Source: Dehalococcoidales bacterium (GTDB taxonomy: Bacteria; Chloroflexota; Dehalococcoidia; Dehalococcoidales; UBA5627). From it: a stretch of 64,000 nucleotides of DNA. Positions 1-64,000 of the stretch are shown here, piece after piece. Under the pieces are notes generated by a model. That model was not told the DNA's origin. It did not search any database and was given only the letters and a program-made list of their open reading frames with translations. The DNA is taken from assembly GCA_041656115.1 (NCBI GenBank), contig JBBAED010000004.1, forward strand, positions 10,186 through 74,185. Reading direction: 5' to 3'. The translations under genes were made by a program, and so were the position numbers. Each line of letters begins with the position of its first letter. The stretch's first letter is position 1.

Positions 1-119
1 TATTCTGTTTCCAACGCTACTCTTTCAACGTATAACATCTCAATGATATCACCGTCAACAGGTAGTGTCAAAAATAGATGTTCTTAAATTATGCGGCCTT
101 TATGATATAATGGCCTGTT

Positions 120-1103
120 ATGAAAATATTGGGGATTGAATCGTCTTGCGATGAAACAGCGGCGGCCGTTGTTGCAAACGGAACCGACGTGCTTTCAAAC
201 GAAATTGCCTCACAGGTGGAAATTCATGCCCGCTACGGAGGGGTTGTTCCCGAAGTGGCTTCCAGGCAGCACATCCTTGCGGTTATTCCGGTTATCGATA
301 AAGCACTAAAAGATGCTGCCGTAAGCTGGGAGGATTTAGACGGGATTGCCGTCACCGTCGGACCCGGGCTGGCAGGCTCGCTTTTGGTCGGTGCCAGTGT
401 TGCCAAGGCCTTGTCAGCTGTCAAGGGGATACCGCTAATCGGCGTTAATCACCTTGAAGCTCATTTATATGCCAACTGGCTGGGAGAAAACAAGCCCGAA
501 TTCCCGCTGCTCTGTTTAATTGTGTCCGGCGGCCATAGTGATCTTATCCTTATGCGAGGGCATGGGGATTATACGGTATTAGGCAGAACGCGCGACGACG
601 CCGCGGGCGAAGCCTTTGACAAAACCGCCCGAATACTTGGGTTGGGATACCCCGGAGGACCGGCGATTGACAAGGCTGCCGAAGGCGGAGATGCCAATAT
701 TGACCTGCCGCATTCCTGGATTAAAGGCACCAACGATTTCAGCTTCAGCGGCGTTAAAACATATTTACATAAACTTAATGAAGACGGAAAAGTCGATAAA
801 GATAACATCGCCGATTTGGCCGCCAGTTTTCAAAAAGCCGTAGTGGACGTTTTGGTAGGGAAAACAATCGAAGCCGCTTTGCAAAACGACGCCAAACAGA
901 TACTGCTTTCCGGAGGAGTCGCTTCCAATCGAATGTTACGCCGTCGGATGAAAGAAGAATCACACATTCCGGTATTAATCCCTCAGCCGGTCTTTTGCAC
1001 CGATAACGCCGCAATGGTCGCATCCTGCGGTTATTTTCGCCTTAAAGGCGGCAAAACCAGCGCTTTAGATGTTGATGTAATCCCCGGACTCAAGTTAATC
1101 TGA
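120..1103 (+). CDS. tsaD: tRNA N6-adenosine threonylcarbamoyltransferase TsaD (Kae1/Gcp family)
   Basis: 327-aa ORF. N-terminus [18 protein letters not shown] and the GVNHLEAHL metal-binding motif are typical of TsaD/Gcp. Confidence 0.9.
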
Positions 1104-1170
1104 AACAAAAAGCCGTAATTTTGATTTGCCTCACACGCTTTCTTACGTTTAATTTCCTGCCAATTAAGGG

Positions 1171-1199
1171 TTGCAGAAAATTTTTATTTGTTTTATTAT
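1171..1199 (+). promoter_or_regulatory. sigma-70-like promoter of the groES-groEL operon (TTGCAG-N17-TATTAT)
   Basis: -35 TTGCAG and -10 TATTAT with a 17-nt spacer, directly upstream of the CIRCE element and groES. Confidence 0.45.
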
Positions 1200-1206
1200 A
1201 TGTAAG

Positions 1207-1233
1207 TTAGCAGTCTCTCTTTGGGATTGCTAA
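1207..1233 (+). promoter_or_regulatory. CIRCE-like inverted repeat (HrcA operator), TTAGCAGTC-N9-GATTGCTAA
   Basis: Matches the CIRCE consensus TTAGCACTC-N9-GAGTGCTAA at 14 of 18 arm positions. It lies between the promoter and the groES RBS. Confidence 0.6.
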
Positions 1234-1267
1234 TAGTTTTGAAAATTCAAAAGAAGGAGGAATACAA

Positions 1268-1561
1268 ATGGCAATTGCATTGCAACCGTTAGCCGACCGA
1301 GTAGTCGTCAAACCGATTGAAAGAGAGGAGATGACCAAAGGGGGAATCGTCTTACCCGATACCGCCAAAGAAAGACCGATGGAAGGCGAAGTAATCGCTG
1401 CCGGACCCGGAAGAATGACCGATGACGGCCAGAGGATAGCCATGGATGTTAAGGTTGGTGATATCGTTGTTTACGCCAAATACGGCGGAACCGAACTGAA
1501 AATAGACGGGCAAGATTACATGATCTTGAACGAAAGCCAAATCTTAGCAAAAAAAGCTTAA
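1268..1561 (+). CDS. groES: co-chaperonin GroES (10 kDa)
   Basis: 97 aa, strong RBS AAGGAGG, sequence [12 protein letters not shown]...[13 protein letters not shown] is typical of Cpn10. Confidence 0.95.
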
Positions 1562-1621
1562 CCGGACGTTTACGGAATTAAGATAAGAAATATTTATTAA
1601 GTTAACATAGGAGATAAATAA

Positions 1622-3259
<1,638 letters not shown>

Positions 3260-3299
3260 TTCCCGCATAAAAAACCGCACAAGGTATAGACAAACTAAC

Positions 3300-3334
3300 A
3301 GGCGCGACGTTTCGATGTCGCGCCTGTTTTTATT
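3300..3334 (+). terminator. rho-independent terminator after groEL
   Basis: GC-rich hairpin AGGCGCGAC-GTTTCGAT-GTCGCGCCT followed by TGTTTTTATT. Confidence 0.6.
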
Positions 3335-3402
3335 CTTAGAAGATATGTTTGACTGCAAAATCTATCGCTTACCCATTGACAATACTGTCCGGGGCAAGCG
3401 TG

Positions 3403-4755
3403 TTAAAGCTGCAGTAATTTTTCCAAAGGTTCCTCTCGGCTGATAGGGCCCACAACCGCTAATTTCAGAAGGTCGGCGGCCATTAACTCGTTAGCAATTT
3501 GCCAAACATCTTCCGTGGTAACCGCATCTATTTGAGCCACCACATCGCTAACGCCAAGGATATTGTTACTTAAGATTTCCTGAGTCCCCAGCCAGCTTGC
3601 CATATTACGATTATCTTCCAGCCGCAAAAGAAGCCTGCCTTTGGCCATTTCCTTAGCCTTGGTAAGCTCCTCTTGTGAAACCTTGTTTTTCTTGAAATCG
3701 GCCATTTGATCCGTAATAACCTCAATAGCAAGCGGTAACTTTTGCGGCTCAACCCCGGCATAGACAACCAAAGACCCCGTATCGGATAAATGCTCGGCGT
3801 AACTGGCAATGGTATATGCCAATCCGCGCTTGTCGCGAACCTCGTTAAAAAGACGGCTGCTCATACCGCCGCCGAGAATAATATTTAAAATATCCAAATG
3901 GTAGCGTTTGCGGTCAAATCTGGATAAGCCGGGCAATGCCAGGCACAGGTGTGCCTGTTCTATTTTCCTTTTCTCAATCTTTACCGCCTCACAGTCCTTA
4001 AACTTATAGCTTTTAAACTTGTGAGAATGGTCTTTTTTATTCCATCCGCCCAGGCATCCCTTAACCGCCTCAACCGCCTCATCGTGCCCGATGTTACCGG
4101 CAATCGATACAACCGAGTTGGACGGCAGGTAACTTAAGCGCATATATTCCAAAATGTCTTCGCGCGATATTGCCGCTACCGTTTTCTTGGTTCCGGCGAC
4201 ATCACGTGCCAGAGGGCTTCCGTACCACAGGGATTTGTCAATCAGCCGGTTAACCTTTTGGTCGGGGGCATCATTGGTCATTTTGATTTCTTCAAAAATA
4301 ATTTGGCGTTCTTTTTCAATATCCGCCGGGTCAAGTTTCGCATTAAGCAGCATATCGGAAAGAACATCTAAGGCAACATCAAAGTGAGCGAAAGGAACTT
4401 TGTTCCAATATACGGTCATCTCTTTATCCGTTCCGCCGTTCAAAACACCGCCCACGCCTTCAATCGCCTCTGAAATCATTCTTGTTTCGGGGCGTTTGGC
4501 GGTTCCTCTAAAAAGCATATGTTCAATAAAATGCGAAATTCCGCCAACCTTTTCTTTTTCATAACGTGAACCCACACCGGTAAAAATACAAACGGAAACC
4601 GAATGAGACTGCGGCATATTTTCCGTAATTATTCTTAATCCGTTATCCAATACTGTTTTTTGATACAAAATGCCGCCTCCTTTTTTATTTGAGGCCATTT
4701 TATCACCGATTGGCTCAAAAGTACCAATTAAAAAGATAAAAAGACAAGAGTGCAA
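3403..4755 (-). CDS. M16-family zinc peptidase (pitrilysin/insulinase-like)
   Basis: 450-aa ORF with the inverted zinc motif HFIEHMLFRGT (HxxEH) and a long M16 core. The true start is probably the internal MASNKK (about 4698). Confidence 0.8.
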   Translation of the reverse strand: MHSCLFIFLIGTFEPIGDKMASNKKGGGILYQKTVLDNGLRIITENMPQSHSVSVCIFTGVGSRYEKEKVGGISHFIEHMLFRGTAKRPETRMISEAIEGVGGVLNGGTDKEMTVYWNKVPFAHFDVALDVLSDMLLNAKLDPADIEKERQIIFEEIKMTNDAPDQKVNRLIDKSLWYGSPLARDVAGTKKTVAAISREDILEYMRLSYLPSNSVVSIAGNIGHDEAVEAVKGCLGGWNKKDHSHKFKSYKFKDCEAVKIEKRKIEQAHLCLALPGLSRFDRKRYHLDILNIILGGGMSSRLFNEVRDKRGLAYTIASYAEHLSDTGSLVVYAGVEPQKLPLAIEVITDQMADFKKNKVSQEELTKAKEMAKGRLLLRLEDNRNMASWLGTQEILSNNILGVSDVVAQIDAVTTEDVWQIANELMAADLLKLAVVGPISREEPLEKLLQL

Positions 4756-4916
4756 TGGGCGGGTTAAATCCGACGCGATAATTAAATTTCGGATTAAAAT
4801 CTATTGACAACGGAAGGCAACAGGACTAATATCGATAAGGACAAATTGTTAAAAATAGGCTGCGGTGCCAACGGGATTTGTCCGGATAAAATTGCAAAAA
4901 TAATACTTAAAAAGGG

Positions 4917-5249
4917 GTGAGCGGAATGCCAACTGGTAAAAGAAAGGGCGTAGCCATGATGATTGGTGCAATGGCAATTCTTGCAATTGCGCTACTGGTC
5001 TTTACAACACTCAACACTTGGGGCGAATGGATTGCAAGTTACCTCAACAACATATCCATGGATGGCTTGCCGCCGGAAACCCAAGCGGCAGCCGGTGCAA
5101 TGTTTGGGGCTTTAAAACTCTCGCTTGGAGGAATGATGGCACAGGTTGGCGGGTACATGAAAGTTGTCGATAATTTTGTGGGAATTCTTTTAACTTTAGT
5201 TTCGATGGGATTATTTACCAACGGCTTTATCACCGTAAAGGAAAATTAA
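4917..5249 (+). CDS. hypothetical small membrane protein
   Basis: 110-aa ORF with two predicted hydrophobic helices and a plausible RBS. I do not recognise a family. Confidence 0.4.
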   Translation: MSGMPTGKRKGVAMMIGAMAILAIALLVFTTLNTWGEWIASYLNNISMDGLPPETQAAAGAMFGALKLSLGGMMAQVGGYMKVVDNFVGILLTLVSMGLFTNGFITVKEN

Positions 5250-5309
5250 TCCCGAATAAGTATCAAAAAAAGGAGCTGTCTCAAAGTTCTCGATTGGTTA
5301 TTTTTGTCT

Positions 5310-5339
5310 TTGACAAAAATACCGCTCCCGTAGTATCAT
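5310..5339 (+). promoter_or_regulatory. candidate promoter of the tRNA cluster (TTGACA ... TAGTATCAT)
   Basis: Consensus -35 TTGACA 15-18 nt upstream of a TA-rich -10-like hexamer, about 20 nt before tRNA-Trp. Confidence 0.3.
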
Positions 5340-5360
5340 ATTGCTGCTAGATGGGGCCTT

Positions 5361-5437
5361 AGGAGTGTAGCTCAGTCCGGTAGAGCAACGGTCTCCAAAA
5401 CCGTCGGTCAGGGGTTCGAATCCTCTCACTCCTGCCA
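5361..5437 (+). tRNA. tRNA-Trp(CCA)
   Basis: Cloverleaf with acceptor AGGAGTG/CACTCCT, anticodon loop CUCCAAA, T-loop GGTTCGAATCC, encoded CCA. Confidence 0.85.
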
Positions 5438-5438
5438 T

Positions 5439-5524
5439 GCCGAGATGGTGGAATGGCAGACACGCTAGCTTGAGGGGCTAGTGAGCGCAAGCTTGTGAGA
5501 GTTCAAATCTCTCTCTCGGCACCA
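5439..5524 (+). tRNA. tRNA-Ser(UGA)
   Basis: Acceptor GCCGAGA/TCTCGGC, anticodon loop CUUGAGG, long variable arm typical of Ser, encoded CCA. Confidence 0.85.
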
Positions 5525-5533
5525 AATGGAAAT

Positions 5534-5608
5534 GCGGAAGTAGTTCAGCGGTAGAATGCCTCCTTGCCAAGGAGGAGGTCGCGAGTTCGAATCTCGTCTT
5601 CCGCTCCA
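5534..5608 (+). tRNA. tRNA-Gly(GCC)
   Basis: Acceptor GCGGAAG/CTTCCGC, anticodon loop UUGCCAA, T-loop GAGTTCGAATCTC, encoded CCA. Confidence 0.85.
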
Positions 5609-5615
5609 TCTAAAC

Positions 5616-5690
<75 letters not shown>

Positions 5691-5879
5691 CTGGCTTACC
5701 CTAAAGTTTTGCTCTTACTTTTCTCTTGTAGATTTTTTGATTGCCTTGCTGCCTTTAAAGCCCTTCCGCCCAAACTCAATGTCCGTTTCTTTTACATAAC
5801 ACTTTCAAATAGTTTGATAGTTTATGACGTTACCCTTGCAACTCTGAGCGCCCTCTTTTTGTTATTCCGCGCCCCCCTC

Positions 5880-6425
5880 TGTCGTTCTGAGCGTAAGCGA
5901 AGAATCTAGGGGCTAGCGGATAGTGCAGCGTTCGGTTACGGGTTTTACGTTAGAGCGATTCCTCTTTCATGATTCTGAGGCAACCTCATAGTCCAAATTC
6001 CCCGTCCTCCTAGATCCTTCATTTCATTCAGGATGACAAACCACTCGTTCGCCCTGAGCCTGTCGAAGGGTCCAACGAACGGGTGGTCTAAGGGTTACTA
6101 TTCGTCTGCCGTTATGGTTCGACAAGCTCACCACGAACGGCTGGGGGGCCCTCCTTTTGTCATTCTGAGCGTAAGCGGAGAATCTAGGAGTTGGCGGATA
6201 GCGCACCGTTCGGTAACGGATTTTATGGTAGGACGATGCCTCTTTCCTATTGCCAAAGATACCTAATAGCCTGTATCTCTCATCCTCTTAGATCCTTCAT
6301 TTCATTCAGGATGACAAAAATAGTAACGTCTTTGCGAGGAGCGAGCCGTTAAGCGAGCGACGCGGCAATCTCTAAGGAATTTAATTTATATTAGATTGCT
6401 TCGCTGCGCTCGCAAAGACAAAAAG
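5880..6425. repeat. nest of MITE-like intergenic repeats (families A, B, C) #1
   Basis: Contains GTCATTCTGAGC...TTCAGGATGACAAA units, a CGTTCGCCCTGAGCCTGTCGAA...TTCGACAAGCTCACCACGAACGG unit and a GTCTTTGCGAGG...CTCGCAAAGAC unit. All recur at six other loci in the window. Confidence 0.85.
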
Positions 6426-6528
6426 AGAGTGCTCTGAAAGACAAGAGAGAACAAGAAATCTATTTGATGAACAACACCTGGCAAAATCAATATTGACAGG
6501 AATATCCGAGGATTGCAGTAAACTTTTT

Positions 6529-6942
6529 TTACTTAGCGGAATCTTTTTTTAAGTTAAATCCGATTGTACTTAAAATCGGTGCGCTCAAAATAATAAATGC
6601 CCACAACAAATCTGTGTAATTGTTTAAACCCAAAGGTTCCGCCAGTGCAAAAGGCAGCACCCCGCCTACAACCGCCCCGATTAACCCGAACAACAACGAG
6701 CCTTCATAACGTAACTTCTTTTTAAAAAAAAGAATACCGATAAAAACACCGAGGGGATATCCGAAAGCAAGCCCCAGCACAGCACCTATCAGCCCGCCCC
6801 AACCGTCACCACCTTGCAGCAATAACGCCATCAGAAAGGCCGCAAGAATACCGAAAACGAACCCCGCAAAAGAGGTTCCGATAATCATCGTTACATATTT
6901 TGACGTTTTTTGCATGTCGTAAAAATTAAAAAGTTGAATCAT
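6529..6942 (-). CDS. hypothetical integral membrane protein
   Basis: 137 aa, four predicted TM segments, glycine-rich helices. No recognisable catalytic motif. Confidence 0.5.
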   Translation of the reverse strand: MIQLFNFYDMQKTSKYVTMIIGTSFAGFVFGILAAFLMALLLQGGDGWGGLIGAVLGLAFGYPLGVFIGILFFKKKLRYEGSLLFGLIGAVVGGVLPFALAEPLGLNNYTDLLWAFIILSAPILSTIGFNLKKDSAK

Positions 6943-6975
6943 AACCCGTAAGGTTGTAAAATATCTTGTTGGAAA

Positions 6976-7060
<85 letters not shown>

Positions 7061-7187
7061 CCGACAAAGAACCTCAACTTCAAACTTTTAACCCTCGAAT
7101 TTGCATTATACGTCCATTCATGACAGTTCCAAGAGACAACCGGATGCCTCTACTGGCTGTTATTAAAACATTTTAATTGATTAATTA

Positions 7188-8129
7188 TTAACTGACAGAA
7201 TTACGGTTTTTGAAGAATAGTCTAGACGTGTTGCATATTTTACACTGGATGTAAAATTCGTTCTTACGCTTATTTAATCTTAATAGGGCATTACACCCAG
7301 GGCAACGTTCTTTAATTGATTTTGTCTTATCACATTTATTGCATTTAAAGTAGTAACCATGTTTTCCGTACATAATACTCAAATCATCACTGTTACAATT
7401 AAAGCAATAAATCCCAGTTCTTGCTTTTGAAATTGGTAAGGAACGCTTTGCTTCAATATTCTTCGTGGGAATGCTGCCTTTTGCTGTATGTCGAGAACAT
7501 AGAAATCTGGCAAGTTCGTTTTTTGTGTCGAAATCAAGTTTAACCGGAAAGGGTTTTGAACTAATTATTAAAACTGAGTCAAGTTTTTTATATTCTTTAA
7601 TAATATTATTTATCTCACTGGGGATTAAATCAGCTTTAAAAACATTATCATTTTTTATATCACTAGGTCTATCAATTACACCGGTATCCGATATTGCCAC
7701 AAGTATATCAATGGGAATTTTTTCATAAGTATTACGCCCAAAAAGTATATTAGTAAGCTCTTTCGTTGGTTTTAATCCACTTTCTATTAAATAGTTCCGT
7801 AAAAATGATGCTTGCCTTTTCGCTTGCTCAACTGGAGAGGCTAATCCAATGTTAAAATCAGTACGTTGCCATTCTCCAAATTCATTGATTTTTATCTCAC
7901 CTAAAACACTTTTGCTTTCAACTATTATCATTCCGTAATCGTGAATTACCAGATGGTCAATTTGCGCGACGTCATTGTCCATTTCTAATCTAATACCGTT
8001 TATAATCAGCACATCTTTAGAATACTTAAATTCTCTGCTTAAATAGAAGGCCATTGTTTTTTCTGCATTATGCCCTGCTTTTGTAAATTTATCCGAAGAA
8101 TTAATTGAGTCAACGTCTTTAATAATCAA
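7188..8129 (-). CDS. NERD-domain (nuclease-related, PD-(D/E)xK-like) protein with C-terminal tandem zinc ribbons
   Basis: 313 aa. The N-terminal 120 aa fit a NERD domain (…FYLSREF…HLVIHDYGMIIVESK). The C-terminus carries four CxxC pairs (CFNC…CNKC…CPGC…CKIC). The gene is markedly AT-rich compared with its neighbours. Confidence 0.7.
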   Translation of the reverse strand: MIIKDVDSINSSDKFTKAGHNAEKTMAFYLSREFKYSKDVLIINGIRLEMDNDVAQIDHLVIHDYGMIIVESKSVLGEIKINEFGEWQRTDFNIGLASPVEQAKRQASFLRNYLIESGLKPTKELTNILFGRNTYEKIPIDILVAISDTGVIDRPSDIKNDNVFKADLIPSEINNIIKEYKKLDSVLIISSKPFPVKLDFDTKNELARFLCSRHTAKGSIPTKNIEAKRSLPISKARTGIYCFNCNSDDLSIMYGKHGYYFKCNKCDKTKSIKERCPGCNALLRLNKRKNEFYIQCKICNTSRLFFKNRNSVS

Positions 8130-8338
8130 TCCGTCCCTCCAGAGGCTAACAACCAGCCGTCAATTATCATGTTATTACTTGTCGAAGCAGTTTACGTAAT
8201 GATATTAATACAGGCTTGTTTATTATGCAAACTTTTGTAAAAACATATCCAATAAGTATGCCTTTAATAAGATTGCAGATGGGGTCGGATAATAAATTGA
8301 GAAGACCTTAACCAAATGTTGTCAGGGGTTGACAGTGG

Positions 8339-8773
8339 TTATTTTGCTTTCTTTTCGGAAACAAAGGGTTTTTTCCACCACGGAATTTTAGGAGTGGTCA
8401 ACAGTTTTAATTGCTCTATCTGGCTTTCCAGATTACGAATACGTTCCGTTGCGATACCGAGCTGAGCGGCCATGCTGACGTTCTTTTCCTGAAGCTCTCG
8501 TAAAAGACTTATACTTTGCACCAGTGCCTCGCCGGGGTCATAGTTTGCCATCTGGGAAAGAACTTTTTCCGATTCATCGGATTCGGGGGTTTCTTCGGCA
8601 GGGCTTAAATCCGAAGGTAATTCCAAAATACGATACTCCTGACCGAACTGTCCTGTAATCAGCTCGGCCTGAATCCTTCCGGACTTAATGTAACGCCTGA
8701 TGGTTCTGGTGGATACCCCCAGCGCCTCGGCAGCTTCGTTAATGTTCATATTTTCAAATACACCCATTGACAA
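8339..8773 (-). CDS. excisionase/MerR-like helix-turn-helix DNA-binding protein with coiled-coil tail
   Basis: NINEAAEALGVSTRTIRRYIKSGRI matches the excisionase-family HTH. The C-terminal half is heptad-rich (LRELQEKNVSMAAQLGIATERIRNLESQIEQL). The real start is probably an internal Met (8767 or 8749). Confidence 0.7.
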   Translation of the reverse strand: MSMGVFENMNINEAAEALGVSTRTIRRYIKSGRIQAELITGQFGQEYRILELPSDLSPAEETPESDESEKVLSQMANYDPGEALVQSISLLRELQEKNVSMAAQLGIATERIRNLESQIEQLKLLTTPKIPWWKKPFVSEKKAK

Positions 8774-8886
8774 GTCTATAGTTATTTTTCTTTTTTGTCA
8801 ATGGGGTAAAGCACCATTATAAACACCGAGGCCGGACAAATCTCTATGATCAGTCCGGCCTCTAGGTTTTTCTTGTTTCCGTGAAA

Positions 8887-9030
8887 CTACTGTGCTTTAC
8901 CAATTTTGAACATCTTGGTGGCACAAACAGGACATACGCCCTGGGTTGCCGGGCGGCCGTTTTTCATGGTTATCGCTTTGGCATCTTTCATTTCTCTTTT
9001 CTCGCGACACTTCATACAATAGCCTTGCAT
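8887..9030 (-). CDS. small zinc-ribbon protein, DUF5679-like (47 aa)
   Basis: Minus-strand ORF MQGYCMKCREKREMKDAKAITMKNGRPATQGVCPVCATKMFKIGKAQ with strong RBS AGGGAGG. Two CxxC pairs. It is below the 60-aa cutoff of the ORF track. Confidence 0.55.
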   Translation of the reverse strand: MQGYCMKCREKREMKDAKAITMKNGRPATQGVCPVCATKMFKIGKAQ

Positions 9031-9190
9031 TGGTTCCCTCCCTTTTTAGCAGTTTGTAGCTAGAATAAACTATCGCAAGGCTATTGTCAAGTATTTTGAG
9101 CGTAAAATCGGAGAAATTTATTTTTTACGATAGAGCCAAACGTAAAATAAGGGTGATTTCATGCATTAAAAACTTAAAAACCGGCTGGGG

Positions 9191-10174
9191 TTAATCTTTA
9201 ACAACAGGGGCGAGCGGAAGCAGGAGTGTCTTACCCGGTTTTCTTTTGAGGTAAGATTTGGTGTAATTAACGGGGAAAGAGTAAACCACCTGCGCTTTGG
9301 GGTACTCCAAACAAAAGAGGAAGATGCCAACCGTTTGCGATTTGGTGCCGAAGGGACCGATTACCATATTAAAAGAATCCTTTATTTCGCGATAGATATC
9401 TTCAAGGACGGTTCTTGTTGAATGCGGATCGTCCGCGGGAACATCTCTTAATTCCACTCCCGGCTGGGAAAGCAGAAAAGCGTTATTGTTTTTAGCATAC
9501 TCCAAGTATTCTTCGTTGTTATTTCGCGGAGGGTTTGTAATCAGGGCAATTGTGCGTACGGGATTAAAGTGTTTCCAGACCGTAAGCGAACGCTCCGGTT
9601 CAAAACCGAGGAACAATACCAAAACGGTTTGTTTTTCAAAAGAAATCGAACCGAAGAAATTTTGAACGGTGGAAATTTGCTCCACACCCCTGGTCAGCCT
9701 TGTCGGGGCATAGCTTTGTGTGGTATGGACAATACGCGGAATACCCAAGTTTTGTCCTTCGACCAAAAAATGCAGTAGCTCCAAAAGGTAAATTTTGGTA
9801 AAACCGCTTATGTCGAGGGTGATATGGGAGTCGTCAACGTCTTTCGGGCGACAGCGATTCCATATATTTTTAAGCTGTCCGATACCCTCTGCCGGGCTGT
9901 CGCGCTGGCAACGGATAACGAAAACACCTTCGGAGGTTCTTTTGCTGAGATGCCCTTGTAATTTCAGCATATTGGTTTCAACAACTTGCTGATAAAAAGG
10001 TTCTTCAATGGCAAAGATAATACTGAAACGCACACGATAGCTGGGGCCGGCTTTGGCGGCCGCTTGCAAGCATCTGTCTTCAAAGCTGGAACAACAGATA
10101 AACAGGTCGTCGGGACCGTATTCGTTAAGCCTGGTTAAATTCTCTATTTCAATTGGTTCTTCGTGTACCTTCAT
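9191..10174 (-). CDS. hypothetical protein (327 aa, probable alpha/beta fold), function unknown
   Basis: Long ORF with coding-like composition and alternating hydrophobic strands (VLVLFLGFE, IALITNPP). I find no recognisable motif. Confidence 0.55.
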   Translation of the reverse strand: MKVHEEPIEIENLTRLNEYGPDDLFICCSSFEDRCLQAAAKAGPSYRVRFSIIFAIEEPFYQQVVETNMLKLQGHLSKRTSEGVFVIRCQRDSPAEGIGQLKNIWNRCRPKDVDDSHITLDISGFTKIYLLELLHFLVEGQNLGIPRIVHTTQSYAPTRLTRGVEQISTVQNFFGSISFEKQTVLVLFLGFEPERSLTVWKHFNPVRTIALITNPPRNNNEEYLEYAKNNNAFLLSQPGVELRDVPADDPHSTRTVLEDIYREIKDSFNMVIGPFGTKSQTVGIFLFCLEYPKAQVVYSFPVNYTKSYLKRKPGKTLLLPLAPVVKD

Positions 10175-10399
10175 CGCTGTAAACCTCTATAACACTACCC
10201 CAAACACTTAAACGGATCTAATTGATAAAAGACACAGAGCTTTCACACAACTATAACTGCCCTAAGAAATATTGTCAATTATTTACAAAACCAATATTTT
10301 TGGAATTTAAGCGCTAACCAAACCGGTTTTGCCTCGTTATATTAGAGTGAGTTGTAAAAAACACATCAAAATAAACTAATTTATATTGAAGGAGAACAA

Positions 10400-10894
10400 A
10401 TGAAAAAATTGGTACTGTTACTGCTTGGATTGGTCTTGTGTATCGGTACAGTAGGCTGCGACAACGGAAACAACAACCGGGGCAACCTGGAAGGAAATTT
10501 GGAAGACATACTGGCTAATATTTACGAAAACGCCAAAGTGGATGAATCGTTTAAAGAATTTGTTGAAAACGGATTGTACACAACTGAAATCACCTCCGAA
10601 AACGTCGGCTACTTTTTAGGAAAAGAAGGGTTGGAATTTGAATCGGGGATTGCCTCCGAACCGATGATTTCTATTTCTGCTTATTCATTATGCTTGGTGC
10701 GTGTCAAAGACGGCACCGATATCGCAAAAATGAAACAAGAGATTAAAGAAAACGCCGATCCGCGCAAATGGATTTGTGTCGGAGTTGACCCGCAAAATGT
10801 GATTGTCGATAATGTTGGGGATGTAATTATCCTTTTAATGAGTAATTATGAGTTAGAGGCGCTGCATAATTCGTTTTTATCACTGGGGAAATAG
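10400..10894 (+). CDS. putative lipoprotein
   Basis: 164 aa, strong RBS GAAGGAGA, signal peptide MKKLVLLLLGLVLCIGTVGC with lipobox-like Cys, acidic mature domain. Confidence 0.6.
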   Translation: MKKLVLLLLGLVLCIGTVGCDNGNNNRGNLEGNLEDILANIYENAKVDESFKEFVENGLYTTEITSENVGYFLGKEGLEFESGIASEPMISISAYSLCLVRVKDGTDIAKMKQEIKENADPRKWICVGVDPQNVIVDNVGDVIILLMSNYELEALHNSFLSLGK

Positions 10895-10920
10895 CTTCTA
10901 AAATTAAATAGGGATTATGC

Positions 10921-12324
10921 ATGCTGTTTTCGAGTATTAGCTTCTTATATTATTTCTTGCCGGCAGTATTAGGGATTTATTTCATTACCCCTGCCAAATA
11001 TAAAAACCTTGTTTTACTGCTGGCAAGTTTGTTTTTTTATTTCTACGGGGAGCCAATCTATTCACTATTGATGGTGTTTTCGATTGCCTCCGCATACCTG
11101 CATGGCTTGTGGATGGACAAGGCTCCAACCCAAAGACATAAGAAAATAGCTTTTATTTCATCGGTATCGTTTAGTGTCGGCGCACTGCTCTTTTTTAAAT
11201 ACCATCTCTTTTTTGTTAATAACTTCAACTCGCTGTTCGGAACATCAATTGTTCCGTTAAAGCTGCTGCTGCCGATTGGAATCAGCTTTTATACATTTCA
11301 GATTTTATCTTATCTGATTGATTTGTATTTCGGGCGAATCAAAGTCCAAAAGAACCCCATCAATTTGGCAACCTATGTCGCAATGTTCCCGCAGCTGATT
11401 GCCGGCCCCATTGTGCGTTACAGCACCATTGAAGCAGGGCTTGCTCACCGCACCCACTCAATCCCGGATATCGCCTACGGAATCAACCGTTTTGTAATCG
11501 GGCTTGCCAAAAAAGTAATCCTTGCCAACACCTTGGGGGAAATCGGTGTTTTATTTAACGGTGCCGATGAGAAAAGCGTGCTCTTTTTCTGGATGGCGGC
11601 AATCGCTTTTACATTGCAAATCTACTTTGATTTTTCGGGTTACAGCGATATGGCGATTGGTCTTGGGCGTGTTTTCGGGTTCAAGTTTTTGGAAAACTTT
11701 AATTACCCCTATATTTCCAAAAGCGTCACCGAATTCTGGCGCAGGTGGCATATCTCACTGGGTTCATGGTTTAGGGATTATATTTATATTCCGATGGGCG
11801 GTAACCGCGTAAGCCTCTTAAAATGGGGGCGCAATATTTTTGTGGTATGGTTTTTAACCGGTTTTTGGCACGGGGCGGAATGGAATTTTGTCGTTTGGGG
11901 GCTCTATTTTGCGGTGTTCCTTGTGCTGGAAAAATTCTTTTTAAACAAATTGCTCGGGAAATTACCGGGCGCCATCGCGCATTTCTATTTGTTACCGGTA
12001 GTAATTATCGGCTTTGTTATTTTTAATGCCGACGGAATGGGCGAGGCACTGATTAACCTTAAAGGGATGTTCGGGCTGCTTAATGTTCCCTTCGCCAATA
12101 CCGAAACAATCTATTACCTTAAAAGTTATGGGTTTGTGTTTATATTGGCGGCTATTGCCGCAACCCCTTTATTTAAAAAGATAGCGGAGAAACTAAAGAG
12201 CTATACCTTCGGGGAAAAAACATTAAGCTTCTCCAAACCGGTGATAATGGTTGTGCTGCTTTTAATGTGTACCGGATTTCTGATTGACGGGTCGTTTAAC
12301 CCCTTCATATACTTCCGGTTTTAA
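10921..12324 (+). CDS. MBOAT-family membrane-bound O-acyltransferase (AlgI/DltB/PatA-like)
   Basis: 467 aa, more than 10 TM helices, conserved MBOAT core including WRRWHISL and FWHG. Confidence 0.85.
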   Translation: MLFSSISFLYYFLPAVLGIYFITPAKYKNLVLLLASLFFYFYGEPIYSLLMVFSIASAYLHGLWMDKAPTQRHKKIAFISSVSFSVGALLFFKYHLFFVNNFNSLFGTSIVPLKLLLPIGISFYTFQILSYLIDLYFGRIKVQKNPINLATYVAMFPQLIAGPIVRYSTIEAGLAHRTHSIPDIAYGINRFVIGLAKKVILANTLGEIGVLFNGADEKSVLFFWMAAIAFTLQIYFDFSGYSDMAIGLGRVFGFKFLENFNYPYISKSVTEFWRRWHISLGSWFRDYIYIPMGGNRVSLLKWGRNIFVVWFLTGFWHGAEWNFVVWGLYFAVFLVLEKFFLNKLLGKLPGAIAHFYLLPVVIIGFVIFNADGMGEALINLKGMFGLLNVPFANTETIYYLKSYGFVFILAAIAATPLFKKIAEKLKSYTFGEKTLSFSKPVIMVVLLLMCTGFLIDGSFNPFIYFRF

Positions 12325-12343
12325 TTGTAAATAGGAATCAAAA

Positions 12344-13447
12344 ATGAATAAAAACATTTTAAATATTATTATGATTGGTTGTTTCGTTTTAATTACGTTC
12401 GGATTTATGTTTGTTAACGTTTTTAAGCCGAACGCAGATTTTTCCTTTGCGGAGCGGCGTAAATTATTGTCCGCTCCCCAATTTTCCGGTACCACGCTTT
12501 TAAACGGCAAATACTTTGACGACTACGAAAAATATTTCTTGGATCAATTTATTTTCCGCGATAATTTCAGGGGATTTACCGCTTTTACCAAATTGTTTTT
12601 GTTAAACCAGCAGGATTACAACGATATCTATGCGGTAGACGGAAACATTTGTAAAATAGAGTATCCGCTAAGCGAAAAGGCAATCTTAAACGCGGCACAA
12701 AAGCTAAATCAGGTCTATGACCTTTACCTGCAAGGGTTAAATGTAAACTACGCGGTGATACCGGATAAAAATTATTTTATGGGGCCAAGCTACGGAGCAC
12801 CAACCATGGATTACGGGAAATTATTGGATATATTACAAAGCGATATCCGTAACATACAATACATCGATTTATTTAGCGGATTATCGATTAACGATTATTA
12901 CAAAACGGATATCCATTGGAGCCAGGATAAGATTATCGGAGTTGCCGACATTTTAATGGCGGGAATAGGAAACAGCATCCTGCCTTCGGATTTTGGTTAC
13001 ACCATTAAGGAACTGGCGCCTTTTTACGGCTCTTTGCACGGTCAAGCCGCCCTAAATCTGCCCGCCGAAACGCTTTTCTATCTTACAAACGCGATGCTGG
13101 AGGAAGCGGTTGTTTTTGATTACGAAACAATGAAAAAGAGCTCAATCTACGTAACGGATTTATTCGAGGGGATTGATCCGTACGATGTGTTCCTTTCGGG
13201 GGCAAAGGCATTGTTAACAATCGAAAATCCGAACGCGACTACTGACAAGGAGCTGATTTTGTTCCGCGACTCGTTCGGCAGCAGTATCGCTCCGTTGCTT
13301 GCTTGCGGTTATTCCAAAATTACACTGGTTGATTTGCGCTACATAACTACCGATTTACTGGGAAATTATATCGATTTTTCCGCGGCTGACGATGTTTTAT
13401 TTTTATACAGCACTCAAATTTTAAATAACAGTTTTATGTTAAGATAA
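12344..13447 (+). CDS. AlgJ/AlgX/DltD-like (DHHW-type) SGNH-fold partner of the MBOAT
   Basis: 367 aa, N-terminal TM anchor, TDIHWS motif resembling the DxHW motif of AlgJ/DHHW proteins. It is translationally coupled to the MBOAT gene (19-nt gap). Confidence 0.55.
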   Translation: MNKNILNIIMIGCFVLITFGFMFVNVFKPNADFSFAERRKLLSAPQFSGTTLLNGKYFDDYEKYFLDQFIFRDNFRGFTAFTKLFLLNQQDYNDIYAVDGNICKIEYPLSEKAILNAAQKLNQVYDLYLQGLNVNYAVIPDKNYFMGPSYGAPTMDYGKLLDILQSDIRNIQYIDLFSGLSINDYYKTDIHWSQDKIIGVADILMAGIGNSILPSDFGYTIKELAPFYGSLHGQAALNLPAETLFYLTNAMLEEAVVFDYETMKKSSIYVTDLFEGIDPYDVFLSGAKALLTIENPNATTDKELILFRDSFGSSIAPLLACGYSKITLVDLRYITTDLLGNYIDFSAADDVLFLYSTQILNNSFMLR

Positions 13448-13575
13448 AAATAAGAGTTAGCGAATTCGGGTTTATTTTTTGCAAACAAACGGGAATTGCG
13501 ATTGCACATCTGGCAAGAAAACGGAAAAAGCATTATAATAGCCCGTAACGATAACCGAGATTAAAGGAGCGGGAC

Positions 13576-13731
13576 ATGTTCGAACTAACCCCACCTCTGA
13601 TTATAATTGCCGGAATAATATGTGTCCTGTTAGGGGTAGTCGCAATGGTCTGGCCCAAAAAAGGCGTTTACGTCTTGGCATCTTGGCTGATTATTGTGGG
13701 GGTTTTGGCAATAATTTATTCACTGGAGTAG
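13576..13731 (+). CDS. small two-TM membrane protein (51 aa), paralogue of 46221..46352
   Basis: RBS AAAGGAGCGGGAC then ATG. It shares a hydrophobic-VWPK-hydrophobic architecture with the ORF at 46221. Confidence 0.45.
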   Translation: MFELTPPLIIIAGIICVLLGVVAMVWPKKGVYVLASWLIIVGVLAIIYSLE

Positions 13732-13735
13732 TGTT

Positions 13736-14143
13736 ATGTATTATTTTGCTTATGCAACCAATTTGAATAAGCAGCAAATAGCGCTTATTTCCCCCCAAAT
13801 CCGCCCCTTATACACCGCGACGTTACATAATTACCGTTTAGTTTTTACCGGCTGGACGCGCCAGTGGCGCGGCGGTACGGCTACAATCAAGCGTTCCGAC
13901 AGAGATAAGGTTTTTGGCGCAATTTATGATGTCCCCGAAGAAGATTGGAGAAAACTCGACCGGGCCGAGAATTGCCCCGGTGAATACGAGCGAATCAGGG
14001 TTATTGTCAATAACGAAGACGGGGACGCAACGGAAGCCGTAACCTATATTAAAAAAGACTTGGTGCGGGCGGAGGAATCCAAACCGTCTCCGGAATACCT
14101 TGCGCTGATACAGCAGGGTTATAAAGACTGGCGGCTTGTCTAA
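13736..14143 (+). CDS. gamma-glutamylcyclotransferase-like (AIG2/GGACT family) protein
   Basis: 135 aa with N-terminal YFAYATNL (YFAYGSNL-type motif) and the catalytic Glu region characteristic of GGCT-fold enzymes. Confidence 0.7.
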   Translation: MYYFAYATNLNKQQIALISPQIRPLYTATLHNYRLVFTGWTRQWRGGTATIKRSDRDKVFGAIYDVPEEDWRKLDRAENCPGEYERIRVIVNNEDGDATEAVTYIKKDLVRAEESKPSPEYLALIQQGYKDWRLV

Positions 14144-14337
14144 CCCAACCCAAGTTTCACGGGTAATAAGCTGAGTTTCCCGTTTAAAGAATTTGATTGG
14201 ATTTAAACCGATTTTATACGATAAATTGACATAATATTAACACTTTTCTCGATTACCGATTGCTTTTAAGTGTGATTCCTGTTTTAATTGTTAGCGACGT
14301 AAATAATGTAAATAGTATAATAAAAAGGAGAAATGAT

Positions 14338-15000
14338 ATGAGTGATATAAAATTAAAAGCGTCAAAAAGAACCGTTTTTGGTAAACGAACAAGATATTTA
14401 CGCAGGCAAGGAGTTACCCCCACACATGTTTTTGGGAACGGAATTAAATCCCTTGCCCTACAATGCGATAACGACGAACTCAAGAAATTGATTACACGTG
14501 TCGGGGTCACCCGCTTGATTGACCTTCAAATAGAAAAAGAAAGAAAACCGCGCCACGTTTTTATTCGTGAGATTCAACGCGATGTTCTGAGCGGAGAATT
14601 GTTGCACGTTGATTTTTACCAGGTGGATAAGACGGAAAAAATGACCGCCGAAATCCCCATTATCCTTAGCGGCGAATCACCGGCTCTTAAAACGAAAACG
14701 AATATTATTGAACAACTGATTAACAGTATCCAGGTTGAGGCTTTCCCCGCCGAAATGCCGCCGCATATAGAGATTGATATCAGCAATTTAGCTCAAGACG
14801 GAGACTCTGTTTATGTAAAGGATATCGTCTTTGAAGATGATGTTGCAACGACAGCCGACCCCGAACAGCTAATCGCCAAAATCACCAAGATTAAAGCCAT
14901 AGCTGAAGAGGAAGTTGAAGTAACGGCAGCCGAAGACGCGGAAACCGTTAGCACACCGGACTCTGAAGCAACAGATGAAACGGAACCTGCTGCGGAATAA
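14338..15000 (+). CDS. rplY: 50S ribosomal protein L25 / general stress protein Ctc
   Basis: RBS AAAGGAGA. MSDIKLKASKRTVFGKRTRYLRRQGVTP is typical of L25/Ctc. Acidic C-terminal tail. Confidence 0.85.
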   Translation: MSDIKLKASKRTVFGKRTRYLRRQGVTPTHVFGNGIKSLALQCDNDELKKLITRVGVTRLIDLQIEKERKPRHVFIREIQRDVLSGELLHVDFYQVDKTEKMTAEIPIILSGESPALKTKTNIIEQLINSIQVEAFPAEMPPHIEIDISNLAQDGDSVYVKDIVFEDDVATTADPEQLIAKITKIKAIAEEEVEVTAAEDAETVSTPDSEATDETEPAAE

Positions 15001-15029
15001 TTAATTTTTAAAGGTAATTCTTTAAAACT

Positions 15030-15953
15030 ATGCAAAATAACGGCAAAGGAACGGCTGTAGCCGTACAAGTAAATAATATTTATAAGACGTACGGCAAAAA
15101 AACAGTGGTTTCCGATGTTTCTTTTTCCGTTGAAAAAGGCGAGATTTTTGGTCTTATCGGCCCTAACGGCGCCGGTAAGACCACTTCTATCCGTATGATG
15201 ATGGATATTATCAAACCGGATTCGGGCGAGGTTTACATTCTCGGTGAAAAGTTCCGCGAAGAAACCAAAAACAAAATCGGCTATCTCCCCGAAGAAAGGG
15301 GTTTGTATAAAAAACAAACCGTTACGGAAACCTTAAAATATATGGCGTCGCTTAAAGGCAATGCCGTATCCGATAAACGCATCGAAGAAATGCTAAACCG
15401 TGTCGGAATGCTCCCTCACAAAAACAAAAAAATCGAGGAAATGAGCCGCGGCATGGGGCAGCTTATTCAGTTTTTGGTAACCGTGATTCACAACCCGGCC
15501 TTGATAATTTTAGACGAACCGTTTTCGGGGTTGGATCCGGTTAACACCGAAATTCTGAAAGGGTTGATTTTAGAACTCAAAGAGGAAGGCAAATCAATCA
15601 TTTTCAGTACGCATCAGATGAGCCAGGTTGAAGAACTTTGCGACCGCCTTTTTATGATTAACAAAGGGGCTGAGGTTCTTTACGGTAACTTAAATGAAAT
15701 CAAGCGCAAATACCGCGCCAACTCTGTTTTTATTGCTTACGAAGGGGAAGCCGGTACCTTAAAAGGGGTCACCGAAAGCCGCCAAAAAGACGGCTACACC
15801 GAATTTTTCCTTGATTCAAAAACGCTACCGCAAGATTTGCTGCAACAACTGCTTGATAAAAAAGTAATGGTAACCCGCTTTGAAGTCGGGACGCCGAGCC
15901 TGCATGAAATCTTTATCCGCATAGCAGGAGCGAACGGAGACGGCAATGGGTAA
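15030..15953 (+). CDS. ABC transporter ATP-binding protein (ABC-2 type)
   Basis: Walker A GPNGAGKTT, signature MSRGMGQ, Walker B IILDEPFSGLD. Confidence 0.85.
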   Translation: MQNNGKGTAVAVQVNNIYKTYGKKTVVSDVSFSVEKGEIFGLIGPNGAGKTTSIRMMMDIIKPDSGEVYILGEKFREETKNKIGYLPEERGLYKKQTVTETLKYMASLKGNAVSDKRIEEMLNRVGMLPHKNKKIEEMSRGMGQLIQFLVTVIHNPALIILDEPFSGLDPVNTEILKGLILELKEEGKSIIFSTHQMSQVEELCDRLFMINKGAEVLYGNLNEIKRKYRANSVFIAYEGEAGTLKGVTESRQKDGYTEFFLDSKTLPQDLLQQLLDKKVMVTRFEVGTPSLHEIFIRIAGANGDGNG

Positions 15954-17160
15954 AATAAAAACCATTTTCAAGCGCGAACTGTTAAACACCGTAAAAAGGA
16001 AATCGTTTATTTTGGTTACGGTTGCTTTCCCGCTGTTGGGGCTTTTGGTAATCGGCGGGATTGGCTTTTTCCAGAGCGCCGAAGAAGGCCCCGTTAATGA
16101 TATCAGAATCGGTTATGTCGATGAGCCGGGGGATTTTAACGGTAATTTAACATACGGCAACGTAACGCTTGTTCCGCAGGAAGATTGGCAAAGCGCTTTT
16201 GATAATATGTCAAACGGTTTAATCAGCCAATTTTTTGTTATTCCCCGGGATTACATGGCTAACGGCAATATATTAAGATATACCTTTTCCAGAGAAGTCG
16301 ATGTCCCTTACGAAGTTTACAACACTATTGAAATGTTTCTGCTTAATAACATTCTGGAAGGGAAAGTCGATAGCAGCATCGCCAACCGAGTGGCTTACCC
16401 CCTTTTCCTAAGTAACTTTACTCTTTCATCCGGTGGTGAGGTTTCCGACCAGCAAGGCGGATTTGCCTCGGTTATTATCCCTTATATTTTCAGCTTATTA
16501 TTAGTTATGGCAATCTTTACTTCTTCCGGCTTTTTACTCCAAGGGCTGGGGGAGGAAAAAGAAAACAGGGTAATGGAAATCTTATTATCCTCGGTTTCGT
16601 CAACACAGCTTATTACCGGTAAAGTGCTCGGGTTGGGGTGTGCCGGGCTGATTCAGATTGGGGTCTGGCTTGTTTCCGCCAGAATCCTTGCCGATATGGC
16701 CTCGACTTCAATCGGCGGGATATTAAGCGGGCTCTCAATTCCAACCGATTATTTGATTGTCAGCCTTATTTATTTTGTGACGGGTTATCTTTTATTTGCC
16801 ATCATTATGGCCGGTGCCGGTTCCATCGGCGCTACCGCCCGTGAAAGCCAACAATTTTCGACAATCTTTACCCTTATGGCAGTAGTCCCGTTTTTCTTTA
16901 TGATTCAGATTCTGGAGTCACCGGCGGGCGCTTTAGCACAATTCCTCACCTTCTTCCCAATAACCGCCCCAATAACGGTTATAATGCGAATGGCGGTTAT
17001 TGATATCCCGATCTGGGAACTGGGCGTAAGCATTGCAATTATGGTCGCTGCCATTTTTGGCTCAATTTTGCTGGCCGCCAAGATATTCCGCACATTCCTT
17101 TTGATGCACGGCAAAACACCGAAACTGGGTGAAATTATAAAGACGTTAAGACAGGCCTAA
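15946..17160 (+). CDS. ABC-2 family transporter permease
   Basis: 404 aa. N-terminal TM helix, large extracytoplasmic loop, C-terminal cluster of 5 TM helices. Overlaps the ATPase gene by 8 nt (translational coupling). Confidence 0.75.
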   Translation: MGKIKTIFKRELLNTVKRKSFILVTVAFPLLGLLVIGGIGFFQSAEEGPVNDIRIGYVDEPGDFNGNLTYGNVTLVPQEDWQSAFDNMSNGLISQFFVIPRDYMANGNILRYTFSREVDVPYEVYNTIEMFLLNNILEGKVDSSIANRVAYPLFLSNFTLSSGGEVSDQQGGFASVIIPYIFSLLLVMAIFTSSGFLLQGLGEEKENRVMEILLSSVSSTQLITGKVLGLGCAGLIQIGVWLVSARILADMASTSIGGILSGLSIPTDYLIVSLIYFVTGYLLFAIIMAGAGSIGATARESQQFSTIFTLMAVVPFFFMIQILESPAGALAQFLTFFPITAPITVIMRMAVIDIPIWELGVSIAIMVAAIFGSILLAAKIFRTFLLMHGKTPKLGEIIKTLRQA

Positions 17161-17233
17161 CAAAACAGACGGGCGGACAATTCGAAAACAGGGATTGTGC
17201 TTCAACCCCCGTTCTGTTATTATCATCTCAATT

Positions 17234-18076
17234 ATGATTATTGATTTTCATACGCATATATTCCCGCCGCAGATAATAAATAACCGCGATTATTACGGTC
17301 AAACCGACCACTGCTTCGGCACGCTCTACAGTAACCCGAAAGCAAAACTGATTACCGCCGAAGAGCTTATCGCAAGCATGGACGATTGCAAGGTGGATAT
17401 CTCGGTGGTGCAAAATATAGGCTGGACAACCCATGAACTTTGTGTTGAAACCAATAATTATATTCTCGAATCAATCCAAAAATACCCCGACAGGCTAATC
17501 GGTTTTTGCAGTGTCCAGCCCTTGTCAATGGGGGAGGCAATCGAAGAAATCAACCGTTGTGCCGCCGGTGGTATGCGCGGGGTGGGGGAATTAAGACCGG
17601 ATGTCCAAATGCTGGATATCGCCGACAAAGACTTTACACAACCCCTTGCGGATGCGCTGGTTAAAAACAATATGATTCTGCTTACCCACAGCTCCGAGCC
17701 GGTCGGGCACCAATACGCGGGGAAGGGAACCGTAACGCCGCATATGCTTTATTCTTTGATTTACAACCACCCCGAACTGACAATTGTCTGCGCCCATTGG
17801 GGAGGGGGGTTACCTTTTTATGCGCTGATGCCCGAGGTTGAAATTGCAATGGAAAACGTTTATTTTGATTCGGCCGCTTCACCTTTTCTTTACAAACCGG
17901 CAATCTATAAACAGGTTAGCGCAATTATCGGGGAGGATAAAATCCTTTTCGGGAGTGATTATCCCTTAATGCCCCAATCCCGTGTTATCAAAGAAATACT
18001 TTTAGAGGATTTACCGGATATTACAAAAATGAAAATACTCGGAGAAAACGCGCGTAATCTGCTAAGGATTAACTAA
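17234..18076 (+). CDS. amidohydrolase-2 family metal-dependent hydrolase (TIM barrel)
   Basis: N-terminal IIDFHTHIFPP (metal-binding HxH) and a later HWGGG motif. The start is taken at the Met preceding IDFHTH. Confidence 0.7.
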   Translation: MIIDFHTHIFPPQIINNRDYYGQTDHCFGTLYSNPKAKLITAEELIASMDDCKVDISVVQNIGWTTHELCVETNNYILESIQKYPDRLIGFCSVQPLSMGEAIEEINRCAAGGMRGVGELRPDVQMLDIADKDFTQPLADALVKNNMILLTHSSEPVGHQYAGKGTVTPHMLYSLIYNHPELTIVCAHWGGGLPFYALMPEVEIAMENVYFDSAASPFLYKPAIYKQVSAIIGEDKILFGSDYPLMPQSRVIKEILLEDLPDITKMKILGENARNLLRIN

Positions 18077-18077
18077 T

Positions 18078-18671
18078 TTGGAAATAATACGTGCCTTTAT
18101 TGCCATTGAACTCCCGCAAAGCCTAAAAGAAGAACTTGCTAAATTACAGGAGAAACTAAAAGCAAACACCTCGTGCGTCAAATGGGTTTCACCTGACAGC
18201 ATTCACTTGACCCTAAAATTTCTTGGTGATATCGAAAAAACAAACGTAAACCTAATCGCAAGTGCGATGGACGAAGCCGCAAGAAAAATAAGCCCCTTTA
18301 GTTTATGCGTTGGGGAGCTGGGAGCATTCCCCAACAGCCGGAGGATACAGGTAGTCTGGGTGGGGCTGGAAGGAGCCTCGGACACCCTGGACAAACTCTA
18401 CCTCAGCCTTGAATCCGAGGCAGAAAAAATCGGTTTCCCGCCTGAAAAAAAGGCCTTTAAACCGCATTTAACGCTGGGGCGCATTGGCATGCACGTATCT
18501 GAGAGTGAACGCCAAAAATTCGGTGAGCTTGTTCAAAAAAGCAGCGCTAACATCAGTTACACATTTGAGGCAGCCGATATCAGCCTAATGCAAAGCACGC
18601 TGACACCGCAGGGCGCAATTTATAACAGGCTACATAAAGCAAACTTTACGGGCGCTGATTACAATCGTTAG
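18078..18671 (+). CDS. thpR: RNA 2',3'-cyclic phosphodiesterase (2H phosphoesterase, LigT/ThpR)
   Basis: Two H-x-T/S-x motifs (HLTLKFLG and HLTLGRIG) ~80 aa apart, the LigT hallmark. TTG start. Confidence 0.75.
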   Translation: MEIIRAFIAIELPQSLKEELAKLQEKLKANTSCVKWVSPDSIHLTLKFLGDIEKTNVNLIASAMDEAARKISPFSLCVGELGAFPNSRRIQVVWVGLEGASDTLDKLYLSLESEAEKIGFPPEKKAFKPHLTLGRIGMHVSESERQKFGELVQKSSANISYTFEAADISLMQSTLTPQGAIYNRLHKANFTGADYNR

Positions 18672-18737
18672 CCCATCGTTAACCTTGTAAAAAAATTATT
18701 AACTGATGTATACTCTTAGCAATAAATTGGCCGGGAG

Positions 18738-18959
18738 GTGGATTTCGTGGAACAATTCAACTATCCAAAATGTCAAAAATGCGCTAACGGAAATTTAGTA
18801 CCCCTTTCTGATTTCGGCGGACAAGGTGCATCCATTACCTACAAAGCATGGGTCTGCACCAATCCCGATTGCGGTTACAATCTGAAAATCAGAAACGGGG
18901 ATATTTATATTAACGAACCGATCTTCAGCGGTGCTAACAGCCGCTCACGACAAGGTTAA
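18738..18959 (+). CDS. hypothetical small zinc-ribbon protein
   Basis: 73 aa, GTG start with RBS GGGAGGTGG, two Cys pairs (CQKC … CTNPDC). Confidence 0.4.
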   Translation: MDFVEQFNYPKCQKCANGNLVPLSDFGGQGASITYKAWVCTNPDCGYNLKIRNGDIYINEPIFSGANSRSRQG

Positions 18960-18991
18960 TTATAAAACCAACCGCAAATCAAAATTTTCAA

Positions 18992-19699
18992 ATGTTACCT
19001 ATCTTAGGCAAATTCAAACGGATAGCGCTGGATTTGCTGTTCCCTTTGCGCTGTATTGAATGCGGTAAAGAAGGTAATCTGATATGCCAGGATTGCCGCG
19101 CCCAACTGCAATGGATATCGGCGCCGGTATGCTCCTTTTGCGGTGTTGACAAACCCATTGACAAACCTTGTACAAGCTGCCCGACATTCAAACCGGTTAT
19201 CGACGGGGTTCGCGCCCCGCTGCGCTACGAAGGCATTATTCGTTCCGCCGTGCATCAATTAAAATACCGCAACCTTAGGGCCATTGCCATCCCTTTGGCA
19301 TCCGTAATGGCGGATTACCTTGCAAAAAATCCTTTGCCCTATGACATTATTATGCCTGTACCCTTGCACTTCAAAAAACTGCGCGAACGCGGCTATAATC
19401 AATCCGAGTTACTGGCTAAGGAAATTGGAAAAATTACGAGTTTGCCGGTTAATACAAAATGTCTTATTCGCATTAGACAGACCCCTGCACAAGCCATGAC
19501 AAAAGGGAGAGATGAAAGGTATGTTAACCTTACCGATGCCTTTTCTTGTCTTAATAACGACACAGTGGGGAAAAGAGTACTGTTGATTGATGATGTGGCA
19601 ACGTCTTGTGCAACTTTGGATGCCTGCGCACAAGCGCTAAAGTCAGCAGGTGCCGTTTCCGTTTGGGGTTTTACACTGGCCAGAGATATCCGCAAATAA
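18992..19699 (+). CDS. comF: ComF-family protein (double zinc ribbon + phosphoribosyltransferase domain)
   Basis: N-terminal CIECG…CQDC…CSFCG…CTSC followed by the PRTase motif LLIDDVATSCATL. Confidence 0.8.
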   Translation: MLPILGKFKRIALDLLFPLRCIECGKEGNLICQDCRAQLQWISAPVCSFCGVDKPIDKPCTSCPTFKPVIDGVRAPLRYEGIIRSAVHQLKYRNLRAIAIPLASVMADYLAKNPLPYDIIMPVPLHFKKLRERGYNQSELLAKEIGKITSLPVNTKCLIRIRQTPAQAMTKGRDERYVNLTDAFSCLNNDTVGKRVLLIDDVATSCATLDACAQALKSAGAVSVWGFTLARDIRK

Positions 19700-19860
19700 T
19701 AATGCCTTAAAACCGGCACGGCCACCTCCTCAGAATAGCCCCGGAGGCTTTGTAATTCAAAATAAGCCAAGGGCTAATGTGATAAGTGGGGAAACAACAC
19801 AACAGATATCGAATCGCCGTAAAACGCATTTAAGCCCGCATTCCAACTGAACCGTTCTGT

Positions 19861-20256
19861 TTAGGAAACGTTAATATTAAAAACAGCTTTATTATCCGCT
19901 TCACCGCCAATGGCCCGCTGATAATTCAAGGTGATTTTAAAAACACCTTCTTTTAAGGCCTTAAAGCGGAGATATTGCGTTCCGCCGGCACCGAGTACCA
20001 TTCCGTCTGTTGGATCTTGTTCGTAGTTATCGGCAACCAGTTCGAATTCCGCATTTTGATAAACAGGCATCCACGAATAACCGGTGGTCGGGTTGGAATC
20101 AAGGGCAATCACAAATTCACCGTTTACTTTTACTTCTATCGTATCGCCGGTATTAGTGTACGTTTTGATATTTTCTCCGCCGCAGCCGACCGCTGCCGCT
20201 AAAAACGCCGCTATTAAAGTAACCATCACCAGTATCCTCTTCATTTCGTTTACCAA
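19861..20256 (-). CDS. chagasin-family (MEROPS I42) peptidase-inhibitor lipoprotein
   Basis: Signal peptide plus lipobox (AAVGCGG), the conserved chagasin motif NPTTGYSW and an Ig-like beta-sandwich length. Confidence 0.7.
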   Translation of the reverse strand: MVNEMKRILVMVTLIAAFLAAAVGCGGENIKTYTNTGDTIEVKVNGEFVIALDSNPTTGYSWMPVYQNAEFELVADNYEQDPTDGMVLGAGGTQYLRFKALKEGVFKITLNYQRAIGGEADNKAVFNINVS

Positions 20257-20283
20257 CCTTTCCGGTAAGGCAATTTTTAAAAA

Positions 20284-21018
20284 CTAAGGTTCGTTGAGGC
20301 TCCTTGCTTTAAGTTCCAAGAATCCCTCTTCGTAACGGCAAATTAAACCCTCACCGCTAAAACTATAATACTTATTCTCACCGATTACAATATGGTCTAA
20401 AACCTTCAACCCGACTGTTCCGGCCGCCATTACCAAATCGCGCGTCAAATCCTTGTCGCTCCGGCTGGGGGTGGGGTTACCGGAGGGGTGGTTATGAGCA
20501 AATATCATCGAAACAGCTTTGTGTTTGATGGCGCTTTCGATTACTTCGCGGATATGAACCACACTGCTGTCAACCGTGCCTTGGAACAAATCCTCGATTG
20601 CAATTATTTGATTCTGGCTGTTTAGATAGAACACCTTAAAGATTTCTTTTTTTAAGCCGCTCATTGAATGATAAAGATAATCAAAGACTTCTTGAGAGGA
20701 AGAAAGGGATTGTTTTTCGATTACACGATCTTTAAGGTATTGTTTGGCTACTTCATGAACAAAGGCAATTCCGAACGAATTATGCGGACCGATGCCGCTT
20801 ATTTGTTGCAATTCCTCGGGGGAGGCTTCCAAAACGCCCCGCAGTGTTTTAAACTTTTTGATCGCTTCTTTGGCCTGTTGCTTGCAATCCTTTCTGGGGG
20901 AGCCCAAAGTAAGCAACAACTCGATAATTTCGTAGTCGGCAAACCCTGTAAGCCCGGACGTAATAAATCTCTCGCGTAATCTTTTTCGGTGCCCGTCTCG
21001 ATTTATTTCATCTGCCAT
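20284..21018 (-). CDS. radC: RadC-family JAB-domain protein
   Basis: N-terminal HhH region and C-terminal JAMM motif HNHPSGNPTPSRSD. Confidence 0.85.
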   Translation of the reverse strand: MADEINRDGHRKRLRERFITSGLTGFADYEIIELLLTLGSPRKDCKQQAKEAIKKFKTLRGVLEASPEELQQISGIGPHNSFGIAFVHEVAKQYLKDRVIEKQSLSSSQEVFDYLYHSMSGLKKEIFKVFYLNSQNQIIAIEDLFQGTVDSSVVHIREVIESAIKHKAVSMIFAHNHPSGNPTPSRSDKDLTRDLVMAAGTVGLKVLDHIVIGENKYYSFSGEGLICRYEEGFLELKARSLNEP

Positions 21019-21364
21019 TCCGGTTCTCGGTATCGTTTATTATCACAATCAAAAAGATATCTCCGTTTTAAAAAGGATGCGTAATTCTAGCACAATTTTT
21101 ACGGGATTTGCATGGGTGGAGAACAGATTGATGCAAAGATAATTATTAAAAATAAGATAAAGACGTTCGGGCTAATCAGATTGAGAAGATTTCCCGTATC
21201 CGTCCGCAGATTGCAATACCGATTTTGGAAAAAAGAGCGCAATAAAAGAGCGAATTAAAAATGAGATGATACCTTGAGGCAGGTAAGATTTGATATTGAC
21301 AGGTCTATTTTTTATTTCAGGCCAAAAACAAAGGGGTTACACGCCTGGGCGTGGAATATACGTT

Positions 21365-21719
21365 TGGTGGAGACGGGGGAGAATCGAACTCCCCGTCCAA
21401 TAAAGACTGTCCTGAATATACTACAGGTTTAGTTAGCAGATTAAGCTCACCTTACCGGCCTCTGCTAACCGAGTTCGGTAAGGCCAGCCGATGGATCTTT
21501 CGTTACTCGTATCGGCATTCGGTTAACGGCACCCCGACATCTCGACACCCAATCCCTACCCGCCGGGGTGAGGTAGAGTTGGATGCGCTAGCTGTTTTTA
21601 GCCAGCGAGAACCATTTCAGGTTCGCCATTTATGTTTTTGCCACCTTTTTAATGAGAGCTGCGACAATCTCAACCTGCAATCCAGTAACTAACCTTTACT
21701 GTCGAAACCTTGCGTCCCC
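21365..21719 (-). ncRNA. ssrA: tmRNA (SsrA)
   Basis: The minus strand begins GGGGACGCAAGGTTTCGAC and ends GGGGAGTTCGATTCTCCCCCGTCTCCACCA (tRNA-like domain with CCA). The internal tag reading frame GGC GAA CCU GAA AUG GUU CUC GCU GGC UAA follows a GGCAAAAACAUAAAU leader. Adjacent to smpB. Confidence 0.85.
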
Positions 21720-21735
21720 ATATTCAACTGTTAAA

Positions 21736-22194
21736 TTATAATCTTTTCCGGTTTTTAATCGTCCGGTCCATTTCTCTTTCAGCATCACGCTGGATAATCG
21801 CCTGGCGTTTATCGTATTGCTTTTTACCCTTTGCCAGCGCAATTTGAACTTTGGCAACATGCCCTTTAATATACAGGCTTAACGGTACCAATGTCGAGCC
21901 CTTTTCGCTTGTTTTGGCAATCAGATTTCTGATTTCTTTACGGTGCAGAAGCAACTTGCGCGTGCGCGTCGGCTCGTGGCTCATGTAACTGCCGGATTCG
22001 TAGCGCGCAATATGGGCGTTAATAAGCCAAATCTCTCCGCGCTCGGGCTTAACAAAGGCCTGTCCGAGGTTAACCCTTCCCGAACGGATGGATTTTATCT
22101 CCGTTCCGGTCAGCACTATCCCGGCCTCAAATTTTTCTAAAATATTATAATCGTGGTAAGCCTTACGATTAGTGGCAATTGTTTTTATAGTCAT
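21736..22194 (-). CDS. smpB: SsrA-binding protein SmpB
   Basis: 152 aa, TIATNRKAYHDYNILE…IKSIRSGRVNL are canonical SmpB motifs. Confidence 0.9.
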   Translation of the reverse strand: MTIKTIATNRKAYHDYNILEKFEAGIVLTGTEIKSIRSGRVNLGQAFVKPERGEIWLINAHIARYESGSYMSHEPTRTRKLLLHRKEIRNLIAKTSEKGSTLVPLSLYIKGHVAKVQIALAKGKKQYDKRQAIIQRDAEREMDRTIKNRKRL

Positions 22195-22299
22195 CTTTAA
22201 TTATATCATTTTACGCTGTATGTGTGAATGAGTGCAAACGTACGCGCCGCAAACTGCTAATACGATGGATAACCCTTAATTATGGTGTAATATCTTAGC

Positions 22300-22998
22300 C
22301 TAGCGATATTCCCGCCATTTTTGAACAAGTTCTAAGGCGGCAAGCTTGGGGTTATCCGCCCCGGTAACCGCCGTAACAACAAAAAAACCGCCGACCCCCG
22401 TTTGGGCGAGCGCCGGAATATCGGCCGATTTAACCCCGCCCCCCACCACCACCGGAATCAGGCTTATCCTTGCCAGTTTGGCAATTTCTTCCAAGCTCCT
22501 CGTAATTATCTTACCGTCCGCGCCGATACCGCAATCGGGCTTGGTTGTTGTTTCGCGTAACGGACCGGCACCGAAGTAATCAATATCGGAAACATCCGCC
22601 GTTTGGATATACTCAAATAACTGATGCGTTCTCGCCGATAAGCCGATAATTGAATCTTTCCCTAAATAGTAACGGCATACATCAACCGGAATATCAGCTT
22701 GCCCTACATGGATTCCGTCAACTTTGGCGCCCTGCTTTCTGGCAGCCAATACAACATCAAGGCGGTCATCCACCAGTAAAGTAATTTCATCTGCCCTTCC
22801 GGATTGTGCGATTACATCAGAGGCTTTGCAGGTTATCTCTATTAAATCACGTGCCGAAGCGGTTTTAGAACGAATCTGCACACAAGTAAACATCGCTTCA
22901 ACGGCATCTTTAATAATCGGGATAATGGGGCGCCCTTTGGTATTTTCCGGCCCGATTACCAAATAGGCCGAAAGGTCGAATTTTTTACTGCCCTTCAT
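22300..22998 (-). CDS. thiE: thiamine-phosphate synthase
   Basis: 232 aa TIM-barrel with LYLV-like opening (AYLVIGPE), VQIRSK and the C-terminal GGFFVVTAV glycine-rich phosphate-binding motifs. Confidence 0.8.
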   Translation of the reverse strand: MKGSKKFDLSAYLVIGPENTKGRPIIPIIKDAVEAMFTCVQIRSKTASARDLIEITCKASDVIAQSGRADEITLLVDDRLDVVLAARKQGAKVDGIHVGQADIPVDVCRYYLGKDSIIGLSARTHQLFEYIQTADVSDIDYFGAGPLRETTTKPDCGIGADGKIITRSLEEIAKLARISLIPVVVGGGVKSADIPALAQTGVGGFFVVTAVTGADNPKLAALELVQKWREYR

Positions 22999-23299
22999 TA
23001 TCTTCCGCCAGAATAACGTTTATTTTATCCACTTTGGCATTGATGGTGTTTGAAAACCCCGGGCGTACATCGGCCTTCAAAACAACCTCCGTGCGAATGC
23101 CTTTTGAAGCAAGAACAAACGTCGCTTCTTTAACAACTTGCATCACCTCGTCCCACTCGCCTTCAATTTCGGTAAACATCGCGCTTGTACGATTCGGTAA
23201 CCCGGATTTGCGGATTACCCTAATCACCTCGGCTACCTCAGGCGCAAGCTCGTCGCCGACCCCGAAAGGCGCAATCGCCACCGCAACCAATGTATTCAT
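22985..23299 (-). CDS. YkoF/MTH1187-family thiamine-binding protein
   Basis: 104 aa ferredoxin-like, sandwiched between thiM and thiE and overlapping thiE by 14 nt. Confidence 0.55.
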   Translation of the reverse strand: MNTLVAVAIAPFGVGDELAPEVAEVIRVIRKSGLPNRTSAMFTEIEGEWDEVMQVVKEATFVLASKGIRTEVVLKADVRPGFSNTINAKVDKINVILAEDNEGQ

Positions 23300-23301
23300 A
23301 A

Positions 23302-24141
23302 TTAGACCTCCTCAATTTCAAACGGATTGGCGGCAATTTCCTCTGCGGTTGCCTTATGTAATTCGTCAAGGAAACAAATCTGAAAACTTGCCGGTCCGTT
23401 TGCCTCTTTTTCGGCAATTTTACCCGCCAGATTATACGCCGCAGAAGCGGTAAGTGCGGCAATCAAAGGAGCGGTAACCGCCAAATAGACCGTAACGACC
23501 CCGCCCAGGGAACACCCCCCGCCGGTGATTTTTTCCATCAAGTGCGACCCGCCATAAGAATAAACCGTTAAATTGCCGTCGGTAATTAAATCCGTTTCTC
23601 CCGATACCGCAACGGCACCTCCGGTCCACTTTGCGAGAGCAACAGCCGCTGATTTGGCGGAAACAACCGCATCCGTAGAATCAACCCCGCGAACGCGGGA
23701 TTTCCCGGAACCGCCCTCCAGACCCCATAAACCGGCTAAGGCAATAATCTCGGAAGCGTTGCCCCTGATAACGGACGGCTTATATTCTTTAAACTGTGCC
23801 AATACCTGCGACCGAAAAGAGCCAATCCCGATTGCCACCGGGTCTAAAACCCAGTGTTTCCCGGTTTCATGCAATAACTTGGCAACCCTCGGCAGTGTCT
23901 GCTCGTAAATCGGGATAAGCGTCCCCATATTGATATAAGTCGCCTCACCCAAACCGGCTAAAATCTCACCCTCTTCGGGTAAATAAACCATCGCGGCGGA
24001 ACCGCCGACGGCAAGTTGGGCATTGGCAACAAAATTAATCGAAACGGCATTCGTAATTGAGCCAACCACCGGATTGGTTTGTTTTACCGTTTCAACGGCA
24101 TTTATGATTTGTTTTTGAATTTCTTTTTTGTTAACCATCAA
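23302..24141 (-). CDS. thiM: hydroxyethylthiazole kinase
   Basis: 279 aa. NPVVGSITNAVSINFVANAQLAVGGSAAM matches the ThiM N-terminus. Operon with ykoF-thiE. Confidence 0.85.
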   Translation of the reverse strand: MMVNKKEIQKQIINAVETVKQTNPVVGSITNAVSINFVANAQLAVGGSAAMVYLPEEGEILAGLGEATYINMGTLIPIYEQTLPRVAKLLHETGKHWVLDPVAIGIGSFRSQVLAQFKEYKPSVIRGNASEIIALAGLWGLEGGSGKSRVRGVDSTDAVVSAKSAAVALAKWTGGAVAVSGETDLITDGNLTVYSYGGSHLMEKITGGGCSLGGVVTVYLAVTAPLIAALTASAAYNLAGKIAEKEANGPASFQICFLDELHKATAEEIAANPFEIEEV

Positions 24142-24218
24142 AATTTGCCTCTCGTAAAATCAGGTGCAGACGGGGTTTCCGCCAGACGGCAGATTAAGGA
24201 TTATGCGATTGGGTTCAA

Positions 24219-24266
24219 CGCAAAAACATTACGGGTAGAACAGGCTCATACTGCCTCTACCCGTAA
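24219..24266 (-). terminator. rho-independent terminator downstream of valS
   Basis: Minus strand reads TTACGGGTAGAGGCAGTATGAGCCTGTTCTACCCGTAA followed by TGTTTTTG (10-bp perfect stem plus U tract). Confidence 0.65.
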
Positions 24267-24300
24267 TTATAAACCTGATTGTAAGGGAGTGCAAAGAAGA

Positions 24301-26970
24301 TTATTCTTGGATATGCGATAAGTGTTCCCTCAGTTTTGCCAGTTTATCTTCTCTTGCCGCCAGATTCGCTTTTTCTTTATCAACAACCTGCGGCGGCGCT
24401 TTCGTAAGGAATGCTTCATCGCTTAACCTGTTTTTAAGGCGAGCCACATCGTTATCCAATTGTTCGATTTCTTTGCCGATACGCTTTTTCTCAGCTTCAA
24501 TATCAACCATACTTTGCATCGGAATCACTATTTCGATTCCTTCAAGGGCTATAACCAACGCGTTTTCGGGCAGCGCCCCTTCTCTTGCGCCTTTTACAAC
24601 CGGAACGGCCTTTGCCAACGTTTGGATTGCCGAAGCATAAGCGGCAATCTCCTTTTCTTTTTCACCGGCATATATTATCGCCTCAATCAGCTTTGATTGC
24701 TCTACTTTATACTCGGTTCTGGCATTGCGCACGGAGCGGATAATTTCAACTACCGAAGCCATTACCTCTTCGGCAGCCTTATCTTCAAGTGATTTATCGG
24801 TGCGGGGATAAGATGCAATCATAATTGATTCGGGTCTTGTTTTATCCGCGGGAAGCCTGCTAACAATATTTTGCCAGAGTTCTTCCGTTATAAACGGCAT
24901 AAACGGATGCAATAAGCGCAGCGATTTTTCCAAGACTTCAATCAATACCGGAATGGGGGAAATCACGCCTTCGGCGGCATTTAACCTGACCTTGGTGATT
25001 TCAATGTACCAATCGCAGAATTCACCCCACAGGAAATCGTAGATTTGGCGCTGTACTTCGCCGAATTGGTATTCCTGCATAAGCCTGTCAACATCGGCAA
25101 CGGTTGAATTTAAGCGGCTTAAAATCCATCGGTCTTCAAGCGGCAGAAATTCCCGTTCTATCTTCATATCGCCGTTATAGGATTCCATGCTCTTTAACAC
25201 AAAACGGGTGGCATTCCACATCTTGTTGGCGAAGTTCCGGCCGGCTTCCATTTTGATGGGGGTAATCTTGGTATCATTACCCGGTGATATACCGGTAGAA
25301 AGCGCAAAGCGCAAGGCATCAGTGCCGTACTTATCCATCAGTTCAAGGGGATCAACCACATTGCCCCTGGTTTTACTCATTTTCTCGCCCTTTTCGTCAC
25401 GCACCAAACCGTGCAGATAAACCGTGCGGAAAGGAATATTGCCGGTATCTTCAATCCCCAGCATTATCATTCGCGCAACCCAGAAAAAGAGGATATCGTA
25501 AGCGGTTTCCAGGACCGAAGTGGGGTAGAAATAACGCAAATCTTCCGTATCATCGGGCCAGCCCAAAGTTGAATGCGGCCAAAGCGCCGAACTAAACCAG
25601 GTATCCAAGACATCGGGGTCTTGTTCTATCGCGGATGAACCGCAGCCTGAGCAACACTGAGGGTCTTTATTATCAACCGTTAAAGCGTCGCACTCTTTGC
25701 AGTACCAGACCGGTATGCGGTGCCCCCACCATAACTGCCGTGATATACACCAATCGCGGATATTTTCCATCCAGTTCAAATAAACCTTGGTAAAACGCTC
25801 GGGGAGGATTGTAATCCGCCCGTCGGTTACGGCCTCGATTGCCGGCTTTGCCAGCGGCTCCGTTTTTACAAACCATTGCTTACTGGCAATCGGCTCGACA
25901 ACGGTATTGCAACGGAAGCAGTGCCCGATTGAATGGTTATAGGGTTCGATTTTAACCAATAAGCCGTCTTTATCAAGATCGGTAATGATTGCTTTGCGGC
26001 ATTCAAATCGGTCCATCCCGACATAAGGACCGGCGTTTTCGTTCATTGTGGCGTCGGGGTTTAAAATATTAACAAGGGGCAGATTGTGCCTTTGCCCGAT
26101 TTCAAAGTCAACCGGATCGTGCGCCGGAGTAACCTTAACCGCTCCGGTACCAAACTCCAAATCAACGGCTTCGTCACCAACAATCGGAATTTCACGATTA
26201 ACAACCGGAACAATCGCCTTTTTACCGATAAACTTGGCTAATTTCTCATCGACCGGATTAATGGCGATGGCAGTATCGCCCAAAAGGGTTTCGGGGCGCG
26301 TCGTTGCCACCGTCAGGTAGTTTTCTTCATCGCCGGCTAATTTATAGCGAATGTAATAGAGATTACCTTCAACGTCTTTATGATTAACTTCAAGGTCGGA
26401 AAGCGCCGTAGCACAGCGCGGACAGCGGTTGATAATGCGTTCCCCTCTGTAAATCAACCCTTTATTGTACAAACGCACAAAGGCCTCGCGCACGGCTTTG
26501 CTTAAACTTTCGTCCAGCGTAAAGCGTTCGCGGCTCCAATCGCAGGAAATACCCAAGCGCTGGTGCTGGTGCATAATCGTATCATGGCACTCGCCGGCCC
26601 ATTCCCAGATTCTTTTTTCGAATTTTTCACGCCCCATATCATATTTATCGGTTCCCTCCGCAGCCAGCTGCCTTTCAACAACCACCTGCGCCGCAATACC
26701 GGCGTGGTCAAAACCGGGCAGCCATAACGTCGGTTCACCCAGCATACGATGCCAACGGATCATAATATCTTCCAGAGTTGCGGTTAAGGCATGCCCAACG
26801 TGCAACCCGCCCGTAACATTGGGCGGAGGCATCATAATCACGAAAGGCTCTTTATTATGGTCTATCTTCGGTTTGAAGTATTCCTGCTTCATCCAATATT
26901 CATACCACTTAGTCTCAACCTTGGCCGCTTCGTAAGCCTTTGGCATCTCGTTTTGTTCAGATTCAAACAT
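24301..26970 (-). CDS. valS: valyl-tRNA synthetase
   Basis: 889 aa. HVGHAL (HIGH) and KMSKT (KMSKS) motifs, C-terminal coiled-coil tail. Confidence 0.95.
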   Translation of the reverse strand: MFESEQNEMPKAYEAAKVETKWYEYWMKQEYFKPKIDHNKEPFVIMMPPPNVTGGLHVGHALTATLEDIMIRWHRMLGEPTLWLPGFDHAGIAAQVVVERQLAAEGTDKYDMGREKFEKRIWEWAGECHDTIMHQHQRLGISCDWSRERFTLDESLSKAVREAFVRLYNKGLIYRGERIINRCPRCATALSDLEVNHKDVEGNLYYIRYKLAGDEENYLTVATTRPETLLGDTAIAINPVDEKLAKFIGKKAIVPVVNREIPIVGDEAVDLEFGTGAVKVTPAHDPVDFEIGQRHNLPLVNILNPDATMNENAGPYVGMDRFECRKAIITDLDKDGLLVKIEPYNHSIGHCFRCNTVVEPIASKQWFVKTEPLAKPAIEAVTDGRITILPERFTKVYLNWMENIRDWCISRQLWWGHRIPVWYCKECDALTVDNKDPQCCSGCGSSAIEQDPDVLDTWFSSALWPHSTLGWPDDTEDLRYFYPTSVLETAYDILFFWVARMIMLGIEDTGNIPFRTVYLHGLVRDEKGEKMSKTRGNVVDPLELMDKYGTDALRFALSTGISPGNDTKITPIKMEAGRNFANKMWNATRFVLKSMESYNGDMKIEREFLPLEDRWILSRLNSTVADVDRLMQEYQFGEVQRQIYDFLWGEFCDWYIEITKVRLNAAEGVISPIPVLIEVLEKSLRLLHPFMPFITEELWQNIVSRLPADKTRPESIMIASYPRTDKSLEDKAAEEVMASVVEIIRSVRNARTEYKVEQSKLIEAIIYAGEKEKEIAAYASAIQTLAKAVPVVKGAREGALPENALVIALEGIEIVIPMQSMVDIEAEKKRIGKEIEQLDNDVARLKNRLSDEAFLTKAPPQVVDKEKANLAAREDKLAKLREHLSHIQE

Positions 26971-27083
26971 ACTTGCCCCTTAAAAGTTTTTGTTAATAAT
27001 TCTCCCGCGACAGAGAATAAGCGGGTGATTAAAAGAGAGGGGCATTACCCCTCACAGATTCCACTCCGTTTTACCGCAATAAG

Positions 27084-28292
27084 CTACATTATTTCTTTAA
27101 TCTTATCTAAAATCTTGTCCGCCACTTCGCACTTGGACATTAGCGGCAGTACTTCGGTTTGTTTATTTCTGTCAATTATTGTAACACGATTGTTATCGGC
27201 ACCAAAGCCGCTGTCTTTATCGGTTATATCGTTGGCAACAATAAAATTAAGCCCTTTACGCTCAAGTTTTAATTTGGCATTTTCAAGCAGGTTCTCGCTC
27301 TCGGCGGCAAACCCGACTCTAATAAAATCACCCTTAAGGGTTGATAGAATATCTGCGGTTTTGACCATTTTTAATTCAATAACGGCATCTTCCTTTTTAA
27401 TTTTACTGCCGCAAATAGTCTCGGCACGATAATCCGCCACCGCCGCCGCCATAATAAGCGCGTCGGCGCCGACAACCGCTTTTTCAACCGCTTGTTTCAT
27501 ATCCTCGGCCGATTCAACGGTTACAATTTCCATCCCTGCCGAAGGATAAACGGGAACGGTTGTTACAACGGTAACATCAGCCCCTCTGTCGCGCGCCGCC
27601 CGGGCAACGGCAACCCCCATTTTACCGCTGGAACGGTTACCGATAAAACGCACGGGGTCAATCGCCTCACGGGTACCGCCTGCGGTAACCACGATACGTT
27701 TACCTGCAAAATCACCGCCGCGTGCCAATACCAATTTGATGATATCGATTATTTCCGCCGTTTCAGGCAGACGCCCTTGCCCGATTTTACCCGATAAAAG
27801 ATGCCCGAATCCGGGCTCGATAACGGTAAACCCTCTATCTTTAAGTTTGGATAAATTTTTCTGAGTTATCGGATTGTTAAGCATGTTATCGTTCATCGCC
27901 GGAGCCAAAACAACAGGTGCTCCGGTAGCTAAAACAGTACAGCTCAGTATGTCATCGGCCAGCCCGCAAGCAATTTTAGCAATACTGTTAGCGGTTGCCG
28001 GGGCAATCAAAATTAAATCCGCCGCTTCGGCCAGTGCCACATGAGCGGATTTGAAGCCCGGTACCTCTTCCCACATATCCGTAAAAACATGCCTGCCGGT
28101 TATACTGCGCAGAGTTAAGGGGGGAATAAACTTGGCGGCCGACTCTGTCATAACGACGTCAACATTTGCACCAAATTGGCAAAGTTTACTGGCAATATCC
28201 GGAGATTTATAAGCGGAAACGCCGCCGGTTATTCCCAAAAGGATTGTTTTATCTTTTAATATATCCATATTTCTGCCTTTATTATCATCCAA
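27084..28292 (-). CDS. coaBC: bifunctional phosphopantothenoylcysteine decarboxylase/synthetase
   Basis: 402 aa. N-terminal flavoprotein domain (ILLGITGGVSAYK) and C-terminal CoaB domain (GKMGVAVA). Confidence 0.9.
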   Translation of the reverse strand: MDDNKGRNMDILKDKTILLGITGGVSAYKSPDIASKLCQFGANVDVVMTESAAKFIPPLTLRSITGRHVFTDMWEEVPGFKSAHVALAEAADLILIAPATANSIAKIACGLADDILSCTVLATGAPVVLAPAMNDNMLNNPITQKNLSKLKDRGFTVIEPGFGHLLSGKIGQGRLPETAEIIDIIKLVLARGGDFAGKRIVVTAGGTREAIDPVRFIGNRSSGKMGVAVARAARDRGADVTVVTTVPVYPSAGMEIVTVESAEDMKQAVEKAVVGADALIMAAAVADYRAETICGSKIKKEDAVIELKMVKTADILSTLKGDFIRVGFAAESENLLENAKLKLERKGLNFIVANDITDKDSGFGADNNRVTIIDRNKQTEVLPLMSKCEVADKILDKIKEIM

Positions 28293-28348
28293 ACAGACGA
28301 TATTTTAGTCTACCCTTAACAGCGCGGCCATGCAAGATAATCTGATTG

Positions 28349-29116
28349 TTATTCGCGATTCATTTCGTAAATCAGCCTCAGACCGACCAGCGTCAGGTCG
28401 GGATTAACCTCGTCAATCGCTTTTGTTCCTTTGGCAATCAGCCCGGCAAAACCGCCGGTGGCAATCACTTTGGCTTTGCCTCCGATTTCCTCCCGTAAGC
28501 GCGCTACCATGCTTTCCACTAAACCCACGTATCCGTAAAATACACCCGATTTCATTGCGTCTACGGTATTAGTGCCAATCACTTTACCGGGCACCGTAAG
28601 ATCAATTCTGGGAAGCATAGCGGCTCTTTGAAAGAGCGCTTCAGAGGAAGAAAGAATCCCCGGCGCAATCGCCCCGCCGATATAATCCCCGCTTTGAGAA
28701 ACAATTTCAAAAGTAGTTGCCGTTCCCATATCAACAATAATTACCGGACCGCCGTACAAGTGTTTGGCGGCAACCGCATCCGCTATTCGATCGGCACCGA
28801 CTTCTTTCGGATTGTCCATACAAATCCGCATGCCCGTTTTGACCCCCGCGGCGACAACAAGCGGCGAAAGTCCGAAATATCTTTTGACCACTCCTTCAAA
28901 AATAGAAGTCAGCGGAGGAACAACACTGCATAAAGCGACTTCATTAATATCCGACAGCTCCAAACCGCGCGTTTTCAATACGCTTATCAGTAAAACGGCG
29001 TTTTCGTCGGCGGTGCGGTGGATTGAAGTTGTAAGCTGAAAAGTTGTCTTTTTTTGCTCACCGTCAAATACACCAACCGTAATTTCCGTGTTTCCGATAT
29101 CAATTGCCAGTAACAT
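28349..29116 (-). CDS. coaX: type III pantothenate kinase
   Basis: 255 aa. MLLAIDIGNTEITVGVF matches the ASKHA N-terminus of CoaX. Confidence 0.85.
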   Translation of the reverse strand: MLLAIDIGNTEITVGVFDGEQKKTTFQLTTSIHRTADENAVLLISVLKTRGLELSDINEVALCSVVPPLTSIFEGVVKRYFGLSPLVVAAGVKTGMRICMDNPKEVGADRIADAVAAKHLYGGPVIIVDMGTATTFEIVSQSGDYIGGAIAPGILSSSEALFQRAAMLPRIDLTVPGKVIGTNTVDAMKSGVFYGYVGLVESMVARLREEIGGKAKVIATGGFAGLIAKGTKAIDEVNPDLTLVGLRLIYEMNRE

Positions 29117-29194
29117 ATTTCCCTCTTAAACAATGATAATCCCGATTAGGCTCGCAAGCAAAAAGAGTTCGCTGTGAGCGGCTATATTTTTAAG

Positions 29195-30739
29195 CTAACT
29201 ATCTTTTAGAGCCTTAATTACCTTAGGCAGCACCGGCAGTAAATCACCGGCAAGCATTCCGGTATCTCCCAGCTCGGATTTAACCGCTTCACCGGCTTGT
29301 CCGTGTATCCAAACCCCTAAACAGGCGGCGCTAAAATTATCCAACCCTTGCGCCATAAGCCCGGCAATAACCCCAGCCAACACATCGCCGGTACCGGCGG
29401 AGGCCAGCCCCGGGTTAGCAAACGGGGCAACATAGCATCTTCCGTCAAATGAGGCGATTACCGTATAAGCCCCTTTAAGGACAATTGTTTTAACCCATTC
29501 CTTTGCAAAGCGCATGGCAATATTGATCCTGTCTTTTTGAATCTCTTCGATAGATATTCCCGTTAGACCTGCCATTTCGCCGGGATGCGGTGTTAAAATT
29601 GCATCCATCCCCAGCTTCTGCTGCCAGCCCGGTACTTTTGCCAATATATTTAGGGCGTCGGCATCAACAACCGACCGAAGCGACAATTCTTTTTTGAATA
29701 AAACCGTTCTTGTAAAAGCGGCAGTCATTTTGTGTTGACCCAAACCGCTCCCGATAAGCAGCACATTATAATTTTGCAAAGCTGACAACACCTCGGAAGA
29801 GGCGCCTTCGGAAACAATCCCTTTTTCCGATTCCGCAAGCGGTAAATAAGTCACTTCGTTTAATTTTGGAGCCATAACGGGCTGTAATCCGACGGGGATT
29901 GCCAGGGTTACCAATCCGGCGCCAACCCTAATGGCAGCGGTACACGCCAGATAAGCCGCCCCGATATAATTTGGGGACCCGGTAACCGCCAGCACTTTGC
30001 CGAAAGTGCCTTTATTGGCATCCAAAGGGCGCATGGGAAGCACCGATGCGGCCCAGTCTTTATCTAAAAGCTCAAGCCTGACGTCTCTTGCGATATAATC
30101 GGGGATTCCGATATCGGCAATTACAATTTTACCCGCCTTTTGCGGACCCCTACCGATAAATAAACCGACTTTCGGAAACCCGAGTGTTATTGTGTAATCA
30201 GACGAAAGACATGCGGAACCGCACTCACCGCTATCACCATTAAGACCCGAGGGGATATCAACCGCCACTGTTTTAAGACGGCGATATTTAGACTTAGCTT
30301 CAGCGACTTTCTTAAGGGCATCTCTGTAAATATCTTCAAGCGGACGGTTGACGCCGGTACCGAATAATGCGTCAATAACAACATCAGCTGTTCGAAGCAG
30401 ACTATCCAGTCCGTCTAAGTTTTTATAAACCGGAATACGGCTCTGGGTTACCCTTTTAAGATTAGCATCTTTTTCGTTACGCTCGCCCAAAAGAAAAACA
30501 TTGACCTTGGCTTCCCATTCATTCAAATATCGGGCACACACCAAACCGTCGCCGCCGTTGTTACCCGGGCCGCAAAGGACAACTATATTTTTATTAAACG
30601 CCTCCTCCAGAACCCTGCGAACCTCAACGGCGACCTGTTTCCCGGCGTTTTCCATTAGAGTATCAAGAGAAATGCCTGCCTTAACAGATTCCTGTTCCGC
30701 TTGTTTCATACGAGAGGTAGTTAAAATCTTCATTATCAA
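29195..30739 (-). CDS. nnr: bifunctional NAD(P)H-hydrate epimerase / ADP-dependent dehydratase
   Basis: 514 aa. YjeF-N domain (VLCGPGNNGGDGLV) followed by the carbohydrate-kinase-like YjeF-C domain. Confidence 0.85.
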   Translation of the reverse strand: MIMKILTTSRMKQAEQESVKAGISLDTLMENAGKQVAVEVRRVLEEAFNKNIVVLCGPGNNGGDGLVCARYLNEWEAKVNVFLLGERNEKDANLKRVTQSRIPVYKNLDGLDSLLRTADVVIDALFGTGVNRPLEDIYRDALKKVAEAKSKYRRLKTVAVDIPSGLNGDSGECGSACLSSDYTITLGFPKVGLFIGRGPQKAGKIVIADIGIPDYIARDVRLELLDKDWAASVLPMRPLDANKGTFGKVLAVTGSPNYIGAAYLACTAAIRVGAGLVTLAIPVGLQPVMAPKLNEVTYLPLAESEKGIVSEGASSEVLSALQNYNVLLIGSGLGQHKMTAAFTRTVLFKKELSLRSVVDADALNILAKVPGWQQKLGMDAILTPHPGEMAGLTGISIEEIQKDRINIAMRFAKEWVKTIVLKGAYTVIASFDGRCYVAPFANPGLASAGTGDVLAGVIAGLMAQGLDNFSAACLGVWIHGQAGEAVKSELGDTGMLAGDLLPVLPKVIKALKDS

Positions 30740-30814
30740 CCATCCTGTGGATAAAGTTTAGCAATACCGCAATCAGGGGTCAATAGTAAAAGAAGAATGT
30801 TTTATAAGTTGTGT

Positions 30815-31310
30815 GTGATGAGCCTGTTGGATGGTTCAAGGGACGAGAACAAAAGAGGATTGCCATCCGTCCGCCGTTATGGTTCGACAGGCTCACCACG
30901 AACGGCTAAACCCCTGTCTTTGCGAGCGCAGCAAAGCAATCCTTCACTGTCTTTCAGAGCGAAGCGAAGAATCTCATATAGATTAAATTCCTTGGAGATT
31001 GCCACGTCACTCGCACAAGGCTCGCTCCTCGCAAAGACGTTTTTATTATTGTCATTCTGAGCTTGTCGAAGAATCTGGGAGTTAGCGAATAGTGCAGCGT
31101 TCGGTAACGAATTTTAGAGTAGGACGCCGCCTCTTTTTTGTTGCCGAGGCGACCTCATAGCCTATACTTCCCTTCCTCTTAGATCCTTCACTGCGTTCAG
31201 GATGACAAAAGTGATGTCTTTGCGAGCGCAGCGAAGCAATCTCATATAAATTCGTGTGAGATTGCCACGTCATTCGCCTAAAAGCTCCTTCCTCGCAAAG
31301 ACGGTGTAAC
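30815..31310. repeat. nest of MITE-like intergenic repeats (families A, B, C) #2
   Basis: Family-C fragment, two B-like hairpin units and one complete family-A unit (GTCATTCTGAGCTTGTCGAAG…GTTCAGGATGACAAAA). Confidence 0.85.
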
Positions 31311-31543
31311 CCTCTGCAACAATGCACCGGATTGATGTACACTATCAGGGGTGTTCTTTTAGGAGCAATTGCGATAGTTATCAACGTTAGTTTAATAATA
31401 TACGGAATATTTAGATTAATCGTCGGTGGCGGTATTATTTAGGCGGAAGTCACAAAATTTCGTAAAAAACCATTCGATTAGTATTCTATATCCGACCGTA
31501 TCGGTGTATAATTAACCGAGGAGCAACTTTAGGAGGGATAGAA

Positions 31544-32458
31544 ATGTTAGCACCGGCAATCGTTTTTTTAGTTATCGTTTTTGTAATCTTATTTCTGATT
31601 ATGGGTATTTATACCGTTAAGCAGCAGACTTTCGCCGTAATTGAGCGGTTTGGGAAGTTTGCCAGAATCGCCGGGCCGGGGCTTCATATCAAATGGCCGA
31701 TAATTGAGAGCGTTGTCGGGCGTGTTTCGATTAGAGTTAGGGAATTAAATGTCGAGGTCAAGACAAAAACCATTGATAATGTTTTCGTAAATCTTCTTAT
31801 TGCGGTTCAGTTTTTTGTAACCAAAGAAAAGGTTTGGGATGCCTTTTACAAACTGACCAATCCGTTGGCACAAATGGAATCCTTTGTTTTCGATACCGTC
31901 AGGGCGAAAGTCCCTCATATGAAATTGGACGAAGTCTTTGAGAAAAAGGAAGACATTGCCGAAGATATCGAAGCTAAGCTGGGCGATATAATGCCGGAGT
32001 TCGGCTACTTTATAAAGACGGCCCTGGTAAACGACATTGTCCCCGACAGTAAAGTAGCGACCGCAATGAATGAGATCAATGCACAGGAAAGAATGAGGGT
32101 TGCCGCCGAGCATAGGGGCGAAGCCGAAAAAATCTTGGTGGTTAAAGCGGCTGAAGCCGATGCCAGAAGTAAGGAGTTATCGGGTATCGGTGTTGCCAAT
32201 CAGAGGATGGCGATTATTAAGGGTTTACGCGAATCGGTGGAAGACTTCCAACAGGCGATTAAGGGAATTGATGCCCGAGATGTTATGTCGCTTGTCCTTT
32301 TGACCCAATATTACGATATGCTGACCGATGTCGGGAAGCACTCCAATAATAACACGATTCTTATTCCGCACTCGCCGGGAGCAGTTGGGGATTTCCAACA
32401 GCAGATTTTGACATCTTTGCTTGCAGCCGACAAGGCTTCGGAAGAACATAAGAAATAG
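31544..32458 (+). CDS. SPFH/band-7 (stomatin/prohibitin-like) membrane protein
   Basis: 304 aa, N-terminal TM anchor then band-7 core (YTVKQQTFAVIERFGKF…VNLLIAVQF). Confidence 0.8.
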   Translation: MLAPAIVFLVIVFVILFLIMGIYTVKQQTFAVIERFGKFARIAGPGLHIKWPIIESVVGRVSIRVRELNVEVKTKTIDNVFVNLLIAVQFFVTKEKVWDAFYKLTNPLAQMESFVFDTVRAKVPHMKLDEVFEKKEDIAEDIEAKLGDIMPEFGYFIKTALVNDIVPDSKVATAMNEINAQERMRVAAEHRGEAEKILVVKAAEADARSKELSGIGVANQRMAIIKGLRESVEDFQQAIKGIDARDVMSLVLLTQYYDMLTDVGKHSNNNTILIPHSPGAVGDFQQQILTSLLAADKASEEHKK

Positions 32459-32544
32459 TTTTAAAAGTTTATGACATTAAGCCACGTCTTGTTCCATCGA
32501 GGCGTGGCTTTTTTGTTTCCTTTTGTCTTTCAGGGCACTTCCTT

Positions 32545-32705
32545 TGTCATTCTGAGCTTGTCGAAGAATCTAGGGGTTAGCGAATAGTGCAGTGTTTGGT
32601 TACGGATTTTACGGTAGGGCGATGCCTCTTTCTTGTTCCCGAGAATGACTCATAGCCTAAATTTCCCGTCCTCTTAGATCCTTCACTGCGTTCAGGATGA
32701 CAAAT
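32545..32705. repeat. single complete family-A MITE-like element
   Basis: TTTGTCATTCTGAGC … GTTCAGGATGACAAA, about 160 bp with imperfect 15-bp terminal inverted repeats. It lies ~140 bp upstream of the large surface-protein gene. Confidence 0.85.
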
Positions 32706-32843
32706 GAAGAAAAAGCAAGATGACAAGGGAAAAAACAAGGCGACAAGGGGGAAAATACAGGAAATCAGCAAAAATCTCATACAGACCAAAGCCCTTACCC
32801 GTTCATTTTGACCCGCCAATAATTTATGTTATAAAATAGCCGA

Positions 32844-35800
32844 ATGTTAATAAAAAGGCTTCTCTTATTTCTTGTTTCAGCCGTAATAATATTCACTTTT
32901 ATCCCCGGTAGCGAAGCCTTTATCGCCCAAGGCGCATCAAATCTTGCCCGCTGGCAGATAGCAAATATCCCAAAACAGGGTGCCGAACAAGGTTGGTTTT
33001 TGGCAGACGGTTCGGATGTAACATGCCTTGCTCAAGATGATAGCGGCATCCTCTATGCCGGGGTAAGCGATTCAAAATCAAACCTTTATAAATCGGTCGA
33101 TGGGGGCAATAACTGGCAAAAAATAGAAGGCAATGCCGATGCACCAATCAACACCATTCTTATCTACAACAACACCGTTTACAGCACAACCAACACTCAA
33201 ATTTACAAAATAACAGATAACGCCAATGTTGCCGTTGCATTTTTACCGAGTCACTTTACCGAACCGGGAACTGTTATAACCTCAATCGATATTTCTTTTT
33301 ATAACGGTGGTACCGCAATCCTTGTCGGTACTAAAAACGAAAATAGCGGCAAATTCGGCGGTGTATATCTAATTAGCGGCAATCCGTTTACTCAGTGGCA
33401 GGATTTGGGTTTAGCGGGCTGTGACGTGTATTCTGTGGCATTCTCTCCCCGCTTTAGCGAGGATAATACGGTAATAGCTTTGGCCGCTAACGAAACGCAA
33501 ACATTTGTTACTCGCAAAGAAGGAAGCGCTGATTGGAGCGCTGCCGTTAGTAACATTGTTTTTAAAGATAAAAATACGGGAAACCCGATCCCTAAATTTG
33601 AATCTGCCAAAATTGTTTTTCCGAAAAACCGCCGCTTAGACTTTTTTGATGATACCTACTTGTTTTATGCCGCTTTAAACACCGGTTCCGATAGCGGCGG
33701 CGTTTATTCCGGTTACAGCAGCCGCAATCCCGAGTATTCCCTAATCGAAGACCTAAACATTGGCGGCTCTAACGGTATTGATATCAGCAGCTTGGATATA
33801 TTGGAATGCGGCGATAGTGAATATATTATCGCAGGTTCTGCCGCAACCGATAATATTTACACAAGCTTTGACGGCGGAATAAGTTGGAAACAGAGCCAAA
33901 AATCACCCGGGGGCGAAAAAGTAACCTCCGTTCTTTTTTCCGCAGATTATAAAAATGACGGTAAAGCCTACTGTACGACCGCAGGCAACGAAAGTGCCTT
34001 TTCGATTAGTATTGATAACGGTCGAAATTGGAACCAGTACAAATTTATTGATGCAAAAATCGATAATATAGTTGACGTAGCCGTTTCTGACGGGCTTGGA
34101 AGTAACCAAACTTTATTTTTACTTACCGAAGGAAACGGATACAGCATATGGCGCACTGGCGATGATTGCCGCAGCTGGCGAAGGGTTTTTGTGGGAAGTT
34201 CCGATATAACTATCGATAAAATAGACGTTTCACCGGAGTACGGAAACGCAAAACAGGTACTCTACTTTTACGGGAGCCGCGGAGGTACGCCGACACTTTG
34301 GAATTCCGAAAACAGCGGGAACGGTTTTTCGGAATTACCCATGCCGTTTGAAGCAGACTGTTGGCAGATTATAAATGATGATTCATTTTTTATTGCCGGT
34401 TTTGACGGCAGTAATGCGCTTCTTTATCGCACCGTTGACGGCGGCGCGCATTATAAGTACAAAACAATTATTAACAGCCAGGCGCTCACGTCAATTGCAC
34501 TTTCACCTGATTACGCAAACGATAAAACAATGCTTGTCGGTAATTGCAACGGTGAGGTTTATTTTTCAACCGATGAAGGGATTACCTTTTTGCCGCCGGG
34601 GAACATTTTGTCACCGCTAAGCGGTGATGTCAGTATCGCCTTTAGCGCTGCTTTTCAGGAGAATAAAACCGTTTACGCTGCCGGCAGTGCGGTAAATAAC
34701 GGAATTTTTGAGTTTGTAATCGGAGAGAGTACAGTTTGGGAAGCTGTTGATGATTCGCTTCCTGCGGGTGCGATGATAACAGACCTCAAGATATCCCAAT
34801 CCGGCGTTTTGTATGCAGTAAACCAACAACAAGTTGCAAGCGGCAGTGTTCCAAAGGGCGGCATAGAGCGCAGTTTATGTGCTGCAGACCCCTTTGAAAC
34901 CTTTGTAAGAGGGTTGGAAATAAATACAACCCTTACCGATTTAAAGCTTTGCGGCAGTGCGCTATGGTCTATTGATACAACACATAACAGCCTGCTCTTT
35001 TTTAAAGATACCCTTTCCGAACAAGTTAACCTTACATCTCCCGCAAATCGTGCAATAGTTAAAGGGAATGCCTCTTGGGGGAAGATAAAAGATGTTTTAC
35101 TGGATTGGGAAACATTGGAGGGCGCCGGAAGCTACAATTGGCAGGTTAGTAAAAATGCGGGTTTTTCTTCAATTATCGGCGAGGGAACCACGACCGCCGG
35201 TTCGGTTTTAACAGACTTATCGGAAACGGATGGGGTTTACTACTGGCGTGTAAGAGCGGTTACACCGCTCCTCAGCCCTTGGTCGAAAACTCAATTATTT
35301 TCGCTTCAAGCGCTAATACCGCTTACAACACCTCAGTTAAAAACCCCCGCACCCGGTGCCGTAAATGTCCCCCTAAGTGCGCTTTTCCAGTGGGATAAAG
35401 TAAACAGTGCAAGCGGTTACGAGCTTGAGATATCGGCCGAGAATGATTTTCAAAATCCATTTATATGTATTCGGGGTAGCGACTCTCTGCCGATAAACGC
35501 CTGGCAAAATAGCGCAGAATTCGAATATAACCGTACTTATTACTGGCATGTGCGTGCGGTAAACGAAGATACAATCGGTGATTGGAGCGCGGTAGGGGTC
35601 TTTGCCACAATAGATAAAGAGGATTCTCAAACAACAGTCACTGCCGATACATCTCAACCCCAAATAACGCAAACTGTAACCGTTGAAAAGGTAACAACAG
35701 CACTGGTCACGGAGTTTGGTACGGTAACCGTTACCCAAACCGAACAAGTAACTATCCCCATCGGGCAAGAAGATTCAATACCGGATTGGTTTTATTACGC

Positions 35801-35873
35801 GTTTAGATTTATGGCAATAGTAATCGTTTTGCTTTTAGCAGCAATCCTGGTCATCGTAATGAAAAGAGGATAG
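32844..35873 (+). CDS. large cell-surface protein: signal peptide, BNR/sortilin-like repeats, FN3-like domains, Thr/Val-rich stalk, C-terminal TM anchor
   Basis: 1009 aa. Repeated S-x-D-x-G-x-x-W/F motifs (SVDGGNNWQ, SFDGGISWK, SIDNGRNWN, TVDGGAHY, STDEGITF). FN3-like segments with conserved W…YYWRVRAV. TVTxTQ-rich linker, then hydrophobic helix and a KRG tail. Confidence 0.8.
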   Translation: MLIKRLLLFLVSAVIIFTFIPGSEAFIAQGASNLARWQIANIPKQGAEQGWFLADGSDVTCLAQDDSGILYAGVSDSKSNLYKSVDGGNNWQKIEGNADAPINTILIYNNTVYSTTNTQIYKITDNANVAVAFLPSHFTEPGTVITSIDISFYNGGTAILVGTKNENSGKFGGVYLISGNPFTQWQDLGLAGCDVYSVAFSPRFSEDNTVIALAANETQTFVTRKEGSADWSAAVSNIVFKDKNTGNPIPKFESAKIVFPKNRRLDFFDDTYLFYAALNTGSDSGGVYSGYSSRNPEYSLIEDLNIGGSNGIDISSLDILECGDSEYIIAGSAATDNIYTSFDGGISWKQSQKSPGGEKVTSVLFSADYKNDGKAYCTTAGNESAFSISIDNGRNWNQYKFIDAKIDNIVDVAVSDGLGSNQTLFLLTEGNGYSIWRTGDDCRSWRRVFVGSSDITIDKIDVSPEYGNAKQVLYFYGSRGGTPTLWNSENSGNGFSELPMPFEADCWQIINDDSFFIAGFDGSNALLYRTVDGGAHYKYKTIINSQALTSIALSPDYANDKTMLVGNCNGEVYFSTDEGITFLPPGNILSPLSGDVSIAFSAAFQENKTVYAAGSAVNNGIFEFVIGESTVWEAVDDSLPAGAMITDLKISQSGVLYAVNQQQVASGSVPKGGIERSLCAADPFETFVRGLEINTTLTDLKLCGSALWSIDTTHNSLLFFKDTLSEQVNLTSPANRAIVKGNASWGKIKDVLLDWETLEGAGSYNWQVSKNAGFSSIIGEGTTTAGSVLTDLSETDGVYYWRVRAVTPLLSPWSKTQLFSLQALIPLTTPQLKTPAPGAVNVPLSALFQWDKVNSASGYELEISAENDFQNPFICIRGSDSLPINAWQNSAEFEYNRTYYWHVRAVNEDTIGDWSAVGVFATIDKEDSQTTVTADTSQPQITQTVTVEKVTTALVTEFGTVTVTQTEQVTIPIGQEDSIPDWFYYAFRFMAIVIVLLLAAILVIVMKRG

Positions 35874-35875
35874 GG

Positions 35876-36508
35876 TTAAAGATCAAGCAGGGTAACCTGC
35901 ATCGAAAGCGGAAGTCTGTTCTTGGTAATTGAAAGCTTCGGCAAAGGCGTTGTGTCGTGCGCGCCGATTTCTTTTAAGAATTTCTCAATCGGATCAAGCT
36001 CACGGTTTAGTAAAGGGGTCCCGTAATGCATCGGTATCACTATTTTGGGCTCAATTTGGCGTACAACGGATGCCGCTGCGGCTGCGTTGATTGTTGAGAC
36101 ACCGCCAACCGGTAACATCAGTATATCAACGGTTCCCAGTTCTTCGAGTTGGTCTTCGGTTAAGGGATACCCCAAATCGCCGAGGTGGCAAATACTAACG
36201 TCGTCTATCTCAATCAAATAAACGGTATTCTTGCCCCTTAGCGAGCCATGTTCGTTATCGTGATAAGAAGGAAGCCCGATAACCAGAACATCGCTGATTT
36301 CGTATTCGCCCGGACCGGTTATTACGTAAGGATCGCCGTTAATAGCGCTGACGTTGGAGTGTCCGGGGTGATTATGACTAACGGTAACAATATCGGCGCT
36401 CTGTTTACCGAGCGTATAGCCGATACCCGCCGAAAACGGGTCGGTGATAACGGTCGCCTGTTTCCCTTTAATCTTAAAACACGAATGTCCGAGCCAATTA
36501 ATATCCAT
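35876..36508 (-). CDS. metallo-beta-lactamase-fold hydrolase (UPF0173-like)
   Basis: 210 aa with the MBL metal motif VSHNHPGH and downstream His/Asp ligands. Confidence 0.75.
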   Translation of the reverse strand: MDINWLGHSCFKIKGKQATVITDPFSAGIGYTLGKQSADIVTVSHNHPGHSNVSAINGDPYVITGPGEYEISDVLVIGLPSYHDNEHGSLRGKNTVYLIEIDDVSICHLGDLGYPLTEDQLEELGTVDILMLPVGGVSTINAAAAASVVRQIEPKIVIPMHYGTPLLNRELDPIEKFLKEIGAHDTTPLPKLSITKNRLPLSMQVTLLDL

Positions 36509-36607
36509 ATTCTTAGCGTAAGTGTATCATAAACAGCTTTAAACGGTCAATTAAAAAAGACTAAAATATACTGAACCGTTTGCCGATTATGGTATGATAT
36601 AGCTGTT

Positions 36608-37345
36608 ATGAAATACGCATTGTTAGCCGATATTCACTCTAACTTGGAAGCATTGACTGCCGTCCTTGAAGATATTGACAAGCGCGCTGCCGTTGATGAG
36701 CTTTGGATAATGGGTGATACTGTCGGTTATGGCCCCAATCCGTCAGAATGCATTAAACTCCTGCGTAGTCGCAAGCATACCGCCGTTTGCGGTAACCACG
36801 ATATTTATTGTGCCGACGCTCCGGAGTCCCTTTATATTTTCGGCCCCGAAGCCTTTACTTCCTGTCGTTGGACCGCAAGCGTTTTGACAGCGGAGGATAT
36901 TGAATATCTTAAAGACTTGCCCAATGTTGCCGAGCGTGACGATTTCATGCTGGTACACGGCAGCCCGCGTGAGCCGTTATGGGAATATGTGATATCGCAG
37001 AGTGTGGCGCTTGTTAATTTTGATTATTTTCGTAATAAATACTGCCTGGTAGGACACTCGCACACGCCTCTCATTTTTAAGCTGGATGAAAACAAAAACT
37101 GCGTTGGTGTACCGTTTACGGAAAATATCGGAGTGGTGCTCGGTAAGGACAAAATGATTATTAACCCGGGCAGTGTCGGGCAGCCGAGAGATGAAGACCC
37201 GCGCGCAAGCTATGCCATTTATGATAGCGAAAGCAAGGTAATCAGGTTGTATCGCGTGCCGTACGATATAAAACTGACCCAGCAAAAAATGATTAAACAG
37301 AATTTGCCGATACGTTTAATATCTCGTTTAGAGAAAGGTTTATAA
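36608..37345 (+). CDS. calcineurin-like metallophosphoesterase
   Basis: LLADIHSNLEAL, GDTVGYGP and GNHD motifs of the MPP superfamily. Confidence 0.75.
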   Translation: MKYALLADIHSNLEALTAVLEDIDKRAAVDELWIMGDTVGYGPNPSECIKLLRSRKHTAVCGNHDIYCADAPESLYIFGPEAFTSCRWTASVLTAEDIEYLKDLPNVAERDDFMLVHGSPREPLWEYVISQSVALVNFDYFRNKYCLVGHSHTPLIFKLDENKNCVGVPFTENIGVVLGKDKMIINPGSVGQPRDEDPRASYAIYDSESKVIRLYRVPYDIKLTQQKMIKQNLPIRLISRLEKGL

Positions 37346-37347
37346 AT

Positions 37348-38241
37348 TTGAACAGCAATAACCGACAGCGTGATTTATTGGCGGAAACGCAGCGTTATTT
37401 ACGGCGCCTCGATTTAAAAGCGCGCAAAAAACTCGGACAGCATTTTCTTGTAGACGAAGATGCTTTAGCGGCAATCGTTTCGGCTGCCGAACTTACCGCC
37501 GATGACCTGGTTATCGAGGTGGGGCCGGGGTTGGGGGTTTTAACCGATGAACTGGTAAAAAAAGCCGGCGCCGTTGTTGCCGTTGAACTTGACGACCGGC
37601 TGGCGGAAATCCTTAGAAAGAAAATGACGGCAGCAACTAATTTTACCGTAGTTAATAAAGATATTTTAAAAGCCGAACCGCAAGAGTTTCTGGCACAGCC
37701 GGTAGCGCTAAACGTCTTGAAAGGGGCTCAGCCGATTTATAAAGTGGTTGCAAACCTGCCCTATTATATTACCTCCGCCGTACTGCGCTATTTTCTGGAA
37801 GCTTTACCGCAGCCGTCTGTTATGGTTGTAATGGTGCAAAAGGAAGTCGCCGAAGCTATCGCTGCCGAACAGGGCAAAATGAGTCTGCTTAGCACCAGCA
37901 TACATTTCTACGGTAAGCCCGAAATTGTAAGGTACGTACCGGCAGCAAGTTTTTACCCGCCGCCCGAAGTTGATTCCGCCGTTTTAAAAATAAAAGTTTA
38001 CGATAAACCGCGTCTTGATATAGACGATGTTAACGGATTTTTTAATCTTGTTCGTGCCGGATTTGCCGCTTCGCGCAAGCAGCTCCCCAACTCACTGGCA
38101 CAGGGGTTAAAATGGGAAAAAGAAAGGGCGGTTGTACTTCTGGCAAAAGCCGAAATCGCTGCTAATCGCCGTGCGGAAACCCTCTCACTTGAGGAATGGG
38201 GGCAGCTCTGGGAGATATTTAAAGAGGATAACCAATGTTAA
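37348..38241 (+). CDS. rsmA: 16S rRNA (adenine1518/1519-N6)-dimethyltransferase
   Basis: TTG start. KKLGQHFLVD and the SAM-binding VEVGPGLGVLT motifs of KsgA. Confidence 0.85.
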   Translation: MNSNNRQRDLLAETQRYLRRLDLKARKKLGQHFLVDEDALAAIVSAAELTADDLVIEVGPGLGVLTDELVKKAGAVVAVELDDRLAEILRKKMTAATNFTVVNKDILKAEPQEFLAQPVALNVLKGAQPIYKVVANLPYYITSAVLRYFLEALPQPSVMVVMVQKEVAEAIAAEQGKMSLLSTSIHFYGKPEIVRYVPAASFYPPPEVDSAVLKIKVYDKPRLDIDDVNGFFNLVRAGFAASRKQLPNSLAQGLKWEKERAVVLLAKAEIAANRRAETLSLEEWGQLWEIFKEDNQC

Positions 38242-39080
38242 AAATTACCGCTCCCGCTAAAATAAATTTGACACTTGAGGTGCTTGCCAAGCGCAGCGAC
38301 GGTTATCACGAGATTAAAAGTGTTATTCAGGCAATTGATTTATGCGATACCTTGTCCTTTGAAAAAGGAGAGGGTCTTAATATAACGTGTGACGACCCGA
38401 ATTGGGAGAAAGAAAAAAGCCTGATTTTCAAAGCGGTAAACTTGCTTGCAGACGATTTGGATAGGCCTTTGGAGTGTAAAATTCACCTAAGTAAACGGAT
38501 CCCTTTACTTTCGGGGCTTGCCGGTGATTCCTCCGGCGCGGTAGCCGTGCTTAAAGGCTTGAATACCTTTTTGAATTTGGGCTATACAACCGAAAGGCTG
38601 GCAGGCCTGGCGGCCAAACTTGGCTCGGATACCACTTTTTTCTTATCGGGAGGCTCGGCCCTGATGCAAGGGCGGGGAGAAATCGTTGAACCCCTTCCTC
38701 CAATGCCTCCGACATGGGTCGTTTTAATGTTACCTCAAACAGAACGCGTAATCGGTAAAACCGCTAAAATGTACTCCGCTCTGAGAACGGATTTATTTAC
38801 CGCAGGAGAAAAAACTGATGCGCTTGTTGCCAGGCTGAAACGCGGCGAAGATATCGATAATGATATGCTTTATAACGTTTTTGAATATGTGGCGTATGAT
38901 ATTTATGAAGGGCTTGGAGTCCTGCGCGATGAATTTTTAAGTGCCGGAGCTCTGACCGTTCACCTTGCCGGCTCGGGGCCTTCTCTTTTTGCTTTGGTTG
39001 ATAGTGAAACGAATGCCCTTCGAATTTGTGAAAGGCTCAAAGCAAAAGGGTATTCAGCTTTTGCCTTAAAGACTCTTTGA
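38235..39080 (+). CDS. ispE: 4-diphosphocytidyl-2-C-methyl-D-erythritol kinase
   Basis: APAKINLTLEV N-terminus and the GHMP-kinase glycine motif PLLSGLAGDSSGA. Overlaps rsmA by 7 nt. Confidence 0.85.
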   Translation: MLKITAPAKINLTLEVLAKRSDGYHEIKSVIQAIDLCDTLSFEKGEGLNITCDDPNWEKEKSLIFKAVNLLADDLDRPLECKIHLSKRIPLLSGLAGDSSGAVAVLKGLNTFLNLGYTTERLAGLAAKLGSDTTFFLSGGSALMQGRGEIVEPLPPMPPTWVVLMLPQTERVIGKTAKMYSALRTDLFTAGEKTDALVARLKRGEDIDNDMLYNVFEYVAYDIYEGLGVLRDEFLSAGALTVHLAGSGPSLFALVDSETNALRICERLKAKGYSAFALKTL

Positions 39081-39084
39081 CGCA

Positions 39085-39880
39085 ACATTGAAGCCGTTTT
39101 ATCCCTCTTTAGCCGTTCGTAGGACCCTTAACGGGTCCCTCTTGTCATCCTGAATGTAATGAAGGATCTAAGAGGAAGGGAAGTATAGGCTATGAGGTCG
39201 CCTCAGAATCACGAAAGAGGAATCGCCCTACTGTATAAACAGTAACCAAACGCTGCACTATTCGCCAACCCTTAGATTCTTCGACAGACTCAGAATAACA
39301 AGTTATAAACGTCTTTGCGAGGAATAAGCCGTTAGGCGAACGACGTGGCAATCTCCTACAAATAGAATGCCTCTCGATTTATTAAGGATTACTTCGCTGC
39401 GCTCGCAAAGACAAGGTGCTTCTCAGCCGTTCGTGGTGAGCCTGTCGAACCATAACGGCGGCCGGATGGTAATCCTTGTCTACTCTCGTTCGTGGAACCC
39501 TTCGACAAGCTCAGGGCGAACGAGTCTTTTTTATCATCCTGTTTCCCTATTTTGTCATCCTGAACAGAGTGAAGGATCTAAGAGGACGAGAAGTATAGGC
39601 TATGAGTCATTCTCGGGAACAAGAAAGAGGCTTCGTCCTATTATAAATCCGCAACCGAACAGTGCACTATCCGCCAACTCCTAGATTCTTCGGCAAGCTC
39701 AGACCCTTCGACAGGCTCAGGGTGCTCGGAATTTGGATTGTCTTTGCGAGGAATGAGCGTAAGCGAACGACGTGGCAATCTCCAAGGAATTTAATCTATA
39801 TGAGATTCTTCGCTTCGCTCTGAAAGACAGTGGAGTTTATTTATTAGAGATTGCTTCGCTTACGCTCGCAAAGACAAAGA
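39085..39880. repeat. nest of MITE-like intergenic repeats (families A, B, C) #4, the largest at ~0.8 kb
   Basis: Order: reverse A unit, B unit, C unit (GCCGTTCGTGGTGAGCCTGTCGAACC…GGAACCCTTCGACAAGCTCAGGGCGAACGAG), second reverse A unit, two further B-type hairpins. Confidence 0.85.
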
Positions 39881-40001
39881 GAATTGCTTTAAATATATTC
39901 TAAAAGCTTAAAAATACATCGTTAAGTTATTCATTATTCAATTTCTTTGTGATACAATCAGGTGGTCGGCATTCCGCATTGGGAAATAAAATAGGGATTA
40001 T

Positions 40002-40730
40002 TTGATGAACTCGTCTATCGTTATTGAGAATCTTACCAAGTATTACGATGACTTTCTGGCATTGGATAATCTGTCGCTTACAATAGAGGGTAACGAAAAT
40101 ATCGGATTTTTAGGGCCCAACGGAGCCGGTAAAAGCACCACTTTAAAGATTTTATGCGGTCTTCTGCGCCCAACCTCCGGTAAAGCCTACATAAACGGTT
40201 TTAATATCGCTTCCGAGAAAGAAAAGGTCCTCTCCCAAATCGGTACAATTATTGAAACCACCGAATTTTACGGTTATTTAACCCCTGCGGAAACATTAAG
40301 CTACCTCGGTAAACTGCGCGGTATGAGTAGCGATGATTTACGTCGGCGTATCCCCCAAGTTATTGAAATGGTAAATCTGGAAAAGTGGCTTAATATTAAA
40401 ATCGAAAAGTTTTCACGCGGTATGAAGCAGCGCTTGGCTTTAGCGCAAACCTTACTGCACGACCCGCCGATTCTTATCTTTGATGAACCGGCTTTAGGTT
40501 TAGACCCCAGGGCGGTGATTGAATTTAGGCGAATAATTATCGAAGCCGGAAAAGATAAAACTGTCTTTTTTGCCTCTCACCAATTAAGCGAAGTCGCTCA
40601 AATATGCAAACACGTCGCGATTATAGACCGCGGCAAACTGCTCGGTTACGACGCTATCGAAAACTTGGAGCGCGATTACGGCTCTTTAGAGAATGCCTAT
40701 CTCGAGTTAACGGGGGTTCCGAGTGAGTGA
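40002..40730 (+). CDS. ABC transporter ATP-binding protein
   Basis: Walker A GPNGAGKST, signature FSRGMKQR, Walker B ILIFDEPALGLD. Confidence 0.85.
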   Translation: MMNSSIVIENLTKYYDDFLALDNLSLTIEGNENIGFLGPNGAGKSTTLKILCGLLRPTSGKAYINGFNIASEKEKVLSQIGTIIETTEFYGYLTPAETLSYLGKLRGMSSDDLRRRIPQVIEMVNLEKWLNIKIEKFSRGMKQRLALAQTLLHDPPILIFDEPALGLDPRAVIEFRRIIIEAGKDKTVFFASHQLSEVAQICKHVAIIDRGKLLGYDAIENLERDYGSLENAYLELTGVPSE

Positions 40731-41529
40731 GTTAAAGAAATTACAAACCGTTATCAATTACGAATTTCTGAAACATATTCGTCGGAAGCGATTATATGTG
40801 ATTTTGCTTTTGGTGCTTATCAGCGAAGCCGCAACGCTAATCGGTTTTCAAACAATGATGGGCGGCTTCCCCGATAATGCCGCTTTGCTGGCGGTAATGC
40901 TTTCCGTCGGGCCGTCAATGGCGGCTTTCGGAGCAATTTTCTTTTCGGGGGATGCCATTGCCGGAGAATTTGAAAGCAAAACCGGCTTTTTGTTGTTTAC
41001 CAATCCCGTAAAGCGCACTACATTGGTGCTCGGTAAATACATCGCCGGTTGTATGGCAGTGGCAATCTTGGTAATTTTCGCATACGCCGTGCTTTGTATT
41101 TCCCTTTTTGCCGTTTATCAAACTATTCCTCCGGAAACGGCGCAATCTTTCGGTTTATGTCTTTTGTACAGCATTTCGATTTTGGCGGTCACTTTCCTGT
41201 TTAGCTCTCTAACCAAAAGTTCAATGAGCGCCATTGTGATTACGCTGGTTCTAATTATGGTAATTTCAGGGACAATCGAAAGCATTTTGATGCTGGCAGG
41301 CAAACCGTATTGGTTTTTGATATCCGCCGCCGGCGATGGAATTGCCCTTGTTTACGAAGGTAACACTGAGCTGATACTATCAGGTTTAATTCCGATGGAA
41401 GAGGCCGGTAATTTCCCGTTTGAAATACAGGTTCCGAATATCGGACATAGTGTTCTTGCAATGGTTATTTATTTGGTGGGAGGCCTTATTCCCAGCCTGA
41501 TTATAACCAATCGCAGAGAGCTTAGCTAA
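40723..41529 (+). CDS. ABC-2 type transporter permease
   Basis: 268 aa with six predicted TM helices. 8-nt overlap with the ATPase gene. Confidence 0.7.
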   Translation: MSELKKLQTVINYEFLKHIRRKRLYVILLLVLISEAATLIGFQTMMGGFPDNAALLAVMLSVGPSMAAFGAIFFSGDAIAGEFESKTGFLLFTNPVKRTTLVLGKYIAGCMAVAILVIFAYAVLCISLFAVYQTIPPETAQSFGLCLLYSISILAVTFLFSSLTKSSMSAIVITLVLIMVISGTIESILMLAGKPYWFLISAAGDGIALVYEGNTELILSGLIPMEEAGNFPFEIQVPNIGHSVLAMVIYLVGGLIPSLIITNRRELS

Positions 41530-41559
41530 AATAAAAATAATTTGAGAGGCCGATTAAAA

Positions 41560-42474
41560 ATGACTCCATTAAAAACTAAGGTTATCGTTAATCCTGTGGC
41601 CGGAGCCAAAACCACATATCGCAAGTGGCCCCTTATCAATGAATTGCTGCAAAGCGGCGGAATCCCTTTCGAATATCAATACACTGAAGGAATCGGGCAC
41701 GCCATTGAACTTGCTCGTGAAGCAACCGCAAACGGTTACAGCTTTGTGGTGGCGGTCGGCGGAGACGGAACCATCAATGAGGTTGCCAACGGCATCTTGC
41801 AATCCGGCGACTCATCAAACGCAACGATCGGTATTATCAGTACCGGAACGGGCGGTGATTTTATACGTACCGCCGGTATTACACGGGATTATATTCAGGC
41901 TTGCAATTCTATTTGCGCCTCAAACAAACGGATGATCGATGTTGGAGTGGTTGAGTACCACAAAGACGGAAAACCGCATAAGCGCTATTTTGTAAACTCC
42001 GCGGGGGTTGGTTTTGATGCCCATGCAATAGAAGCTGCCAGCCGCCTGCCGAAAATATTCGGCGGAACAGTTCCTTACGTACTCGGTTTACTTAAATCCG
42101 TTGTCAGTTATAAAAATAAGTCGGTCAACCTTTGCTTGGAAGAGGAATGCCAGGACAGAAGGGTGTTAACGGTTGTAATGGCTAACGGCTGCTATTTTGG
42201 CGGCGGAATGTGTATTGCCCCTACCGCCGATATTTACGACGGCTTTTTTGATGTAGTCAGCGTCGGCGATGTAAATAAACTGGATCTTTTAAAGACGTTC
42301 CCGAAGATATACAAAGGAACGCATACCACCCATCCTAAAGTAAAAGTTGAACGGGCTTCCGAAGTTAAAATCAACTCCGCCGAGAAAGTTGTAATTGAAG
42401 CGGACGGGGAATTCCTTGGAGAATGTCCGGCCACATTCCGAATAATTCCGGCAGCCTTGAGTTTAGCGCTCTAG
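41560..42474 (+). CDS. diacylglycerol-kinase-catalytic-domain lipid kinase (YegS/BmrU family)
   Basis: KVIVNPVAGA…VVAVGGDGTINEVANG are DAGK_cat motifs. Start at the Met preceding TPLKTKVIVNP. Confidence 0.8.
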   Translation: MTPLKTKVIVNPVAGAKTTYRKWPLINELLQSGGIPFEYQYTEGIGHAIELAREATANGYSFVVAVGGDGTINEVANGILQSGDSSNATIGIISTGTGGDFIRTAGITRDYIQACNSICASNKRMIDVGVVEYHKDGKPHKRYFVNSAGVGFDAHAIEAASRLPKIFGGTVPYVLGLLKSVVSYKNKSVNLCLEEECQDRRVLTVVMANGCYFGGGMCIAPTADIYDGFFDVVSVGDVNKLDLLKTFPKIYKGTHTTHPKVKVERASEVKINSAEKVVIEADGEFLGECPATFRIIPAALSLAL

Positions 42475-42477
42475 CGG

Positions 42478-42990
42478 CTAAATATTTTCCCCCTGATAAA
42501 TGCCGCTGTAAGCATCGGTTTCTGAGGCCAGCCTGAAAAAGACCATCTGTATTATGCGCGCATTTTGCTGCAAAGAGAACCCCGCCGGATTATGTACCGC
42601 AAGCAAAGATTCCGAGCGCCCCGAATATCCTGCGTCCCAAACAGCGGTATTAACGGTAACCCCGCAGCGTAAAAGGCTTGAGCGCGGCGTAGCAAGTGCC
42701 ATTACGTTTTTCGGTAAATGCACTATTTCGTTATAAGTAACGCTGTAAACCCCTTGGGGCAGGTGTATAAAGCCGCTTGCATCAAACGCCAGCGGAGATT
42801 GACCCGACAGAACCCTGTCTTTGTTGTTAATCGCAATTTTACCGGCGGATTGCAATGCGGATATACTGCGAAGCGTAAAGTCGACCCCGTTCGGTTGGAG
42901 CTGTTCATCCGTGTTGATAAAGCTCTCTATCAGGGGCGGGTTTGCATTTAACAGCTTTTGGATATCGTATTTAGATAGGACATTGGACAT
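42478..42990 (-). CDS. dcd: dCTP deaminase (dUTPase fold)
   Basis: 170 aa. NGVDFTLRS near the N-terminus and the beta-rich dUTPase-like core fit Dcd. Confidence 0.75.
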   Translation of the reverse strand: MSNVLSKYDIQKLLNANPPLIESFINTDEQLQPNGVDFTLRSISALQSAGKIAINNKDRVLSGQSPLAFDASGFIHLPQGVYSVTYNEIVHLPKNVMALATPRSSLLRCGVTVNTAVWDAGYSGRSESLLAVHNPAGFSLQQNARIIQMVFFRLASETDAYSGIYQGENI

Positions 42991-43098
42991 ATTGTGGTGC
43001 CTTTCGGTGTTAAAATCAATTTTTTATAAAACCCAATCGGACAGTCTTTGTAAAAAATGAGAAAGACAGAACTCACAGAGGCCTTAGAAATTAAAATA

Positions 43099-43188
43099 TC
43101 AGCATCCGGCCAGGATTGCAATAACAGATATAACTATCCCGATAAAAATCACCAGGCCGATGAGCCTGATCATCCCGCGTGTGCTCAT
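43099..43188 (-). CDS. candidate 29-aa hydrophobic micropeptide
   Basis: Minus-strand ORF MSTRGMIRLIGLVIFIGIVISVIAILAGC preceded by a strong SD (GGAGGAAAGT). Not in the ORF track (shorter than 60 aa). Confidence 0.25.
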   Translation of the reverse strand: MSTRGMIRLIGLVIFIGIVISVIAILAGC

Positions 43189-43354
43189 ACTTTCCTCCAA
43201 GTACGAAAGCCAGTATAGCATCTCAAAACAAATAATGGCAATAATTTTTTTGGGGGGTTACAAAAACAATCCAAAATTGATAAAATACTACTTGTTAAAA
43301 GTAGGCGTAAGTTATATCCTTTAACTTGGTGAATAATTTTTGGATGGTGTCAAC

Positions 43355-43609
43355 ATGAATGAGATTGATTACGTTTCGGTTAATGAAGATGTCGAATGCC
43401 CGGTTTGCGGGGAAACATTAAGTAACTTTGAAACAAAAAGCGGTCCGGGCGCACAGGTAACTCTGGATTTTCGAGAGGTGGACAACTTCTCCTGTCGTTG
43501 CGCAAAATGCAAAAGCATTATCGAGTTTTCTCTGAAAACTGCGGTAGAAGAAGGAAAAAGAAACGAGCTAACAATTAACGATTACCAGAAAAAGAGCGTG
43601 ATTTACTAG
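43355..43609 (+). CDS. hypothetical zinc-ribbon protein
   Basis: About 84 aa from the MNEIDYV start, two CxxC pairs (CPVCG … CRCAKC). Confidence 0.4.
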   Translation: MNEIDYVSVNEDVECPVCGETLSNFETKSGPGAQVTLDFREVDNFSCRCAKCKSIIEFSLKTAVEEGKRNELTINDYQKKSVIY

Positions 43610-43986
43610 CTGAAATCATCTTCCCCCTCTATCAGCCTTAGAGTTTCCTCGCTACTGCCAAAGTGGTGAGCTATTTCGTGTCGTACTGTTTTTTCAATCT
43701 GCCTTTCAATCTCATCATCCGTTGCCGATATTGATTCGATTGCCTTTTGGAAAATGGTGATTTTATCCGGAATTACCATTCCGTAGTAACTGCCGCGGCA
43801 TGTCTGCGGCACCCCTTCGTAAAGACCCAGCAGTAATATCTCATCTTCGGCATCTTCGTTTTTAAGTTGCTCAGCCGTCGGGTAATCTTCCACCACCACG
43901 TCGACGTTATCCATCAACTCCAAAAATTCTTTCGGCAGTCTTTCAATCGCCTTAATAACCAGCTGTTCAAACCGTTCTCTGTCCAT
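43606..43986 (-). CDS. zincin-like metallopeptidase (DUF1025/PF06262-like)
   Basis: 126 aa with C-terminal HEIAHHFG (HExxH) motif, as in the 'possible zinc metallo-peptidase' family. Confidence 0.6.
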   Translation of the reverse strand: MDRERFEQLVIKAIERLPKEFLELMDNVDVVVEDYPTAEQLKNEDAEDEILLLGLYEGVPQTCRGSYYGMVIPDKITIFQKAIESISATDDEIERQIEKTVRHEIAHHFGSSEETLRLIEGEDDFS

Positions 43987-44114
43987 ATCGTTTTTATATT
44001 TTACGTGTTCCGATTTATATTTGCCAATAATTATCTGTGAAAACTATCTAATTCTGTATTTTGGAAGCCTGATTTGTGATATCATTCATTTAAGAAAGAA
44101 ATGAGGGGATTAAA

Positions 44115-45113
44115 ATGGAACTGTCTCCCGAAGAAAGACGGCGTATTTACGAAGAAGAAAAAGCACGCATTGAGGCGGAAGGACGGGACACTGAATCAGG
44201 TGATACATTAAGCTCAAACATCCCGCAAAATGTTGCTTGCATGCTCTGTTATGCGCTTTTTTGGATTAGCGGCATTATTTTCTTGGTTTTAGAAAAAAAG
44301 GATAAAGAGGTTAATTTCCATGCCATCCAGTCCATTGTTTTATTCGGCGGGCTCACCGTACTAAGCCTCTTTTTTAATTGGATTCCTTATGTTGGCAGTA
44401 TTCTTAATGCCATAATCGGAATTTCGATGTTTATTTTGTGGATAGTGCTGATGGTTAAGACATATCAAGGAGAGCGCTTTAAGGTTCCGGTTGCCGGTGA
44501 CATTGCCGAAGCAATTCATAAATCGGTTTGGAAAACACCTGATTCCGGCGAAACAGAAAATAAAGAAGGGCAAGATTTTGCCGAGAATATTTCACAAAAG
44601 GTTGATGACCTCGGTAAGAAAGCCGACAATTACTTCCACCGTACACGCGGCGACAGAATCATAGGCTACAGTTTTGCGATATTCTGGGCGGTTGTTTTTA
44701 TTGTTTTCTTTGCAGGGTTTTCCGAGTATATCGCTTGGTATTTTGTAGGAGATGACGGTAAGTTAATAATGGAGCCGTTTTTAACCCCCGACTTTCAATT
44801 GTGGCTACCGGTTTTAATTACGGCGCTCTCCGTTACCATTGTTGCTAACATAATCTTAATCGTTTACGATCGATATTGGTTTCGTGAAGCGGTACAAATA
44901 GTGCTTGAGTTAATCGGGATCGCGGTGGTTATCTATTTGGTGGTAATATTCCCGTTTGATTTCAGTATTATTCCCGATGCGATTGCCGCCGGTATAATAC
45001 CGGTTGTTGCCAAGTCAACGCTTATCGTTGTTGCTATTGCCTTAGGAGTAAGTGCGCTGGTGCGTTTTATAAAGATGATTTTTAATATCGATAAGGCTGA
45101 ATATTTGAACTGA
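44115..45113 (+). CDS. hypothetical polytopic membrane protein
   Basis: 332 aa. Charged N-terminus, then two blocks of 3-4 TM helices separated by an acidic loop. Confidence 0.55.
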   Translation: MELSPEERRRIYEEEKARIEAEGRDTESGDTLSSNIPQNVACMLCYALFWISGIIFLVLEKKDKEVNFHAIQSIVLFGGLTVLSLFFNWIPYVGSILNAIIGISMFILWIVLMVKTYQGERFKVPVAGDIAEAIHKSVWKTPDSGETENKEGQDFAENISQKVDDLGKKADNYFHRTRGDRIIGYSFAIFWAVVFIVFFAGFSEYIAWYFVGDDGKLIMEPFLTPDFQLWLPVLITALSVTIVANIILIVYDRYWFREAVQIVLELIGIAVVIYLVVIFPFDFSIIPDAIAAGIIPVVAKSTLIVVAIALGVSALVRFIKMIFNIDKAEYLN

Positions 45114-45136
45114 TTTATAAACGGCGGTCGGTAAAA

Positions 45137-45631
45137 TTGTTTGCGGATAATAAGTCAGAAACAGAATGTTGCCCTAAATTTGACCCCATACCTTGGGATG
45201 GCCAAGAAATTATCTGGTGCGACAAATTGTTTATCAAAGATACCGTTCCGCAGCTTTTTCATATTCCGCTGCCGGGTATTTTACCTAAAAAGATATCTGC
45301 GATGTGGAATAAAATTGAAGCCGCCGGCGCCAAACCGGAAAACAAAGACTTTTTGATGCTAATGTCGGAAAGCTCGCAGTGGAAAGGCGAAGTTTATATT
45401 AGTGTTACCAAAGAAATTTCCGAGGCCGAGAATATAAAGCTATCGGGGACTTATTTAACAAGGGTTTTTGACGGTGCGTATAATAATATCCCGAAATGGA
45501 TTAAAGAAATGGAATCATACGTTTCCCAAAAAGGTAAGAGCGTTAAAAATTACTACTTTTATCATACTACTTGCCCTAAATGCGCACAAAAACATGGGCA
45601 CAATTATACGGTGGTGTTTGCCGAGGTCTAA
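45137..45631 (+). CDS. hypothetical protein
   Basis: 164 aa, N-terminal CC pair and a C-terminal CPKC. I do not recognise a family. Confidence 0.45.
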   Translation: MFADNKSETECCPKFDPIPWDGQEIIWCDKLFIKDTVPQLFHIPLPGILPKKISAMWNKIEAAGAKPENKDFLMLMSESSQWKGEVYISVTKEISEAENIKLSGTYLTRVFDGAYNNIPKWIKEMESYVSQKGKSVKNYYFYHTTCPKCAQKHGHNYTVVFAEV

Positions 45632-45675
45632 GTAATGAGACCCACTTTTGATTTCCGGACATATTACTTATTATT

Positions 45676-46008
45676 TTAATCTTGCTTTTTTAGCGGGGCT
45701 TTACGTCTGTTATCAATGACATGATAAACAGCTTGAATAGGGTGGGTGTAAGTCATACGCGGACCCGAATAGCGCATCACAACCCTTACCCGCTCTCTCA
45801 TTTGCGGTTTGTAGCAATGTACAGGACATTTGGCACAGGTTGTTTTGCCCTCACCGAAAGGGCAAAGGTCAAGCCTTTTTAATGCGTATTCTTGCAGTTC
45901 AGCACACTCCGGGCATAGTTCTGCCGTATGATGATTCCCTTTGCAATACATTCCAATCATCGTAACAATTGTTTTTCTTTCCCGTTTAATTCGTTTGTTT
46001 TCAGCCAT
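45676..46008 (-). CDS. nitrous-oxide-stimulated-promoter family protein (YgbA-like, Cys-rich)
   Basis: 110 aa with CPECAELQEYALKRLDLCPFGEGKTTCAKCPVHCYKP, a cysteine pattern characteristic of the YgbA/PF11756 family. Confidence 0.6.
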   Translation of the reverse strand: MAENKRIKRERKTIVTMIGMYCKGNHHTAELCPECAELQEYALKRLDLCPFGEGKTTCAKCPVHCYKPQMRERVRVVMRYSGPRMTYTHPIQAVYHVIDNRRKAPLKKQD

Positions 46009-46220
46009 TGTATTTTTATTTTACCTTTGATGGATTTTCGGCAAATTGTCTGTTTGTTTATTATAAACCAATTAAAATCAATCCCAAAATGATTGACAAC
46101 AGCTTTTCCTGATAGGATAATGTTTATGATAGATTGCAATATTACAATAACACTCGGTCGTTTACGGACGCTGTTTATAAAATAATGGTTTGTTACTAAA
46201 TACGGAGGAGGGTTATTCCT

Positions 46221-46352
46221 ATGGGACTGGTTATTGCAATATTGACATTGGTTGCCGGCATTGTCGTTTTGGTTTGGCCTAAAATCCTAAACTATATTGT
46301 TGCCGCTTTTCTGATTATAACCGGCATTTTGGGCATTATCGCCACACTCTGA
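46221..46352 (+). CDS. small two-TM membrane protein (43 aa), paralogue of 13576..13731
   Basis: RBS GGAGGAGGG, MGLVIAILTLVAGIVVLVWPKILNYIVAAFLIITGILGIIATL. Below the ORF-track cutoff. Confidence 0.45.
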   Translation: MGLVIAILTLVAGIVVLVWPKILNYIVAAFLIITGILGIIATL

Positions 46353-46414
46353 TTACATAGCTTTCTTTGTTAGCAGAATTTATATTGTCTTTTTCGCCTT
46401 TAACATGGCGAACG

Positions 46415-46600
46415 GGGTCTTTAACCGTCTTTGTGAGGAATGAGCCTTTAGGCGAGTGACGTGGCAATCTCCTACAGATTTATTAGAGATTGCTTCGCTG
46501 CGCTCGCAAAGACAAGGAGGATTGCTTTGCTACTCTCGCGAATACAAAGGTGGTTGCCTCACCTTCCCTGCGGGAATGGTTCTGCAAAGACAAAGAGCAC
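46415..46600. repeat. MITE-like repeat nest #5 (family B hairpin plus a short GGAATGG hairpin module)
   Basis: GTCTTTGTGAGGAATGAGCC…GACGTGGCAATCTC…GAGATTGCTTCGCTGCGCTCGCAAAGACA, then CCTTCCCTGCGGGAATGGTTCTGCAAAGACA. Confidence 0.8.
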
Positions 46601-46840
46601 GAATATTACTCCCCTGTAACGACCTCAAATCATTAATATTAAATCCCGTACGCACAAAAAACATTCATATGCAAAATTTTGCCTTTTTTGGGCTTTAATA
46701 ATATAATCGTCGGGTTTGCACTTTTTTGTCGGCTGAATTTATAATCCGCAGCTAAAATTTTTTTCAAAATACAAATTTGGGAGGGGTAAAACAATCAAAA
46801 AAACGGGTGCATCAATAATTTTTTCTTGGAGTGTATTTGA

Positions 46841-49800
46841 GTGAGAAACAACATAACAAAAATGCTTGGTATTATTGTAACGATTGCTATGTTTGCCGGG
46901 TTTGTTATAACCGGATCCCCGGTTGTTGCTGTTGGTAACCCTCCTTCCGTAAATGGTTGGCAGAGTGTTGCGATGCCTGACCTTGCTCCCGGTACCGACG
47001 TTGAATTGATAGAGCAAGCCAATGACGGTACCATATTCATTAGCACTGTAAAGCATCTGTTTAAAATTGATCCTGCTATCGATTTAGGGGGATATAGTGA
47101 CGGAATCCCTACGGGGAATATTGAATTTAATTGGTTTGAAGAATCGCTCGACTCAAATGATAAATCTTACACCTTTGTTACAATAACTGATCTTGAAGAG
47201 CATCTGACTGATCTTACCGGAGTTTTTATATTTAAGTTAACTGCGGATATTAAAGGTTCCGGCACGTCTGCCCCAAGTACCGAAAGTTTTTCGATAACCG
47301 GTAATCTCATTGCCGATAAAGATACGAAAACAGTAACTTTTGAGGCAGGAGGTTATTTTTATTCCTCTGACCCTGTTTTTCAAGCAGCGGTTGAAAATAA
47401 AAATCTAAAAATAGCAATTAACGGTTTTACGGTCCAAGAAAACGGCGATATTTCCGTTACCGATATCAGAATTACGGGAAGCGATGGATTTAACTATGAC
47501 AGAGCCTTTGATATCAATGCTGTTTCCGGGGTTGCCGTTGTTAAAACGATAGATGAAAACACCGCATTTGAAAAGCGCTATTCAATGTATAAATCAACTG
47601 ATGGATACAATTGGGAACCCACCAATATCACAAATAAAACCGAACGTATTACTGCCATTAAACCCTCCGCTAATTATGCCAACGATAAAATAGTATATGT
47701 TGCGGTTGATAACGGAGATAATCCCTCCAATAAAAGTAATTATTCAGGTCCTACCGGTATTATTAATAAACCCGAACAAATTGCCTCTGCCAGCGCGTTA
47801 GCTAATTACTCTAACAGCAAAACTTCCGATATCGCTTTTTATACCGGCGGCACATCTCCGGTTGAAGACGGGTATGCTGTCGTATATCGCTGTATCGAGG
47901 GCGCCGATAGTTATTCGCCTTACAGCGCAATGGGGCTTCTTTCAACCTATGTGACCGGAGAAGTAAAATCCGAACATGTTATATCCAGCCATGTTTATAC
48001 CCTTGACAGTTATTATGACGGAACCTATGTTTGGCTGCTGGCTGCTACCAATCTGGATGTTTTTAAAATAAAAGATGACGGCAATACTGCTGCTTGGACG
48101 GATATGCAGCTTTCCGAAACCCTTGGCAGTAATTATTCCGATGAATTCTACGGAGTTAATGTATTTGCGGCAAAGTTTGCTCCCGATTATGTTCAATCAG
48201 GCGTTATCTGGGCAATCTACCATGATAATTACGGGTCCTGGCGGCTTCACAATAGGCTTGGCAACGGTTTTCAGGGCGGTACTCGAGGTTACGGTATTAT
48301 TGCTCACAATTCGAAAGAGACTCTTTGGGCAACTAATATCACTCCGATGATTATCAAGGACAGTAGAAATTCACCTTTGAGAGCCACCGCTTTCTGTGAT
48401 TTTGAATTCGCCTCTAATTACGATAGCGATAACAACCCTGAACTCTATGCTGCATTGAACTTTAGCAGGGTTTCCAATCATAACAGCACTTCAGAACAGA
48501 ACGGAGTCTGGAGGATTAAGGGCGGACTCAACGACGGTACCGTTATCGGTAGTATTACTCACGTTACCGAAGACCAAAGGATGGGAGTCGGTAGCATTGA
48601 AGTCGACGGAGACACAATTATCGCCGGCAGCTATGATGATTCCATTGACATATCTCAGGTACAGATAAGTTTTGATAACGGGGACAATTGGCAGGGGGCG
48701 ATAAGAAACCCGCTTGGAGAGGGCAATTACCCCTGTAAGGTACTAATCGGTAAATACGGTCAGACCAAGGGATTGGTCTTTGCTGCTACCGGCGGCTTAC
48801 AAAGCGGCATTTCCGTTTCAGATGATAACGGATTACACTGGACACAAACCGCTTTTTTTGATGATACATTTATCCTTGAAATAAGAGATGTTTCTTTTAA
48901 TCCTACAAATTCCTCGGCAATCATGATTACGTATAATGAGGATTATATTACTAACGGCAGTGTTTGGATAACCGATAACATTAACTCGGAATCGGTTAGC
49001 TGGCAGAGGATTTACTGTAAAGACTTCAATACCGATATGATTTTTACCAAGACCGGCTTCGCCGCTGACGATTCGGCGGTTGTGTTTTTTGATGAATCCA
49101 CCTTGAAAATATGGCGTTCGGAAGACAATTGCAAAACATTCGATGAAATAGTGGATTTACGTGAATGGAACGTTGCTGTCAGTTCGTGGATAATTCCCGA
49201 TAAAGATACCTTTTATGTCGCAACTTGGGGAGGGTTTTGGAGTACAGACCTTAAAGACACTTTGGCAGCGGAAGGTATAGGGTTTACTTCAATTGAAATG
49301 AGAGGAAATGTGTTTATTGCCGGTGATACCCAAGGTAATGCCTACGTCTCAACTGATAAAGGGTTTACATGGGAAAATCTCGTTCAATGCGATACTCCTG
49401 ATTACAATGTTGTCGTCGCCTTTGATGCATATAACGATAATATATTTTACTACGTAACCGAGAGTGGCAAAGTAGGCAAGGTAACTTTTGACGGCAATGA
49501 ACTGCTATCTAACGTTGCGCTTAACGACAGTAACGGAGATGGTGTCTCCTTATTGTATCCGAATGCCATTGCTGTTTCTGCCGATAATACGCTTTACGTA
49601 GCCGGTATCAACGGCATGGCTCGCTTAATATTGGATCAAGATGATAATAAATGGGAAGGTGAGATTACCAAGCTTTTCGAAATAGAAGGTTTGCAATATA
49701 CTGCTAGTCCTAATGCCGTATGGACCGTTAAAGACTATGACAAGCTTTACGTTTTTGAAGATTTCTTAAGCAGCGCTCCTCAGGATGTCAGTGCCATTGA

Positions 49801-50779
49801 AATTGAATCGAGTGATAACGAAACGCAAACCAAGAGCATTGAGCTTTCGTGGAAGCACATAAAAGAAGACGGCGACACCGTATATCGTATTGAATGGAAA
49901 AAAGCCTCTGCCGCAACGTGGAATTCAATTACTAAAACTGTTGAAGCCGGTACGGCATTTGGGAGTAATGTAAGTATCGAAATTGACGGGCTATCAACCC
50001 TTACGGAGTATATGTTTAGGGTGCGCGTTGCCGACGGGAGCCCTGTTCAAAGCCGCTGGTCCGAAAATGCCAGCTTAACCACTTCCGTTTATGTTGCGGT
50101 TCCGGTGCCTATCAGCCCGTCTCATAACGCGGTGGTTGATAATCTGCATCCGATATTTACATGGTCGGTAGGAGTTAATGCCGCCAATTACGAATTCCAA
50201 TTAAGCAAACAAGCTTCTTTTAGCGAGATTATTGATTCGGTCTTAATTTCTGAAAATATTTATGTTTATCAGGATGATAATATTAAGTACAATTCCGAAT
50301 ATTATTGGAGGGTACGGGCAATTTCTTCCGATGGTACGACCAGTAAATGGTCCGTATGTGGGCCGGACGATGCACCGGCTGCCTTTAGGACCGGGGGTGC
50401 CCTTACTCAGGTAACGGTTTTTCAGACGGTAACCGTTACGGCTACGGTTTATATTGAAAACCAAACCTATAAGACATCGACAATAACTGTAACGCCGACT
50501 ATTCCAAGTTTTCTTGTAACGGCTTCACCGTCTACGGTAGTATCGACCTACACCGAAACAGTTACCGAGCCTGTTTTTACAGAACGTCCGGTTTATACCG
50601 TACCGACAACGGATATTTTAGTTGTGACTCCTAATTTCCAAGAGAGTACGGTAACCCACATTACCAACATATTCACAACTAAAAATAGTACGACGCATTA
50701 CTTTTGGCCTCTGATTATAATTGGACTTGTGACTATTACGGCGATTCTGCTGGTAATCAGATTGCGTACAGAAGATTAG
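46841..50779 (+). CDS. very large cell-surface protein, paralogue of 32844..35873: BNR-like repeats, FN3 domains, Thr/Val stalk, C-terminal TM anchor
   Basis: 1312 aa. Signal peptide, motifs STDGYNWE, SFDNGDNWQG, SDDNGLHWT, SEDNCKTFD, STDKGFTWE. FN3-like blocks with EYYWRVRAI/YMFRVRV. QVTVFQTVTVTATVY… stalk, TM helix, RLRTED tail. Coordinates are from the ORF track (GTG start). Confidence 0.8.
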   Translation: MRNNITKMLGIIVTIAMFAGFVITGSPVVAVGNPPSVNGWQSVAMPDLAPGTDVELIEQANDGTIFISTVKHLFKIDPAIDLGGYSDGIPTGNIEFNWFEESLDSNDKSYTFVTITDLEEHLTDLTGVFIFKLTADIKGSGTSAPSTESFSITGNLIADKDTKTVTFEAGGYFYSSDPVFQAAVENKNLKIAINGFTVQENGDISVTDIRITGSDGFNYDRAFDINAVSGVAVVKTIDENTAFEKRYSMYKSTDGYNWEPTNITNKTERITAIKPSANYANDKIVYVAVDNGDNPSNKSNYSGPTGIINKPEQIASASALANYSNSKTSDIAFYTGGTSPVEDGYAVVYRCIEGADSYSPYSAMGLLSTYVTGEVKSEHVISSHVYTLDSYYDGTYVWLLAATNLDVFKIKDDGNTAAWTDMQLSETLGSNYSDEFYGVNVFAAKFAPDYVQSGVIWAIYHDNYGSWRLHNRLGNGFQGGTRGYGIIAHNSKETLWATNITPMIIKDSRNSPLRATAFCDFEFASNYDSDNNPELYAALNFSRVSNHNSTSEQNGVWRIKGGLNDGTVIGSITHVTEDQRMGVGSIEVDGDTIIAGSYDDSIDISQVQISFDNGDNWQGAIRNPLGEGNYPCKVLIGKYGQTKGLVFAATGGLQSGISVSDDNGLHWTQTAFFDDTFILEIRDVSFNPTNSSAIMITYNEDYITNGSVWITDNINSESVSWQRIYCKDFNTDMIFTKTGFAADDSAVVFFDESTLKIWRSEDNCKTFDEIVDLREWNVAVSSWIIPDKDTFYVATWGGFWSTDLKDTLAAEGIGFTSIEMRGNVFIAGDTQGNAYVSTDKGFTWENLVQCDTPDYNVVVAFDAYNDNIFYYVTESGKVGKVTFDGNELLSNVALNDSNGDGVSLLYPNAIAVSADNTLYVAGINGMARLILDQDDNKWEGEITKLFEIEGLQYTASPNAVWTVKDYDKLYVFEDFLSSAPQDVSAIEIESSDNETQTKSIELSWKHIKEDGDTVYRIEWKKASAATWNSITKTVEAGTAFGSNVSIEIDGLSTLTEYMFRVRVADGSPVQSRWSENASLTTSVYVAVPVPISPSHNAVVDNLHPIFTWSVGVNAANYEFQLSKQASFSEIIDSVLISENIYVYQDDNIKYNSEYYWRVRAISSDGTTSKWSVCGPDDAPAAFRTGGALTQVTVFQTVTVTATVYIENQTYKTSTITVTPTIPSFLVTASPSTVVSTYTETVTEPVFTERPVYTVPTTDILVVTPNFQESTVTHITNIFTTKNSTTHYFWPLIIIGLVTITAILLVIRLRTED

Positions 50780-50829
50780 GCGCATTATTTAAAAGAAGAT
50801 TTTATGAGGCCTCCATTGATTGGGGGTCT

Positions 50830-51385
50830 CATGTTATAAACCCGTTACCAAACGCTGCACTATGCGCCAACTCCCAGATTCTTCGACAGGCTCAGAATGA
50901 CATTACCGTCTTTGCGAGGAGTGAGTCGTCAGGCGAGTGACGTGGCAATCTCATACAGATTTATTAGAGATTGCTTCGCTGCGCTCGCAAAGACAAGGGT
51001 TTAGCCGTTCGTGGGACCCTTCGACAGGCTCAGGGCGAACGGGTCTTTTTTGTTATCCTGTTTTTCCCCCCTTGTCGTCCTGAACGTAGTGAAGGATCTA
51101 GGAGGATAGAAAATACAGGCTATGAGGTCGCCTCGGCAACAAATACGGGGCATCGTCCATACGCGATTTACTAACCTAACACTGCGCTATTCGCTAACCC
51201 CTAGATTCTTCGGCAAGTTCAGGGTGCTCGGAATTTGAATTGTCTTTGCGAGGAATAAGCCGTCAGGCGAGTGACGTGGCAATCTCTAAGGAATTTAATC
51301 TGTACGAGATTCTTCGCTTCGCTCGCAAAGACAGAGGAGGATTGCTTTGCCTTCCCTTCGGGAATGGTCTCGCAAAGACAAATAT
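50830..51385. repeat. nest of MITE-like intergenic repeats (families A, B, C) #6
   Basis: Reverse A fragment, B unit, C unit, A unit (TTGTCGTCCTGAACGTAGTGAAGGATCTAGGAGGA…), second B unit and the CCTTCCCTTCGGGAATGGTCTCGCAAAGACA module. Confidence 0.85.
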
Positions 51386-51505
51386 ATATATCATCCCAAA
51401 AGATAATCACAAAAAATAACCCGAGACACATTGCCCGGGCTATTTTAAAATACCATTTCAATCTAAAGCCGCTAATTCAATATTGTCAAAATCGACTTTT
51501 CCAAA

Positions 51506-52459
51506 CTATTCAGAGATGTCGCCAACCGATATCGCATAAGAATTAACATCTTCTCCGGCGGGAACAACAAACTTAAAGCGGAATTGCATACTGGCCCCCG
51601 GCTCAATGTCTCTGATATAAATTACCCTTGTCGCAATTTTTTCGTCTTTTACATCCCTAAAAAGGGTGGATACCGCGGCGTCCGTTTTAACATCGCTTAC
51701 GTTCTTAACCACGCCGGAAACCTCTACCGCATCACCGACCGGATTCATATCGTGGCTTTTAAGCTGCACTTTCTCGAATTCCGTGGTTATTGCTTTGCGT
51801 ACGGACACCTTATATGTTCTAAACGCTTCCGCTTCTTGTTTTGCGGGGGTTATATTGGCAGCGCAAATACTTTGCGGCTTAAACTCAAACTCTCGATGGC
51901 AAACAGTATCCAAAACATTCCCTTCACCATCACAAAAAACAACTTCTAAAACGGCAGTGGCCAATGTTTTTTCACCGCTATTTTTAAATTCCAATACTAA
52001 CGCACGCTTACTGCCGGAGCAAGTATCGGCTTCAACAATAACGTGCTTTAAAATTTCAACAGTGTCGCTGCCGATAACTTCAGGATCCGGGGTTAACACC
52101 GTTTTAACAACACTCGCCGTATAGCTTTGAATATCGGCCTCTGCCTTCGAATATTCAAACTCAACACTGCGCATACTGCCCTTATTAAAATCCGCTAAGC
52201 TTTCTTCAACGGTATCCGCAACACTACCGGAGGCATCATAAAAGGTAATCTTAAAAACAGCCTTCCCGATATCCTTATCGGCATTGTTTTTTAGATTCAA
52301 GACCACCCCGCGGCCTTTTGCCCCTTCTCCCTCTTTAATTAGCAGACTGTGGCTTATAACTTCAAGTTGTTCGTTCCCAACCGCCGTAGGCTCGGGCGGA
52401 GTACAGGGTTGAACGCCTTCATCAATTGTTTCTTCTTTCAAAATTTCCTTTTCAGACAA
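51506..52459 (-). CDS. hypothetical cytoplasmic protein with three ~95-aa beta-sandwich-like repeats (CARDB/Ig-like, tentative)
   Basis: 317 aa, no signal peptide. Three internal repeats sharing the pattern V-x-h-x-x-H-x-h ... K-N-x-S/G ... h-x-F-x-D-x-x-G-N-V-h-D. Confidence 0.6.
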   Translation of the reverse strand: MSEKEILKEETIDEGVQPCTPPEPTAVGNEQLEVISHSLLIKEGEGAKGRGVVLNLKNNADKDIGKAVFKITFYDASGSVADTVEESLADFNKGSMRSVEFEYSKAEADIQSYTASVVKTVLTPDPEVIGSDTVEILKHVIVEADTCSGSKRALVLEFKNSGEKTLATAVLEVVFCDGEGNVLDTVCHREFEFKPQSICAANITPAKQEAEAFRTYKVSVRKAITTEFEKVQLKSHDMNPVGDAVEVSGVVKNVSDVKTDAAVSTLFRDVKDEKIATRVIYIRDIEPGASMQFRFKFVVPAGEDVNSYAISVGDISE

Positions 52460-52516
52460 TCCGATTGCCTCCCTTTAATAATAATCAAGTCGAGACTAAT
52501 CCAAGTTGATATCAGA

Positions 52517-53608
52517 CTAAACCGCAATAATTTCCTCGGCTTGTGTCAGTTCACCGATATCGATATCGCGCTTTCTCACCCTTAAGCCTTCAGGGGCTTG
52601 GAACTTAATAACAAATTTTTGTACGTCTCCGGGCTTGATATCTTTTAATTCTAACGTCCGCACACCGATTGTTTCATCGTTAGCATCCAAATAATTAACT
52701 ACCATTACGGCATCGGCATTTTCATTACTGACATTTTTGACAAAGCCGCTTAATTCCTCACTGCCATCCGGAAGTATATTCACTTCATTACGGCGCAGCT
52801 GCACCTTTTCCAGCTCAGAGGTAATCGTTTTTGTTAGTTTTATATCATAGCTTCTAACAGTATCTGTCAGATATAAGTCAAGCGGAATAACAAGCACGCG
52901 ACTGACATCAACCATAATATCAAGTACAGTATGTTTTAGCGCCGTTACGAATTTACCTTCCGCATCAAAAAGATCCACTTCAAATATCGCTGTGGCAATA
53001 TTAAACCCCGAAATATTGTGGATTGCTATTTCAATATCTTTTTTAATTTCGTTTGTTTCTTCAATTGTGCTCTCATGAAAATTATGGCGCATAACAGCAA
53101 TTTTTTCGTTCCCGGTAACCTCGGGTGCAGGGGTTATTACCGTTTCTTTGACGTGAACATCGTAACTGATAACGTCAATATTTTCGGCTTTGGCAGTCAG
53201 AGCGCGCACGGTATAGGTATTACCGGCTTCAAAATCATTGATACTTCGTTCAATTTCATCAATTACGTTTCCTTTGGCATCAAAAAACACGATATCAAGC
53301 GCCAGTTTGCCGATAACATCTTCGGAGATATTTTTAACGGCGAAATTAACGCCCTTACCAAAACCGGGTTTATTTTCCTTTTTAAGAATCAATGAGTGGG
53401 AAACAAACTCTACTTTTTCATTACCGGTAACAGTAGGATCGGGAGCCTTGCGCGCCATTTCAGCCAGTTTTTCCGGTGTGGGCACACCCTCGCCGGAAAA
53501 TTCATTAAGATCAGCGAGAATCGCATCCAAGTCTTCTTCGTCTTGCCGGGGTGAAACAGGATTAACTTCCTGCGGATTTTCTTTTTCGGACAACTCAACC
53601 CTCCCCAT
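52517..53608 (-). CDS. paralogue of 51506..52459: three-repeat beta-sandwich-like protein with extended acidic N-terminus
   Basis: 363 aa, same three-repeat architecture (…NFAVKNISEDVIGKLALDIVFFDAKGNVIDEIE…). Tandem with its paralogue, same strand. Confidence 0.6.
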   Translation of the reverse strand: MGRVELSEKENPQEVNPVSPRQDEEDLDAILADLNEFSGEGVPTPEKLAEMARKAPDPTVTGNEKVEFVSHSLILKKENKPGFGKGVNFAVKNISEDVIGKLALDIVFFDAKGNVIDEIERSINDFEAGNTYTVRALTAKAENIDVISYDVHVKETVITPAPEVTGNEKIAVMRHNFHESTIEETNEIKKDIEIAIHNISGFNIATAIFEVDLFDAEGKFVTALKHTVLDIMVDVSRVLVIPLDLYLTDTVRSYDIKLTKTITSELEKVQLRRNEVNILPDGSEELSGFVKNVSNENADAVMVVNYLDANDETIGVRTLELKDIKPGDVQKFVIKFQAPEGLRVRKRDIDIGELTQAEEIIAV

Positions 53609-53689
53609 AAATATTTTGTAAATTGAATTCGGTATTAAACCGATTTATTTATTATTCTAAATAGCATTGTACTTTATCAAGATTAGCAT

Positions 53690-54019
53690 CTAATCCGAAC
53701 GAATCATCACCAGCATCATTTTAAAGCGTTCCGTTGCCTTTAGCGAATGCGGCTGGTTTGCCGGCATAATTATAAACTCACCGCGCCGAACTGTTAGCGG
53801 CTCTCCTGAAATAGTAACTTCGGTTTCTCCGTCCGCCACATATACAAACGCATCATAGGGAGCCGTATGTTCGCTTAAACCTTGCCCTTTATCGAAGGCA
53901 AACAGTGTAATGGTTCCTGTTTTCTTGTTAAGAACGGTTTTTGATACCACCGAACCTTCCTGGTAGTCAATTAAGTTTTCAAGATCCAATGCTTTTCCGA
54001 TTAACGTACTCTCACTCAT
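53690..54019 (-). CDS. cupin-domain protein
   Basis: 109 aa. The GLSEHTAPYDAFVYVADGE and IIMPANQPH segments fit the two cupin motifs. Confidence 0.7.
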   Translation of the reverse strand: MSESTLIGKALDLENLIDYQEGSVVSKTVLNKKTGTITLFAFDKGQGLSEHTAPYDAFVYVADGETEVTISGEPLTVRRGEFIIMPANQPHSLKATERFKMMLVMIRSD

Positions 54020-54158
54020 ACAACACTCCTTAAAATTAACTCTTTGGCTATCGATTTACCAACCGATATTATAACATTTTAAAGAGGCATTTATAAATTG
54101 AGGCAGGGTTTTCGGCTCATTTCGAGTTTATAAACAGGGTCGTCCGAGAGCCGTAAAA

Positions 54159-54668
54159 TTAATTAATCTTTAGTAAATCAATTTTGAAGGTTAAATCTTT
54201 GCCTGCCAGAGGATGATTCGCATCAATAGTAACATCTTCATTTGAGGCGGCAATAACCTGCACCTGCGAAATATATCCACCGCCGGTCGACATTGTGAGA
54301 TAATCGCCAACCTTTACATTCTCGCCGCCTTGTATTTGGCTTCTTTTGATTGTGATTATAAGGTCTTCTTGATATTCCCCGTAAGCATTCGCTGCGGCAA
54401 TAGTAATTGTTTTCGTTTCTTTTTCTTTCATCCCGATAATTGCCGCCTCGAAATCGGAAATCATTGAACCTTTGCCAAGCACAAACTCAAGCGGCTGACC
54501 TCCGACCGATGTTTCGTATACGATACCGTCGGGAAGCGATAAAGTATAATCCACCTTCACCGTATCTCCGTTTTGGGCGATAACGGAACTGCAAGAAGAT
54601 AGAACTGCCAAACCAAAAAGGGATACGAGAACCAAAACAGAGGCGATAACCGGACGAACTTTTTTCAA
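54159..54668 (-). CDS. FKBP-type peptidyl-prolyl cis-trans isomerase lipoprotein
   Basis: Signal peptide plus lipobox (LSSCSS), FKBP core GDTVKVDYTLSLPDGIVYETS…LEFVLGKGSMISDFEAAIIGM. Confidence 0.8.
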   Translation of the reverse strand: MKKVRPVIASVLVLVSLFGLAVLSSCSSVIAQNGDTVKVDYTLSLPDGIVYETSVGGQPLEFVLGKGSMISDFEAAIIGMKEKETKTITIAAANAYGEYQEDLIITIKRSQIQGGENVKVGDYLTMSTGGGYISQVQVIAASNEDVTIDANHPLAGKDLTFKIDLLKIN

Positions 54669-54704
54669 TTTTTTACTCCCGCTTAAGATTGCATTACGGA
54701 AAAT

Positions 54705-54893
54705 TTAATTTATTTTAATGGCGCCGGTAGGGCATTTTCTTTCACAGCCGCGTAACTTGTCGCACTTTTCTTGTTCGGTTACGGAACAAGTACCGGTTTC
54801 TTTATCCATATACAATATCTGCTGAGGGCATATTTTAATGCATACGCCGCAGCCGGAACAGAGTTCTTTATTGATTGATACGATTTCTTTCAT
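54705..54893 (-). CDS. 2x[4Fe-4S] ferredoxin
   Basis: 62 aa with CSGCGVCIKICP and CDKLRGCERKCP clusters. Confidence 0.7.
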   Translation of the reverse strand: MKEIVSINKELCSGCGVCIKICPQQILYMDKETGTCSVTEQEKCDKLRGCERKCPTGAIKIN

Positions 54894-55107
54894 AAACGGT
54901 ACGATTATAACGCAGGCAGAATATCTATCAATTATAACTGTTGTTAAGAGGGCTGTCTAACACAAGGTTATTTTATCCCTAAAGCGCAATTTGGAATGAA
55001 GTCGGGAAACGAGAAAGGGTATTGTAAAATTAAAATTCGGTGCTATGATTGGATATAAGAAATTTAAGATTTATTATCGAAGCTTACAGGATAAGGAGAC
55101 CATCAAA

Positions 55108-55254
55108 ATGCCTAAACCGTGTGAAAACTGCCCAATCAAACGCTACTCCGATAAAAAACCGAACTCGTTTATTGCTAAAATTTGGAAATGGCACACAAGC
55201 TGGTGCCCGGGGTGGAAATCCTATCAAGCTGAACTAAACAAGAAAGCGGATTAA
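55108..55254 (+). CDS. hypothetical small Cys-containing protein (48 aa)
   Basis: RBS AAGGAGA 8 nt before the ATG. MPKPCENCPIKRY…WHTSWCPGW. The longer ORF-track version 55045.. is probably over-extended. Confidence 0.35.
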   Translation: MPKPCENCPIKRYSDKKPNSFIAKIWKWHTSWCPGWKSYQAELNKKAD

Positions 55255-55285
55255 GCGCCGAATCAGAAAAGATTAATAGGTTTTT

Positions 55286-55320
55286 ACCTCTTAATGTGGG
55301 AATGTTTTTTTGTGTATAAT
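55286..55320 (+). promoter_or_regulatory. promoter module copy A (ACCTCTTAATGTGGGAATGTTTT…GTGTATAAT)
   Basis: Extended -10-like GTGTATAAT 30 nt upstream of the 55351 start codon. Near-identical to copy B at 57438..57471. Confidence 0.4.
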
Positions 55321-55350
55321 TTCACTGTAATTCGTTTAGGAGGATAGCTA

Positions 55351-55842
55351 ATGACAACTGAGATTGGGGAGTATATGGTAGGAGCCTGTTTGAAGCTCCT
55401 AGATGAGTTTCAATGTGATTTTGTTGAATATAATATCCGACGTCCAGGTGGTAAGTTAGCTGGTTTGAAAGAAATTGATGTTATCGGACTGAAGCTTAAA
55501 GATAAAGAGGCATATCTTTGTGAAGTAACAACTCACTTGGGCGGGTTATTGTATGTTAATAATACTAACTCGATAAAAAGAATTAATGACAAATTTAATA
55601 ATCTCCGTGATTATGCGGAAAAATATCTGTCAGAGTATAAACCACGATTTATGTTATGGTCGCCAAAAGTAAGCGCAAGTGTTGCCAATGAATTAGAAAA
55701 GATTGATGGTTTAGAACTGGTTATCAACGGTAGATATACTTCATATATTAGGTTGTTAGAGGATGAAGCAAGGAAGGGTACACACGATACGGGGAATCCT
55801 GTCTTCCGGGTATTACAGATATTGGGACATTTAGTAAAATAG
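55351..55842 (+). CDS. hypothetical protein, possible degenerate PD-(D/E)xK-like fold
   Basis: 163 aa, RBS TAGGAGGA. Conserved-looking E…EIDVIG…CEVT arrangement resembles a restriction-endonuclease-like core but lacks the catalytic Lys. Assignment is tentative. Confidence 0.45.
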   Translation: MTTEIGEYMVGACLKLLDEFQCDFVEYNIRRPGGKLAGLKEIDVIGLKLKDKEAYLCEVTTHLGGLLYVNNTNSIKRINDKFNNLRDYAEKYLSEYKPRFMLWSPKVSASVANELEKIDGLELVINGRYTSYIRLLEDEARKGTHDTGNPVFRVLQILGHLVK

Positions 55843-55864
55843 AATATCAGCCATAATCGATAAC

Positions 55865-55897
55865 AAAAAAAGTAGCAGCGACTGGAATTGAACCGGT
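55865..55897 (-). repeat. partial duplicate of the 3' end of tRNA-Met (T-arm plus acceptor 3' strand plus U-tract), putative att repeat
   Basis: AAAAAAGTAGCAGCGACTGGAATTGAACCGGT is identical over ~30 nt to the 3' end of the intact tRNA at 58070..58141, then diverges. Confidence 0.6.
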
Positions 55898-56073
55898 AAC
55901 TAAGAGTTTATAAGTTGCGGTCTCATATTTAACTTCCCTTGCTTAACAAATAGTTTTTTAGAGAGCCTGTTATATATTTCAAAAATAAAAGATACACAAA
56001 ATGGCTTTAACGGGGTTATTTTTGCAGTATAGTGCGTTTGGGAGTGGTATAATTAACATTGAGAGGTGGGAAT

Positions 56074-57177
56074 ATGGCAACACTAAGATTGAAATTTAGC
56101 GTCACCTTAAAAGAAAGCAAATTACATTTCTCACATCACGGTCCCTTATTTCATAGATGGCTCCCTAATGGAGAAAATGATGCTATAGTAAAGCGGAATC
56201 AAGAAAAAGGGGTGGAAATAAAGTTTTGGTTCGAACGATGCGGCTTTGAGAACCATGGCTTCATCGAATTCGATGAAAACCGACGAGAAGTTGATCTCGA
56301 TATAATGGCCAAACAAGGGGTTCTTGATGCAGGCCCTCTTAAGGGAATGCTCGTAATACAAGATGTGAAGCAAGAAGAAATAGATGCTTTGCAACTGAAC
56401 AGAAGTGGCAGCCCTCATTACGAATCGCTTGGAAAGAGAATTGTGGCAATACTTTACCCAGAAATCTCACGCATTATAAACATTCTTCGCACAAATTTTG
56501 GACAATATTGGATTCGCCCCTTAGAGAGATGGAATTCGCACGAACACTTATTAGGCAGCTATTGCGGCTTAACACTTGGTCTTAAGTGGAACGTTGATGG
56601 AAGTGATAATTGGGCAGACTTTATTCCAAACAACCCTGAGGGTATTTTTAGAGTAATACTTGGGTTAGAAAAAGATTTCAAAGAATATATTACACAAGAT
56701 GATTGGGCCACTCTTAGTGGGATAATTGCAAACGAATATAGTCCTTCAACTGCTGCACTCTTGCTTGCGCAAACACATCAATATTTAGACCAAGGCAACA
56801 TAAAATATGCATTTATTGAAGGGATCACTGCTCTTGAAATAGCAATTGAAGAATTTATTCGAGGAAATATCATGGGAAACAAAAAACTTGAAAAGGGCAT
56901 TGCAGGCTTTTGGAATCTTCCTCTTAATACAAAAATGATTACTATATCAACAACACTGGGCAATGTTGATTCTGATGATATTAATAACACCATTGAAGCA
57001 ATCGAGACAAGAAATAAAATTGTCCATGATAACTATAACCCCCTTGATAGCCTAAGACCCCAAGTTTTGAGTTTGCTAAAAATAACTTCAGCATTGATTT
57101 CGGGTCCAGAATTGAGGTTTCCAACAATAAACCCTGGTAATGCCTTAAAGCCAAAAGAGACTTGGGAAGATTCCTAG
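56074..57177 (+). CDS. hypothetical protein with C-terminal HEPN-like domain (R-x4-H motif), candidate abortive-infection/defence effector
   Basis: 367 aa, RBS GAGGTGGG, upstream TGGTATAAT extended -10. The C-terminal alpha-helical ~120 aa carry ETRNKIVHDNY (R-x4-H-x-x-Y). AT-rich. Confidence 0.45.
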   Translation: MATLRLKFSVTLKESKLHFSHHGPLFHRWLPNGENDAIVKRNQEKGVEIKFWFERCGFENHGFIEFDENRREVDLDIMAKQGVLDAGPLKGMLVIQDVKQEEIDALQLNRSGSPHYESLGKRIVAILYPEISRIINILRTNFGQYWIRPLERWNSHEHLLGSYCGLTLGLKWNVDGSDNWADFIPNNPEGIFRVILGLEKDFKEYITQDDWATLSGIIANEYSPSTAALLLAQTHQYLDQGNIKYAFIEGITALEIAIEEFIRGNIMGNKKLEKGIAGFWNLPLNTKMITISTTLGNVDSDDINNTIEAIETRNKIVHDNYNPLDSLRPQVLSLLKITSALISGPELRFPTINPGNALKPKETWEDS

Positions 57178-57437
57178 CGCCTCATTTATATATGTAATTA
57201 CGATTTTGAATATATTCGGCGCTATTTCTAACATTGTAGACTGAGCAATTCGCCTAGCCCCGTCTAATAACCAAGACGGAGAATTAAAACCCTGCTCCTG
57301 TTATCCTCGGCCTTATGAGAGGGTAGAAATTAGTCAATCGCCTGTTTTGTAATAGTTTTAGACATCGAGGCCATTCTTCTTCTCATTTAGTTGCGAGAGA
57401 TGATAGCCTCGAACTACTCGAAGGTCAATAGCTTTTC

Positions 57438-57471
57438 ACCTCTTAATGTGGGAATGTTTTGGGTGTATAAT
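57438..57471 (+). promoter_or_regulatory. promoter module copy B
   Basis: ACCTCTTAATGTGGGAATGTTTTGGGTGTATAAT, 32 nt upstream of the 57504 start codon. Differs from copy A at only ~3 positions. Confidence 0.4.
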
Positions 57472-57503
57472 AATCTCATAAGTAAATTGTAGGAGTTGTA
57501 TAG

Positions 57504-58064
57504 ATGGGTAAAATAAAAGAACGAACAAATGCTGAAAGAGAAAATGTTGTTAAACCTTTAAAGAAATGGTTAGAGTCACAGAATACAAAGTGGGAGACCT
57601 ATATGCCGCCACATCCCACATCAAAGGGCTGGGATTTAGAGGCTAGTAGGCCAAATTGCGACTTGTTAATAGAAGCTAAATATATTCAACGGTCCTTTAT
57701 TGCTTCATTTTCTTATTTGGTAACTTCTCCATTACCAGACCGTAAACAATATTTTGCAGTCAGAAAACCTAAAAAATGGTGTGCACACCATTGTTGGGCT
57801 ATAGGATCATCAAATTATAAAACAAGAGAACTTTACCAGTTGATATTTGATTATCTAATACGTTGTCCAACTTTTTGGAGACATTATAAAGAAGATTTGG
57901 GTATGAAATATGTATACTTTGTGATAAATGGAAAGGTAGCCAAAGTCGATTTTGGTAAATTATTAGATTATTCTGAAACTTATAAAAAAAATACTGCTGA
58001 AAAGACAACGGAGGGAAAAAGAGCTATAGCTGAAGATCTAATGAAAAATGTTAAGTACACATAA
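57504..58064 (+). CDS. hypothetical PD-(D/E)xK-like nuclease-fold protein
   Basis: 186 aa. GWDLEA …(14 aa)… CDLLIEAKY gives a D…ExK arrangement with typical spacing. AT-rich. The gene ends 4 nt before the tRNA-Met 3' end. Confidence 0.45.
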   Translation: MGKIKERTNAERENVVKPLKKWLESQNTKWETYMPPHPTSKGWDLEASRPNCDLLIEAKYIQRSFIASFSYLVTSPLPDRKQYFAVRKPKKWCAHHCWAIGSSNYKTRELYQLIFDYLIRCPTFWRHYKEDLGMKYVYFVINGKVAKVDFGKLLDYSETYKKNTAEKTTEGKRAIAEDLMKNVKYT

Positions 58065-58069
58065 AAAAG

Positions 58070-58141
58070 TAGCAGCGACTGGAATTGAACCAGTGACCAA
58101 GGGCTTATGAGTCCCCTGCTCTACCTCTGAGCTACGCTGCC
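58070..58141 (-). tRNA. tRNA-Met or tRNA-Ile2 (CAU anticodon), no encoded CCA
   Basis: Minus strand GGCAGCGUAGCUCAGAGGUAGAGCAGGGGACUCAUAAGCCCUUGGUCACUGGUUCAAUUCCAGUCGCUGCUA. Cloverleaf with anticodon loop CUCAUAA and an unusual A:G at the loop-closing pair. Confidence 0.75.
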
Positions 58142-58590
58142 ACGCCAAAGACTTATTCTAATGTCTGAAATATTGTATTGATAAGACGATTTCTTGTCAA
58201 CTATCGGCAAGGTTTACTTTTTCTCATACTCTTTACAATAAACCGCATGCGGACGCTCCCTGTTATGGCAGGCACTGCGCCAGTTCCATTTACAGTTACC
58301 GCAAAGAACAACGTTTATCCCGAGTGCTCTTTTTATATTAATGATTATCCGATTTTTTAAGGGAATTTGTTGCATTTTTTTACGAATTTACTATAAAACT
58401 GATTAAGAACAGTGCTATTATAACAATTCAAACAGAGAAACGTAAAGCTCCGATAAAACATTACCGAATCGTCCGTAAGTCCCGCTACGAATTACGAGCG
58501 CGCTTTCTTTTTGGTATAATACAGGTTATTGCAAATCGTATTGTTTTTACTTATATCACATAATCTGCTTACGAAAAAAGGTTTTTATAG

Positions 58591-59250
58591 ATGAATACGT
58601 CGTATCGCTTCGTTATTATCAGCGCGGTTTTTGTAACCGCATTAATAACCGCCAATGTAATGTCGGTTAAAGTCATCGAACTTGGTTCTTTAATAATGCC
58701 GGCGGCGGTAATTATATTCCCGCTAAGTTACATATTCGGTGATATCTTAACCGAGGTTTACGGCTACCGCTGGGCACGCCGGGTTATCTGGCTCGGGTTC
58801 GGATGTAACCTGATATTTGTTCTTTTTACCTACCTGGGGCAGTTAATGCCGGCAGCTTCCTTTTGGACCGACCAGCAAGCATACGAAAGCATACTGGGCT
58901 ATGTCCCCAGATTGTTACTGGCTTCCCTGTGTGGCTATCTGGTAGGGGAATTTATTAACTCTTTTATAATGGCAAAGATGAAAGTGGCAACAAAGGGACG
59001 CTGGCTTTGGGCACGCACCATCGGCTCAACAGTTTTCGGAGAAGGCTTGGATACAGCCATATTTGTTATAATCGCCTATATCGGAACGGCTTCCTTTGTT
59101 CCGATAATGATTCTTTATCACTGGCTGATAAAGGTCGGAATTGAAGTTCTGGCAACGCCTCTAACCTATAAAGCGGTCAACTATTTAAAAAGAACGGAAA
59201 ACGTGGATGTTTTTGATGAAAACACCAATTTTAACCCTTTTAAATTTTAG
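58591..59250 (+). CDS. yhhQ: queuosine-precursor transporter (YhhQ/VUT family, DUF165)
   Basis: 219 aa, 6 TM helices. SVKVIELGSLIMPAAVIIFPLSYIFGDILTEVYGY matches the YhhQ N-terminal signature. Confidence 0.75.
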   Translation: MNTSYRFVIISAVFVTALITANVMSVKVIELGSLIMPAAVIIFPLSYIFGDILTEVYGYRWARRVIWLGFGCNLIFVLFTYLGQLMPAASFWTDQQAYESILGYVPRLLLASLCGYLVGEFINSFIMAKMKVATKGRWLWARTIGSTVFGEGLDTAIFVIIAYIGTASFVPIMILYHWLIKVGIEVLATPLTYKAVNYLKRTENVDVFDENTNFNPFKF

Positions 59251-59278
59251 ATGAATTTCTGAGTAAGGCAATAAAGCT

Positions 59279-60052
59279 GTGAAAATAAAATTTTTGGGCG
59301 CACACAATACACAAACCAGAGATATCAGACCGGCCGGTTTGGTGATAGACGGGATATTAGCCTTGGATGCCGGCGGATTGGCATCCGGCCTTACGCTTGA
59401 AGAACAACTTGCCCTTAAAGCAGTGCTGATTACTCATCAGCATTACGACCACATTAAAGACTTGCCGCTTCTGGGAATGAACCATCTTCTAAACCGCAGT
59501 TCGTTTGATGTTTACTGCCTGCCCGAAACAGGCGATATTATTTCTCGCTATTTAATGGACGGCACCCTCTATTCCAGATTTTTGGAAAAAGGCCAAAGAG
59601 AAAAAGCGGTCATTGAACTCAACACGATTGAACCGGATAAAGTTAGGCAAATTGAAGGCTACTCTGTGACCCCGATAACGGTGCCTCACGGCGTTCCCGC
59701 TGTCGGATATCTGGTATCCGCCGCAAGCGGGCAATCATTTTTTTATACCGGTGACAGCGGTCCGGGGCTTGCCAATAAATTAAAGGATTATTCGTTTGAT
59801 TTACTGATTACCGAAGTCACCGCTTCCGACGAGTATATTGAAACATGCCGCAAGAGAGGGCATCTTTGCCCATCGCTTCTTAGGGAAGAGCTTATAACAT
59901 ATACAAAGCTCAGAAGTTCTATTCCTAAAGTGATGACGGTCCATATGAATATTTTCCAAGAAGAACAAATCCGTAACGAACTAAAAAAAGTGTCCGAAGA
60001 GCTGGGGGTTTTAATTGAACCGGCTTGCGAAGATATGATTGCGGAAATTTAA
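59279..60052 (+). CDS. metallo-beta-lactamase-fold hydrolase
   Basis: 257 aa with the MBL motif ITHQHYDH and downstream H/D ligands. Confidence 0.75.
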   Translation: MKIKFLGAHNTQTRDIRPAGLVIDGILALDAGGLASGLTLEEQLALKAVLITHQHYDHIKDLPLLGMNHLLNRSSFDVYCLPETGDIISRYLMDGTLYSRFLEKGQREKAVIELNTIEPDKVRQIEGYSVTPITVPHGVPAVGYLVSAASGQSFFYTGDSGPGLANKLKDYSFDLLITEVTASDEYIETCRKRGHLCPSLLREELITYTKLRSSIPKVMTVHMNIFQEEQIRNELKKVSEELGVLIEPACEDMIAEI

Positions 60053-60097
60053 TCTTTACCGCATTGCCAAGACTTAAAAGATGGGGGGAGTAATTGA

Positions 60098-60700
60098 ATG
60101 CATGTATTTGAGGCTGCCGTTAACAGGCGTTCGATAAGAATATTTAAAAATAATCCGATTGATTTTAATATTTTGGAAAGGTGCGTTGATGCGGCTCGGC
60201 TGGCTCCCTCAGCAATGAACAGCCAGCTTTGCGAATACGTAATAGTTGACGATGCGCAGACCCGCTCCGAGATATTGGATTCGATTGCTTACTGGGGAGG
60301 GGTTCCCAAACCTGCCGAGGGGTGGACTGCCGGGAAGAAGCCCTTGGCATATATCGTTGTGCTTATAAATTTGGATCGGGAAAAAGAATACGGCTGCGGC
60401 AGATCCAATGCTTTTATTGATATTGGGCTGGCGCTTGGTAATATGACTTTGGTTGCTTGGGAAGAGGGGATCGGCACTTGTGTTATGACCGGTATCGATA
60501 AAGAAAGAATCGGTAAAATTGTAAACGCCACCGATAGGTATGAAGCCGCGGTGTTGTTGTCACTGGGGTATCCGGATGAAGAAGTTGTCTTGGAAAAATC
60601 GGACGGTTCGATAAAACGCTGGGTTGACGAGGAAGGTGTGCGCCACGTGCCTAAGCGCAAGCTGGAGGATGTAATCCATCGAAACAGGATTGAATACTAA
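60098..60700 (+). CDS. nitroreductase-family (NADH/FMN oxidoreductase) protein
   Basis: NRRSIRIFKNNPI and the later SAMNSQ and GYPDE segments fit the nitroreductase fold. Confidence 0.8.
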   Translation: MHVFEAAVNRRSIRIFKNNPIDFNILERCVDAARLAPSAMNSQLCEYVIVDDAQTRSEILDSIAYWGGVPKPAEGWTAGKKPLAYIVVLINLDREKEYGCGRSNAFIDIGLALGNMTLVAWEEGIGTCVMTGIDKERIGKIVNATDRYEAAVLLSLGYPDEEVVLEKSDGSIKRWVDEEGVRHVPKRKLEDVIHRNRIEY

Positions 60701-60714
60701 CACAGCTCTCAACC

Positions 60715-61412
60715 GTCTTTGCGAGGAACGAGCCCTTGGGCGAATGACGTGGCAATCTCACTCTTGTCATCCTGCTTTTCCCCTTTTTGTCATCCTGAAC
60801 GCAGTGAAGGATCTAAGAGGACGAGAAATACAGGCTATGAGGCGTCTTCGGCAAGCTCAGAATAACAAGTTATAAACGTCTTTGCGAGGAGCGAGCCGTC
60901 AGGCAAGTGACGTGGCAATCTCCAAGAAATTGATCTATATGAGATTCTTCGCTTCGCTCTGAAAGACAGAGGAGGATTGCTTCGCTGCGCTCGCAAAGAC
61001 AATGGGTTAGCCGTTCGTGGTGAAGGATCTAAGAGGACGGGGAATATAAGCTGTTAGGTTGCCTCGGCAATAAAGAAGAGGCATCGTCCTACCGTAAAAT
61101 TTGCAACCGAACGTTGCATTATCCGCTAACTCCCAGATTCTTCGACAAGCTCAGAATGACACTACTGTCTTTGCGAGGAACGAGCCGTTAGGCGAGTGAC
61201 GTGGCAATCTCATACGGATTTAATTTTTTAGAGATTGCTTCGCCTTCCCTACGGGAATGGTCTCGCAAAAACAAGGTGGGTTGCTTCGCTGCGCTCGCAA
61301 AGACAATGGTTTAGCCGTTCGTGGTGAGCCTGTCGAACCATAACGGCGGTCGAATAGTAATCCTTATCTACTCCCGTTCGTTGGACCCTTCAACAAGCTC
61401 AGAATGACACTA
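60715..61412. repeat. nest of MITE-like intergenic repeats (families A, B, C) #7
   Basis: B unit, A unit, B unit, reverse A unit, B-type hairpins and a C unit, ending 4 nt before the dnaE stop codon. Confidence 0.85.
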
Positions 61413-61415
61413 CTC

Positions 61416-64000
61416 TTAATCATCATCGGTGCTGATTCTTTCTTCACCTACCTTATCAGCCAATCGCGACATCAACTTAGACGATATCCCGATATGCATA
61501 TGGGGCATTTTTACGGTAAACACTTTTGTGCCGTTATCAATAACGATAATGACGGAATCGTCGCCGGGGTAATCGTTTAAGATATCCATCACATCGCGTA
61601 ATTGTTTTACATCGCCGGCCTCGTCCCCCGACTGCTTAAGCTTAACAGTCAGACGGCGTTTTTGACCGGATGCTTTTGTCGTTTCTTCAGTAGCTTTTGA
61701 CGGCTCAAAAAAATCAGGTGCCACTACTTTTTTCGCCAATGTCTTGTCCTCCAGGTTATAAATACGTACGTGGTCGCATACCAGTTGAGGGCTATCACCC
61801 CTAACTTTAACTTTACCGTCCACTAAAAGAATGTTTCCTTCCAACCATAGGTCTCGGGTAGAAGCAAAAACGCGCGACCAAGCCATAACTTCCAGTTTGC
61901 CGTTCAAATCTTCAAGCACTACGCTGGCCGATACCTTCCCTTCTCTGCTCACAATATTACGAACGGAAGAAACCATGCCCGCCACTACCACCGTTTGCCC
62001 TTCCATTTCTTCGGTTACCTCTCCGCAAAGCATCGTATTTTCCACCATTGCTTTCTCAGCAAAGGGGCTAAACGGATGCTCGGAAAGATAAACCCCCAAG
62101 AGTTCTTTTTCCCAATCCAGTATTTCTTTACGCGAAACTTCTATTTTTTCCAATTCAAGTGTTGCCAAAGGAACATTAACGGTGTCGCCCCAAAGGTCAA
62201 ACATAGTTGATTGTCCGCTGTCTTTCAATTGCTGTTCACGCTGAGCGGCCGACATTATAACCCCAATGTTACCTAAAAGGGTACCTCGTTCGCCGAACGA
62301 ATCCATTGCTCCGGCTTTAATAAGGCTTTCCATAACCCTTTTATTAATTCCGCAAATATCTACCCGGCGGCACATATCTTCAATGGTTTTGTAATCGCCG
62401 TTGGCTCTTCTCTCTTCGATAATCGGTTTAACGGCGTTTACACCTACATTTTTAATGGCTTCCAAGCCGAAACGGATGGCCTGTGTTCCGTCCTCTGTGC
62501 TTTCAATCGTAAAATCCACCTCGGAACGATTGATATCGGGCGGTAATACTTTAATCCCCATCCGATGGCATTCGTCTATCGCAACGCCGATTTTTTCGGC
62601 TTGCCCGTCCGCCGCAATTAAAAGAGCGGTGAGGTATTCTATCGAAAAGTGGGCTTTAAGGTATGCCGTTTGATAGGCAATCAAGGCATAGTTTACGGCG
62701 TGTGCCTTGTTAAAGGCATAGCCGGCAAACGGTTCAATTAAGGCATAGACTTTTTCGGCAATCTCGGCGGTATAGCCGTTCTTCTCGGCGCCTTTAATGA
62801 AATTGGCTTTCTCTTTAACCATCACTTCGGCTTTTTTCTTACCCATTGCCTTGCGGAAGATATCCGCCTGCCCCAAGCTGTAGCCGCCGAAGGCGCGCAC
62901 AATAAAAAGCACCTGTTCTTGATAAACAATAACGCCGTATGTTTCTTCCAAAAACTCTTTTAAAGCGGGGTGCGGATAGGTAATCGGCTCAATGCCGTAT
63001 TTGGAACGAATAAATTTGGGAATTTGTTCCATCGGCCCCGGGCGATAAAGGGCAACCATGGCGGCAATATCGGAAAAAACTGTTGGTTTAAGCTCTTTGA
63101 TATAACGCCGCATACCGCTGCCTTCCAATTGGAACACCCCCACGGTTTCCCCTGCCGCCAAAAGCTCAAATGTTTTGGCATCGTCCATCGGGATATTATA
63201 GCGGTCGATATCTATCCCGCGGTTTTCTTTAATAATTTGTTGCGTTCTGCCCAATGTCGTCAGGTTCGAAAGCCCCAAGAAATCCATTTTAAGCAATCCG
63301 ATTCTGGCAATATCGTCCATCGGATATTGGGTCATTACCAACCCCGAATCCGTATCACGGCTGATTCTTTGCAGCGGGATATGATTTGTAAGCGGATCTT
63401 TGGAAATTACAACACCGGCAGCGTGGGTGCTGGAATGACGCGCCACGCCTTCAACACCTTTAGCGTAATCAACCAAGTTTTTGACAGCGGGTTCGGTTTC
63501 GTAAATTGTTTTGAATTCCCCGTTTTCTTCCAGCGCTTTATTGATTGTCATCCCAACCGCAAAGGGCACCATTTTGGCAACGCGGTCAACCTCACCGTAC
63601 GCCATGCCCAAAGCACGTCCGGCATCACGAATGGCAGCTTTGGCTCCCAACGTACCGAAGGTTATAATTTGTGCAACGTGGTCTTGTCCGTATTTATGCG
63701 ATACATAGTTAATGACCTCTTCGCGGCGCTTGTCTTCAAAATCCATATCGATATCGGGCATTTCACGCCGTTCGAGATTCAAAAACCTTTCAAAAACAAG
63801 CTTATGCGGAATAGGGTCAATATCGTTAATCCTTAAACACCTCAGCACTATACTGGATGCGGCACTGCCCCTAACATTTACCAAAATACCGTTTTCACGA
63901 GTAAACTTAACAATATCCCAAACTACCAAAAAGTAGCGCGCAAATTGAGTCTTTTCGATAACATCCAGCTCATAGCGCAGCCTTTCTTCAATCTCAGGTG
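61416..64000 (-). CDS. dnaE: DNA polymerase III alpha subunit (C-terminal ~860 aa; gene continues beyond the window end)
   Basis: PHP/palm region motifs (PDIDMDF, GLLKMDFLGL), fingers, and C-terminal OB-fold domain. There is no in-window start, so the N-terminus lies beyond 64000. Confidence 0.85.
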   Translation of the reverse strand, partial: PEIEERLRYELDVIEKTQFARYFLVVWDIVKFTRENGILVNVRGSAASSIVLRCLRINDIDPIPHKLVFERFLNLERREMPDIDMDFEDKRREEVINYVSHKYGQDHVAQIITFGTLGAKAAIRDAGRALGMAYGEVDRVAKMVPFAVGMTINKALEENGEFKTIYETEPAVKNLVDYAKGVEGVARHSSTHAAGVVISKDPLTNHIPLQRISRDTDSGLVMTQYPMDDIARIGLLKMDFLGLSNLTTLGRTQQIIKENRGIDIDRYNIPMDDAKTFELLAAGETVGVFQLEGSGMRRYIKELKPTVFSDIAAMVALYRPGPMEQIPKFIRSKYGIEPITYPHPALKEFLEETYGVIVYQEQVLFIVRAFGGYSLGQADIFRKAMGKKKAEVMVKEKANFIKGAEKNGYTAEIAEKVYALIEPFAGYAFNKAHAVNYALIAYQTAYLKAHFSIEYLTALLIAADGQAEKIGVAIDECHRMGIKVLPPDINRSEVDFTIESTEDGTQAIRFGLEAIKNVGVNAVKPIIEERRANGDYKTIEDMCRRVDICGINKRVMESLIKAGAMDSFGERGTLLGNIGVIMSAAQREQQLKDSGQSTMFDLWGDTVNVPLATLELEKIEVSRKEILDWEKELLGVYLSEHPFSPFAEKAMVENTMLCGEVTEEMEGQTVVVAGMVSSVRNIVSREGKVSASVVLEDLNGKLEVMAWSRVFASTRDLWLEGNILLVDGKVKVRGDSPQLVCDHVRIYNLEDKTLAKKVVAPDFFEPSKATEETTKASGQKRRLTVKLKQSGDEAGDVKQLRDVMDILNDYPGDDSVIIVIDNGTKVFTVKMPHMHIGISSKLMSRLADKVGEERISTDDD

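What the first reader, a model, noticed from the sequence alone, without database searches (positions are those of the whole stretch)
39085..39880. Seven repeat nests (~3.4 kb, ~5% of the window) in which three MITE-like families pile into the same intergenic sites
The nests are at 5880-6425, 30815-31310, 32545-32705, 39085-39880, 46415-46600, 50830-51385 and 60715-61412. In each, A, B and C units abut or interrupt one another in varying order and orientation, so they are not one composite element. This density and nesting suggest preferential insertion into existing copies, for example if the repeats themselves form the target structure. Both giant surface-protein genes are flanked by nests (32545 upstream of the first, 46415 upstream and 50830 downstream of the second), as is the dnaE 3' end. 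That would make them candidate hotspots for recombination or cassette exchange of surface proteins.
Basis: partly seen in the sequence, partly recalled or inferred. Interest (0 to 1): 0.6.

Follow-up and report, generated by a model that had tools for sequence, protein, structure and literature searches.

The report
Ssn-type hairpin repeat arrays
The seven repeat 'nests' are real, but they are ordered arrays of small hairpin-ended repeats like the Neisseria dRS3/NTS mosaic arrays, and in related genomes they enclose genes for small Ssn-like single-strand DNA nucleases, so they are a new variant of a recently explained repeat system rather than piles of independent MITEs.

Summary
Self-comparison of the window finds repeats in exactly the seven intervals named (about 3.5 kb, 5.5%). 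The window is from a Dehalococcoidales (Chloroflexota) MAG.

The three 'families' share one building block: a hairpin tagged YGTC, with a 5-bp stem, tandem G·A pairs, a 2-bp stem and a 3-4 nt loop. A, B and C are each inverted doublets of such hairpins.

220 of 235 units are co-oriented within their nest, and B is followed by A in 41 of 53 cases. Units show no target-site duplication and no clear nested interruption.

The exact B-end hairpin occurs in about 20 phyla. Every small GIY-YIG (Ssn-like) gene examined is flanked by such hairpins. In a relative carrying the same A/B/C families, two such genes sit inside nests, one of them inside a B unit.

The closest known systems are Neisseria NIME/dRS3-NTS arrays with the SsnA nuclease (Nat Commun 2025) and CGTC-tagged REPs. 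The published Ssn-motif search pattern finds none of these hairpins.

No ssn gene lies in this 64-kb window. How the arrays grow, and what they do, remains inferred. Verdict: a new variant of a known kind, of moderate interest.

The parts
5854..6436 (.). Nest 1, between the tRNA cluster and a 137-aa ORF. Units: B(-) C(-) B(-) A(+).
   Evidence: Self-blastn; nhmmer unit map.
5879..6040 (-). B unit (full length).
   Evidence: nhmmer 165.6 bits; TGTC hairpins at 5881-5905(+) and 6014-6037(-).
6053..6142 (-). C unit (full length).
   Evidence: nhmmer 92.2 bits.
6157..6319 (-). B unit (full length).
   Evidence: nhmmer 165.2 bits.
6327..6420 (+). A unit (full length). It is the only unit in the window that is not co-oriented with its nest.
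   Evidence: nhmmer 97.7 bits.
30819..31305 (.). Nest 2, in the divergent region between the YjeF-like gene (-) and the Band_7 gene (+). Read on the - strand: A B A a C.
30819..30909 (-). C unit.
   Evidence: nhmmer 93.3 bits.
30915..30943 (-). Extra A right arm (a single hairpin).
   Evidence: nhmmer, profile positions 66-94.
30948..31039 (-). A unit.
   Evidence: nhmmer 89.9 bits.
31049..31210 (-). B unit.
   Evidence: nhmmer 177 bits; hairpins at 31051-31074 and 31183-31206.
31215..31303 (-). A unit.
   Evidence: nhmmer 87.3 bits.
32518..32727 (.). Nest 3, upstream of the 1009-aa BNR/sortilin-like gene. It holds a single B(-) at 32544-32704 with degenerate end-like flanks.
   Evidence: The orthologous site is also occupied in L003 and L005.
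32544..32704 (-). B unit.
   Evidence: nhmmer 177.6 bits.
39085..39890 (.). Nest 4 (the finding's own interval), between ispE (+) and an ABC-transporter gene (+). Units: c-fragment, B A C B c-fragment A a, all on the + strand.
39110..39139 (+). Short C-like hairpin fragment.
   Evidence: Sequence inspection.
39140..39301 (+). B unit 1. Left TGTC hairpin at 39142-39171; right hairpin at 39272-39301, with its tag mutated to TGTT.
   Evidence: nhmmer 166.9 bits.
39310..39413 (+). A unit (subtype 2). Long left arm 39310-39356 starting CGTC; right arm 39386-39413.
   Evidence: nhmmer 86 bits.
39424..39527 (+). C unit. Hairpin 1 at 39425-39460 and hairpin 2 at 39485-39524, followed by a T-run at 39525-39551 (terminator-like on the + strand).
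   Evidence: nhmmer 100.3 bits; DNA fold -19.4 kcal/mol, z = -2.3.
39550..39704 (+). B unit 2. Left hairpin at 39552-39581; right hairpin truncated at 39702.
   Evidence: nhmmer 161.4 bits.
39703..39729 (+). Fragment of C hairpin 2, fused to the truncated B.
   Evidence: (family D14).
39739..39829 (+). A unit (subtype 1). Left arm 39739-39783; right arm 39802-39829.
   Evidence: nhmmer 86.5 bits.
39835..39876 (+). Extra A right arm.
   Evidence: nhmmer, profile positions 54-94.
46422..46594 (.). Nest 5, upstream of the 1312-aa giant gene. It holds A(+) at 46426-46514 plus two extra arm-like hairpins up to 46594.
   Evidence: D11. In relative L277 an ssn gene lies upstream of the homologous giant gene.
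46426..46514 (+). A unit (subtype 2).
   Evidence: nhmmer 88.3 bits; DNA fold -16.4 kcal/mol, z = -3.2.
50834..51382 (.). Nest 6, in the convergent region downstream of the giant gene. Units: b A c B A plus an arm, all on the + strand. Colinear with nest 4.
50804..50902 (+). B unit, right part only (profile positions 54-162).
50907..50995 (+). A unit (subtype 2).
51002..51050 (+). Short C variant, with a deletion between the two CGTTCGTGG repeats, followed by a T-run.
   Evidence: (D13).
51071..51225 (+). B unit.
   Evidence: nhmmer 151.4 bits.
51242..51381 (+). A unit (subtype 1, 51242-51333) plus an extra arm-like hairpin (51340-51381).
   Evidence: D11.
60711..61427 (.). Nest 7, in the convergent region between a nitroreductase gene and the dnaE 3' end. 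Units: a b A a B A a C, all on the + strand.
60714..60760 (+). A left arm only.
   Evidence: profile positions 1-47.
60785..60870 (+). B unit with an internal deletion: the left ~70 nt are joined to the right end.
60877..61001 (+). A unit (60877-60968) plus an extra right arm (60974-61001).
61003..61161 (+). Chimera: the start of C (AGCCGTTCGTGGTGA) fused at a shared GTGA to B profile positions 18-162.
   Evidence: (D4, D8).
61167..61305 (+). A unit (61167-61271) plus an extra right arm (61278-61305).
61311..61403 (+). C unit.
   Evidence: nhmmer 101.8 bits.

Best explanation
The nests are intergenic mosaic arrays of hairpin repeats. They are of the same kind as the Neisseria dRS3/NTS arrays (NIMEs) and the CGTC-tagged REPs.

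The elementary module is a roughly 27-nt strand-asymmetric hairpin: a YGTC tag, a 5-bp stem that usually starts A-T, T-A, a tandem G·A/A·G pair, a 2-bp stem, a 3-4 nt loop (often GNA), and then a CT tail. A, B and C are each an inverted doublet of such hairpins with the tags facing outward. They differ in stem sequence and in the spacer between the hairpins (about 15, 110 and 35 nt).

The units are chained in one orientation and in a preferred order, (a)B-A-(C).

The cognate protein is inferred to be a roughly 95-aa single-domain GIY-YIG nuclease of the Ssn type. In Neisseria, SsnA binds the hairpin on single-stranded DNA and cuts just 5' of it. In a relative carrying the same A/B/C families, two such genes lie inside nests, and one lies inside a B unit. 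B is therefore most simply a gene-less, MITE-like derivative of a hairpin-ssn-hairpin cassette.

Shown here: the anatomy, the covariation, the order and orientation rules, the cross-phylum spread, and the physical linkage of ssn-like genes with these hairpins.

Inferred: that an Ssn-like enzyme of this genome recognises or cuts these hairpins; that arrays grow by hairpin-directed joining or copying of blocks between arrays rather than by local duplication; and that their effect is on single-stranded DNA transactions (incoming DNA, recombination) with side effects on transcript ends.
For: Module:
- A scan for the tagged hairpin gives 14 hits, 13 of them in nests, against 0.3 expected.
- Both ends of B, both halves of C and the arms of A are versions of the module.
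- Covariation was counted on 88 distinct hairpins collected by loop sequence only. Cells paired: 84.8% against 69.7% in shuffles. Double changes: 101 against 29. Reached in 0 of 500 shuffles, and all 7 pairs show compensatory changes.
- In the cross-phylum sample the third stem pair is C-G 158, T-A 150, mismatched 7.

Arrays:
- Orientation and order statistics are, colinearity.
- The B->A junction keeps a conserved spacer in many copies.
- Nests are enriched at convergent gene ends: 15 of 44 against 40 of 240 junctions.

Spread:
It also hit the limit in viral contigs.
- Tags-outward doublets predominate (22 of 40).

Protein link:
- L261, a relative with the same families, has ssn-1 (2503-2790) flanked by A units.
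- In L261, ssn-2 (4558-4845) has B-internal sequence on one side by inspection and the last 58 nt of B at 95% identity on the other.
- Both are PF01541 GIY-YIG.
- The relative GCA_964399425.1 has an ssn-1 orthologue (78% identity) next to its giant surface-protein gene, flanked by tagged hairpins.
- All Ssn-like genes inspected are flanked by YGTC tandem-G·A hairpins: L236, L193 (isolate Hymenobacter glaciei), L272/274/276, L280/281 (isolate Thermodesulfovibrio aggregans), L282/283 (Microcoleus) and L284/285. L278 is flanked by YGTC-tagged hairpins that lack the tandem G·A.
- The L200 homologue, 56% identical to ssn-2, is flanked by canonical NTS-like hairpins that match the published SRM pattern.

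Literature:
- NTS/SRM-Ssn biochemistry and the NTS-ssnA-NTS layout: PMC11893778.
- NIME architecture: PMC1797815.
- CGTC/TGTC-tagged REPs with stems starting A-T, head-to-head dimers and no known transposase: PMC3733652.
Against: - No GIY-YIG ORF exists in the 64-kb window, and I could not reach the rest of this MAG. The presence of an ssn gene in this genome is therefore assumed from relatives.
- The published SRM search pattern finds 0 hits in the window, so these hairpins fall outside the motif as defined.
- No biochemistry exists for this variant.
- Which Ssn pairs with which hairpin type is unclear. The ssn-1 orthologue in L277 is flanked by a different TGTC variant, not by A arms.
- C hairpins lack the YGTC tag.
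- Nearest-neighbour DNA folding gives the isolated 5-bp hairpins only -0.8 to -2.2 kcal/mol, no better than shuffles. The model does not include sheared G·A or GNA-loop bonuses, so structural support rests on covariation. Because the sequences are related, covariation can be inflated.
- Copies are 69-93% identical, so there is no sign of recent activity.
- Assignment of the proteins to cd10448, rather than another small GIY-YIG family, was not testable here. The closest solved structures are UPF0213 proteins at E = 2e-8.
Confidence: 0.72

Rival explanations
1. One reading: three independent MITE families, mobilised in trans by ordinary transposases, insert preferentially into one another because the repeats form the target structure.
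For: - The units have inverted termini and MITE-like sizes.
- Clustering is extreme compared with random placement.
- No unit's nearest relative is in its own nest, so units or blocks arrived from elsewhere rather than by local duplication.
- Truncated units occur at junctions.
Against: - Fifty full B units show no target-site duplication beyond chance.
- No unit is split into two halves by another unit.
- Orientation is uniform within nests and the order is fixed. Independent insertions would not produce that.
- The three families share one hairpin module with covarying stems.
- No transposase was found in the window or near hairpins in about 2 Mb of sampled loci.
- The linked gene is a GIY-YIG nuclease.
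Confidence: 0.08
2. A REP/REPIN-BIME system mobilised by a RAYT (an IS200/IS605-type Y1 transposase), as in E. coli and Pseudomonas.
For: - The architecture is the same: hairpins in alternating orientation separated by conserved linkers, inverted doublets, and no target-site duplication.
- Arrays sit preferentially at gene 3' ends and convergent junctions.
- PMC3733652 describes exactly such properties.
Against: - The tag is YGTC, not GTAG.
- CGTC-type REPs were reported to lack an associated RAYT.
- In every locus inspected, the gene flanked by the hairpins is a GIY-YIG nuclease.
- I did not run a dedicated Y1-transposase search, so a RAYT elsewhere in the genome is not excluded.
Confidence: 0.07
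3. The arrays are mainly RNA-level elements, such as transcription terminators, mRNA-stabilising 3' structures or small RNAs. On this view their spread reflects selection for that role.
For: - C hairpin 2 followed by a T-run looks like an intrinsic terminator in nests 4 and 6 (39485-39551 and 51006-51063; D13, 8, 84).
- Nests are enriched at convergent gene ends.
- Whole A and C units fold better than shuffles (z = -3.2 and -2.3).
Against: - There is no orientation bias relative to flanking tandem genes (14 same, 10 opposite).
- Rfam gives no match.
- Whole-nest RNA folding is only z = -2.3.
- The GNA loops and tandem G·A fit known stable DNA mini-hairpins (my own knowledge of the d(GCGNAGC) literature, not tested here).
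- The homologous Neisseria protein ignores RNA (PMC11893778).
- This role could coexist with the main explanation.
Confidence: 0.1

Closest known systems
Neisseria intergenic mosaic elements (NIMEs: dRS3/NTS hairpins separating RS units) with the SsnA GIY-YIG single-strand nuclease (PMC1797815; PMC11893778)
   Same: - The hairpin layout matches: NTS is CGTC-AT-TCCCGCG-loop-CGCGGGA-AT-CY; here it is TGTC-AT-YCTGAGC-loop-GCGAAGR-AT-CT.
- Hairpins flank 15-150 nt spacer units.
- Units are chained into intergenic arrays.
- Arrays at syntenic sites differ between relatives.
- Arrays lie beside surface-protein genes.
- A roughly 95-aa single-domain GIY-YIG gene is flanked by the hairpins.
   Different: - The stem contains a conserved tandem G·A and different stem sequences, so the published SRM pattern finds none of them.
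- The host is Chloroflexota (Dehalococcoidales).
- There are only three spacer-unit families, in a fixed order and one orientation, instead of more than 100 RS families.
- One unit (B) is visibly a gene-less version of the ssn cassette.
- No biochemical or transformation data exist for this variant.
CGTC-tagged REPs (Di Nocera et al. 2013, PMC3733652)
   Same: - The tag is CGTC or TGTC at one end.
- The stem is about 9 positions and starts A-T, T-A.
- There is a short unpaired tail.
- Tags-outward (head-to-head) dimers predominate.
- Elements sit between convergent and unidirectional genes.
- No transposase is associated.
   Different: - That survey reported 5 phyla, not including Chloroflexi, for CGTC repeats.
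- Loops there are 4-5 nt and tails mostly CCA. Here loops are 3-4 nt, tails are CT, and the stem has a tandem G·A.
- Here the hairpins are embedded in three longer unit families arranged in ordered arrays.
E. coli BIMEs and Pseudomonas REPINs with RAYT transposases
   Same: These are mosaics of alternating-orientation palindromic units with conserved linkers. The inverted doublet is the replicative unit, they lack target-site duplications, they are extragenic, and a single-copy domesticated enzyme gene is flanked by its own repeats.
   Different: The tag is GTAG and the enzyme is a Y1 HUH transposase. Here the tag is YGTC and the linked enzyme is a GIY-YIG nuclease.
Bacterial MITEs (for example Correia elements, Nezha)
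   Same: They are of similar size with inverted termini. B relates to a gene-carrying cassette as a MITE relates to its parent element.
   Different: These units have no target-site duplication, no DDE transposase parent, and an ordered array arrangement rather than dispersed single insertions.

Membership tests
Ssn / SRM (NTS) system (PMC11893778) | A strand-asymmetric hairpin repeat: an HGTC tag, a palindrome whose first stem pairs are W-Y...R-N, and a C-Y tail. | tested here: met
   In loop-anchored hairpins the tag is TGTC in 350 of 386 and CGTC in 9. Stems are ATYCT/AGRAT and the tail is CT. A arms start CGTC. C hairpins lack the tag.
Ssn / SRM (NTS) system (PMC11893778) | A match to the published degenerate SRM search pattern HGTCWYN(0-2)YYVSBRHN(0-5)WNVSBRGN(0-2)RNCYNB. 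| tested here: not met
   There are 0 hits in the window, against 0.2 in shuffles. The positive controls match: the NTS consensus and many L200 hairpins. The tandem G·A in the stem breaks the pattern.
Ssn / SRM (NTS) system (PMC11893778) | A small (about 94 aa) single-domain GIY-YIG gene flanked by the repeats. | tested here: inconclusive
   Met in relatives with the same families (L261 ssn-1 and ssn-2; L277) and in all other loci inspected.
Ssn / SRM (NTS) system (PMC11893778) | [quoted passage not shown] | not testable with these tools
   Pfam gives only PF01541 and NCBIfam gives nothing specific. The link is indirect: ssn-2 is 56% identical to the L200 protein, whose flanks match the published SRM pattern.
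Ssn / SRM (NTS) system (PMC11893778) | Single-strand-specific, strand-specific cleavage just 5' of the hairpin. | not testable with these tools
   Needs purified protein and oligonucleotide assays.
NIME arrays (PMC1797815) | Short inverted-repeat hairpins flanking 50-150 bp repeat units, clustered into intergenic arrays. | tested here: met
   The unit map is and hairpin positions. Arrays are 170-800 bp. Spacers are about 15 nt (A), 110 nt (B) and 35 nt (C).
NIME arrays (PMC1797815) | The hairpin is dRS3 (ATTCCC-N8-GGGAAT). | tested here: not met
   Stems here are ATCCT/AGGAT, ATTCT/AGAAT, TTGC/GCAA, CCCT/AGGG and TGGT/ACCA. The literal dRS3 motif is not the module.
NIME arrays (PMC1797815) | Syntenic arrays differ in content between relatives, and flanking genes are more divergent or are surface proteins. 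| tested here: inconclusive
   The site upstream of the BNR gene is occupied in the window, L003 and L005 with different content. The BNR protein is 54-56% identical, against 63-82% for its neighbours. Giant-gene adjacency is p about 0.005 in the window (post hoc) but p = 0.14 in relatives.
CGTC-tagged REPs (PMC3733652) | A CGTC/TGTC tag, an 8-9 bp stem starting A-T, T-A, a 4-5 nt loop, a short tail, and head-to-head dimers. | tested here: met
   Tag and stem start. The stem has 9 positions if the tandem G·A is counted. Loops are 3-4 nt (slightly shorter). The tail is CT rather than CCA. Tags-outward doublets number 22 of 40.
MITE | Target-site duplication flanking each copy. | tested here: not met
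   For 50 full B units the flanking direct repeats equal the permuted expectation.
MITE | The unit is a deletion derivative of an autonomous element that shares its ends. | tested here: inconclusive
   B's right 58 nt (95% identity) and an internal B segment seen by inspection flank ssn-2 in L261. The parent encodes a nuclease, not a known transposase, and its left end is missing in that copy.
REP/REPIN-RAYT, BIME | A GTAG tag on the hairpin. | tested here: not met
   The tag is YGTC.
REP/REPIN-RAYT, BIME | A Y1 (IS200/IS605-like) RAYT gene flanked by the repeats. | not tested
   No dedicated Y1 search was run. Clustering of ORFs near hairpins found no recurrent transposase-like family.

The most novel reading that the evidence does not exclude
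The hairpin-ssn-hairpin cassettes may be a distinct class of GIY-YIG-based mobile or domesticated elements, with gene-less derivatives such as B. On this reading the Ssn nuclease itself drives hairpin-directed copying or joining of repeat blocks on single-stranded DNA. That would make Ssn the long-missing mobilising enzyme of CGTC/TGTC-tagged REPs. It would also explain both the ordered arrays and the spread of one 27-nt hairpin, with 67-84% identical nucleases, across about 20 phyla.
Probability: 0.25. Interest if true: 0.8.

Novelty: new variant of a known kind. Interest (0 to 1): 0.5.

Why it matters
The Ssn nucleases and their hairpin motifs were described only in 2025, mostly from Proteobacteria.

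This locus shows a tandem-G·A hairpin class that the published search pattern misses. That class is nevertheless linked to Ssn-like genes in Chloroflexota, Nitrospirota, Cyanobacteria and Bacteroidota, and it occurs in about 20 phyla.

In Dehalococcoidales the hairpins build NIME-like arrays covering 5-9% of the sampled DNA, with strict order and orientation. One unit looks like a gene-less ssn cassette. Together these give concrete substrates and enzyme pairs for testing how such arrays form.

There is also a practical consequence. These arrays break short-read assemblies: a Logan contig ends inside nest 4. They also generate spurious ORF calls in MAG annotations.

Tried and rejected
- Rfam gave no family in any nest, neither at gathering thresholds on the whole window nor at E-value thresholds on nest 4.
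- Full-text searches for the hairpin sequences as strings returned only unrelated papers that happen to contain short matching strings.
- I clustered ORFs of at least 100 aa within 1.5 kb of hairpins in 240 cross-phylum loci and small ORFs within 250 nt. No recurrent transposase appeared, only proteins of one group of related phage contigs and spurious ORFs read through the hairpins.
- My first GIY-YIG regular expression was too strict and found nothing. A looser one worked.
- Strain-level presence/absence could not be tested. The only near-identical sequence is a 2.5-kb Logan contig that stops 87 nt into nest 4. The nearest relatives are about 64% identical in IspE.
- I looked for an ssn gene of this very genome. 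None is in the window. The closest ENA homologues come from other samples. No hit lay on the 239,099-bp contig.
- Searching viral contigs with the Ssn protein or alignment gave only 2 loci, so the hairpins on viral contigs are not accompanied by ssn genes.
- Local tandem duplication as the source of the arrays is rejected: 0 of 20 units have their nearest relative in the same nest.
- A CRISPR-like reading of periodic hairpins (L071, 87-nt period) was considered and not pursued.
- An integron attC reading, prompted by GTTAGGC inside A, was judged coincidental. That motif is the loop of a small internal hairpin.
- A hammerhead-like reading of CUGA...GA fails the core consensus.
Full report
**Observation.** A blastn self-comparison of the window finds repeated DNA in seven intervals: 5854-6436, 30819-31305, 32518-32727, 39136-39890, 46422-46594, 50834-51382 and 60711-61427. 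Together they cover about 3.5 kb, or 5.5% of the window. Apart from them there is only one unrelated pair of short repeats, near tRNA-Met. The repeat finder and nhmmer profiles built from the copies recover three unit types: A (~94 nt), B (~163 nt) and C (~93 nt). There are 28 units or unit fragments in all. All nests are intergenic. Random placement of 28 units among about 56 intergenic sites would occupy about 22 sites, and never as few as 7 in 100,000 trials. The existence, coordinates and density of the nests are therefore confirmed.

**Source.** IspE of the window is identical to a protein named from a 'Dehalococcoidales bacterium' MAG. The window lies on ENA contig ERZ27247346:k141_172032 (239 kb). 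The nearest relatives found have about 64% IspE identity, so no strain-level comparison was possible. A Logan contig of the same species simply ends 87 nt into nest 4.

**Anatomy.** The three families are not independent. Each end of B is a hairpin of the form TGTC / 5-bp stem (ATCCT or ATTCT) / G·A, A·G / 2 bp / 3-4 nt loop / stem / CT.
- A scan for this design gives 14 hits, 13 of them in nests, against 0.3 expected.
- The arms of A have the same design with stem TTGC/GCAA, a CGTC tag and, in the left arm, an enlarged loop.
- The two halves of C carry the same loop (GAGCYTGTCGA) on stems TGGT/ACCA and CCCT/AGGG, extended by CGTTCG/CGAACG.
- A, B and C are thus three inverted doublets of one module, with the tags outward. 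Their spacers are about 15, 110 and 35 nt.

**Covariation and folding.** I collected 88 distinct hairpins from the window and relatives by loop sequence alone. The seven proposed pairs are formed in 84.8% of cells, against 69.7% in shuffles. There are 101 double (compensatory) changes against 29. The values were reached in 0 of 500 shuffles, and the slid controls are much lower. Nearest-neighbour DNA folding does not favour the isolated 5-bp hairpins (-0.8 to -2.2 kcal/mol, no better than shuffles). Whole A and C units fold better than shuffles (z = -3.2 and -2.3). The energy model does not credit sheared G·A pairs or GNA loops, so I rest the structure on covariation and flag this weakness.

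**Order and orientation.**
- In the window, 27 of 28 units share the orientation of their nest: nests 1-3 are on the minus strand and nests 4-7 on the plus strand.
- In 43 multi-unit nests of the window plus relatives, 34 are uniform in orientation and 220 of 235 units are co-oriented.
- B is followed by A 41 times, by C 8 times and by B 4 times. C is followed by B 23 times and by A 10 times.
- Nests 4 and 6 are colinear over about 650 nt (B-A-C-B-A-a). Nest 2 is colinear with most of nest 7.
- The B-to-A junction keeps a conserved spacer in many copies.
- No unit has its closest relative in its own nest (0 of 20; identities 69-93%). The arrays are therefore not recent local duplications.
- Fifty full B units show no target-site duplication beyond chance.
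- I found truncated and chimeric units, for example the C/B fusion at 61003-61023. I found no unit split in two by another.
- Nests are enriched at convergent junctions (15 of 44 against 40 of 240). They show no orientation bias relative to flanking tandem genes (14 against 10).

**Spread of the module.** The hits come from MAGs and isolates of roughly 20 phyla: Chloroflexota including Dehalococcoidia, Nitrospirota, Acidobacteriota, Bacteroidota, Bacillota, Pseudomonadota, Cyanobacteriota, Planctomycetota, Verrucomicrobiota, Patescibacteria, Omnitrophota, Spirochaetota and others. It also reached the limit in IMG/VR contigs, always with unrelated flanks. In that sample the variable third stem pair is C-G 158, T-A 150 and mismatched 7. 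Other stems (ATGCT/AGCAT, GTCCT/AGGAC and so on) are also paired. The loops are mostly GCG-N-AGC. Tags-outward doublets predominate (22 of 40).

**Identification.** The literature gives two matches.
- Di Nocera et al. 2013 (PMC3733652) defined CGTC-tagged REPs. The tag is often TGTC, stems are 8-9 bp starting A-T, T-A, tails are short, dimers are head to head, and no dedicated transposase is known.
- PMC11893778 showed that the Neisseria dRS3 repeat is part of a 28-nt oriented hairpin, the NTS (CGTCATTCCCGCGMAVGCGGGAATCYRG). SsnA, a 94-aa single-domain GIY-YIG protein, binds this hairpin only as single-stranded DNA and cuts just upstream of it.
- The same paper showed that ssnA genes across bacteria are flanked by such 'Ssn-related motifs', and that SsnA lowers integration of NTS-bearing transforming DNA.
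- NTS/dRS3 hairpins separate RS units in the NIME arrays that cluster beside surface-protein genes (PMC1797815).

The layout of the present module is the same (HGTC, A-T, stem, loop, stem, A-T, C-Y). The published degenerate search pattern, however, finds none of them in the window, while it does find the canonical hairpins of L200.

**Link to Ssn-like genes.**
- Among the loci fetched by hairpin pattern, three small GIY-YIG ORFs were present. L236 (Chloroflexota) is flanked on both sides by TGTC hairpins with tags outward. L193 (Hymenobacter glaciei) is flanked by three hairpins. L200 (Omnitrophota) is flanked by NTS-like hairpins.
- A metagenome scan with the A-left-arm pattern retrieved 25 loci (238 kb), almost all from one JGI metagenome. 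They come from a relative with the same A/B/C families, and nests cover 9.5% of that DNA.
- In one of these loci (L261) two GIY-YIG genes (PF01541) lie inside nests. ssn-1 (2503-2790) lies between A units.
- ssn-2 (4558-4845) has, by inspection, a B-internal segment on one side and the last 58 nt of B (95% identity) on the other. B therefore looks like this cassette with the gene deleted.
- The IspE-syntenic relative GCA_964399425.1 carries an ssn-1 orthologue (78% identity) about 780 bp upstream of its giant fn3/Ig surface-protein gene, flanked by TGTC hairpins. In the window, the corresponding position upstream of the 1312-aa giant gene holds the A-only nest 5.
- Ssn-like genes chosen by protein similarity alone were inspected in Thermodesulfovibrio aggregans, Microcoleus, Caldilineales, other Dehalococcoidales and one viral contig. 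All are flanked by YGTC-tagged hairpins, with the tandem G·A design in all but the viral contig, often in small arrays.
- The proteins are 67-84% identical across phyla. Together with the shared hairpin, this suggests horizontal spread.

**What remains inferred.**
- No GIY-YIG ORF lies in the 64-kb window, and I could not reach the rest of this genome.
- Which enzyme recognises which hairpin type is open. The L277 orthologue of ssn-1 is not flanked by A arms.
- Membership of the proteins in CDD cd10448 could not be tested. The nearest solved structures are UPF0213 GIY-YIG proteins at E = 2e-8.
- The mechanism that builds ordered arrays is unknown, here as in Neisseria.
- My working model is as follows. 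The oriented hairpins are recognition sites on single-stranded DNA for an Ssn-like nuclease. Blocks such as (a)B-A-(C) are copied or recombined between arrays at hairpins. The arrays influence recombination of single-stranded DNA and incidentally provide terminator-like structures (C hairpin 2 plus T-run at 39485-39551 and 51006-51063).

**Recombination and surface proteins.**
- Compared with L005 and L003, gene order breaks at the position of nest 3 (upstream of the BNR gene) and at nest 4. In the relatives, ispE is followed by plsY, two small ORFs, cca and an AAA gene before the ABC transporter. In L003 the ABC segment is inverted.
- Repeats sit at these breakpoints in the relatives too. One indel, at the dCTP deaminase gene, has no nest.
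- Three of the four junctions beside the two giant genes carry nests (post hoc p about 0.005).
- The BNR protein is more diverged (54-56%) than its neighbours (63-82%).
- In the relative's loci the excess of ORFs of at least 800 aa beside nests is not significant (5/67 against 4/152, p = 0.14).

The recombination-hotspot idea is therefore compatible with the data and mirrors the NIME hypothesis, but it is not established. The only experimental data on the homologous system point to restriction of incoming DNA rather than promotion of exchange.

**Verdict.** The 'three MITE families nesting in each other' reading is replaced by 'ordered mosaic arrays of one tagged-hairpin module, linked to Ssn-like GIY-YIG nucleases'. 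This is a new variant of a known kind. It falls outside the published motif definition, sits in a new phylum context, follows unusually strict array grammar, and includes a visible gene-less cassette derivative.

Noticed in passing
window 55269-55320 / 57421-57471 and 55866-55915 / 58063-58112: Two pairs of ~50-nt direct repeats lie about 2.2 kb apart. The second pair overlaps the 3' end of tRNA-Met (58069-58141, - strand). The region is low in GC (37-38%), and its three ORFs (163, 372 and 186 aa) have no Pfam match. It looks like one or two small elements integrated at tRNA-Met with att-like duplications.
   Followed up: partly
window 39525-39551, 51044-51071, 60761-60786; L261 5150-5260: Upstream of B left ends there are one to three tandem 'stutter' copies of the outermost ~22 nt of B (a pyrimidine-rich run plus TTGTCATCCTG). 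They stop exactly at the stem/loop boundary. B ends also extend into C-rich and G-rich inverted runs (CCCCCC-TGTCAT...ATGACA-GGGGGG).
   Followed up: partly
window 31082-31384 (-), 39367-39684 (+); L001 2848-3039: ORFs of 100-105 aa lie wholly inside nests, and a 63-aa gene is called inside nest 2 in the public assembly. These are read-throughs of the repeats. Typical peptides such as CHPERSEGS and SFAALRMT recur across phyla, so they are spurious gene calls.
   Followed up: partly
L282/L283 (Microcoleus MAGs) 601-897: The Ssn-like GIY-YIG gene and its hairpin array sit between the hsdR and hsdM genes of a type I restriction-modification system.
   Followed up: no
L071 (IMG/VR contig) 8594-8970; L282 971-1182: Identical tagged hairpins recur at strict periods: 87 nt five times in L071, and 63 nt four times in L282. 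These are tandem arrays with a single spacer type.
   Followed up: no
L025, L028, L045, L054, L063, L068, L086, L094, L099, L102 (IMG/VR): A group of related phage-like contigs carries the TGTC hairpins in several intergenic positions but has no ssn gene. They share 4-5 conserved proteins.
   Followed up: partly
window 21365-21719 (-): A tmRNA gene (Rfam 154 bits). The tag peptide predicted by ARAGORN is GEPEMVLAG, which is short and ends unusually in LAG rather than LAA.
   Followed up: no
window 39080-40002 vs L005 10882-15336 and L003: In relatives, ispE is followed by plsY, two small ORFs, cca, an AAA_18 gene and a 133-aa ORF (about 4.4 kb) before the ABC transporter. In the window these genes are absent from this place and nest 4 sits at the junction.
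   Followed up: partly
window nests 1-3 vs nests 4-7: Array orientation switches from minus (5.8-32.7 kb) to plus (39-61 kb). This is close to the cumulative GC-skew minimum near 30 kb and to the switch of gene orientation at 31 kb. A possible replication-strand bias of the hairpins could not be tested on 64 kb.
   Followed up: no

Follow-up and report, generated by a model that had tools for sequence, protein, structure and literature searches.

Introduction

In Dehalococcoides, the ssrA-GIs are tandem genomic islands that lie downstream of a small-RNA gene, carry direct repeats of its 3' end and are inserted at the T-loop region (PMC3146451). Some of their units lack integration genes and have been proposed to be cis-mobilizable elements (McMurdie et al. 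2011, PMC3146451). CIMEs are elements in which attL and attR persist although genes for integration and transfer are missing; they are found in tandem at the 3' end of their target, and composites of them can be mobile as a unit (PMC5704250). In the tycheposon islands of Prochlorococcus, older elements are displaced inward each time a new one integrates at the same tRNA, and the older events are marked by partial tRNAs (10.1101/2020.12.28.424599).

Here we describe a locus in a 64-kb stretch of DNA from a Dehalococcoidales bacterium, the whole of which is referred to as the window. A 2.2-kb segment (55895-58068, the islet) lies between a tRNA-Met(CAU) gene and a displaced copy of the 3' part of this gene. 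With a probability of roughly 0.7, we consider the islet to be a composite, integrase-less, CIME-like unit of a tRNA-linked cassette array, and the newest unit in a stack of small integrase-less cassettes at tRNA-Met(CAU).

The array resembles the ssrA-GIs in organism class, tandem units and 3'-end repeats. However, the ssrA-GIs target ssrA, are multi-kb in size with a six-gene integration module around the integrase DsiB and carry rdhA as cargo, whereas the array described here targets tRNA-Met and consists of units of 0.4-2.2 kb with one or two genes, the cargo being nuclease and toxin-like genes. Unlike in the ssrA-GIs, the tmRNA gene of the window has no repeated 3' end. As in CIMEs, the islet has both att sites without integration or transfer genes, and its placement is tandem. 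On the other hand, CIMEs are by definition what is left of decayed ICEs or IMEs in Firmicutes proficient in conjugation (Pavlovic 2004; PMC5704250), whereas no parent element was identified for the islet, and the units here are far smaller. The tycheposon islands (Hackl et al.) share a streamlined genome and stacked tRNA integrations with the array, but tycheposons carry a tyrosine recombinase and replication modules, none of which were found in the arrays examined here. In common with integrons, the array has ordered, mostly single-gene units, a short site repeat, a fixed primary site, and toxin-antitoxin-like and nuclease cargo. However, the arrangement of IntI, attI and attC sites between promoterless cassettes was not found. 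The array has neither an adjacent IntI nor attC-type imperfect palindromes, its repeat is the 3' end of a tRNA, and its cassettes, in contrast to those of integrons, carry their own promoter-like sequences.

Results

A displaced copy of the tRNA-Met 3' part

The features of the locus are as follows.

55108..55254, plus strand: small Cys-rich ORF, 48 aa from MPKPCENCP
55269..55320, plus strand: copy 1 of a promoter-like repeat (PR), preceding the 163-aa gene, which is unrelated and lies outside the islet; found by repeat search and alignment, 90% identical to PR copy 2
55351..55842, plus strand: 163-aa nuclease-like accessory gene, with invariant E7, D43, E58 and H62
55866..55915, minus strand: distal att copy, the displaced tRNA 3' part; repeat search and alignment
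56074..57177, plus strand: 367-aa protein with a beta-rich N-terminal domain (~1-220) and a C-terminal HEPN domain (~226-341)
57421..57471, plus strand: PR copy 2, upstream of the 186-aa gene; repeat search and alignment, partly common to L001
57504..58064, plus strand: 186-aa PD-(D/E)xK-fold protein, att-proximal gene of its own small cassette
58063..58112, minus strand: proximal att copy, running from the anticodon stem through the 3' end and the six-T trailer; repeat search and sequence
58069..58141, minus strand: tRNA-Met(CAU) gene, the integration target, on the attB/attL side; ARAGORN and Rfam

ARAGORN placed tRNA-Met(CAT) at 58069..58141 on the minus strand. Between 54000 and 60000, Rfam recognized the same gene (RF00005, 58070-58141, 65.6 bits) and nothing else, in agreement with the intact minus-strand tRNA-Met of the first-pass annotation. 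The gene is orthologous in 36 related loci. CCA is not encoded in it, but is encoded in the five other tRNA genes of the window.

An exact 29-bp repeat (55866-55894 and 58063-58091) consists of A6 and the final 23 nt of tRNA-Met; the second copy is direct, co-oriented and downstream of the intact gene, and six T trail the tRNA 3' end in both copies. Across 50 nt the identity of the repeat is 88%. The 23-mer at the tRNA-Met 3' end occurs twice in the window, compared to 0 occurrences in 100 shuffles. No third copy was found in the 64 kb (best match, 16/23), nor was a repeated 3' end detected for the other tRNAs or the tmRNA of the window. When the distal copy was aligned with the tRNA gene, 5/26 residues matched at positions 1-26 (19%), 16/24 at positions 27-50 (67%), and 23/23 at positions 51-73 (100%) together with the six T; there is no trace of the 5' third of the gene. 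As the distal copy begins at the anticodon stem, the duplicated part is somewhat longer than the ~30 nt proposed previously, while the co-oriented 3' repeat with its T-tract proved real. The start is thus a canonical sublocation within the gene, and the whole tRNA gene is not repeated. The anticodon arm and the T arm are reportedly the sublocation classes of Williams (2002) for tRNA integration. The proximal att copy overlaps the stop codon of the 186-aa gene.

The GC content of the islet is 0.365, against 0.44 in the window and 0.43-0.45 in the flanks, and the gene order at the locus is reproduced in an independent assembly. Neither Pfam nor tblastn and phmmer searches with four tyrosine recombinases detected a recombinase within the islet or elsewhere in the window of 64 kb; the islet thus encodes no integrase. 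Searches of the 367-, 186- and 163-aa proteins against PADLOC-DB v2 gave no match at E <= 1, and none of the three family profiles matched a sequence in the PDB. The earlier description of an AT-rich segment with two ORFs between the repeats, both with their motifs, devoid of a recombinase and unlike any recognized system therefore holds, the last point also with respect to Pfam, NCBIfam and PHROGs.

The same tRNA-Met site in related Dehalococcoidales

The 36 related Dehalococcoidales loci with an orthologous tRNA-Met were surveyed for further copies of its 3' end, allowing <=3 mismatches in 23 nt. Fifteen extra copies were found in 11 of the 36 loci, all co-oriented and downstream of tRNA-Met, compared to 0 matches in 720 shuffles. 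The copies fall into two boundary classes, one extending from the anticodon stem and the other from the T arm to the 3' end, and are more degraded farther from tRNA-Met. In these relatives, the cassettes delimited by the copies are 0.37-1.9 kb in size, carry unrelated cargo and lack a recombinase. With the islet included, the 16 repeat-bounded cassettes measure 369-2197 bp, have mostly one or two genes, and contain a recombinase in no case. The cargo differs from genome to genome and includes, for example, hicAB-like genes (assigned by eye), a universal-stress-like protein and membrane proteins.

Homologues of the 163-, 367- and 186-aa proteins were absent from 80 related loci. Near-empty sites are present in L016 and L032, where an FKBP gene adjoins tRNA-Met, and in L018, where a cupin gene does so; the bounded DNA is thus polymorphic in presence and absence among relatives. 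Repeat-bracketed genes of core-like appearance also shift position between close relatives, namely the cupin in L018, whose exact repeats are 418 bp apart, and the FKBP in L032. In L012, tRNA-Met ends in ACCA and the displaced copy retains the trailer CTACTTTTTTATT, which follows tRNA-Met itself in L014, L016, L046 and the window. The 3' end of the L012 tRNA-Met was most likely supplied by the incoming element.

Recombinases do occur at this tRNA elsewhere. In both L082 and L075, a Phage_integrase protein (E 2e-25 and 4e-25) is encoded at a distance of ~105 bp from this tRNA. They are of the Xer-like tyrosine type, 76% identical to each other, and their best NCBIfam match, 'tyrosine recombinase/integron integrase', is below the cut-off. 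L075 and L082 are more distant relatives; no recombinase adjoins tRNA-Met in the window or its closest relatives. Given that the copy starts sharply at the anticodon stem, that relatives are polymorphic at the site and that integrases occur beside the same tRNA, we agree with the original proposal of a site-specific insertion with an att-type duplicate. The insertion boundary stands, but what had been taken as a single bounded islet is one unit of a larger array that reaches past the coordinates first assigned to it.

A promoter-like repeat and the genes outside the islet

A second repeat of 52 nt, overlooked previously, precedes both the 186-aa gene and the 163-aa gene. PR copy 2 is promoter-like (TTAATG-N18-TATAAT with a TGTG extension). 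A third copy is present in L012, upstream of the o69 orthologue, and PR-like elements thus stand ahead of three unrelated cassette genes. Among the 80 related loci, the motif was found only in L012, with a fragment in L018, and an exact scan of JGI metagenome contigs gave 0 matches. Taking the common promoter element into account, we compared the 163-aa and 186-aa proteins, but no sequence similarity was found.

The 163-aa gene stops 23 nt short of the distal att copy. The JGI family name of its product is 'Holliday junction resolvase-like predicted endonuclease', a nuclease-like nature that had not been noted before. A homologue in L091 resides in an island after tRNA-Pro, where no repeated tRNA-Pro 3' end was found. 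A 186-aa ORF upstream of this homologue has the same length as the islet protein by coincidence and is not homologous to it. The small Cys-rich ORF has an orthologue in L012 (80% identity) in the layout PR, gene and tRNA 3' copy. This layout suggests that the ORF is a probable older cassette.

In L001, a homologue of the 186-aa gene is found alone in a 0.76-kb cassette between two tRNA-Met-like repeats, and the sequence upstream of the gene is in part common to this cassette and the window. As the 186-aa gene thus forms a separate single-gene cassette in L001, the islet is most likely a composite of two cassettes.

Probable assembly of the array

We presume that the stack arose in this Dehalococcoidales lineage through repeated site-specific recombination events targeting the 3' part of tRNA-Met(CAU). 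An incoming circle would bring a copy of the tRNA that begins at either the anticodon stem or the T arm and runs through its 3' end, and a tyrosine recombinase, encoded elsewhere or since lost, would cross the circle with the tRNA gene. The tRNA would be rebuilt with the 3' end of the element, and the old 3' end displaced to the far side as a direct repeat. The islet itself would correspond to a HEPN cassette and a cassette of promoter, 186-aa gene and att site, once separate and joined by CIME-type accretion, with the 186-aa gene travelling at the att-proximal end of its own cassette. The two cassettes were probably moved or retained together.

A different reading would make the array an active platform rather than debris. 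The tRNA-Met 3' copies would then be sites for a dedicated chromosomal small tyrosine recombinase, an Xer-like enzyme of the L075/L082 type acting in trans, which excises, captures and reshuffles single-gene cassettes as in an integron, with tRNA-Met as the primary site. Each cassette would end in a tRNA 3' copy, and some would start with a common promoter module. The uniformly small, recombinase-free cassettes and the bracketed cupin and FKBP genes that change place between close relatives are in line with this, but the same pictures could result if DNA between direct repeats was deleted and larger elements decayed. The promoter-like element shared by three unrelated cassette genes would fit as well, whereas the decay of the copies with distance from tRNA-Met is what would be seen with passive remnants. 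Orthologous Xer-like recombinases do lie beside tRNA-Met in two genomes, but not in the window or its closest relatives. We regard this reading as unlikely, and favour accumulation of small integrase-less cassettes by successive insertion.

The 186-aa protein

The 186-aa protein exhibits the alpha-beta-beta-beta-alpha-beta core of the PD-(D/E)xK fold, and contains the motif WDLEA...DLLIEAK. E11, D44 and E57-x-K59 are invariant in the family, although this refers to only five sequences (52-62% identity), and are positioned on helix 1 (E), strand 2 (D) and strand 3 (ExK). The nuclease-like character recognized at first pass is thus supported by fold and residues. Both the core and the placement of these residues are shared with I-Ssp6803I, XisH and archaeal Hjc. 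The protein is most likely an active PD-(D/E)xK DNA endonuclease. No relatives were found in an IMG/VR scan of the family and no match in PLSDB; long multi-repeat proteins that matched the profile are probably repeat artefacts. The nuclease might instead serve the cassette itself, by XisH-like control of excision or by homing-type cutting of the unoccupied tRNA-Met site, a role that we consider doubtful.

The 367-aa protein

Although the mechanical ORF of the 367-aa gene begins with TTG 56059, ATG 56074 is the more probable start in view of the homologues and of a ribosome-binding site, GAGGTGG. The C-terminal domain displays a four-helix up-and-down fold and the conserved HEPN motif R313-N314-x3-H318 within ETRNKIVHDNY. 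Among 47 sequences (32-57% identity to the query), R313 and H318 do not vary and at least 90% retain N314, and the HEPN domain proposed earlier is therefore genuine. The N-terminal domain of ~220 aa, with the invariant motifs FHRWLPxG, GQYW and WDSR, is novel and has no recognized relative. The family is absent from Pfam, NCBIfam, PADLOC and PHROGs, and the protein matches no Pfam or PADLOC HEPN or Abi family, in contrast to AbiV, the C-terminal domain of AbiA, HepT and Csm6. A Foldseek search with the structural model against BFVD viral structures gave nothing below E 0.3, and an IMG/VR scan revealed no relatives of the family.

The distribution of the HEPN family is patchy, comprising Chloroflexota, Thermoproteota, Ignavibacteriales and one Priestia plasmid. 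PLSDB gave one plasmid match; the plasmid homologue is WP_252282362.1 from Priestia megaterium. No conserved neighbour was found in 80 metagenomic loci and other contexts, the largest neighbour cluster reaching 4/80 loci. Of the 19 loci inspected for adjacent genes, 5 had a neighbour matching a defence-related family (AbiGi and HNH, GmrSD, Cas1, type IIG R-M, and Mrr). Whereas HepT is accompanied by an MNT antitoxin, the 367-aa gene has no adjacent minimal nucleotidyltransferase gene, and no nucleotidyltransferase is among the 25 commonest neighbour families listed for the 80 loci. A general link of the family to tRNAs was not seen either: 5 tRNAs were present in ~430 kb, none of them adjacent and none with a duplicated 3' end.

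The 367-aa protein most likely represents a HEPN ribonuclease that is dimeric and self-contained. The N-terminal domain may hold it inactive until it is triggered, for example by infection or stress, in which case the gene would act as an abortive-infection or toxin-type accessory gene. We thus consider the protein a candidate stand-alone abortive-infection RNase or toxin.

Independence of the two islet genes

The HEPN and PD-(D/E)xK proteins had been suggested to be a two-gene module, and in such a case would form one abortive-infection or defence system on a single islet. The two genes are adjacent and co-oriented between the same pair of repeats, but 326 bp separate them and a promoter-like element of its own precedes the 186-aa gene. 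The catalytic motifs of both proteins are intact and, in L171, a homologue of the HEPN protein adjoins an Mrr-type nuclease; nevertheless, the commonest neighbour cluster of the HEPN family is confined to the few loci noted above. In four further contexts of 186-aa homologues (L001, where the gene is a lone cassette; the JGI contig of P0065; and L002/L003 and L004 for P0067), no neighbour of the 367-aa family was found, and there is no conserved co-occurrence of the two families. The proposed partnership is contradicted by these context data and largely refuted, leaving it very improbable. The cargo genes are independent passengers.

Finally, that the repeat is a leftover of tandem tRNA gene duplication, which the first-pass annotation had named among the observations that would overturn its reading, or a chance match is ruled out for practical purposes: a forced global alignment does give scattered 5' matches, but identity over positions 1-26 is at the random level and rises abruptly at the anticodon stem, the 23-mer never occurred in shuffles, relatives contain 15 further truncated copies, each of them co-oriented and downstream, and the DNA between the repeats is low in GC and missing from relatives.

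Discussion

Our results indicate that, across this lineage of uncultured Dehalococcoidales, the tRNA-Met gene acts as a hot spot at which very small integrase-less cassettes build up and turn over. These cassettes widen the picture provided by the ssrA islands of Dehalococcoides, and parallel the tRNA islands of Prochlorococcus, which is also streamlined.

The 367-aa protein also defines a family, missing from the four catalogues named above, in which a novel N-terminal domain is combined with a catalytically intact HEPN domain, always as a lone gene. The family spans bacteria and archaea, and one member is carried by a plasmid of Priestia megaterium, which is culturable. Its occurrence as a lone gene and its spread, including the plasmid of a culturable host, mean that it can be tested as a candidate abortive-infection or toxin system consisting of a single gene. 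Adjacency within one islet does not make the 367-aa and 186-aa genes a system. If the integron-like platform were true, it would let a recombinase-poor lineage shuffle defence, toxin and even core-like genes.

A displaced copy of the tRNA-Met 3' end

The islet (55895-58068) lies between a tRNA-Met gene (ARAGORN; Rfam, 65.6 bits) and a second copy of the 3' part of this gene.

55351..55842, 163-aa gene just outside the islet, ending 23 nt short of the distal repeat
55866-55915, distal copy of the tRNA 3' part
56074..57177, ORF of the 367-aa protein, containing the HEPN-type motif ETRNKIVHDNY
57504..58064, ORF of the 186-aa protein, containing the motif WDLEA...DLLIEAK
58069..58141, minus strand, tRNA-Met(CAT)

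A repeat finder identified one repeat family, 55866-55915 and 58063-58112, with 88% identity over 50 nt and an exact 29-bp block in which six A adjoin the 3'-terminal 23 nt of the tRNA. Within the window, this 23-mer has exactly two occurrences, and 100 shuffles gave none. A third, weaker copy was not found in the window (best 16/23), nor were repeated 3' ends of its six other tRNA/tmRNA genes. The first-pass annotation, which had proposed a same-orientation duplication of the tRNA 3' end enclosing two genes with these motifs, was thus confirmed for the repeat, both ORFs and both motifs. At 36.5%, the GC content of the islet is below that of both the window (44%) and the flanks (43-45%). The gene order cupin-FKBP-163 aa-367 aa-186 aa was reproduced in an independent Logan assembly. 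In an independent Logan assembly of the locus (L176, SRR8449813, 6712-6736), the contig breaks 24 bp past the 186-aa stop codon, within the tRNA 3' end, perhaps because the population is heterogeneous at this junction or because of the assembly itself.

We aligned the distal copy with the tRNA in the orientation of the latter. Only 5 of 26 positions were identical over the 5' third, a random level, followed by 16/24 from the anticodon-stem 5' strand to the T stem and 23/23 from the T arm to the tRNA end, plus a six-T trailer. This sharp onset of identity points to a recombination site that an arriving element brought with it and counts against a duplicated, decayed tRNA gene, which we rejected as the source of the repeat. 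Judging from the alignment, the repeat is an att-type copy. Together with the additional copies in relatives described below, this supports its earlier interpretation as an attL/attR-type insertion signature.

The tRNA-Met gene does not encode CCA (58069-58075), and five other tRNA genes of the window do (5437, 5524, 5608, 5690 and 7060); the orthologous tRNA-Met in two relatives (L012 and L075) ends in ACCA. This pattern suggests periodic replacement of the 3' end by incoming cassettes. In L012, the displaced copy retains the CCA-less trailer CTACTTTTTTATT. In L014, L016, L046 and the window, this trailer stands immediately after the tRNA, indicating that a newcomer supplies the tRNA-proximal 3' end and the old end is moved outward.

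The tRNA-Met gene is an integration hot spot across the lineage

Eighty Dehalococcoidales loci were retrieved via the flanking Vut_1 (YhhQ-like) gene, upstream of which the same tRNA-Met is found in the closest relatives. None of the 80 encodes a homolog of the 163-, 367- or 186-aa proteins. As for the empty att site that had been sought, the nearest approaches are loci in which an FKBP gene (L016, L032) or a cupin gene (L018) abuts the tRNA 3' end.

When each locus was searched with its own tRNA 3' 23-mer (≤3 mismatches), 15 extra copies were detected in 11 of 36 loci, every one lying downstream of the tRNA and in its orientation; 720 shuffled controls gave none. Counting the tRNA itself, L014 has three copies and L021 five. 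The copies, all of which run to the 3' end, fall into two boundary classes. In L021, L063, L046 and the window they begin at the anticodon stem and measure about 47 nt; in L012, L016 and L018 they begin at the T arm and measure 24-35 nt. These classes match the anticodon-loop and T-loop sublocations at which different integrase subfamilies act, a distinction reportedly made by Williams in 2002. Successive copies are 369-1935 bp apart in relatives and 2197 bp in the window, and the cargo between them differs from genome to genome, including hicAB-like pairs (recognized by eye), a universal-stress-like protein and membrane proteins.

The cupin and FKBP genes of the window (53690-54019 and 54159-54668) have orthologs bracketed by tRNA-Met 3' copies: in L018 (3006-3446) the cupin gene lies between exact repeats 418 bp apart, and in L032 (792-1399) the FKBP gene lies between copies 585 bp apart. 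Although they look like core genes, these neighbors may thus be cassettes that this array acquired long ago.

On the other side of the tRNA, the five closest relatives carry a ~320-aa CorA-like gene (GMN motif) before the Vut_1 gene (L012, 6644-8000), where the window has only 450 bp (58142-58590), apparently owing to a ~900-bp deletion. A syntenic MBL-fold gene (59279-60052) has a weak precomputed match to Anti-Pycsar_Apyc1 (PF23023) and is probably a housekeeping gene, as it is conserved beside Vut_1 in nearly all 80 relatives.

No recombinase was detectable in the islet, in the 64-kb window or in any repeat-bounded cassette, in agreement with the first reading of the islet. In two more distant relatives from different genomes, orthologous 327-aa tyrosine recombinases with 76% mutual identity (L082, 261-1244; L075, 142-1125) are separated by ~105 bp from the orthologous tRNA-Met at its 3' end. 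Both match PF00589 (E 2e-25 and 4e-25), and their best NCBIfam matches are Xer-type models, each below cut-off. Their position indicates that this tRNA-Met is a real target of tyrosine-recombinase elements in Dehalococcoidales. Further recombinases are present in L020 and L025.

Composition of the islet

The closest 186-aa homolog with DNA available (L001, 61% identity) has a tRNA-Met-like 3' fragment 18 nt past its stop codon, and a second direct copy precedes the gene, forming a 0.76-kb single-gene cassette. Its upstream region contains GAAGGTCAATAGCTTT and flanking similarity to the window from about 57360. The cassette and this common upstream sequence imply that promoter-like element, 186-aa gene and att form a unit of their own. 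The islet is thus probably composite, part of an array reaching beyond the two repeats. The 367-aa gene would then represent another cassette, the repeat between the two being reduced by decay to a weak trace at ~57360-57390; alternatively, the two genes may have moved jointly after accretion.

The promoter-like element (PR; 52 nt, 90% identical), with the pattern AATAGSTTTT-N6-TTAATGTGGGAATGTTTT-N3-GTGTATAAT, precedes two genes that are unrelated to each other, the 163-aa gene (55269-55320) and the 186-aa gene (57421-57471). It recurs upstream of the ortholog of a small Cys-rich ORF in L012 (5590-5640) and in L001 (~5905-5925), each time in the layout PR, small gene, tRNA-Met 3' copy. Exact matches were absent from JGI metagenome contigs.

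The 163-aa family comprises >350 proteins, labelled 'Holliday junction resolvase-like predicted endonuclease' in JGI, with invariant E7, D43, E58 and H62. In another Dehalococcoidales genome, a homolog occurs in an island after tRNA-Pro (L091, 2711-8800) together with a 209-aa protein whose KGRNDYHH motif is HEPN-like (RNxxxH); a repeat of the tRNA-Pro 3' end was not detected at this island.

The two proteins do not form a recurrent pair

The HEPN and PD-(D/E)xK genes had been regarded as a paired defense module. This did not hold in the sole computational test available, co-occurrence: the 186-aa family has no 367-aa-family gene beside it in four other contexts (L001, the JGI contig of protein match P0065, L002/L003 and L004), and a 186-like gene is not a recurrent neighbor in 80 loci of the HEPN family. 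In the islet itself, the genes are 326 bp apart, with a separate promoter-like element between them. These data do not support a two-gene system.

The 186-aa family is rare, with five sequences in a word-indexed search and 53 matches (16 with E ≤ 1e-30) in a profile scan of 1.8 billion representatives. E11, D44, E57 and K59 are invariant, and the proposed PD-(D/E)xK-like core is supported at the level of fold and motif. The gene is att-adjacent twice and followed by a tyrosine integrase once (L003), consistent with travel on integrative elements. Three very long proteins (P0198, P0215 and P0217; 1076-1884 aa) match profile residues ~36-83 in 8-22 separate stretches, which looks like a repeat protein of similar beta-hairpins or an artefact.

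The 367-aa protein has 62 full-length homologs (31-57% identity), none with a Pfam domain, whose informative source names are only Dehalococcoidales, a Thermoproteota archaeon and an Ignavibacteriales MAG. One more, 38% identical and annotated hypothetical, is encoded by a Priestia megaterium plasmid of 29 kb. An alignment of 47 sequences shows no variation at R313 and H318 and almost none at N314, and the N-terminal half contains the invariant motifs FHRWLPxG, GQYW and WDSR. The AlphaFold model is confident (pLDDT 88, pTM 0.86). The HEPN assignment is supported in fold and motif. No match was obtained in Pfam, NCBIfam, PHROGs, PADLOC, PDB sequences, BFVD or IMG/VR.

The protein is encoded by a lone gene. 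In 80 metagenomic loci, the only family common to all is the query, the next neighbor cluster occurring in 4; 135 proteins within two genes of homologs include no dominant Pfam family (top count 3), and contexts from exact-sequence look-ups likewise show the gene alone. These 80 loci revealed no general link to tRNAs. A defense-related neighbor was present in 5 of 19 loci with adjacent genes inspected (ten proteins scanned), a raw tally without background control: AbiGi plus HNH (L096), GmrSD (L127), Cas1 (L139), a type IIG restriction-modification enzyme (L164) and an Mrr-type nuclease (L171). The wider set includes mad2/mad3, DUF4145 and two integrases, and many housekeeping genes too. The L171 neighbor (6860-7981) may be a nuclease-HEPN fusion, as SFRNKLVHGE occurs in the part that follows its Mrr_cat restriction-endonuclease domain. 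The 367-aa protein, of which the fold and the motif are shown, is inferred to act as a homodimeric HEPN RNase with the N-terminal domain as sensor or inhibitor, which would make it a candidate single-gene toxin or abortive-infection protein.

Relation to known islands

The architecture of the islet is tandem accretion at a small-RNA gene, as documented at Dehalococcoides ssrA, where some integrase-less units have been proposed as cis-mobilizable elements (CIMEs; PMC3146451), and as set out in general terms for CIMEs (PMC5704250). It is echoed by Prochlorococcus islands with their partial tRNAs (10.1101/2020.12.28.424599). Unlike the Dehalococcoides ssrA islands, the tmRNA gene of the window (21365-21719, tag GEPEMVLAG) has no repeated 3' end there. 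What sets our arrays apart is their scale and uniformity: none of the 16 repeat-bounded units reaches 2.2 kb or contains a recombinase, and most have one or two genes. Among their genes are core-looking ones that occupy different positions in close relatives (cupin, L018; FKBP, L032). Such features leave room for an integron-like process, in which cassettes are moved by a recombinase supplied in trans; we consider this unlikely. It is more economical to suppose that elements decayed and underwent deletion within a hot spot of integration. The present case is a variant of a known architecture: a cassette array linked to a tRNA, devoid of integrases and carrying a single-gene HEPN family that had no annotation.
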